Shown piece after piece: positions 1 to 64,000 of a stretch of DNA of 64,000 nt. The translations under genes and the position numbers were made by a program. Source of the stretch: Salpingoeca rosetta. Lineage: Eukaryota; Protista; Choanoflagellata. Where the stretch lies: positions 203,512 through 267,511 of the forward strand of contig JAWQFM010000009.1 of the NCBI GenBank assembly GCA_033442325.1. The letters run 5' to 3'. The notes under the pieces are model-generated. The model did not search any database. It had not been told where the DNA came from and saw nothing but the letters and a program-made list of their open reading frames with translations. Within the stretch, counting starts at the first letter, position 1. Each line of letters starts with the position of its first letter.

Positions 1-7048
<7,048 letters not shown>

Positions 7049-7336
7049 CGCTTTCGTTGTGTCGTTTGGTTGGCAACCAATGCGGAAAAGTGTTGGAAAT
7101 CATTCAGCAATCGCCAATTCTTGCCTCGTTCTTGGCAACTCCAATCAACCCACAACCACACAAACACACACTGCAGCCACACAACACGACGCGTCTCTTG
7201 TTGAGAGAAGCAAACCAACGACCGCCCAAGTGAGACTGTGTGAGACAGGAAACATCGCTGTGATCGCGAAGGAAGTGCGGTTTAGAGAGCAAGGCACGGC
7301 CGGCCCTCATTCGCAGCAACAGCCACACAAGCAGCG
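7049..7336. promoter_or_regulatory. Bidirectional promoter of ADGB/CFAP47 with two RFX (X-box) type half-sites
   Basis: 288 bp between divergent ATGs. TGGCAAC (GTTGCCA on minus) at 7071-7077, within the 14-mer GTTTGGTTGGCAAC at 7064-7077, and again at 7133-7139. Confidence 0.6.
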
Positions 7337-20353
<13,017 letters not shown>

Positions 20354-20356
20354 TGT

Positions 20357-20408
<52 letters not shown>

Positions 20409-20971
20409 TTTTTGTTTTTTTTTTTTGTGTGTGTGTGTGTGTGTGGTGTGTGTGTCTGCCCTCCTCTCTCTCTGTTTGTGTATGTGTGCTGTAGAGCTCA
20501 TAGGATGGATGAATGCGTGTCAACAACATTATCCGGCCCCATGTACACACAAGTTCAGTTTTTGTTTTGATTGCACCTGTTGTTTCGCACCAGGCAAACA
20601 AATGAGCAACAACCAAAGGAAAACGAAACAGAGAAACCATGAAGACGCACAGAACGCACTGGTTGACAAGAGGGGTCAACACCGACCCACTCAAACGCGC
20701 TCATCCAACACACGGCTCAGAAGAGCACAGACAAGACTAGAGCACCCAAAAAGGGCTGGGGATAAGAAGAAAGCAACAAACGCATGCAAACAAACAAACA
20801 CACACACACACACACAAACACGTGCACATGCACAAATGACAAACAAGCGGGCTTGAGAGAGGTTGACAAAAAGAAGGAGAAATGAGAGAGACATGCGTGA
20901 TTTCAAATGGACAAGAAAGGAGGGGTGGGCAACGGGATTGCTTTGACGGATGGACGCGCCAGACATTGGCC

Positions 20972-22153
20972 TCAGATGCCGACCTTGAGCTCCAAGTCCT
21001 TGAGGCGGCGCTCATACTCGAGCTTCAGCTTCGAGCGATCCAGCCGCTGCACAACACATGCGCACGTAGGGAAGTGTTGCGTGAATCAAAGAGGGGGGGG
21101 GACAAACGAGTTTGATCAAGCATGGCCAACCCCATACACACACACCACACGCATACACACACCACACGCATACACACACACACATTCACACACACCACAC
21201 GCATACACACACACACACGAACAGGCAATACACACACAAACACGTGCACACCACCACGTACCTCCTGGTCAAGTTCCTCCACCAGATGGTCCAACTTCTT
21301 CTTCAGGAACTGCACCGTCTTGGACAACGTGTCCACCGTTGCCTTGAGGTCAGCGACCTCTTGGCTCTGGTTGCCGCTCGCCGTGTCCGGCTTTGCTGGC
21401 TCGGGCGCAGATTCCTGCTTCTGGGCTGCTGGCGCGGGTGCGGGTGGTGCTGGCTTCTCCTCCTCCTCAGGCTTCTTCTTCTGTGTTGCCGTTGTGTAAC
21501 AGTGAGTGGGAGTGGGATGTGCGTGTGATGCATTACAAGGGTCATTCATGTGAGCAGACAGGTCAAGTGTGTGTGTGTGTGTGTGAGTGAGTGAGTGAGT
21601 GTGTGTGTGTGTGTGTGTGTGTGAGCGCACAGGCGCACTCCCTCTTCCTTCCTCACACACATTACTAGCACAGAAACAAAACATCCACCCACCATCTGGC
21701 TGGCCCATGGAGGCTGCTCGTTTGTGTCTATGAGCAACAAAAAACGCGCAAGCACACACGCACACGCGCGTGGAGAACAATCAGTGCAAGAGTGAGTTGA
21801 ACCGAACAGCGGCAAAAGTGAAGTATCACACTAAACAGCGTGTGAATATCGCACACCAATTAGCCACACAACAACCAAACAAACCCCTCGCAACACAAAG
21901 CGTGCCTGTCTTTGTCGGCGCTGGCGGTGCTGGTGCGGGCGTGGGTTTAGCCGTCTTCGGCTTGAGCGATGGAGGTGGCTTCGCCTTCTTGGGGGGAGCT
22001 GAAATGATTGGATGGGGAAGGAGGGAAGGGCAGGCCAACCATCAGCAATGATGAGGTGATACAAGGATGCGGCAGCACGCAAATGCAATAATACGTGATT
22101 GCGCAACCCTAAATCGTCCTCCTCTTAACGTTATCATCTTCTCCTCCCCCACT

Positions 22154-22222
<69 letters not shown>

Positions 22223-23889
22223 GCGCGCCACTCCCATCACACTACTCTCACGCACCAACCTGGCTTAGGCACGGCTGGGGGCGCCGGCTTGTCCTCGTGT
22301 GCGGGTGTGGGTGCGGGTGCGGCTGGCTTTGGTGCTGGGGGCTTGGCAGGAGCAGGGGCTGCGTTGGGCCGCCTGAGAGAATGCGTGCGTGTGCGCGGGG
22401 CAGGAGCAGAGACGCTGGCGGAGCGGGAATCAGGACCTGGGGGCTTGAGAGCAACGCGGGGTGTGTTCTGCCAGCATCGAGGACACGCATCCAGGAAGAG
22501 AGGGGGATGTGAGGAATGGTGTGCACATGCACACACATACACATACACATACACAAATACATATACATACATATACGTATTTACACACACACACACATTT
22601 GCACACACATTTACACACACATTTGCATAGCACACAGCGAAGCCACGATGATCAACAGGGCGACTGACCTTATCTGCTGAAGGTGCTCTGTGCAGTTGGG
22701 GGGGGGGGCAAGAACGAGGCAGAGGGGTGACACGGGTGGGTGGGTAAATTTGTGAACCATCGCACATTTGCGTGCACACATACATGCACAAGTACGCACG
22801 CGCACGCACACACGCACGCACGCACACGCACAAACACACGCTCACACACACGCTCACTTACGGGCACATCTCGACAAAGTTGTCTGGGAACCATCCAGTC
22901 TTGCCGTTGAGCTCGCCCTGCCACCAGCCCTCATCCTCGTTCTTCTTGACGACGCGAATCACATCGCCAGGCGTCATCGCGAGCTCATCGTCCTGCTGCG
23001 GCTCATACTCAAACAGAACCTGCAATGTACACACACGCACAGGCGCAAAGCATGCAGGGAAGCGTGTTGGCAGTCAACCAACGCAAACACAGCAAACTGA
23101 TGTCTGCAGCAAGCAACCAAACAAACTAAGCCAGCAAGAAAAACAAGCAAGCAAAAATACAACGCGTGGCCCTGCATTGAGAGTTGCACCTTGCAATAGA
23201 GAGCGTCGTCCTTTGGAGCAGCAGGGGCCGGCGCGGCAGCCTGTGGTGCCGGTGGCCTCGCCTGATATGGTAGGAGAGCAGAGTCAAGAGCGGATGCGAA
23301 AGTTGTTTGGGGAAGGGGATGACGATGGTGGTGGTGAGATGGCGCACAGCGAGGAACTGATGTGTTAAAACGGCATCAGTCATCGCAGCGATCACAGCAA
23401 CAAAAAAGCAAAAGGAAGAGGGAATAAGTCCAACTATCTGGTTGGACTACGACAACAAGCAAGACGTTAAGGAGCTCACTCACTGTCTTCTTGAGCTGCA
23501 CGTGAGGGGCGGTGGCCGGGGCAGGAGCCGCCTCCTTCTTCTTCTTCTCTGGATTCATACCTGGTGATACGTCCCAACAGCCACAGCCACAAGCACGACA
23601 CGCACAAGAAGCACCAAGCACCGTCGCAGGAGGGAGTCAGACGAAGGGAGGGTAGGAAAGGACATTGAGCACAGGTGGTACAGTTGGTGAGCTGGCTCGT
23701 TTGCTTGAACCAAAACAGAGCCACCACGTCGATGGGCAAGGCAGCCACAACAATGATGCAGCATCAGCAACAGCAGCAGCACCTGTCTTGCGGAGTTTGA
23801 TTTCGCCGCCAGCAAAGATGTTACCAAGACCAATGCCATGCACCTTCTTCGCCGCAATCAGCTGCGATTGCTGTACACGTGCGCAGTGC

Positions 23890-23957
<68 letters not shown>

Positions 23958-25664
23958 GGCACGATGTGTGGGTAGCTCGAAGTGTGGGTAGCTCGAAGTG
24001 CACACGCTTGCGTGCATGCGTGCAAGAAACAACAGCACAAAAGCTAGAATCAGGAAGAACACGCGCGCGCACATGCACACACACACACACGCACACACAC
24101 ACATACACGCACGCACACGCAGCAGCACCATACCCTGCGTGGCTCCTCCTCCTCTTCCTCTGCAGATTGGGGCGCGTCTGCTGTTGGCGCTGACGCAGAG
24201 CCGGCAGCGATGCGCTCAACAAAGTTGCTCGGGAACATGCCAACCTTGCCTGCGAGGGTTTCAAGAGAAGGGGATGGTTTTGGGGAGAATGAATGGGATT
24301 TGCAGTGAGAAAGCGGGCAGAGAATGGCTCACAAGCACAGCAGCTGTGGCCACCCCCACCAACACGTTGTAGCGACCACAGGGACGAACAGAAGGCCTGA
24401 CAGATAGAGCGGGAAGAGAGGAGACGCACACACACATAGGCACACACACATAGGCACACACACACACACACAGTCATCCACACATGCACACGCACACATG
24501 CATACACCCACATGCATGCATACACACCGTTGAGCTCGCCCTTCCACCAGTCTGGATCGTTGTCGTCGACAATGACGACAATGTCGCCCTCCTTGATGTG
24601 CAGCTCGTCATCTTGCTCCGGCACGTGCTCAAACATGCACTTGGCCTTGGGCTGGTGCACCATGGCATAGAATGACAGTGGGACAAACACGTGAGCGGGG
24701 TACAACTGTGAGAGCAGGAAGGACATAAAACGCACAGACGCGACAACGGCCCAACCCTGTACACCACAACCACGCATGACACAAGCGTCGTCCACACAAA
24801 CATCGTCCACACAAACACACACACACACGCACACACGTACACACACACCCTGGTGTCTGCTGGTTTGGGAGGGGCGGGCTTTGGGGGAGCGGGCTTTGGT
24901 GGTGGTGGCTTGGCGGGGGCAGCGGCCTTGGCCTCGCACTTTTCAACAAAGTTGTCTGCGTCACAAAAACATGGAGACAAGGATCAGAGAAGAATACCTC
25001 AACACACGCACACACTCTCTCTCTCCACTTATCTCCCTCTTTCGATAACACACACACACACACATGCACGTGCACGCACACGCAGGCAAATACACACGCG
25101 CACCTGGGAAAACACCGACACGGCCGTTGAGCTTTCCCTTGCACCATCCCTCGGCCTCTGGGTCAGCTTGGGCGTCCGTGATGATGTCTGTTCACAGAAG
25201 AAATGTACCCACGAAAACACAGAGGGTGAGAAGGCAAGTCTGGCTCCCCTCACGGATGATGATGTTGAGGACGCCCAAGCACTGCAACAAACAAACAGAA
25301 AGTCAACGACACGGTTGCAGGCTGGCGAGCAGTGTCATTGTGCACACGAACCGCCGACGCGCAGAGTCAGCTCATCCTCTGCTTCAGCATCGTAGTCAAA
25401 GATGGCCTTGAAGGTTGCTGGGCAGTGCGATGAGCAGCGATGTATGCGGTGTTGTCATTGGTGAGCATTTCAGTGCAACAGGACACAGCGAGCAGTGAGC
25501 TTGTCTGGGTCTGCTTTGTAAAACTTTGGTATTTTCACACCACATGCACGTACACGATGTACAATGCAGTGTTGCGCTGACTTACACACACTGGCTCACA
25601 CACACTGGCTCACACACACACACACACACACACACACAACACATCGACATGCTCGCTCACCCAT
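20972..25664 (-). CDS. SH3KBP1: CIN85/CD2AP family adaptor: three SH3 domains, proline-rich region, C-terminal coiled coil
   Basis: SH3-1 [23 protein letters not shown]...[21 protein letters not shown]3-2 [15 protein letters not shown]...DWWKGELNG...MFPSNFV. SH3-3 [13 protein letters not shown]...[19 protein letters not shown]. Family linker [12 protein letters not shown]...IKLRK. Coiled coil [12 protein letters not shown]...[13 protein letters not shown]. Co-ortholog of SH3KBP1 and CD2AP. Confidence 0.85.
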
Positions 25665-25764
25665 TGCTGTGGTGTGTTGTCTTCTTGTTCTGCTGAGCCA
25701 GCTTGTCTCGGGTCTGGACAATTTGCAATGACACCATCCAAAATTCCAACCACAAAGACTGCTC

Positions 25765-25803
<39 letters not shown>

Positions 25804-26056
25804 TGTGCGTGTGTGTGTGTGTGGCTGTGTGTGTGTCTGTGCGTGTGTGTGTGTCTGTGTGTGCCTGTCTGTGTGTGTGTGTCTGTTGTGTGGCTGTCTG
25901 TGTGTGAGTGTGAGTGTGGAGGGAACAGTGTTTCGTCATGATGCTGATGCCAAGTTTCCATCCCCAGGCTTCATCGTCTCATTCATTTGCTTCTTCACTG
26001 CGGCGAAACCGAAAGGAACAAACGCAAAGACAAGCATGTGTCAACCACACGCTCAT

Positions 26057-27343
26057 TCACGACACAACATCTGCACTGACAGTCCCGGCTGCACCATCGA
26101 GAGACACGTGCACGGTCACAGATTCGCCGCAGTTGACGCTGCGCCGCTTGTCATCCAGCAAGAACACCCCCTGTTTGAACGGCGTATATGCTCCGTCACC
26201 ACTGTACTCGTCTTCAAACTCCTGTTGGGTCGAAGAGCAAGGTGAAGCGGAACAGAGGAGGGGTGTGCAATAAGCGATGTGCGATAAGCGATGTGCGATG
26301 GAGCTAGTGCAGGGGAGTTGTGTCGCAAGCGATGCACGCGCACGTGCAAACTCATGACAACGAAATGACGCACAACACACACACACACACGCACACACAC
26401 ACGCACACACACTTGTGCACTTGTGCACTTGTGTTCACCCACAACCACAACCACAACCACAACCACAAACACACACGCACACACACTTGTGCACTTGTGC
26501 ACTTGTGTTCATCCACAACCACAACCACAACCACAAACACACACGCACACACACGCGCACACACACGGCATCACGAACCTGATCCGAGAGGTAGGTGCGC
26601 ATGAAGACGAGGACAGCATGGCAGGTGCCGGTCGTAGTCATCGTGAGCACCACATCCTCGCTCTGGGCTGCGGCAATGCCGCCATCGCCAGCACTGGCCG
26701 CTGCAAAGTCGATGGTCAGCACCTCCGCGGGGCGGCACAGCAGGCGGTGCTCGTATTCCCACATGCTTTGCACCGACGCAAATGTCCCTGGTACGCGCAC
26801 TGCTGCGTCGAAAGCAGACATGTCAACCCCGCATGCCTGGCACGATGACAAGGTACGGAACCAGAATCGGCGAGTGAGCACAGAATGCAATGATGGCATA
26901 CCGGTGAGCACATGTGGCGGACGAGACGTCATTGAATGTGGGCGGCGAAGAGGCGCGAACACGAAACAAGATCAATCGACACAGTCGCAACAACAAACAC
27001 ACGACAATATTGCTTGCAGGACGCAGAACGTCACGCCACAAAGCTGCAAGCAAACACTGACATCCCCAAGCATGCACGCATGCACGCACACATGACCGGA
27101 GCGCACTGACCTGCTTGACGGGATCGCGGATGGTGTGCAGATGCGTGCACTCGACAAGAGCGCAGCAAACGACAGCGTGGTGTGGGAACACAACAGCGGT
27201 GGCGGAGAGGCGGTGGCGGTGGCGGGCGATGGCCCGCGCAAAGCGAATGGCCCTGGACGATCGTCAGTGCACCGCAGACATGATGGCAGGTGGGTTAAGA
27301 TGGATGAGTAACACACTCAGAAACACCTTTACCGTGGTGAACC

Positions 27344-27440
<97 letters not shown>

Positions 27441-28166
27441 GCAGTGAGTGACTTACGCCTGCCATGGCTCTGTGGTGTCGAGAAAGTAGGGTTCACCGAC
27501 TACCAGATCCACGACATCAGCCGTATCGCGTTCGCCCATGCTGTCTTCATCGACGACGACGCTCAACCTGCGAGCGCGAATGCCGATGCGTGTCTTGGGT
27601 CGTGAGAGCATGCAGACAGAAACCACGATATCAGAGACACAAGCACATGGGGAATTCATTGTCCCACATCTGCACGCACACACACACACGCACACACGCA
27701 CACACACGCACAAGCACACGCACACACACGCACACACACGCACAAGCACGCACATACACACACACAGCCACGTACCGAGCGCTGGCGCGAGTGGCGAATG
27801 CCTCCATGATTGGAGCAAGCCGACGATGCTCCACAACGGTTGTGTGTGCACGTGGGAACAACTGACATGCAGAAATGGCTGCCACGTTGACACTTCCAAA
27901 CCTGAGCCATGACGAGGGGGGGGGCGAGAGTGCACCCGGCGTGAGCAGCTGTGCTTGTGTATGAGTAGTGACTTGTGAGTGACATGTATATACGTGTGCC
28001 AGCGGTTAGGAGGCGCAAGTCAACTCAAGCACGGTGTTAGGGTTAGCACCTCACCCAAGAATGGAGCGAATGTCCCTTCCATGCGTGCTGGCCGCTAATG
28101 CGTCGTGATAGTGCCTGCAAACGATAGCCGCAAATGAAGCATGATGATTGAATACGTCATGTGTGT

Positions 28167-28197
<31 letters not shown>

Positions 28198-30952
28198 GAG
28201 AGAGAGAGAAAGAAAGAGAAAAAGAACGCCTGCAACTAACGCAAGTGCCACGCACACAGCACTTCGTGCACAAGCGTACTGCGTTCGGCGGGTGTCGTTG
28301 AGGAGAGCGATGCGGTCGCGAGGGAGGAGGGGACTGCAGACGTGCACGTGTGTTGGGCGAAGGGGCGGTGCTGTGGCAGCCAAGGCGGCACTGAAGTCAA
28401 CAGCAAAGTCGTCGTGATGCAGGCCAACGTAGACTGGAACTGTCTTTGGCTCCGCATCTTCGTTCTGCGCCGTTTGGAGCGGTTGGCGGAGGACGTACAC
28501 CATTGGTAGCCAGTGCTCTCTCCACACGTGCGACTGCTGCTGCTGCTGCTGTTGTTGTTGTGGTTGTTGGTGTTGAGTGTGTTGGTGGTGGGGTTGCGCA
28601 CGCTGTAGCCAGGATGGCTGTGTATCGATTACAATGTCATCCGCGAGCGTCATTGTCCACCACATGACGAGTCCATCCACTCGACTCCCTGATGCAACAG
28701 CCTGGACATGTGGATATGCATGTATGCGTGACCAAGAAGTGCAGCTCGTGCCTAGCACCATCACACATGACAAATGCACACCCGCACACTTGCACACACA
28801 CGCACGCACGCACGCACGCATGCACAATTGCACGCACACACACACGCACACACGCACGCACGCACAATTGCACACACGCACACACGCACGCACACGCACG
28901 CACACGCACGCACACGCACGCACACGCGCACACACAAACAAGTACCGCTGTGGTGATTTCTGTGTGCACGCCATCTTCTGGAGGAATGGACCTGCAGTCC
29001 ACGAAAAACACACAGGTAAGCTGACAGTGCACGTTCGTGTGTGGCAGTGCGACAATTTCTCTGCGCTGTGGCCGAGTCCACGCGTCTCCCTCGTGCGCGT
29101 CTCCGCTGTATCACATCCACCCACTGTTCCTTGACGGCCATCACCCGAGCAAGCTCACGTTAAATCGAGGGTGCATGCCGTCGTGGGGTCCGACAGGCGG
29201 GTGAGGGAGGAAAGGAGGCGATCCACGTGGACCTCATGTTTCGTCGAAGCATCGACACGTGATATCATCTGGTACAAACAGCAACACACGACCGAAGCGA
29301 CAAAGAAGAGTTAATGGGCAGCATGGACAGCACACGTCGCATGTGTATGAGCATGTGTGTGTGCGTGTATTCATGTGCATGCACGCATATGTGTGTGTGT
29401 GATGCTTGTAGCTTAGGCTCACCTCTTCATCAAAGATGGGAAGACCATCCACGCTACACGAATCGAGGTCAACCCAGCTGCGAAGCAGGTCGCTTTGAAT
29501 GAGCTGGAAATGGATATTCGCCGCACATGGGATGCACGTGCATGTGTCTAATCCCAATCTCGCCTTCACAGTCATTTGTGTGTGTGTGTGAATGTGTGTG
29601 TGTGTGTGAATGTGTGTGAGTGTGTGTGTGAATGTGTGTGAGTGTGTGTGTGTGTGTGAATGTGTGTGAATGTGTGTGTGAATGTGTGTGAATGTGTGTG
29701 AATGTGTGTGTGTGTGAATGTGTGTGTGTGTGTGAAAAGATGAAGCCATAGCGTGCCCAACATTGATGACAGAGTGAGCACAGGTCAAGTTCATGTAAAA
29801 GCGCGTCACAGAAGATGCACAACGCACACACATACACACACACACAACGTACACATGACTTGATGACTGACCACGGCATCTCGGATGGATGGAAGGATGC
29901 CCTCGCCCAAAAGTTCACTATCGACAATCTCGCTGACGATGAGGCCTACACGCTGCTGGTTCAGGTCCTTCTCCAGGGACAGCTCCGTCGACTCTTTGGG
30001 CACGAGCGCGATTGTGGCTTCGAGGTTGTTGGTGCGAATGGTTTCAGCTGCGATACGTGCCATCGGCCTGTACACCTATCAGGGAGCAACGTGCAACATG
30101 ACTTGGCAGACCAAGCGCCGAGGTGCAAGGACAAAGAGAGACAGATAGACAGATGGACAGATAGAGACGCACGCACACGCACACGCACACGCACACGCAC
30201 ACGCACACGCACACGCACACGCACACGCACACGCACACGCACACGCACACGCACAAACGCATTACAGACACACACACACACACATACGCATATACAGACA
30301 CAGACACACACACACAGATACACACAGACACCCACGCACGCACACGCACATATGTACACACACCGCACATACAAAACGCACCTCACAGGCGGTGACGGTT
30401 GTTGCACCGTGACGAGCCGCCAGCATCGCCAACAAGCCCGTGCCTGTACCAATGTCCAGCACGCGCTGGCCGGGTGCCAGTCGCCTCAGTGCTTCCGCAT
30501 ACTTGTCGTTCTGGGGGTGCAATGGTCGTTCACGGTGCCACGTGTGCGCAAGTCGGCGACGTGCGTGGAATGGGAGATGGTTGCGCCGCGTGTGTGTGAG
30601 AGCAGCCAAGACGCAAGCACAGCTGGTGGTGACAGTGGCAGTGGCAGTGGCAGTGGTGGTCAACTCGCTGAGTTGCATTGACACTCGTGTGATGATCAGC
30701 GTGGCTGTGTGGTCTTATTTGTACGAAAGGGATTGGCCACAGAGACAAGGTGCGCAATGAAAACAGAACAGAAGCGGGCAACAGACAAGCAACAGAGAAG
30801 CAACAACAGGTCATTCATACGCGATCATGGTCTGCTAGCATGGACGTGTCGGCCGTCCACGCACTCAACAACACATCCTCCTCCTCCTCTTCGACAACAT
30901 CAAGACAAGGCACATTGCCTGCGGCATCATCAGCATCGTCCGAGTGCTGCAT
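26057..30952 (-). CDS. PRMT7: Protein arginine N-methyltransferase 7 (tandem methyltransferase domains), multi-exon
   Basis: SMLADHDR|NDKY, VLDIGTGTGLLAMLAA, double-E loop SEIVDSELLGEG, WREHW (PRMT7 WRDHW) and second-module GEPYF...PW. The start at 30952 (MQHSDD) is inferred. Confidence 0.85.
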
Positions 30953-30993
30953 GTTGTTTGTTGCGCGTTGTGCGAAAACGTGTTTCGCGAGAT

Positions 30994-35027
<4,034 letters not shown>

Positions 35028-35417
35028 GGCGTCTCGATCGGTGGTCGGTCGTTGGTCGGTCGGTGGCCTGGCAGCACGTCAAGCACAGCAACAAACGAGC
35101 GAGAGGTCTGCTGGTCTGATGATGTTTCGTGGAACTTCGTGGGGGGAGGGGGAGGAAGCTCTGAAGCTTGCAGGCAACCAAAACCACAAACAACAATAAG
35201 GCAAAATGGGAGGGTGGGTGGGGCGTCGCTGTAAAAGACCATCGAATTCAAGCCCCGCAATTCTTTCTTTTTTTTATTATTCTTTTGACATCATTGCTGA
35301 GTCAGCGTGGCCTTTTATTTTTGGCTCATCGTCGACACAGCAATGCAGCGGACTGCTGAGTCCACTGTCGGGGTGAGATGCAAGAAGTGAAGCAAGCAAG
35401 CGAGCGACCGCATTTTA

Positions 35418-35564
35418 CACCAAGCACCAAGCACCAAGCACCAAGCACCAAGCACCAAGCACCAAGCACCAAGCACCAAGCACCAAGCACCAAGCACCAA
35501 GCACCAAGCACCAAGCACCAAGCACCAAGCACCAAGCACCAAGCACCAAGCACCAAGCACCAAG
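35418..35564 (+). repeat. Perfect heptamer tandem array (CACCAAG)x21
   Basis: Read directly. 147 bp, ending 57 bp upstream of the ATG at 35622. Confidence 0.95.
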
Positions 35565-35621
35565 CCACTGGCAAAGACCCAAGAGCAACACACAAAACAT
35601 AACAACACAAAGGCACGCACC

Positions 35622-37004
35622 ATGTCCAGCGTTGGTGAGACGGCCAAGGCCATCAACGACGCGTGCCACCGCAGCGGTGGCGTGTATGCGCAGTACTCGT
35701 GCAAGTACGTGTCCTGGGACGACGCGTGCCGCGGTACCGTCGGCGGCGGCCTCAGCTGCTGGGGCGCAAACATCACAGACACCTACCTCAAAGGCCGCGA
35801 CGGCAGGAGCTTCTTCACCGTGCGATCGGACAACTGGAACGAGAAGCTCGGCTGCATCTCCTCAGACAAGATCGCCGTCGTGGTTGGCAACCACGTCGCT
35901 GGCGGCGACGCCGAGCTCAAGCCCATCACCCTGCGCTCCCTGCTCAAGAACCTGGGCTCCTACGGCGCATACTGCAAGGTCCCGGAAGGCACGGACCTGA
36001 GCAACGACGAGCTGGACCAGAAGGTCTCCATCCGCTTCCAGACCACCTTCCTGCCCGTGCCGGAGTCCGACGCCAAGCGCGACAAGGTCGAGTTTTGCAC
36101 CGAGGCGTACAACTACAACACCCGCTCTGACGACGACCCGCGCAACCTGCTCGTCCTCGGCACGACGCAGGGCATCGCCATCCAGCAGGACGGCCGTGGC
36201 GCAAAGAAGCTCATGCACCACGCCGTGGACCCTGCCGGCGTGGCCCACAAGTACTGGCTGGAGGCCGAGCGCTCGGACCACGCCGTGGGCGGCCCACAGA
36301 AGGAGACGCAGGAGGAGAAGGAGGACGCCGTTGCACGCGGCAAGGCCACCGCCGCCGTCATCGGCATCCCCGCCATGGGCACGCGCTTCAACGCGCTCCT
36401 CACGGTGCAGGTCCCGCTCAAGCAGCGGCAGCTTCCCCGCCGCGCCATGCTTGGCTGCGCCATGGCCGAGAGCGCCATGCTCTGCTGCGCCACGAACGCC
36501 GTGGACAGCTTTGCAATGATGGCACCACCTGGCGCCGCCTTGTTCAAGAAGAAGGCAAAGAAGAGCGCAGCCATGGACCTCTACTCTGGTGGCCGTGGCC
36601 GTGGCGGCAGGCGGGCGCGCGGGTGCGCGCGGGCCGAGCCCAAGCTGGGCGTGGCCAACGCAGCCCGGGTCAGCCGCGGCACTGAGGCTGGTGTGTACCA
36701 AGGCCTGGCCACCAAACGGCTTGAGCGGGACACGAGCCAGCACGTGACAGTGACCGTGGTCATGTACAACACGGTTGCGGGCGGGGTGCCCAAGGTGGAG
36801 GATGTTCGGGCGGCGATTGACGACATGGAGGCGCTCTACAAGGCGTGCCACTGGACAGGACGGCTTGCGGATCAAGGCGCTGATTTCATGAAGGCCGAAC
36901 TGACGGTCAAGGACGCCATGGACATTCAACACAAGGTCACCCACCAGCCGTACACCGCCACCTCCCAACCGGTTGCAAACTTTGACCAGTTTCCAACAGA
37001 CTGA
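35622..37004 (+). CDS. Intronless 460-aa protein of unknown function
   Basis: Long uninterrupted ORF with strong C/G third-position bias, CACCATG start context, no microsatellite content, and globular-looking motifs (VSWDD..R...SCWGANITD; AYNYN; QVPLKQ). Confidence 0.85.
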   Translation: MSSVGETAKAINDACHRSGGVYAQYSCKYVSWDDACRGTVGGGLSCWGANITDTYLKGRDGRSFFTVRSDNWNEKLGCISSDKIAVVVGNHVAGGDAELKPITLRSLLKNLGSYGAYCKVPEGTDLSNDELDQKVSIRFQTTFLPVPESDAKRDKVEFCTEAYNYNTRSDDDPRNLLVLGTTQGIAIQQDGRGAKKLMHHAVDPAGVAHKYWLEAERSDHAVGGPQKETQEEKEDAVARGKATAAVIGIPAMGTRFNALLTVQVPLKQRQLPRRAMLGCAMAESAMLCCATNAVDSFAMMAPPGAALFKKKAKKSAAMDLYSGGRGRGGRRARGCARAEPKLGVANAARVSRGTEAGVYQGLATKRLERDTSQHVTVTVVMYNTVAGGVPKVEDVRAAIDDMEALYKACHWTGRLADQGADFMKAELTVKDAMDIQHKVTHQPYTATSQPVANFDQFPTD

Positions 37005-37599
37005 ACCCCTGCATGGCTTACGTGTACTCTTGTGTGTATGTACTGTGTGTGTGTGTGTGTGTGTGTGCACTGTGTGTGTGTACTCTGTGTCTCTGTGTGT
37101 ATGAGCGTGTACGCTGTGTTTGTGAGTGTGTGAATGTTAGAGGTGTTTGCTTCCGTGGTCTTGCTGATGCTGCATGCCTGCCTCCTTCCTACTCCTCTGT
37201 AATGCTCCCGCTTTCTTTGACTACTCTCCCATAATGGAAGAAACAATTCTATCATCACGTTCAACACGGACACCTTCTCAACTTGGCATAGCACGGCAAC
37301 ACCACCTCATCTCACCGACATCAATCCACCAACGACACTCAAAGCCGTTTATTTGAATCGCCTTGCGAAAAATGAAGGAACGCGCATTAGGGGAAGGGAG
37401 ATGGTGTATGTCTGAGTGAATGAGAGTGATAGGCACACACAAGCAAGTGTACACGCTCACACACAAAGTGTACACACACACACACACACACAGAGCACAT
37501 ACACATGTACGCACACACGGACGCACACACACACACATACACACACAAGTGTACACGCTTACACACAGCACATACACATGCACGCACACCCGTGTGCAC

Positions 37600-38127
37600 T
37601 CAGGCTGAGGGCATCATGAGGGCGTCAAAGAGCGCGCGATCAATGGCGCGTGCGCGTTGGTAGAGGGCCATGGCACGCACACGATCAGCCTTCTCCTCGG
37701 CCTCCTCCGCTTGGGCCATCAGATGACGGATTCGCACCTCAGCCTCTGTGCACGCAAACTGCCCCGTGTCAAACTCAGAGGGCTGGCCAGCGCGCTGCTT
37801 GAGCTGGTGGATGACAAACTCCCCAAAGACGGTCTTGTCGCGCGCAAACCCGCTTGCCGGCGCGGCAGTCATGATACTGAAGAGATCGCGTACTTTCAGA
37901 TCTGGCAGCTGCGCCAGCAACGCAACAACGCGCTGCAGCTTGGCCTGGGTGGATGGCTGCTTGTATGTGGAAAAATGAAGGTCCACGCCAAGGTGCGACG
38001 TCACCATGAGCTGCTGAAGCATCTTCAGCACCGGGTCACCACCGAACACCTGCGTGTGGAGCGGAATAAAATGGATGCACAGAACGAGCACGGTCATGAG
38101 ATGGCGATCCATGACAATGAACATGCA

Positions 38128-38177
<50 letters not shown>

Positions 38178-39799
38178 CATGCGTTTGTGTGTTCTTTCTT
38201 TCTGTGTCTGTGTCTGTGTCTGTGTGTGTCTGTGTCTGTGTGCATGCGTTTGTGTGTTCTTTGTTTCTGTGTCTGTGTGTGAGTTTGCGTGTTTGGCAAG
38301 CTGCCCCCACCAGCAGACAACACCCAAGTGCAAAGTAGCAAACGTACGCCGCAGCCCCAGAGTCCCGAGGAGAGAACACGTGCAGCGCCTCGATGCTCAC
38401 GAGATTCGCCGTCGCCCGTTGATTCGTCTGCTTGGGGCTCGCCCTTGTCGCCCGCTGGGGTGCGCAGTCCAAAGCAGCCGCAGAAGCCCGCGTATGCCTT
38501 GTTGAGGTCGCGGTACAGGCTGGCCAGAGTAAACTGCGTCAACCCGCGATTCACCACGGCGTCGATGGCAACAACATCACTGCAGGTGGTCGGGCGCGCT
38601 ATGGCCGGTGTTGCCAGCGCAGAAGGCTGCATCTCGAGCTTCTCCTTGACTGCAAAGGTGGCCTGATAGCCCGTGTAGTCGACCACCATGCGCGAGTTGC
38701 GCATGACCGCGGCCTCGTGTGGACGCAACCGCGGGATGAACAGCATCGACACGAAGAGCTCGGGCCGCGTGCTGAACAACACCTCCTCCTGTGTCGCACT
38801 GGGAATCACCTCGTGGATCATCAGATCGCGGTTGGCAAAGTCCACAAGCGCAGACATGGGTCGCACGTCCTCCATGCGTTTGTCGTGCACGATGATGCGG
38901 CCGACGCAGCTCTCACACGAGGCCCAATCTGGAACGTCGAACGCAGCCCCAGGACTGTGCCTAGCGGTGTCATCGGACGCTGGGCTGTCGGTGGACGCGG
39001 TGCTGGCGCTGGTGGAGGCAGGCTTTGTGCCTTTCTCGAGGGATGGTGTTGCAGACGGTGGCGGTGCTTGTGCTGCGAGGGTGTGGCGCTCAAAGGCCAC
39101 AAGCTCATCCCCAACCGTGCCCATGTGTTCCTTCATCTGCGCAAAGTAAAGCAGCATGCAGAGCGTGCGGTGCATTGCAACCTTGCTCGGGTATCGCAGC
39201 AGTGCGATGAAAGAGAGGGACCCCGTGAGAATGTCGTGGTCATCGCCGACATCGGGCAGCTCGCCCCGGTTGACGAAGAACTCTTCCCCGTGCGCAGCTC
39301 CGGGCTGCATGAGCGTGCCCAAGAAGGCGTGTGCAAGCAAAGAGCACAGCTGCTTTCGGGAGAACACAATCTGCTGCTGAGTCGCGGGTGCCGTGGGCAT
39401 GAGAATCGGGATCGCGCTGAAGGTGTGTGAGGTGGGAGCGCGGCTCGGGACAGGTGAGCCGTCTGCACCCTTCACAATGGCGGAAGGTAGGTCGCTTTCC
39501 TCCGCAGCGTGCTCCGGAAACAAGGCAGGGAGGTCCAGCGCCTGTTGGATCACAAATGCCATGATGTCGGCTGGGTTGACGCCAAAGCGGGCGTCCAGCT
39601 CCCGCATTGCAGCCGGGAGCGCACAAGAACTGTCGACATGCAGTGCAGCTTTGCTTGTGTCCCCCAACAACTGCGTCCACTGCCTCAGCGCCTGCCGTGG
39701 CTCACGCCAATCAAGCCGCTTAGCCCGCTCCAGCTTGCCTTGCAGCGTCGCCCAGGGCCGCTGCACTCCGGGCGAGTGCGGCAAGCGAAACACGGGCAT
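37600..39799 (-). CDS. PARG: Poly(ADP-ribose) glycohydrolase-like protein (macrodomain PARG), two exons, intron 38050-38347
   Basis: CSLLAHAFLG, VDFANR...QEEVLF..PEL, YTGY, AIDA, RDLNKAYAGF, GLWGCG|VFGGD..LKMLQQLM. GT-AG intron restores the frame. Confidence 0.85.
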
Positions 39800-39926
39800 C
39801 CTCTTTGCCTTCAAGAACCAAAGCTGGATGAGGGGGGGGGGGGGCAAGGAGTCGACAACAAGCTTGTTGGAAAGCGACGAAAGTGTGTCACATCACACCA
39901 CAACGAACAACGAAGTTTCTCACACA

Positions 39927-40222
39927 ATGCAACGAACCACGACCAGTTCTTGTGGTGCTGGTGTCTTGCCGGTGTGTTTGTGCGACGACCATGATGAGGT
40001 GCTGCCGTTCTGGCGCCGGGCCATGGGCGCTGGCGCGGTTGACACTGAATCGTTGTTGATCCACTGGGACGCACATCCAGATTTCCTGCTTCCCACCACC
40101 ACATCGGACGGCCACATACCAGTCTCTCCTTCCCAGGTGGTGGTGGTGGTGTGTGTGTGTGGGTCTGTATGGGTCTGTGTGGGTCTGTGTGTGTGTGTGT
40201 GTGTGTGTGTGTTGTGTGGTGG

Positions 40223-40259
<37 letters not shown>

Positions 40260-41612
40260 GCCGTGCCTTACTGGTAATACATGTAGGTACTCGCCTCCCT
40301 CGTGCTTGTCGAGTCAGATGGCTGTACCTGAGCTGGACTGGGGCCAATCCGTGTCCAGCACATGGAGCTATACGACGGCCTGGAGGTTAAAGCGACCCCG
40401 TCTTTCTATGTGTTATCTGGGCCACGTGCTTTCCTTGCAAGTCACCATAAAGTGTGTGTGTGTGTGTCGTGTGTGTGTCTGTGTGTGTGTGAGTCTGTGG
40501 GTCTCTGTGGGTCTCTGTGGGTCTCTGTGGGTCTCTGTGGGTCTGTGTGGGTCTCTGTGGGTCTGTGGGTCTGTGAGTGCGTGTGTGTGTCTGTGTGTGA
40601 GTGTGCGTCCGTGGGTCTGTGTGTGTGTGTGTGTGTGTGTCCGTGGATCTGTGTGTCCGTGGGTCTGAGCGTTTGTGACAGTTGTAGTGAGAAGGCTCAC
40701 GCATGTACATGTTGCACGCACGACACGACTTGCTGTCCCCCCCCCCCGCCTAACTCGCTTTCCAACCCGGTTGCCGTGACAGATGCAGGACCTTCGTGCA
40801 ATTGATGAGTTTACGTCCATATCAAGCTTCATCCTTCCATTCTGCTACACCAAGTGCGTTTGTTGTGAAGAATGCAGTGGCAAAGAGATGGACGAGCACT
40901 TGTGGTTGGCTGCTTGTACCAAACATGCACTGTGTGGTGTAGAGCTGTTGTGTCATGTGTGGCGTGCTCGTGTGAGCGACCTTATTCTGCAATTGTCTAT
41001 CGAGGCCGACTGTGTGCTCTCGTCTTGCTCCAGAGTTTTGATTCACCCTTCACCCTGCACCTGCACCTGGATCTTGCGTGCCATTCTGGACTTTTTAGGT
41101 GGATCTCAGATGTGGTTTGGGTCAAGCCACCACACGCTGTTCAAATTCCCAGTGGATGCTACAGGTGCAGTGCATGCTCCTGTGAGGTGTGCACGTTGTG
41201 CTCTGCTCAATCTTCGATTCTTTCTTTTTTTGTTTGAGGCAGTGACTCAGAGGCTTGCTCGTCTGCTCACACTTGCTTGGTGGTGTCGCATGATGTGATG
41301 ACATGGGCTGCCTCTCTTTGTGCACAGCATTCCCCTCGGACACATAAAGCAAGATGCCGGTGACACCACTGTTTACATCGGAAGCCAACTTGAATACTTT
41401 GTCCGCGAGAACCTGTACAGACCACCCGAGGTGTGTGTGCGTGCGTGTGCGTGCGTGTGTGTGTGTGTGTGCGTGCGTGCGTGTGTGCGTGTGAGTGTGT
41501 GCGTGTATGTATGTGTGCGCATGTGTCTGTGTCTGTGTCTGTGATTGTGTTTCAGGCGCAGCATATGCACAAACGAATACGCCGTCCTTCCGAATCTACC
41601 CCATCTACTCTG

Positions 41613-41643
<31 letters not shown>

Positions 41644-42315
41644 TAAGGGTAGGACTTGTTAGATGTGCGAGTGTGTCGCCTGCACGTAGTTGACATTACG
41701 ATGGTGCTGCGGTCTGGAAGGCCTCTGGATTGCACGTGCAACATTGTAGAGCGTCGCCTTCAAAGCAGGCATCGCCCTCTCCTTGACATCTGCCTGGATA
41801 CCTTCAGCGCAAATAACCCGTTCAAGGTGGAGTGTGCTCGCATCATGTTGGCGTTCAGACAGCTTTCACTGCATGCAACCCCCTGTCCCGCTCACGCTGA
41901 ACCACTTGCACCCTTGTCATATGCATCTTTGCCGCTTGCTGTGCGGCGTGGCGGTTGCCTGTGAAGGTGAAAGTTGCGTCAGGACTGGGAAGCGCCTGCT
42001 ACGACAAACTTGCGTCGAGCTACTCCGCAACGCTGAAAGCCGTCGCCAGGTGAGCAAGTACAAACAAGCGCAATCGACCTCCACTGGCACCACTCAAACA
42101 ACTTGTTGTGACAACATCGCCTCACAGCTGCATCTTATTTTCACGTGCGACTTCTGTCGCAAAAATGCCTTTGTTGACTTTGCTCACTCGCGCACACCAT
42201 ACAGGCGATCATGTGAGCATGCGATTTCATCCTGTTGCTTGGTGTGTCGACAACAAAGGCAGTTGCTCGTCCTCAGACACCTACAGTCACTGTGGTAGGT
42301 AGCTGGCTGTCTGGC

Positions 42316-42372
<57 letters not shown>

Positions 42373-43277
42373 TGTCTCCCCGTCCCTCCGTCCGCCTCTC
42401 CATCTCTGCGTCTTTCTGTCTGTGTGTCTGGCAATGGTTCGCACAAATCATCCCTCACCAAACTCAAACACCACGTTACTTCCGTTTTACTTCAACATCC
42501 CGAACAGGACATGTGACAGCACTCCCGCACTTGAAGCGAACATGGCATCATTAGTGTCCGCAGTCACTGCCACTTCGTCAGGGGCCGATTTGGAAGAGGA
42601 TCGCCACGACACCGCCTGCGCCATGGAGGAGACCACAAGCAACTTGCGGGATGTGTGGCGGTTGTGGATGTCGAGCAAGGCGGCGGTGGCATCCCAATCC
42701 TTGTCACCGTGGTTCATGCATCTTGCTGGACAAATGCATGACCTCCCACACTTCTCAGCTCCCACAGTATGTCACATCTTTTTGTTGCATTGCTCGCTCG
42801 CCTGACTCTGCCGTCGACCAGCCACACACACACACACACACACACACGCACGCACACGCACACACACACACCTACATGTGACTCACATGCGCACCAACCC
42901 CTTGATCTTTCATGCACAGGAAGAGCGCAATCGCTGGCTGGCAGCGCTACGTCGACTCTGTGAATGCATGCTTGCATGTGAGCTTGCAAGACCGTGTGTA
43001 TGTGTGTGCGTGTGCGTGCATGTGCGTGTGCTTGTGCGTGTGCTTGTGTGAAAAGACTGTTGCAGCCCTCGCAATTAGTGTGAACCATGACTAGATCCAA
43101 CGTTCTCACATCGTACATCTCTCCTTCTCCCTGTGACCATCTGTAGATGAGACACGTCCAAGCGTATGTACAATTGCGTCTTCACAGGATGATGGTTACA
43201 CCAGTCCGGTTATTGTGGAGGAGGTAAGACCCCCCCCCCCATTTGTCCCTTGCACCTGTGTGTGTGTGGTGGGGTGT

Positions 43278-43352
<75 letters not shown>

Positions 43353-43577
43353 CATTTTGAGCCGATCGCATCACGTGACGATCGTTGAGTGCTGCCGTTC
43401 GTGTCAACCTGCTGCTTCTCATCCATTGCCCCTCTGCACATCTCTCACTTTCTCCACCCCTCTTGCGTCCTTTTTCAGACTTTGGCCGAAGTTCTCAAGG
43501 TCCTCCATGAGGTATTACATCCCTGCAGACAGGTTGCCGCTGAGGATGCGGCGCGTATGACGTTCTCCAAGACGTGA
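39927..43577 (+). CDS. UPF0489 / C5orf22 family protein, multi-exon
   Basis: [71 protein letters not shown] correspond to recalled C5orf22 motifs (EDHQEVLPF, HFDSHPDL, LDIDLDFFS..NPF, DLPHH). Confidence 0.8.
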
Positions 43578-43838
43578 AGCATGTGAGCTCGAGCGGCATA
43601 CAAATAGGACATTTATTTGTACGGTGCTATTAAATGTTGACTAAATCTTGACGCAGCACACGAAACATTTTCTGTTTGTTTGTTTGTTTGTTTGTTTGTT
43701 TGTTTGTTTGTGATTCGTGGGTATGAATCTCTGTGTATGCGTGCGCGGTTGTAACTGTTGTGTGTCTGAAATTCGCGGGTACTGTGTGCTTTGTGGCCAT
43801 CAAATTCTTGAACAAGCGAAATGTAGCGTGCATCAGTC

Positions 43839-44063
43839 AACGCACAGTGGTGACGTGGCAGTGTTTGTTGAGAGTTGTGTGGTTATGTGGTGTGTTTTGC
43901 AAGAGCATGTAACATCAAGCAGTCACACAACCTAAACACTTTCTCGTGCAACAGGTTGGAGGGAAATCACGCCATCGTTCCAGAACACGAGAGAGGTAAA
44001 TTGTGGTGTCTGAACAAGGCAGGTCAATCATATGACTCAGCAGACAGGACTTGCCTGTCAACA
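43839..44063 (-). mobile_element. Degenerate partial LTR of copia family D
   Basis: Diverged copy of the 58923-59153 part of the D LTR, ending ...TTGCCTGTCAACA. Confidence 0.8.
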
Positions 44064-44404
44064 TTCTGCGCCTTTCCTGCGCAATATCGTCCCGGACGAC
44101 CTGAGGCGAAAAGCAAGCATGGCATTGTGTACCTTCTTCTCGAAGTCCTCTGCGACACTGTAGTGTTGCCGGAGGTGCTGCATGATGTCGGTGTAGGTGT
44201 AATGGTCGACAAACGATGAATGAACAGTGTTGGAATGTGAACACAGAGGGAAGCCCGGAACCACTGGTCAGGCACAAGGAACACGTTCGGGCGTGCAGAG
44301 CAAGTAGGTCACGTAGAGAGACATGTTCAAACATACACGTGGGCGTGCTTGGACATGCCCGCTATTGGGAAGGTAACGACAAATTGAAAGAATCCTCCCC
44401 CTCT

Positions 44405-44506
44405 TCAAATCCATGTGTCATGTGCAACTGAGAAACCACGCCAGCGAACGCGATACTCCGTGCGTCCGTTTCGGCGGCGTACATTCACCAACTTGTTCAC
44501 GAGGTA
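44405..44506 (-). pseudogene. Truncated chromodomain relic (possibly a chromovirus integrase C-terminus)
   Basis: YLVNKLVNVRRRNGRTEYRVRWRGFSVAHDTWI* fits the chromodomain pattern Y.V..I...R...G..EY.V.W.G.....TW. Confidence 0.6.
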
Positions 44507-44933
44507 AGTTGGTTGTCCTGCTTCGTCCATCAAACGGGGGTTCATGTGGTGTCGCCAACAGAAAAGAAACAGAGCAGAAGACAAGAATTGTCCACAACGC
44601 AAAGTGGTGACGTGGCAGTGTTTGTTGAGAGTTGTGTGGTTATGTGGTGTGTTATGCAAGAGCATGTAACATCGAGCAACCACACAAACTAAACACTGCA
44701 CGTGCAACAGGTTGGAGGGAAATCACGTGAACATTCCAGAACACAAGAGAGGTGAGTGCAAATTTGTGGTGTCGTGAAGAAGGGAGGTCAATGATGACTC
44801 AGCAGACAGGACTTGCCTGTCAACACTCCCCCGCATTGACCTACCTCTCTGCTGCGTTGATGTTCTGAAACGTGATGATGATGATGATGATGTCATGCAT
44901 GTAGGAATGACATGGGCAGATGTAGGTGAGATG

Positions 44934-45828
44934 NNNNNNNNNNNNNNNNNNNNNNNNNNNNNNNNNNNNNNNNNNNNNNNNNNNNNNNNNNNNNNNNNNN
45001 NNNNNNNNNNNNNNNNNNNNNNNNNNNNNNNNNNNNNNNNNNNNNNNNNNNNNNNNNNNNNNNNNNNNNNNNNNNNNNNNNNNNNNNNNNNNNNNNNNNN
45101 NNNNNNNNNNNNNNNNNNNNNNNNNNNNNNNNNNNNNNNNNNNNNNNNNNNNNNNNNNNNNNNNNNNNNNNNNNNNNNNNNNNNNNNNNNNNNNNNNNNN
45201 NNNNNNNNNNNNNNNNNNNNNNNNNNNNNNNNNNNNNNNNNNNNNNNNNNNNNNNNNNNNNNNNNNNNNNNNNNNNNNNNNNNNNNNNNNNNNNNNNNNN
45301 NNNNNNNNNNNNNNNNNNNNNNNNNNNNNNNNNNNNNNNNNNNNNNNNNNNNNNNNNNNNNNNNNNNNNNNNNNNNNNNNNNNNNNNNNNNNNNNNNNNN
45401 NNNNNNNNNNNNNNNNNNNNNNNNNNNNNNNNNNNNNNNNNNNNNNNNNNNNNNNNNNNNNNNNNNNNNNNNNNNNNNNNNNNNNNNNNNNNNNNNNNNN
45501 NNNNNNNNNNNNNNNNNNNNNNNNNNNNNNNNNNNNNNNNNNNNNNNNNNNNNNNNNNNNNNNNNNNNNNNNNNNNNNNNNNNNNNNNNNNNNNNNNNNN
45601 NNNNNNNNNNNNNNNNNNNNNNNNNNNNNNNNNNNNNNNNNNNNNNNNNNNNNNNNNNNNNNNNNNNNNNNNNNNNNNNNNNNNNNNNNNNNNNNNNNNN
45701 NNNNNNNNNNNNNNNNNNNNNNNNNNNNNNNNNNNNNNNNNNNNNNNNNNNNNNNNNNNNNNNNNNNNNNNNNNNNNNNNNNNNNNNNNNNNNNNNNNNN
45801 NNNNNNNNNNNNNNNNNNNNNNNNNNNN
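44934..45828. other. Assembly gap (others: 47499-47598, 48701-48800, 51757-51856, 60629-61039, 61861-62811)
   Basis: Runs of N, all confined to the retrotransposon block. Confidence 0.99.
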
Positions 45829-46025
45829 TCCTTGTCGTTCGTGCACACTCTGCCCATGTCGCCTTGGCAGCTCTGTTGGCTGTGTGTGCACTTGTCTAGT
45901 GTTTGTTTGAGCGTGCTGCCCGAGTTGATTAGGCAGAAGCTTGTTGTACTTGTGCATTCTCCTTGTGTTCTTGTTTGTTGCGTTTGCCTACAGTAAACAC
46001 ACACACCACCTGTCGTGTTTCTACA
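45829..46025 (+). mobile_element. 3' end of an A-family LTR inserted in opposite orientation into the RT of D (remainder in the gap)
   Basis: Diverged reverse complement of the LTR at 49102/52030, ending ...GTGTTTCTACA at 46025, where the D RT frame (FKKAIS) breaks. Confidence 0.85.
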
Positions 46026-49000
46026 GAGATGGCCTTCTTGAACGCGGCCATGTCGCTGTCGCTGTCGGCGAAGATGAGCAGGTCGTCCACGTAGACGGCA
46101 ACCCACATCACTTTGCCACCCTTGCAGGTGCGGCGGTAGATGCAGGCGTCCGTGGCTGTGGCGACGAAGTCCTGCTCGCGCATCCAGGCGTCCAGCGTGT
46201 GGTTCCACAGGCGCGGGCTCTGCTTCAGCCCATACAGCCCGCGCTTGAGGCGCAGCACCGTATTCGGCGAGAAGATGCCGTCGACGGCCGGTGGCTGGAC
46301 GTAGATCTCGTGATCAACGGGCGCGTTGAGGAAGGCCGTGTTGACGTCCATCTGTTGGATGTCCATGCCACGCGCGACGGCCATGGCGAGCGTGGTGCGG
46401 ATGGCTGAGATGGTAGCCGTCGGGGCAAAGGTGTCCGTGTAGTTGACACCGTGGACCTGGGAGTAGCCTTTGGCAACCCAGCGCGCCTTGTACTTGATCA
46501 CCTTGCCCTGGTCGTCACGCTTCTTCCGAAAGATGACCATGCTGCGGAGCAGCTTGTGGCCCTTGGGAAGGTCAGCGCGAGGCACGACGTCGTAGACGTC
46601 ATTGGCCTGCATTGCCGCAAACTCGTCCAGGATGGCTTGGCGCCACTCCTCAGAGTCTGGCGAGGCAAGCGCCTCCTTGACGGTGGCTGGCTCAGTTGAT
46701 GTGGCAACACTGCCAGCAGCGATGTCTGGTAGATGACCACCCACTGCTGATGTCTTCTCCCCCGTACCAGCAGCGCTGGTGGCAACGTGACACGTGGTGG
46801 TTGAGCCACCAGAGGTGTCCTTGTCGCCGAGGGTCTCGGACACCAGCAGCTGGTCCCAGACGGAGCCGCCAAGGGCGCGTGGCTGGAGCTGCGGCTCCCC
46901 CGCACGTGGTGCAGTGGGAGCGCCGGTGGCACTGTCCTCGGTTGAACGCTGAGCGATCTTGTTGGCATGCGAAGCAGAGGCTCCGCTGTTGTCCTGCTCT
47001 TGCTGCTGCTGAGAGGAGGCGACGTCCTTGTTCTTGATGGCGCCGAAGCGAGCGTGGATGGTGTGGACAACGCGTCGCGTGTCCGGCATCCAGACGACGT
47101 GGGCCTGGTCCTCCTCGGCGAAACCAACGTAGACGCCGACGCGTGAGCGTGGGTCAAGCTTGTGCCGCGTGCTGCTCTTCTCCACATGCACGTAGGCCGG
47201 CGAGCCGAAGACGCGCAACAGGCTGACGTCGAAGGCGTGCCCAGTCAGGGCCTCGAACGGTGACTTGTCCTTGAGGCTCCTGCGTGGCGCGATGTTGTGC
47301 AGCAGCGTGGCGTGCTGCACGGCGAAGCCCCAGAACGGCTTGTCCAGGTCCGCAGCAAACAGCATCGTACGCGCCGTCTCGAAGAGGGTGCGGAAAGTGC
47401 GCTCTGCGGATCCGTTCTTGGCCTGCGAGTGCGGTGGCGAGAAGCGCTGCTTGATGTCGAAGGCCAGGCACAGGTCGGTGAAGTCCTGACTCTTGAAGNN
47501 NNNNNNNNNNNNNNNNNNNNNNNNNNNNNNNNNNNNNNNNNNNNNNNNNNNNNNNNNNNNNNNNNNNNNNNNNNNNNNNNNNNNNNNNNNNNNNNNNNCT
47601 GTCCGTCTGCAGCGTGGCGCCTCGGAGCGCGTTGACGACGTGACGGTCCTTGCGCAGCTGCTCCAGGGCCGCACCGACGTCGTTTTTGTGCCGGATGAGA
47701 AACGTCCAGGCAAAGCGCGTGCAGTCGTCGATGAAGGTCAGCGCGTAGCGTGCACCTCGCAGCGACGTCTCCTCCAGCGGACCGGCGATGTCTGCGTAGA
47801 GCAGCTGGCATGGCCCAGCGCTGCGTGGAGCAGACTGCTTCGGGATGGAGGCGCGCGTGCTCTTGCCAAGCGCACATGGTCCACAGGTGACGATGTGCTT
47901 GGAAGAGGCCTGGGCGATCTGCTGCCGAATGGCGTCGACGGCCGCGCTGCTGCGATGGCCTAGCACGTCGTGTGCAGAGGCGCCCTCGTCAGCATCCTCG
48001 GCTTCCCCATCGCTGCTGTGCACGAGCTCCCCCGCAAGCGCCGTGGCTTGTTGGGAGGTCGTGGTGCTGGCGTAGAGGAAGAGATGGCCGGTGTCCTTGG
48101 ACGGCAGCAGAGGCACGCTCCATGTGGCAAACTGGATACGGCTGTCGTCCGCAGCAATGACGACGGAAGCACCACGACGCGCGCGAGTCACCAGGTTCAG
48201 CGCCAGAAGGTTGTACTTGATGTCGGGGACATGCAGCACGTTCTTCAGCGTGATGGTGCCTGGAGCGCCGTCTGTGCCAGTCACGCGGAGCACGGCGTCG
48301 CTCTTGCCGATGACCGTGACGGTCTGGCTGTTGGCAACGGTGATGTGCTGCGTGACGGCGACGTAGTTGGTGAGGAGGGAGGCGTCGCTGGTGATGTGCG
48401 CCGTGGCACCGCTGTCAGCGAGCCACAGCTGTGGTGGCACTGGTCCGATGGCGTGGCCCTCCTCCTCGTCCTCGGGCTGCAGCATGAGGGCATCGTGGTG
48501 GATGGCGAAGGTCTCCACGCGCTGAGGGCCGTTGTGCCATGTCGAACGCAAGACAAGCAGAGGATGTACGTGTGTTTGTGTGTGCGTGCGTTAGCGTAGT
48601 GGTATGCTCACTTGTCTGCGTGTGTTTGTGTGGGTTTACTGTGTGATGTGGAAGACAGATGGGAACAAGGATGAATGAACACAAGTGAAGCACTCCCGCA
48701 NNNNNNNNNNNNNNNNNNNNNNNNNNNNNNNNNNNNNNNNNNNNNNNNNNNNNNNNNNNNNNNNNNNNNNNNNNNNNNNNNNNNNNNNNNNNNNNNNNNN
48801 ACACACAGCTTGAACGAAGAAAACGGAAGTGTAACAACCACAGCAGAAACCGGTTGGATCGCAGAACTATTCATGCTGTCTCCAGCTTTCCGGACATAAG
48901 CAAACACATCCACATGCACATGACACGGACTCGTCTCTCCACACACCCCCTCAACTCGCATGCAGCACTTGCTCTCGGCACTGCGTCAGAGATGGACGAG

Positions 49001-49101
49001 GCAGGGCCTTCGTCAGCATGTCTGCAAGCAGCTTTGTGCCGGGTTCATACACTGCCTTGACGACGCCTTCGCCAATGAGCTCGCGCAGAAGGTGATAACG
49101 C

Positions 49102-52100
49102 TGTAGAAACACGACAGGTGTGTGTGTGTGTGTGTTTACTGTAGGCAAACGCAACAAACAAGAACACAAGGAGAATGAACAAGCACAACAAGCTGCTGCC
49201 TAATCAACTCGGGCAGCACGCTCAAACAAACACTAGACAAGTGCACACACAGTCAATGACGCTGCCAAGGCGACATGGGCAGAGTGTGCACGAACACAAA
49301 CAATCTAAACAATGAGCAGCATGCATACATGCGCGCAGAGCAATGCTAGGCATGGCATGAATGCTTGCAGGCAAGCATACACAACAGACAACACTTCACA
49401 ACACTGCATGGCACGCACACATAGCATTTGCCAAGCATGACGGGCATGCACATACACACAAACACATGGCACACAACTCACGTGTGTAGGGGAAGGAGGA
49501 GAGGAGAGGCAGTTGGCACACATGCATGCCAGCAGAGAGGAAGGAATGTTTGCAAACGGAAAAACCACAAAGCAGGTGTTGTTGGCAAACAAGACAAAAC
49601 CACATGAGAAGGCAAATTAGGAAGGACTCAACACAAAACAGAAACGCACTGACTCTCAACACTCCCCCTCAACTGCCTTCCTCTGCTTCGTCTCAGACGT
49701 CGAGGTTCCCACCAGTCGTGGCAGGTGCTGCTCGAAGGTCTGCTTGTCCAGTGCCTTGGTCAGCGCGTCGGCAACCATCTGCGTGCCGGGACAGTGCTGC
49801 AGCACAATGGTTCCGTCGGCGATGAGCTCCCGCACGAAGTGGTGGCGTACCCGGATGTGCTTCGTGCGCGGCTTGGTGACGTGGTCGTTGCCGATGGCGA
49901 TGGCCGCCTGGTTATCTGTCAGCATCTTGGTGGCTCCAGCCTCGGGCTCGCCGAGGTCCATGAGCAGCTGCCGCAGGAAGACGACATCCTGCGCTGCTGC
50001 GGAGATGGCCATGTACTCGGCCTCGGCGGTGCTCAGCGCAACCGTGGGTTGCAGCCGGCTGCTCCAAGACACAAGACAGCCGTTGATGTAGCAGGTGAAG
50101 CCCGTCGTGGAGCGGCCCGTCAGCTGGTCTGTGCCGAAGCTGGCGTCGCTGTAGCACACCAGGTCCAGCGGTTGGTCCTTGCGCGTGCCGCTGCGTCGCT
50201 TGAAGAGGAGGCCGTGCTCGCTCGTCGCCTTCAGGTACCGCACGACGTGCTTGGCTGCCTGCCAGTGGACCGTCGTGTAACGGTCCATGTAACGGCAGAG
50301 CAGTCCGCACGCGAAGCTGACGTCTGGTCTCGTGCGGTTGGCCAGGTACAGGAGCGAGCCGACGAGGTTGCGGAAAGGCAGGCGTCGGTCGGGCTGCTCG
50401 CTGATGCTGGAGGCGTCGATGCCAACGCGCATGGGCGTGGACACGCTGGCTGCCGCTGCCAGGTTGTAGTCGTTGACGATGTCGTTGATGGCCTGAGTCT
50501 GCGCAATGTGCAACACCCCGTCAGCTGGTGACGTCAGGTGAAGGCCCAGGTACCAGGTGAGCGGGCCCAGGTCCTCTGCCTCGAAGCTCTCCTTGATCTG
50601 CTGCTTGCAGGCACGGATGTGGCGCTCGCTGCTGCCGCTGATGATGAGGTCGTCGACGTACGTGATGATCCATGTGCGCTGTCCGTCGTCGTGGAGCTTG
50701 GTGAAGAGGCAGGCGTCGACGTTGCTCTGCGCCCATCCGTTGGTCTTGAGGAAGGTGTGGAGGTTCTTGGCCCATGCATTGCCCGCTTGCTTGAGACCGT
50801 ATGGCGGCTTGAGCAACCGGCACACCTTGGCCGCGTATCGTTGAGCGGCGTCGCCGATGTCTGTGAAGTGCGGCGGCTGCTCCCTGTACCGCTCCTCCTT
50901 GAGATCAGCCTGCAGGTAATCCGACTTGAAGTCGAGCTGGTGCAGCTGGTGCTGTGCTGTCGTTGCAGGAGACTACAGTGAGGATGGTCTTGGCTGCTGG
51001 TGTTGGGGCGTAGGTCTGGTGGAAGTCGATGCCCGGTCGTTGGCTGAAGCCCTTGGCGACCCAGCGTGCCTTGAAGCGCGTCGGCGCGCCCTCAGCATCA
51101 CGCTTCACCTTGAAGACGAAGCGTGACTTGAGAGGCGTGTGCTGCCGTGGCACGACGCTGCGTGGGATGAGCTTGATGACGCCGTTGCGCTCCATGGCCC
51201 CCGATCTCCTCCAAGCACGCCTGAGTCCACTGCTTGCGTTGCTGGCTCTTGAGTGCCTGCTTGATGCTTGCAGGCTCCGTGAGGCTGGTGTCGTCGCTGC
51301 TGCTTGCTGTGAACGCGCCTGCCTCGGTGTCACTTGCATCTGTTGTGTCTGGATCGTAGTTGGCGTCGTTGGTGTCGCTGCTGCTGTCGGCGTCAAAGTC
51401 CGTGAGCAGGAAGTCTGTCTCGACATCCTCGTCCTGGTCCTCGTCGATGTGAACCGTTGGTGGCTCACCGTCAGTGGTGCTGTTGCTGCTGTCACGTACA
51501 CTGGGAAGCTGGAGCATGGACGATGTCGTGGATGTCTGCACTTGCTCCTCCCACTCATCCACGACATCATCGGCCTTGGAGAAGGAAAGGAAGCGGACGT
51601 GGATTGTGACGGAACTGTGGTCGAGGTGTGTCGGTGGCTTGTTCTGTGTACTGATGTGAGGTAAACCAGGGAACAAAAGAACTGAACAAGGCACAGACAA
51701 TCACGTGAGATAAGCGACAACAGGGTGCAGGGCAACACACACGTGCTAGCAGGCAANNNNNNNNNNNNNNNNNNNNNNNNNNNNNNNNNNNNNNNNNNNN
51801 NNNNNNNNNNNNNNNNNNNNNNNNNNNNNNNNNNNNNNNNNNNNNNNNNNNNNNNNTCCATCTTGAATCCTGGCGTGGAAACGACGTGGTCCGACGGGTC
51901 AGACATACTGCACGCTCAAGAAGGGTGATGGAGAAACAAGAGAGGGGAACAAGCAGAAGGGAGAGAAGAAGCACAAGCGAGTGTGAGACAAGTAGCGATG
52001 ATGATCAGGAGTGGCTGGGTCTCATAATCTGTAGAAACACGACAGGTGTGTGTGTGTGTGTGTTTACTGTAGGCAAACGCAACAAACAAGAACACAAGGA

Positions 52101-52589
52101 GAATGAACAAGCACAACAAGCTGCTGCCTAATCAACTCGGGCAGCACGCTCAAACAAACACTAGACAAGTGCACACACAGTCAATGACGCTGCCAAGGCG
52201 ACATGGGCAGAGTGTGCACGAACACAAACAATCTAAACAATGAGCAGCATGCATACATGCGCGCAGAGCAATGCTAGGCATGGCATGAATGCTTGCAGGC
52301 AAGCATACACAACAGACAACACTTCACAACACTGCATGGCACGCACACATAGCATTTGCCAAGCATGACGGGCATGCACATACACACAAACACATGGCAC
52401 ACAACTCACGTGTGTAGGGGAAGGAGGAGAGGAGAGGCAGTTGGCACACATGCATGCCAGCAGAGAGGAAGGAATGTTTGCAAACGGAAAAACCACAAAG
52501 CAGGTGTTGTTGGCAAACAAGACAAAACCACATGAGAAGGCAAATTAGGAAGGACTCAACACAAAACAGAAACGCACTGACTCTCAACA
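49102..52589 (-). mobile_element. Ty1/copia element A nested in the RNase H of B. LTRs 52030-52589 and 49102-49661
   Basis: Two apparently identical 560-bp TG..CA LTRs, TSD AACGC (49097-49101, 52590-52594), PBS GATTATGAGACCC, PPT TTGAGGGGGAG, RT/RNase H ORF 49656-50825 (YGLKQ, YVDD, YSDAS, STAEAEY, ADALTK). Gap at 51757-51856. Confidence 0.95.
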
Positions 52590-52849
52590 AACGCAGCCGT
52601 ATGTGTTTGGAGCCGCCCTTGGCCACGGGATTGGTAGCAATGCACATGGCAGACTGGCTGTCCATGTGGAGTGGTGTGGTGCCGACGTCGAATCCCAGCT
52701 CCTGGAGGAGCTGTCGCAGGTACACCGCAGCCTGTGCTGCGCGCGCAGCGGCGACGTACTCTGTCTCCGCCGATGATGTTGTGACGAGAGGCAGCCTCTT
52801 GGACAGCCATGTCACAGGGCCACCGGCGATGGTGAACAGGTGGCCTCCA

Positions 52850-53390
52850 TGTTGTGGAGTGCCACAACAAGATTCCCTTATCACTACAAAAGCATTACAA
52901 ACCTTAAGCTTAAATGGCCTTCGTAGCCAAGCGGGTGAAATGCTAGCCTCTTTTATTCCCGCTCTACAACACTTGGTAGCGATTGGGTTGAAATCCACCG
53001 CCCTTCACAAGGAAAAAAAACAATCCTTGTCAGGAGTTGAGATTACTCCTCCTTTACTTCCGTCCGACCCGGACTATAAGTTCCGAACCGGACATTCAGC
53101 TTTAGCTCCCATTGCGGACGTGAGTCCTCCTCTATGGACACTGCCTTGCGATTGACGAGTGTGCTGCGGTTCCTTGAGAAAGGTTACCGCCACACTCATA
53201 GTCTTCGCGGTGAGGACTTACGTTCGCTCGGTTGAGCATTAAGCTTCTTCCTTTTAACGAGGGGAGAGTGTTGTGGAGTGCCACAACAAGATTCCCTTAT
53301 CACTACAAAAGCATTACAAACCTTAAGCTTAAATGGCCTTCGTAGCCAAGCGGGTGAAATGCTAGCCTCTTTTATTCCCGCTCTACAACA
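52850..53390 (+). mobile_element. Element C: 541-bp non-coding TRIM-like LTR retrotransposon
   Basis: Identical 122-bp LTRs (52850-52971, 53269-53390) with TGTTG..CAACA ends, TSD CTCCA, PBS TGGTAGCGA 2 nt after the 5' LTR, PPT GAGGGGAGAG, and a 297-bp interior with no recognisable ORF. Confidence 0.92.
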
Positions 53391-56300
53391 CTCCATGCCC
53401 CTTCGACGTGTAGGGGTCAGACATGTGACTTGCGTCTGTGTAGCCAAGGAGTTGAAGCGAATCACCCGCACTGTACTTGATTGCCAGAGCCGCCGTGCCC
53501 CGTAGGTACTTGCAGACATGTCTGGCCGCGTGTAGGTGCTGCTTGCCGGGTTGCTGGATAAATCTGGAGAGCACGGATGTGGCGTAGCTGATGTCGGGAC
53601 GCGTCGTCACTGCGAGATACAGCAGACTGCCAATGATGCTCTGGTAGTGACGAACGTCGACCTCGGCTTGTTCCACCGGCACGAGCTTCATCTTGACGGG
53701 GAGTGGAGTTGCCTTCGCCTTGCAGTCCTCCAGGCCTTCTTGCTTCAGCACAGTCTGGATGTAGTCGTGCTGGTTCAGCGTCATAACGCCGCGTTCTCTG
53801 TCATAGGAGATCGCAATGCTGAGGTATTGTCGTGGCGCGCCCAAGTTCTTGAGGTCGTAGTTGGCTGCAAGCACAGCCTCTGCACGGTCCATGTGCTCCT
53901 GTGTCGTTGCCGCCACAAGGAAGTCGTCGACGTGCACGCAAATCATGACTGTGCGATCCTGGTTGACGAAGATGCAGGCGTCGGACCGCAAACGCTGGAA
54001 GCCGCTGCCGCCAATCGTCTTCCAGACAGATGCGTACCACAGCTTCGGCGCCTGGCGCAGGCCATAGAGGCTCTTGCGCAGCTTCAGCACAGACCCGGCC
54101 AGGGAGGTTGCTGCCTGCGGCGGACGCACAAACACGTTTGTCATGTCGAGCTCGGCATGGAGAAAAGCCGCAGACACATCGAACTGGCACAGCAGCATGT
54201 GTCGCTGGGCTGTAGCAGCGAGAAAGGTGCGCAGAGCCTCGAAGCGTGTCGTGGGCGAAAATACATCTGCGTATGTGTCCTCCGTCTGCCGGTTGCCGCA
54301 GCAAACAAACCGGACTTTGTGGACAATACTGCCGTCCGGTTTGTGTTTCACAGCAAAGACGAGCTTGGACGGTATTGGTCGCACGCCCATGGGAAGAGTG
54401 CGCTGGTCAACGATGTCGAAGACATCGTGCCGAATCATGTTACTCCACTCCTTGACGAAGGCCTCCTGCCACTTGCTCTTGTGTGCAGAGGCCATGGCGT
54501 CCCGCCATGTCTTGGGGACCGGCTGCTGCGGTGGCTGGTGCGTCTGTACCATCGCATTCTTCAACAGGGTAGTCCGCAGGCAGAGGATGTCGGTCTCGTA
54601 GCCGTCACTGTCGTCGCTGTGATCGCCATCGCCATCGTCATCACTGCCGTCGTCTGCCGTTGACGAGTCAGGATGCTTGCTGTTGACGGCACAGCTTGTC
54701 TTCTGCTGTGCCGTGGGTGCTGATTGCGCGAGTGGTGCAGATGTTTGTGCGCCGCCGCTGTCGCCCTGCCGCATGGGGTCAGGTGTGTTCTCGTCGCCCT
54801 GCCGCATGGGGTCAGGTGTTGATGCTGTTGCTGCTGGCATCACCCATAGGTTCTGCACAGTGCTGGTGCCGTTGCTGCCTGTGAGTGGTGATGTCGGTAA
54901 AGCACCCCCTTGACTCGTGCAGTCAACCTCTTCCAGGAAGTCAACGTGGATGGAGGACCTCACTCGCCCAGTTGCCTTGACGTAGATGCGATGCGCGTTG
55001 CATCGCGTGTCGAAGCCAACATAGAAGCCTTCCATGGCCCGTCGGGGAAAGGCCTTGCTCTTGTCCGTGTGGACGTGGTCATACACGAACGCCTTGCAGC
55101 CGAAGACGCGCACGTGCTGCAGTGGCGAAGGCTTGGCGAAGAGAGCCTGGTACGGTGACATGCCCAGTTGGGAGTGCGGAAGAAGGTTGTACACCCATGC
55201 AGAGTGTCCAAGCGCAGCAGACCAGAGCTTGTCCTTGAGGTGCTGCGGCAGTGGTGCCGTGTGCAGCATGGCAGCGGCAGACTCCTTCAGCGTGCGAATG
55301 CTTCGCTCCACAAGCCCGTTGTGCTCGTGCACATGTGGCGGACTGTAGCGAAGGCGAAGGCCAAGCTCGTTTGCCGTTTGCACGAAACGCCGAGACGTGA
55401 AGACGGGATCGCTGTCCGTTTGAACGAGGGTGCCACGGTCAACTGGTATTGGCGTCGTTGCAACGAAGTGGCGAAGCGCATCTGCAGCCTCGCTCTTGGC
55501 CTTGACATAGGTGCAGTCCATGAACCGGGTCCTCTCGTCTAGCCAAACCAGCGCGTACTTGCTGCCCTGGATCGACGGTGGGAAGGGCCCAAGAAGGTCG
55601 AGGTGCAGCGTGTCGCCCGGGCTTTCGGCATCTCGAACTGCCTGCTTGCTGATGGGCTTCTTCACCGTCTTGAAGGCCAGGCAGCCCTCACATGTGGCCG
55701 AGCTGGGGTCGCACGCAGGGTCGCTGCTGCTGCCCGTGCTGTCGCTAAACCGCACATTCTGCTCCTCCAGAGACTTGCGAATCGTGTGAAGGGAGCGATG
55801 GCCGAGGCGACGATGCCACGTGTGCAGTGTGTACACTGCGTTGCACTTCTGCATGACCTCGGGCTTGCCCAGCTGCGCGTCAAAGTAGTACGTCTTGTCG
55901 TCGTGCTGATGCAATGTCAGGATCGAGCCGTCAGGACAAGCAACCGCCGACGTCTTCTTGTCCAGGCACACCTTGAGGCCTGAGTCGACGAGCCTGCCGG
56001 CCGAGAGGATGTTGAACCCAAATGTGGGAAGAAACATGACGTTGTTGATGGTCACAACGACATCCTCACCCCGGACTCCCTTCGTCTGCAGCACGACCTG
56101 GCCTGCTTGCTCCACTGTCACCTCTCCACCAAGTCCATGGACTTTTGCTGGTGGCGTCAGTGGGTACAGATGCGTGAATGCCCCAGGGCTGGCGAAGATG
56201 TGCACAGATGACTGCGTGTCCACGCCAATAGCGTTGCCTGGGAGGCTGATGCGGTTGCTCGAGTCTCGAGGTGACGTGGCCATCTTGAGTGACACATGCC

Positions 56301-59156
56301 TTGGCTCTAGCCGTTGTGCCACAGGCTGACGACGATGATGTTGCTGTTGTTGCTGATGATGCAGTCCTTGGCGCACGCCATCACCACCACGCCCACCGGT
56401 CTGTCCTTGAGCGTTGGCTGGGTTGTGGTAGCACTCGTGCTCCTTGTGGTAACCAAACTTGCCACACCACTTGCAGATGGACTTTTGGCGCTGTTGTCGT
56501 GCCTTTCCCTCACCAGCCCTTCGCTTGGCAGACATGCGAAACACCTTGTCATCAAACGCTGATGCTGGTTGCTGTGGTGGAGACGCGTGCAGAACCTTCA
56601 TCATCGTCTCATTCACTGTTGCTGTTGGCTCTTTGAACTCCTTCATGAAGTCAGTGGGCTTGCTGCTGTGGAGACAGGCAAACAGAATCCAGGATGCTGT
56701 TGTTTCTTTCGTCATAGCCTCACTCATCTCGTACACAGCCTTCATCTTCTCGTAGGCCGTCAACACTCTCTTGCTGTAGGAGTCTTGGCTGTCATCGTTC
56801 TGCCAAGCTGTTGCAGCAATGAACTCTGCGAGGTAGGTCGCCTTCTTTCGCTCATCGTTCGCGTGCTTGTAGTAGTTGTCGAGTGCGCGCCAAGCTGCTG
56901 TTGGATCATCATGCCCTCGCACAATCAAGGCCACCGCCTCCTCACAGTTCTCCAGCGCTAACATCAAGCTGAGGTGGACGTGCTCCTTCTCTTCCGTGGA
57001 GGCGCCGTCATCACCCTCAAGCACCTTCTCCGACCCGGGTAGTGTTCGTTTCACATACCGTTTGAAGTTGAGCTGGAAGAGGCGAAGCTGATCTGGACTC
57101 CCGTTGAAGTGGGGAAGGGAAGCCAGGGACAGGTCCATGGGTCTCATAATCTGTGCCATGTCGAACGCAAGACAAGCAGAGGATGTACGTGTGTTTGTGT
57201 GTGCGTGCGTTAGCGTAGTGGTATGCTCACTTGTCTGCGTGTGTTTGTGTGGGTTTACTGTGTGATGTGGAAGACAGATGGGAACAAGGATGAATGAACA
57301 CAAGTGAAGCACTCCCGCATTGTGGCAGAAACAACAAAGAGATTGGACGAACAACACGCAAACATATGCAATACTGCACTTTGTGTGGAAGCAACACACA
57401 GCTTGAACGAAGAAAACGGAAGTGTAACAACCACAGCAGAAACCGGTTGGATCGCAGAACTATTCATGCTGTCTCCAGCTTTCCGGACATAAGCAAACAC
57501 ATCCACATGCACATGACACGGACTCGTCTCTCCACAGCCGTGGCTGACGACGGCCGCCTTCTTGAATGGAGCTGCTCGTCCGTGCTGCGGGCGAGAGGAT
57601 CCTGGCCGCTTGCCGTTGCCGTTGCCATGGTTGCGAAGCGTAGCCAGGATCTGCCGCACGTCGATGACGTGGTAGCGCTTGGCCGCCTGCAGCTTGCGGC
57701 ACTGCTGCGCGCAGTGGCCGCGGAAGTTGCAGAACGCGCAAGTCACGCGCTCTGCAGGTGGACAGCATGGTCCACCGCTCGTGTCGGAGGGCGACGTGCC
57801 AGCGTGCATCGGCGATGCAGCGAAGGAGCCGGGGCTTGGCCCGCCGATGGCGAGCACGGGCGTGCGCTTCTTGGGACGATGCAGGCGGCGCTCCTCCTGA
57901 ATGAGGTCCGCCGTCATCTTGGACAGCGATGGCGGCGGGTCCTCGCGCTCCATGAACCGCATCGCCACATCAAACTCCGCGGGGAGTTCATTGCGGACGA
58001 GGGTGCGCAGGTCGTCCTCCGGGATGGACACGCCGGCAGCGAGGAGCTGCGAGTTGATGTCCGTGATGCGGGACATGAACGTGTCAACGGTGTCCGTGGG
58101 CAACCAGGTGGTCGAGGAGAGCTGCTGCCTGAGACGACTCACGTGGTCCTTGCCGCTGCGGATGTAGCGCTCGCGGAGGCGGCGCAGCGCAAGCACACCG
58201 GAGCGGCCACGGTTGTCGGTGATGGCCAGCCGCAGCGGGTGTCCCGTCAGGACGCCAAGGAGGAACGCGAAGATGGCTGCGTCAACCTGTGGATCACGGG
58301 GATCCAGCAGGCCAGAGGCTCGGGACGCCACCTGCGCTCCTCCGCTCGGGAGTGGCGGAAGAAGGGAGAGAGGAAGAGGAGGAAGATGGCTGAGCGCCGT
58401 GGTCGTCGCCGTCGCCCTCGTCGTCGTCATCGTCGTCGTGGTCCCCCGCGTCGTGGCGGACGCCAGTGCGGCGAGGGGCGCGTTGAGGGCGGGGGCGAGT
58501 GCGGGGACCCGAAGCACCGAGGATGGATGGACTGGGCGATGAGGCAGCTGCTGGAGCCTGCCCGTCTCCTTGGTGGTCAGCAGAGCCTCGTCGATGATGC
58601 CAGCGTCGATGCCAGCGGCGATGAGCTTGGCCTCGACGGTGATGAAGAAGAGGTTGGCATCCTGCTCAGCGCCAGCGAAGACCTTGATGCCGTCTGCGCT
58701 AATTGAGCTGGGTCTCATAATCTGTTGTAAGTTCATGCTGGTGGTGCTGTTGTTGGAGACTTGTGTGTGTGTGTGTGTGTGCAGAGTGTGCTGTGTGTTG
58801 TGTGGGAGATTGTCTTGGCAAGAGAGAGTTGTGTGTGTTTACTTGAGTTGTGAAGCAAACAAGGATGTAGGATGAATGAACACTCCAACAGAAAGAAACA
58901 GAGCACAAGACAAGAATTGTCGACAACGCAAAGTGGTGACGTGGCAGTGTTTGTTGAGAGTTGTGTGGTTATGTGGTGTGTTATGCAAGAGCATGTAACA
59001 TCGAGCAACCACACAAGGTAAACACTGCACGTGCAACAGGTTGGAGGGAAATCACGTGAACATTCCAGAACACAAGAGAGGTGAATGTAAATTTTGGTGT
59101 CGTAAAGAAGGGAGGTCAATGATGACTCAGCAGACAGGACTTGCCTGTCAACATCC

Positions 59157-59324
59157 AAATGCCATGATGGACAAGGCTGCGGCAAGGCATTCAAGACGAA
59201 GGCATAGCTAGCGCGGCACCGGAAATACCGCATGCCGCGCAAGTGCCACTGTGACATCTGCTCTCACAAGCTAAACTACAAAAGTCTGTTCAGAAATCAC
59301 CTAAAGAAGATACACCCCCATTAG
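59157..59324 (+). pseudogene. C2H2 zinc-finger gene relic (two fingers, internal stop)
   Basis: Manual translation: KCHDGQGCGKAFKTKA*LARHRKYRMPRKCHCDICSHKLNYKSLFRNHLKKIHPH*. Confidence 0.65.
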
Positions 59325-59698
59325 CCTCAGCAACCGTAGTACGTACCAGTAAGTTCTCCTGATATCCCTTTTGCACCTTTTTGCGGTTTGTGTGACTTGT
59401 GCACTACGACATGGCCTAGGACGTCCAACAGTTGCTTTCCGGAGCGTTTAACCAACATAGGTGTTCAAACGATATGGCGACAGCATATTTATTCTTTACA
59501 GACTGCCCCAATGTTGGCCTTGGCCCACGGCGTAGCTCTGACAAGCGGCCCGGCCCGGAACGCGACGACAGATGCCCGCGAATGGATCAGAGCCATGTCG
59601 CAACACACAAACGTGGGTTGTTGTTGCCGCATTCACGTTCGTTGCCGTCCGCTACTTCTGTGGCCAGTGTTGGTGTTGGTTGTTGGTGTTGCAGACGG

Positions 59699-59927
59699 CT
59701 GCACGCGCAGTGTTTAGCTTGTGGGGTTGCTCAATGTTACATGCTCTTGCATAACCAGCCACATACCGTCAGTGCAAGGGTGTACTGTCGTGGTAAACCA
59801 AGGATCATAACTGAAGCACGGAAAGTGGAACAGCCACGCATGAGCACTTTCAAGCAACAAACTGAGACACCGGGGAACGTGTTCCAACTCGTTCTGCATT
59901 ACACACAACTCTCAACAAACACTGCCA
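59699..59927 (+). mobile_element. Eroded D-family LTR fragments separated by about 140 bp of unrelated sequence
   Basis: 59699-59757 and 59903-59927 match adjacent segments of the LTR at about 60411-60505. Confidence 0.65.
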
Positions 59928-60292
59928 GCACACACAGCGCATGCACACAAGCAGATTAGAGTGTGCGTGTTCAGAAAAGGGCCAACTAAGTAACCCACCC
60001 CTATCGCCCATGGACAAATGCAACAGCAGCAGCGCGCTGAACGCGATAAACAACATCTTGGACCTCACGGAGCGCCACCGGAATGAAGTATAAAACAAAC
60101 TTCAGACCGTACACGATTGTTGCGCAGACCATCGGAACAAGAATCATCTGAGCAAGATGTATCCGGGCAACTGGGCTATCCCCTTTGTGATTGGGACTTT
60201 GCATCGGCAAGGGCGTCATCGCTCTTCGCTTGCAGAGCAGGACACGAGGGCAGAGTATAGGAGTATGCCATCGTCGTCGTGGGTGGGATCGC

Positions 60293-63200
60293 TGTTGACA
60301 GGCAAGTCCTGTCTGCTGAGTCATCATTGACCTCCCTTCTTCACGACACCACAAATTCACATTCACCTCTCTTGTGTTCTGGAATGTTCACGTGATTTCC
60401 CTCCAACCTGTTGCACGTGCAGTGTTTACCTTGTGTGGTTGCTCGATGTTACATGCTCTTGCATAACACACCACATAACCACACAACTCTCAACAAACAC
60501 TGCCACGTCACCACTTTGCGTTGTCGACAATTCTTGTCTTCTGCTCTGTTTCTTTCTGTTGGAGTGTTCATTCATCCTACATCCTTGTTTGCTTCACAAC
60601 TCAAGTAAACACACACAACTTCCTCTTGNNNNNNNNNNNNNNNNNNNNNNNNNNNNNNNNNNNNNNNNNNNNNNNNNNNNNNNNNNNNNNNNNNNNNNNN
60701 NNNNNNNNNNNNNNNNNNNNNNNNNNNNNNNNNNNNNNNNNNNNNNNNNNNNNNNNNNNNNNNNNNNNNNNNNNNNNNNNNNNNNNNNNNNNNNNNNNNN
60801 NNNNNNNNNNNNNNNNNNNNNNNNNNNNNNNNNNNNNNNNNNNNNNNNNNNNNNNNNNNNNNNNNNNNNNNNNNNNNNNNNNNNNNNNNNNNNNNNNNNN
60901 NNNNNNNNNNNNNNNNNNNNNNNNNNNNNNNNNNNNNNNNNNNNNNNNNNNNNNNNNNNNNNNNNNNNNNNNNNNNNNNNNNNNNNNNNNNNNNNNNNNN
61001 NNNNNNNNNNNNNNNNNNNNNNNNNNNNNNNNNNNNNNNGACGAGGGCGATGGCGACGACCACCGGCGCTCAGCCATCTTCCTCCTCTTCCTCTCTCCCT
61101 TCTTCGCACTCGAGCGGAGGAGCGCAGGTGGCGTCCCGAGCCTCTGGCCTGCTGGATCCCCGTGATCCACAGGTTGACGCAGCCATCTTCGCGTTCCTCC
61201 TTGGCGTCCTGACGGGACACCCGCTGCGGCTGGCCATCACCGACAATCGTGGCCGCTCAGGTGTGCTTGCGCTGCGCCGCCTCCGCGAGCGCTACATCCG
61301 CAGCGGCAAGGACCACGTCAGTCGTCTCAGGCAGCAGCTCTCCTCGACCACCTGGTTGCCCACGGACACCGTTGACACGTTCATGTCCCGCATCACGGAC
61401 ATCAACTCGCAGCTCCTCGCTGCCGGCGTGTCCATCCCGGAGGACGACCTGCGCACCCTCGTCCGCAACGAACTCCCCGCAGAGTTTGATGTGGCGATGC
61501 GGTTCATGGAGCGCGAGGACCCGCCGCCATCGCTGTCCAAGATGACGGCGGACCTCATCCAGGAGGAGCGCCGCCTGCATCGTCCCAAGAAGCGCACGCC
61601 CGTGCTCGCCATCGGCGGGCCAAGCCCCGGCTCCTTCGCTGCATCGCCGATGCACGCTGGCACGTCGCCCTCCGACACGAGCGGTGGACCATGCTGTCCA
61701 CCTGCAGAGCGCGTGACTTGCGCGTTCTGCAACTTCCGCGGCCACTGCGCGCAGCAGTGCCGCAAGCTGCAGGCGGCCAAGCGCTACCACGTCATCGACG
61801 TGCGGCAGATCCTGGCTACGCTTCGCAACCACGGCAACGGCAACGGCAAGCGGCCAGGATNNNNNNNNNNNNNNNNNNNNNNNNNNNNNNNNNNNNNNNN
61901 NNNNNNNNNNNNNNNNNNNNNNNNNNNNNNNNNNNNNNNNNNNNNNNNNNNNNNNNNNNNNNNNNNNNNNNNNNNNNNNNNNNNNNNNNNNNNNNNNNNN
62001 NNNNNNNNNNNNNNNNNNNNNNNNNNNNNNNNNNNNNNNNNNNNNNNNNNNNNNNNNNNNNNNNNNNNNNNNNNNNNNNNNNNNNNNNNNNNNNNNNNNN
62101 NNNNNNNNNNNNNNNNNNNNNNNNNNNNNNNNNNNNNNNNNNNNNNNNNNNNNNNNNNNNNNNNNNNNNNNNNNNNNNNNNNNNNNNNNNNNNNNNNNNN
62201 NNNNNNNNNNNNNNNNNNNNNNNNNNNNNNNNNNNNNNNNNNNNNNNNNNNNNNNNNNNNNNNNNNNNNNNNNNNNNNNNNNNNNNNNNNNNNNNNNNNN
62301 NNNNNNNNNNNNNNNNNNNNNNNNNNNNNNNNNNNNNNNNNNNNNNNNNNNNNNNNNNNNNNNNNNNNNNNNNNNNNNNNNNNNNNNNNNNNNNNNNNNN
62401 NNNNNNNNNNNNNNNNNNNNNNNNNNNNNNNNNNNNNNNNNNNNNNNNNNNNNNNNNNNNNNNNNNNNNNNNNNNNNNNNNNNNNNNNNNNNNNNNNNNN
62501 NNNNNNNNNNNNNNNNNNNNNNNNNNNNNNNNNNNNNNNNNNNNNNNNNNNNNNNNNNNNNNNNNNNNNNNNNNNNNNNNNNNNNNNNNNNNNNNNNNNN
62601 NNNNNNNNNNNNNNNNNNNNNNNNNNNNNNNNNNNNNNNNNNNNNNNNNNNNNNNNNNNNNNNNNNNNNNNNNNNNNNNNNNNNNNNNNNNNNNNNNNNN
62701 NNNNNNNNNNNNNNNNNNNNNNNNNNNNNNNNNNNNNNNNNNNNNNNNNNNNNNNNNNNNNNNNNNNNNNNNNNNNNNNNNNNNNNNNNNNNNNNNNNNN
62801 NNNNNNNNNNNCGCTCCGAGGCGCCACGCTGCAGACGGACAGCGACGCCGTCTTCAAGAGTCAGGACTTCACCGACCTGTGCCTGGCCTTCGACATCAAG
62901 CAGCGCTTCTCGCCACCGCACTCGCAGGCCAAGAACGGATCCGCAGAGCGCACTTTCCGCACCCTCTTCGAGACGGCGCGTACGATGCTGTTTGCTGCGG
63001 ACCTGGACAAGCCGTTCTGGGGCTTCGCCGTGCAGCACGCCACGCTGCTGCACAACATCGCGCCACGCAGGAGCCTCAAGGACAAGTCACCGTTCGAGGC
63101 CCTGACTGGGCACGCCTTCGACGTCAGCCTGTTGCGCGTCTTCGGCTCGCCGGCCTACGTGCATGTGGAGAAGAGCAGCACGCGGCACAAGCTTGACCCA

Positions 63201-64000
63201 CGCTCACGCGTCGGCGTCTACGTTGGTTTCGCCGAGGAGGACCAGGCCCACGTCGTCTGGATGCCGGACACGCGACGCGTTGTCCACACCATCCACGCTC
63301 GCTTCGGCGCCATCAAGAACAAGGACGTCGCCTCCTCTCAGCAGCAGCAAGAGCAGGACGACAGCGGTGCCTCTGCTTCGCATGCCAACAAGACCGCTCA
63401 GCGTTCAACCGAGGACAGTGCCACCGGCGCTCCCCCTGCACCACGTGCGGGGGAGCCGCAGCTCCAGCCACGCGCCCTTGGCGGCTCCGTCTGGGACCAG
63501 CTTCTGGTGTCCGAGACCCTCGGTGACAAGGACACCTCTGGTGGCTCAACCACCACGTGTCACGTTGCCACCAGCGCTGCTGGTACGGGGGAGAAGACAT
63601 CAGCAGTGGGTGGTCATCTACCAGACATCGCTGCTGGCAGTGTTGCCACATCAACTGAGCCAGCCACCGTCAAGGAGGCGCTTGCCTCGCCAGACTCTGA
63701 GGAGTGGCGCCAAGCCATCCTGGACGAGTTTGCGGCAATGCAGGCCAATGACGTCTACGACGTCGTGCCTCGCGCTGACCTTCCCAAGGGCCACAAGCTG
63801 CTCCGCAGCATGGTCATCTTTCGGAAGAAGCGTGACGACCAGGGCAAGGTGATCAAGTACAAGGCGCGCTGGGTTGCCAAAGGCTACTCCCAGGTCCACG
63901 GTGTCAACTACACGGACACCTTTGCCCCGACGGCTACCATCGCAGCCATCCGCACCATGCTCGCCATGGCCGTCGCGCGTGGCATGAACGTCCAGCAGAT
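60293..64000 (+). mobile_element. Ty1/copia element E (second D-family copy, inverted relative to D), continues past the window
   Basis: LTR starts TGTTGACAGG at 60293. gag 61040-61860 and integrase/RT 62812-64000 are near-identical reverse complements of D segments. Confidence 0.92.

Follow-up and report, generated by a model that had tools for sequence, protein, structure and literature searches.

A miniature LTR retrotransposon of the TRIM type in the choanoflagellate Salpingoeca rosetta, probably mobilised by a resident chromovirus

Background

A sequence of 541 bp, bounded by two LTRs and without coding capacity, lies within a Ty1/copia element of Salpingoeca rosetta. This raises two questions: what kind of element is it, and which element, if any, moves it? 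The sequence is located in a stretch of 64,000 nucleotides (contig JAWQFM010000009.1 of assembly GCA_033442325.1; G000:C9:203512-267511), called 'the window' here. Positions given without a contig name are those of the window. An initial annotation, made from the sequence alone, had described the element as a recently inserted, TRIM-like miniature retrotransposon.

TRIMs are non-autonomous LTR elements of less than 1000 bp with terminal repeats of 100 to 250 bp and an interior that extends from a PBS to a PPT (PMC6934838). They have been documented in plants, fungi, ants, the honey bee, cestodes and bivalves (PMC6934838, PMC3532108, PMC4558846, PMC4717578). A literature search found no paper that connects 'in miniature' elements to choanoflagellates or to any other unicellular holozoan. 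The element examined here is very probably a genuine TRIM, and a chromovirus most likely mobilises it in trans.

Structure of the element

The features of the element and the loci of its family are listed in Table 1. A direct-repeat search returned positions 52850-52973 and 53269-53392 as 100% identical at a spacing of 419 bp. This repeat is 124 bp and not 122 bp long because the dinucleotide CT happens to follow both LTRs: the first CT forms the spacer that precedes the PBS, and the second forms the first two letters of the TSD. The initial 20 nt of each LTR are a palindrome, TGTTGTGG-AGTG-CCACAACA (52850-52869 and 53269-53288), and the terminal motif ACAACA is therefore present twice per LTR.

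Table 1. Features of the TRIM in the window and loci of the TRIM family in the S. rosetta assembly
Feature	Position or locus	Strand	TSD	Basis or remark
Left TSD copy	52845..52849	.	CTCCA	Sequence reading
5' LTR, 122 bp, TGTTGTGG...CTACAACA (TG...CA)	52850..52971	+		100% match to 3' LTR
CT spacer, 2 nt, LTR to PBS	52972..52973	+		Also in all chromovirus families examined
PBS TGGTAGCGATTGG	52974..52986	+		Complement of tRNA-Met(CAT) 3' end plus CCA
Weaker similarity to tRNA T-arm complement	52987..53007	+		Alignment with one 2-nt gap
Non-coding internal domain, 297 bp	52972..53268	+		308 bp in the 552-bp variant
Long imperfect hairpin in internal domain	53098..53245	+		MFE folding versus shuffles
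PPT GAGGGGAGAG	53259..53268	+		Adjoins 3' LTR
3' LTR, 122 bp	53269..53390	+		Direct-repeat search
Right TSD copy	53391..53395	.	CTCCA	Sequence reading
Host Ty1/copia gag-pol ORF	53396..57399, resumes 52590-52849	-		Pfam RVT_2, rve, gag_pre-integrs, SH3_retrovirus, Pol_BBD
Full copy, 541 bp	C9 (window)		CTCCA	
Full copy, 552 bp	C32 (L002)		CTCAT	
Full copy, 552 bp	C14:1485331 (L003)		Non-matching	
Copy entering gap	C14:1470511 (L004)			First 3 nt of LTR missing at 5' junction
Solo LTR, 4% diverged	C34 (L005)		GTGGG (perfect)	Between host genes
Solo LTR, 10% diverged	C27 (L006)		Near-perfect	Between host genes
Solo LTR, 13% diverged	C3 (L007)			
Solo LTR, 17% diverged	C34 (L008)			

The total length is 541 bp, or 552 bp in a variant found elsewhere in the genome, and both are thus below 1000 bp. 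The GC content is 50.5% in the interior and 43.4% in the LTR, compared with 57.6% in the host ORF. The longest ORF in the 541-bp copy has 71 aa and no Pfam match. The 552-bp variant does not preserve this ORF, which a 2-nt indel there shortens to 32 aa. Rfam assigns no family to the interior. The identical 122-bp LTRs, the 5-bp TSD, the PPT directly before the 3' LTR and the 297-bp non-coding interior, richer in AT than the host element, had all been read correctly in the initial annotation.

When folded, the interior reaches an MFE of -113.9 kcal/mol, against -84.2 +/- 5.1 for shuffled sequences (z -5.9), and this is mainly due to the long imperfect hairpin. The interior of the 552-bp variant gives a similar fold (z -5.6). 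The predicted hairpin is a candidate packaging or dimerisation signal.

The LTR also contains TAGCCAAGCGG, which we take to resemble the box A consensus. Could the element be a more specialised small LTR element, either a Cassandra-like pol III TRIM or a retrozyme, with a hammerhead in its LTRs and a circular RNA? We regard this as extremely improbable. Retrozymes and Cassandra TRIMs are, like the element in the window, small non-autonomous LTR elements with a tRNA-Met PBS, and its size and PBS resemble those of plant retrozymes (PMC4918200). Its LTRs, however, include no hammerhead ribozyme, 5S or tRNA gene: none was returned by Rfam 15 on both strands at E values up to 10, where the only matches were snoR31 and ST7-OT3 at chance level (E approximately 7 to 8), and ARAGORN finds no tRNA in the TRIM. 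A TTTT run shortly downstream of the box-A-like motif also speaks against a pol III unit. In view of the Rfam and ARAGORN results we treat this motif as a chance match. At the sensitivity of Rfam 15 and ARAGORN, a retrozyme, a Cassandra element and a tRNA-derived LTR are ruled out.

Insertion site

Four paralogues of the host copia element (L010-L013, 99% identical) cross the site without the TRIM. In L011 the empty site reads gtggc CTCCA tgccc, while L013 has CCCCA instead. In L010 and L012 the BLAST coordinates are contiguous across the insertion site. Empty sites with a single CTCCA indicate that this is a true insertion. Together with the identical LTRs and the TSD, they uphold the earlier description of a recent and complete insertion.

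The window copy sits within a copia element and copy L004 within a mosaic of LTR fragments, both in TE-rich and gap-rich DNA. This location of two full copies fits chromodomain-guided targeting, with which it is compatible without being proof. More generally, nested copia fragments and LTRs, interrupted by six assembly gaps, make up an island at positions 43800-64000 of the window. The genome as a whole contains more than 35 copies of a repeat of approximately 140 bp that lies here at 52450-52589, the end of a 561-bp copia LTR.

Copies in the genome

A search of the 55.4-Mb S. rosetta assembly (G000) with the TRIM identified eight loci: three to four full copies and four solo LTRs. Copy number is therefore very low. 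No further locus came to light when the two solo LTRs with the highest divergence served as queries. A search of the genome with the interior only (E up to 10) found nothing outside the four TRIM copies, and metagenome contigs scanned for the initial 23 nt of the LTR contained no match. The 1.5 kb flanking the C32 copy on each side contain no rRNA, and no scored SSU hit falls on C32. The genome-wide comparison suggested in the initial annotation does find copies at separate sites with different TSDs (CTCCA, CTCAT and GTGGG).

The 552-bp copies agree fully in their interiors, which differ from that of the 541-bp copy by an additional 13 bp (indel), the loss of two A and five substitutions. The LTRs of the full copies (C9, L002, L003 and L004) are all identical except for one substitution in the 5' LTR of L003. 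The identical LTRs of the full copies point to recent activity and, judged from its sequence, the TRIM is probably still mobile. The solo LTRs are 119 to 128 bp in length (n = 4). Since those diverged by up to 17% already measure approximately 120 bp, the miniature format is old: it is older than the oldest surviving copies.

The two copies on C14 (L003 and L004; L061-L063, G000:C14:1470511-1485883) are in the same orientation, lack matching TSDs and flank a scaffold gap of 14,016 N. As this gap separates them, the pair may be a single insertion or two, a composite element, a product of recombination or a chimera of the assembly.

With its 122-bp LTRs, a length below 1000 bp, a tRNA PBS, a PPT and no coding capacity, and with TSDs, empty sites and solo LTRs, the family has the characteristics of a TRIM. 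It might instead consist of internally deleted derivatives of an autonomous parent with the same LTRs that is absent from the assembly or concealed in its gaps. The assembly is indeed gap-rich around repeats and could for that reason lack an autonomous relative that has these LTRs. Deletion derivatives are common, and truncated copies are reported for 10 of the 13 published families (PMC6875170). Nevertheless, we consider a deleted derivative quite unlikely. None of the 12 LTR matches in the genome assembly adjoins coding DNA. The copies have a common interior (297 or 308 bp) that is unique in the genome, and only its junction motifs match the chromoviruses Sroscv1 and Sroscv3. The most diverged solo LTRs, as noted, are already short. 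In addition, the published consensus library (PMC6875170), which is read-based, includes no LTR shorter than 168 bp. Seven 12- to 13-mers of the TRIM are also absent from its supplementary files, a test that is weakened by the line breaks stored in those files: GGGGAGAGTGTTG, which is present in a genomic Sroscv1 copy, is likewise unmatched there. The idea of a single-copy deletion fails in the face of three to four full copies and four solo LTRs at different sites, with a unique interior. Derivation by deletion from a known family was also rejected, as the assembly contains no coding element with these LTRs or this interior.

Primer tRNA and PBS

The PBS is complementary at 13 of 13 nt to the 3' end of tRNA-Met(CAT) plus CCA. 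A tRNA pattern search recovered seven identical or near-identical 72-nt genes ending in CCAATCGCTA, on C7 and C35, which ARAGORN assigns to tRNA-Met(cat). They have an A1:U72 pair, a GATCGAAAC T-loop (A54 and A60) and three G:C pairs in the anticodon stem (28-30:40-42). A1:U72 and an A54/A60 T-loop are hallmarks of eukaryotic initiator tRNA, and this tRNA-Met(CAT) would accordingly appear to be of the initiator type. The initial annotation had thus recognised the type of PBS, directed to the 3' end of an initiator-Met-like tRNA, but had made it too short. The seven genes (L021-L027) are arranged in three small clusters at C35:508538-511549, C35:582196-584916 and C7:437952-438239.

The exact 13-mer occurs in the genome only in the four TRIM copies, and no autonomous element in the genome carries it. 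Similarity to the complement of the tRNA continues past the 13 nt and reaches approximately 34 nt with one 2-nt gap (p approximately 0.02, 2000 shuffles). This is suggestive of an extended PBS at 52987-53007 or of an old read-through copy of the primer. Sroscv1 shows a comparable, shorter similarity to the tRNA past its PBS.

Relationship to the resident LTR retrotransposons

The genome contains 23 occurrences of the junction ACA-CT-TGGTAGCGA. Four belong to the TRIM copies and two (L036 and L044) are apparently chance sites. In all the others the junction joins the 5' LTR of a chromovirus-type element to its PBS, and five families are represented. Over the LTR end, spacer and PBS, the TRIM and Sroscv1 are identical for 20 nt (TACAACACTTGGTAGCGATT), and over the PPT and LTR start for 15 nt (GGGGAGAGTGTTGTG, that is, GGGGAGAG+TGTTGTG). 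Sroscv3 shares a 20-nt run at the first junction, with a one-base shift, and has a single mismatch at the second (TGTAGTG).

Sroscv1 is also intact. One copy (L055) is 5290 bp long, with identical LTRs of 243 bp and an uninterrupted ORF of 1454 aa that includes gag, protease, RVT_1, RNase H, integrase and a chromodomain. Family names were attributed from two consensus elements in the supplement of PMC6875170, whose LTR ends and PBSs are identical to those of genome loci: that with a 243-bp LTR is Sroscv1 and that with a 190-bp LTR is Sroscv2. This identity assigns the assembly to S. rosetta or to a strain that is nearly identical. The chromoviruses have 5-bp TSDs, and identical paralogous copies have been reported for Sroscv1 and Sroscv3 (PMC6875170).

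Sroscv1 and Sroscv3 therefore resemble the TRIM in their TGTTGTG.../...ACAACA termini, CT spacer, PBS for the initiator tRNA 3' end, GGGGAGAG PPT and 5-bp TSD. They differ from it in their size (5.2 to 5.3 kb), in their LTRs (243 and 394 bp) and in having a gag-pol-chromodomain ORF. Smith-Waterman comparisons of LTR with LTR and of interior with interior, between the TRIM and Sroscv1 or Sroscv3, gave scores no better than shuffles. As sequence outside the junctions is unshared, the TRIM is no simple deletion product of either family. In summary, it agrees with the chromoviruses in termini, spacer, PPT, PBS and TSD length but not in the body of the LTR or the leader.

The initial annotation had guessed at a gypsy/chromovirus helper and had proposed searching for an autonomous element with the same LTR ends, PBS and PPT. 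Sroscv1, with its 20-nt and 15-nt junction identities, is such an element. The CT spacer and PBS type are common to all chromovirus families examined, while Sroscv1 and Sroscv3 also match in termini and PPT, which favours the guess. The helper is most likely a chromovirus. Sroscv1 appears to fit best and Sroscv3 nearly as well, too closely for the two to be separated with confidence.

A three-LTR arrangement was also observed in an Sroscv3-like chromovirus (L060, G000:C4:1499000-1507000, minus strand, approximately 890-6794). Its outer LTRs match each other at 100% and have GTCGG as their TSD, while the inner LTR is approximately 93 to 94% identical to the outer pair. The 346 bp between LTRs 1 and 2 consist of CT, a PBS and 85 nt that are leader-like, followed by unrelated DNA.

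Could the TRIM be mobilised not by a chromovirus but by an abundant family of the Ty1/copia type, namely Srospv2 or Srospv3? The copia families are the most numerous and most expressed, and they too generate 5-bp TSDs (PMC6875170). The element next to the TRIM host (49101-52589, minus strand; identical 561-bp LTRs, TSD GCGTT) provides a useful control. Its PPT and LTR start, GGGGGAG|TGTTGAG, are similar to those of the TRIM and its primer is the same tRNA-Met(CAT). Given these similarities and the 5-bp TSDs, only the type of PBS, the CT spacer and the ACAACA end discriminate between potential helpers. In all three the copia element is different: its PBS, ATTATGAGACCCA, is an exact complement of the anticodon arm and follows a spacer of 1 nt, a different priming geometry, and its LTR ends in TTTCTACA and not in ACAACA. 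The LTR end, CT spacer and PBS are, by contrast, precisely the region of the 20-nt identity with Sroscv1 and Sroscv3. We therefore regard a copia helper as quite unlikely. At the level of sequence, the TRIM is chromovirus-like in PBS type, spacer and 3' terminus. The earlier statement that its priming mode differs from that of all surrounding copia elements holds for this adjacent element, the one that was checked. A single tRNA is thus used in different parts by two retroelement lineages.

Proposed mode of mobilisation

Returning to a TRIM dependent on a chromovirus, we infer how the element is transcribed and packaged, the identity of its helper and its present-day activity from the features described above. 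The TRIM would retain only signals that act in cis: two LTRs, a primer site, a structured leader and a PPT. The 5' LTR would drive synthesis of an RNA terminating in the 3' LTR. This RNA would be packaged in trans by the particles of a resident Ty3/gypsy chromovirus (Sroscv1 being the best fit, with Sroscv3 close behind). The 3' end of the initiator tRNA-Met would then anneal to the PBS and prime minus-strand DNA, while the plus strand would be primed from the PPT. Finally, the chromoviral integrase would recognise the TGTTG...CAACA termini and insert the product with a 5-bp duplication.

Comparison with known TRIMs and with the published catalogue

Plant TRIMs have a 5-bp TSD and a methionine-tRNA PBS. 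The founder elements from potato and Arabidopsis (PMC6934838, PMC4717578) resemble the S. rosetta element in that they are shorter than 1 kb, have repeats of 100 to 250 bp, a PBS and a PPT, lack an ORF and occur also as solo LTRs. They show no sequence similarity to it and are present in hundreds to thousands of copies, in contrast to the three to four full copies and four solo LTRs in this unicellular holozoan.

The animal elements PbTRIM of the harvester ant (PMC3532108), ta-TRIM of taeniid cestodes (PMC4558846) and biv-TRIM of bivalves (PMC6934838) are also miniature and non-autonomous. The PPT of biv-TRIM, GGGGAGA, resembles that of the S. rosetta TRIM. However, biv-TRIM has no recognisable PBS or candidate partner (PMC6934838), whereas here the PBS is perfect and intact candidate partners are found in the same genome.

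The survey of transposable elements in S. rosetta was protein-based and lists 13 LTR families, with LTRs of 168 to 580 bp, and no non-autonomous LTR element (PMC6875170). The present family is not listed there, which agrees with the expectation in the initial annotation that surveys based on ORFs would miss it and, as far as this published survey goes, argues against its having already been catalogued. The kind of element is already known: the TRIM family is new to the S. rosetta catalogue and involves no new mechanism. More tentatively, and with slightly more doubt than confidence, it could be a long-lived, still-active parasite of a chromovirus that has kept a structured leader dedicated to it and a region related to the primer tRNA that is unusually long (approximately 34 nt). 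On this view, no non-autonomous LTR retroelement would have been described before from choanoflagellates, or indeed from any of the unicellular relatives of animals. If this is true, the 541-bp TRIM would lend itself to use as a reporter of retrotransposition or for insertional work in S. rosetta as a model.

Significance

The S. rosetta TE library of PMC6875170 has been reused in a study of chromatin (PMC12572184). A catalogue derived from protein homology is blind to elements of this type, and analyses of TE silencing and H3K27me3 consequently miss the TRIM family. The effect on genome content is small, since only eight loci are concerned. With this element, TRIM-type parasitism of LTR retrotransposons reaches the unicellular organisms most closely related to animals. 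For several TRIM families, no autonomous partner is detectable (PMC6934838). With candidate helpers in the same genome, the helper-parasite pair is here directly testable in a transfectable organism.

A minor observation concerns the assembly itself. Many contig ends have SSU rDNA nearby, at a distance of a few kb at most and in some cases as fragmented copies (C23:4128, C36:1880, C7:3620, C19:5274, C4:7675, C35:10328, C24:18609 and C9:20062). This suggests either that rDNA units are located near chromosome ends or that the arrangement is an assembly artefact.
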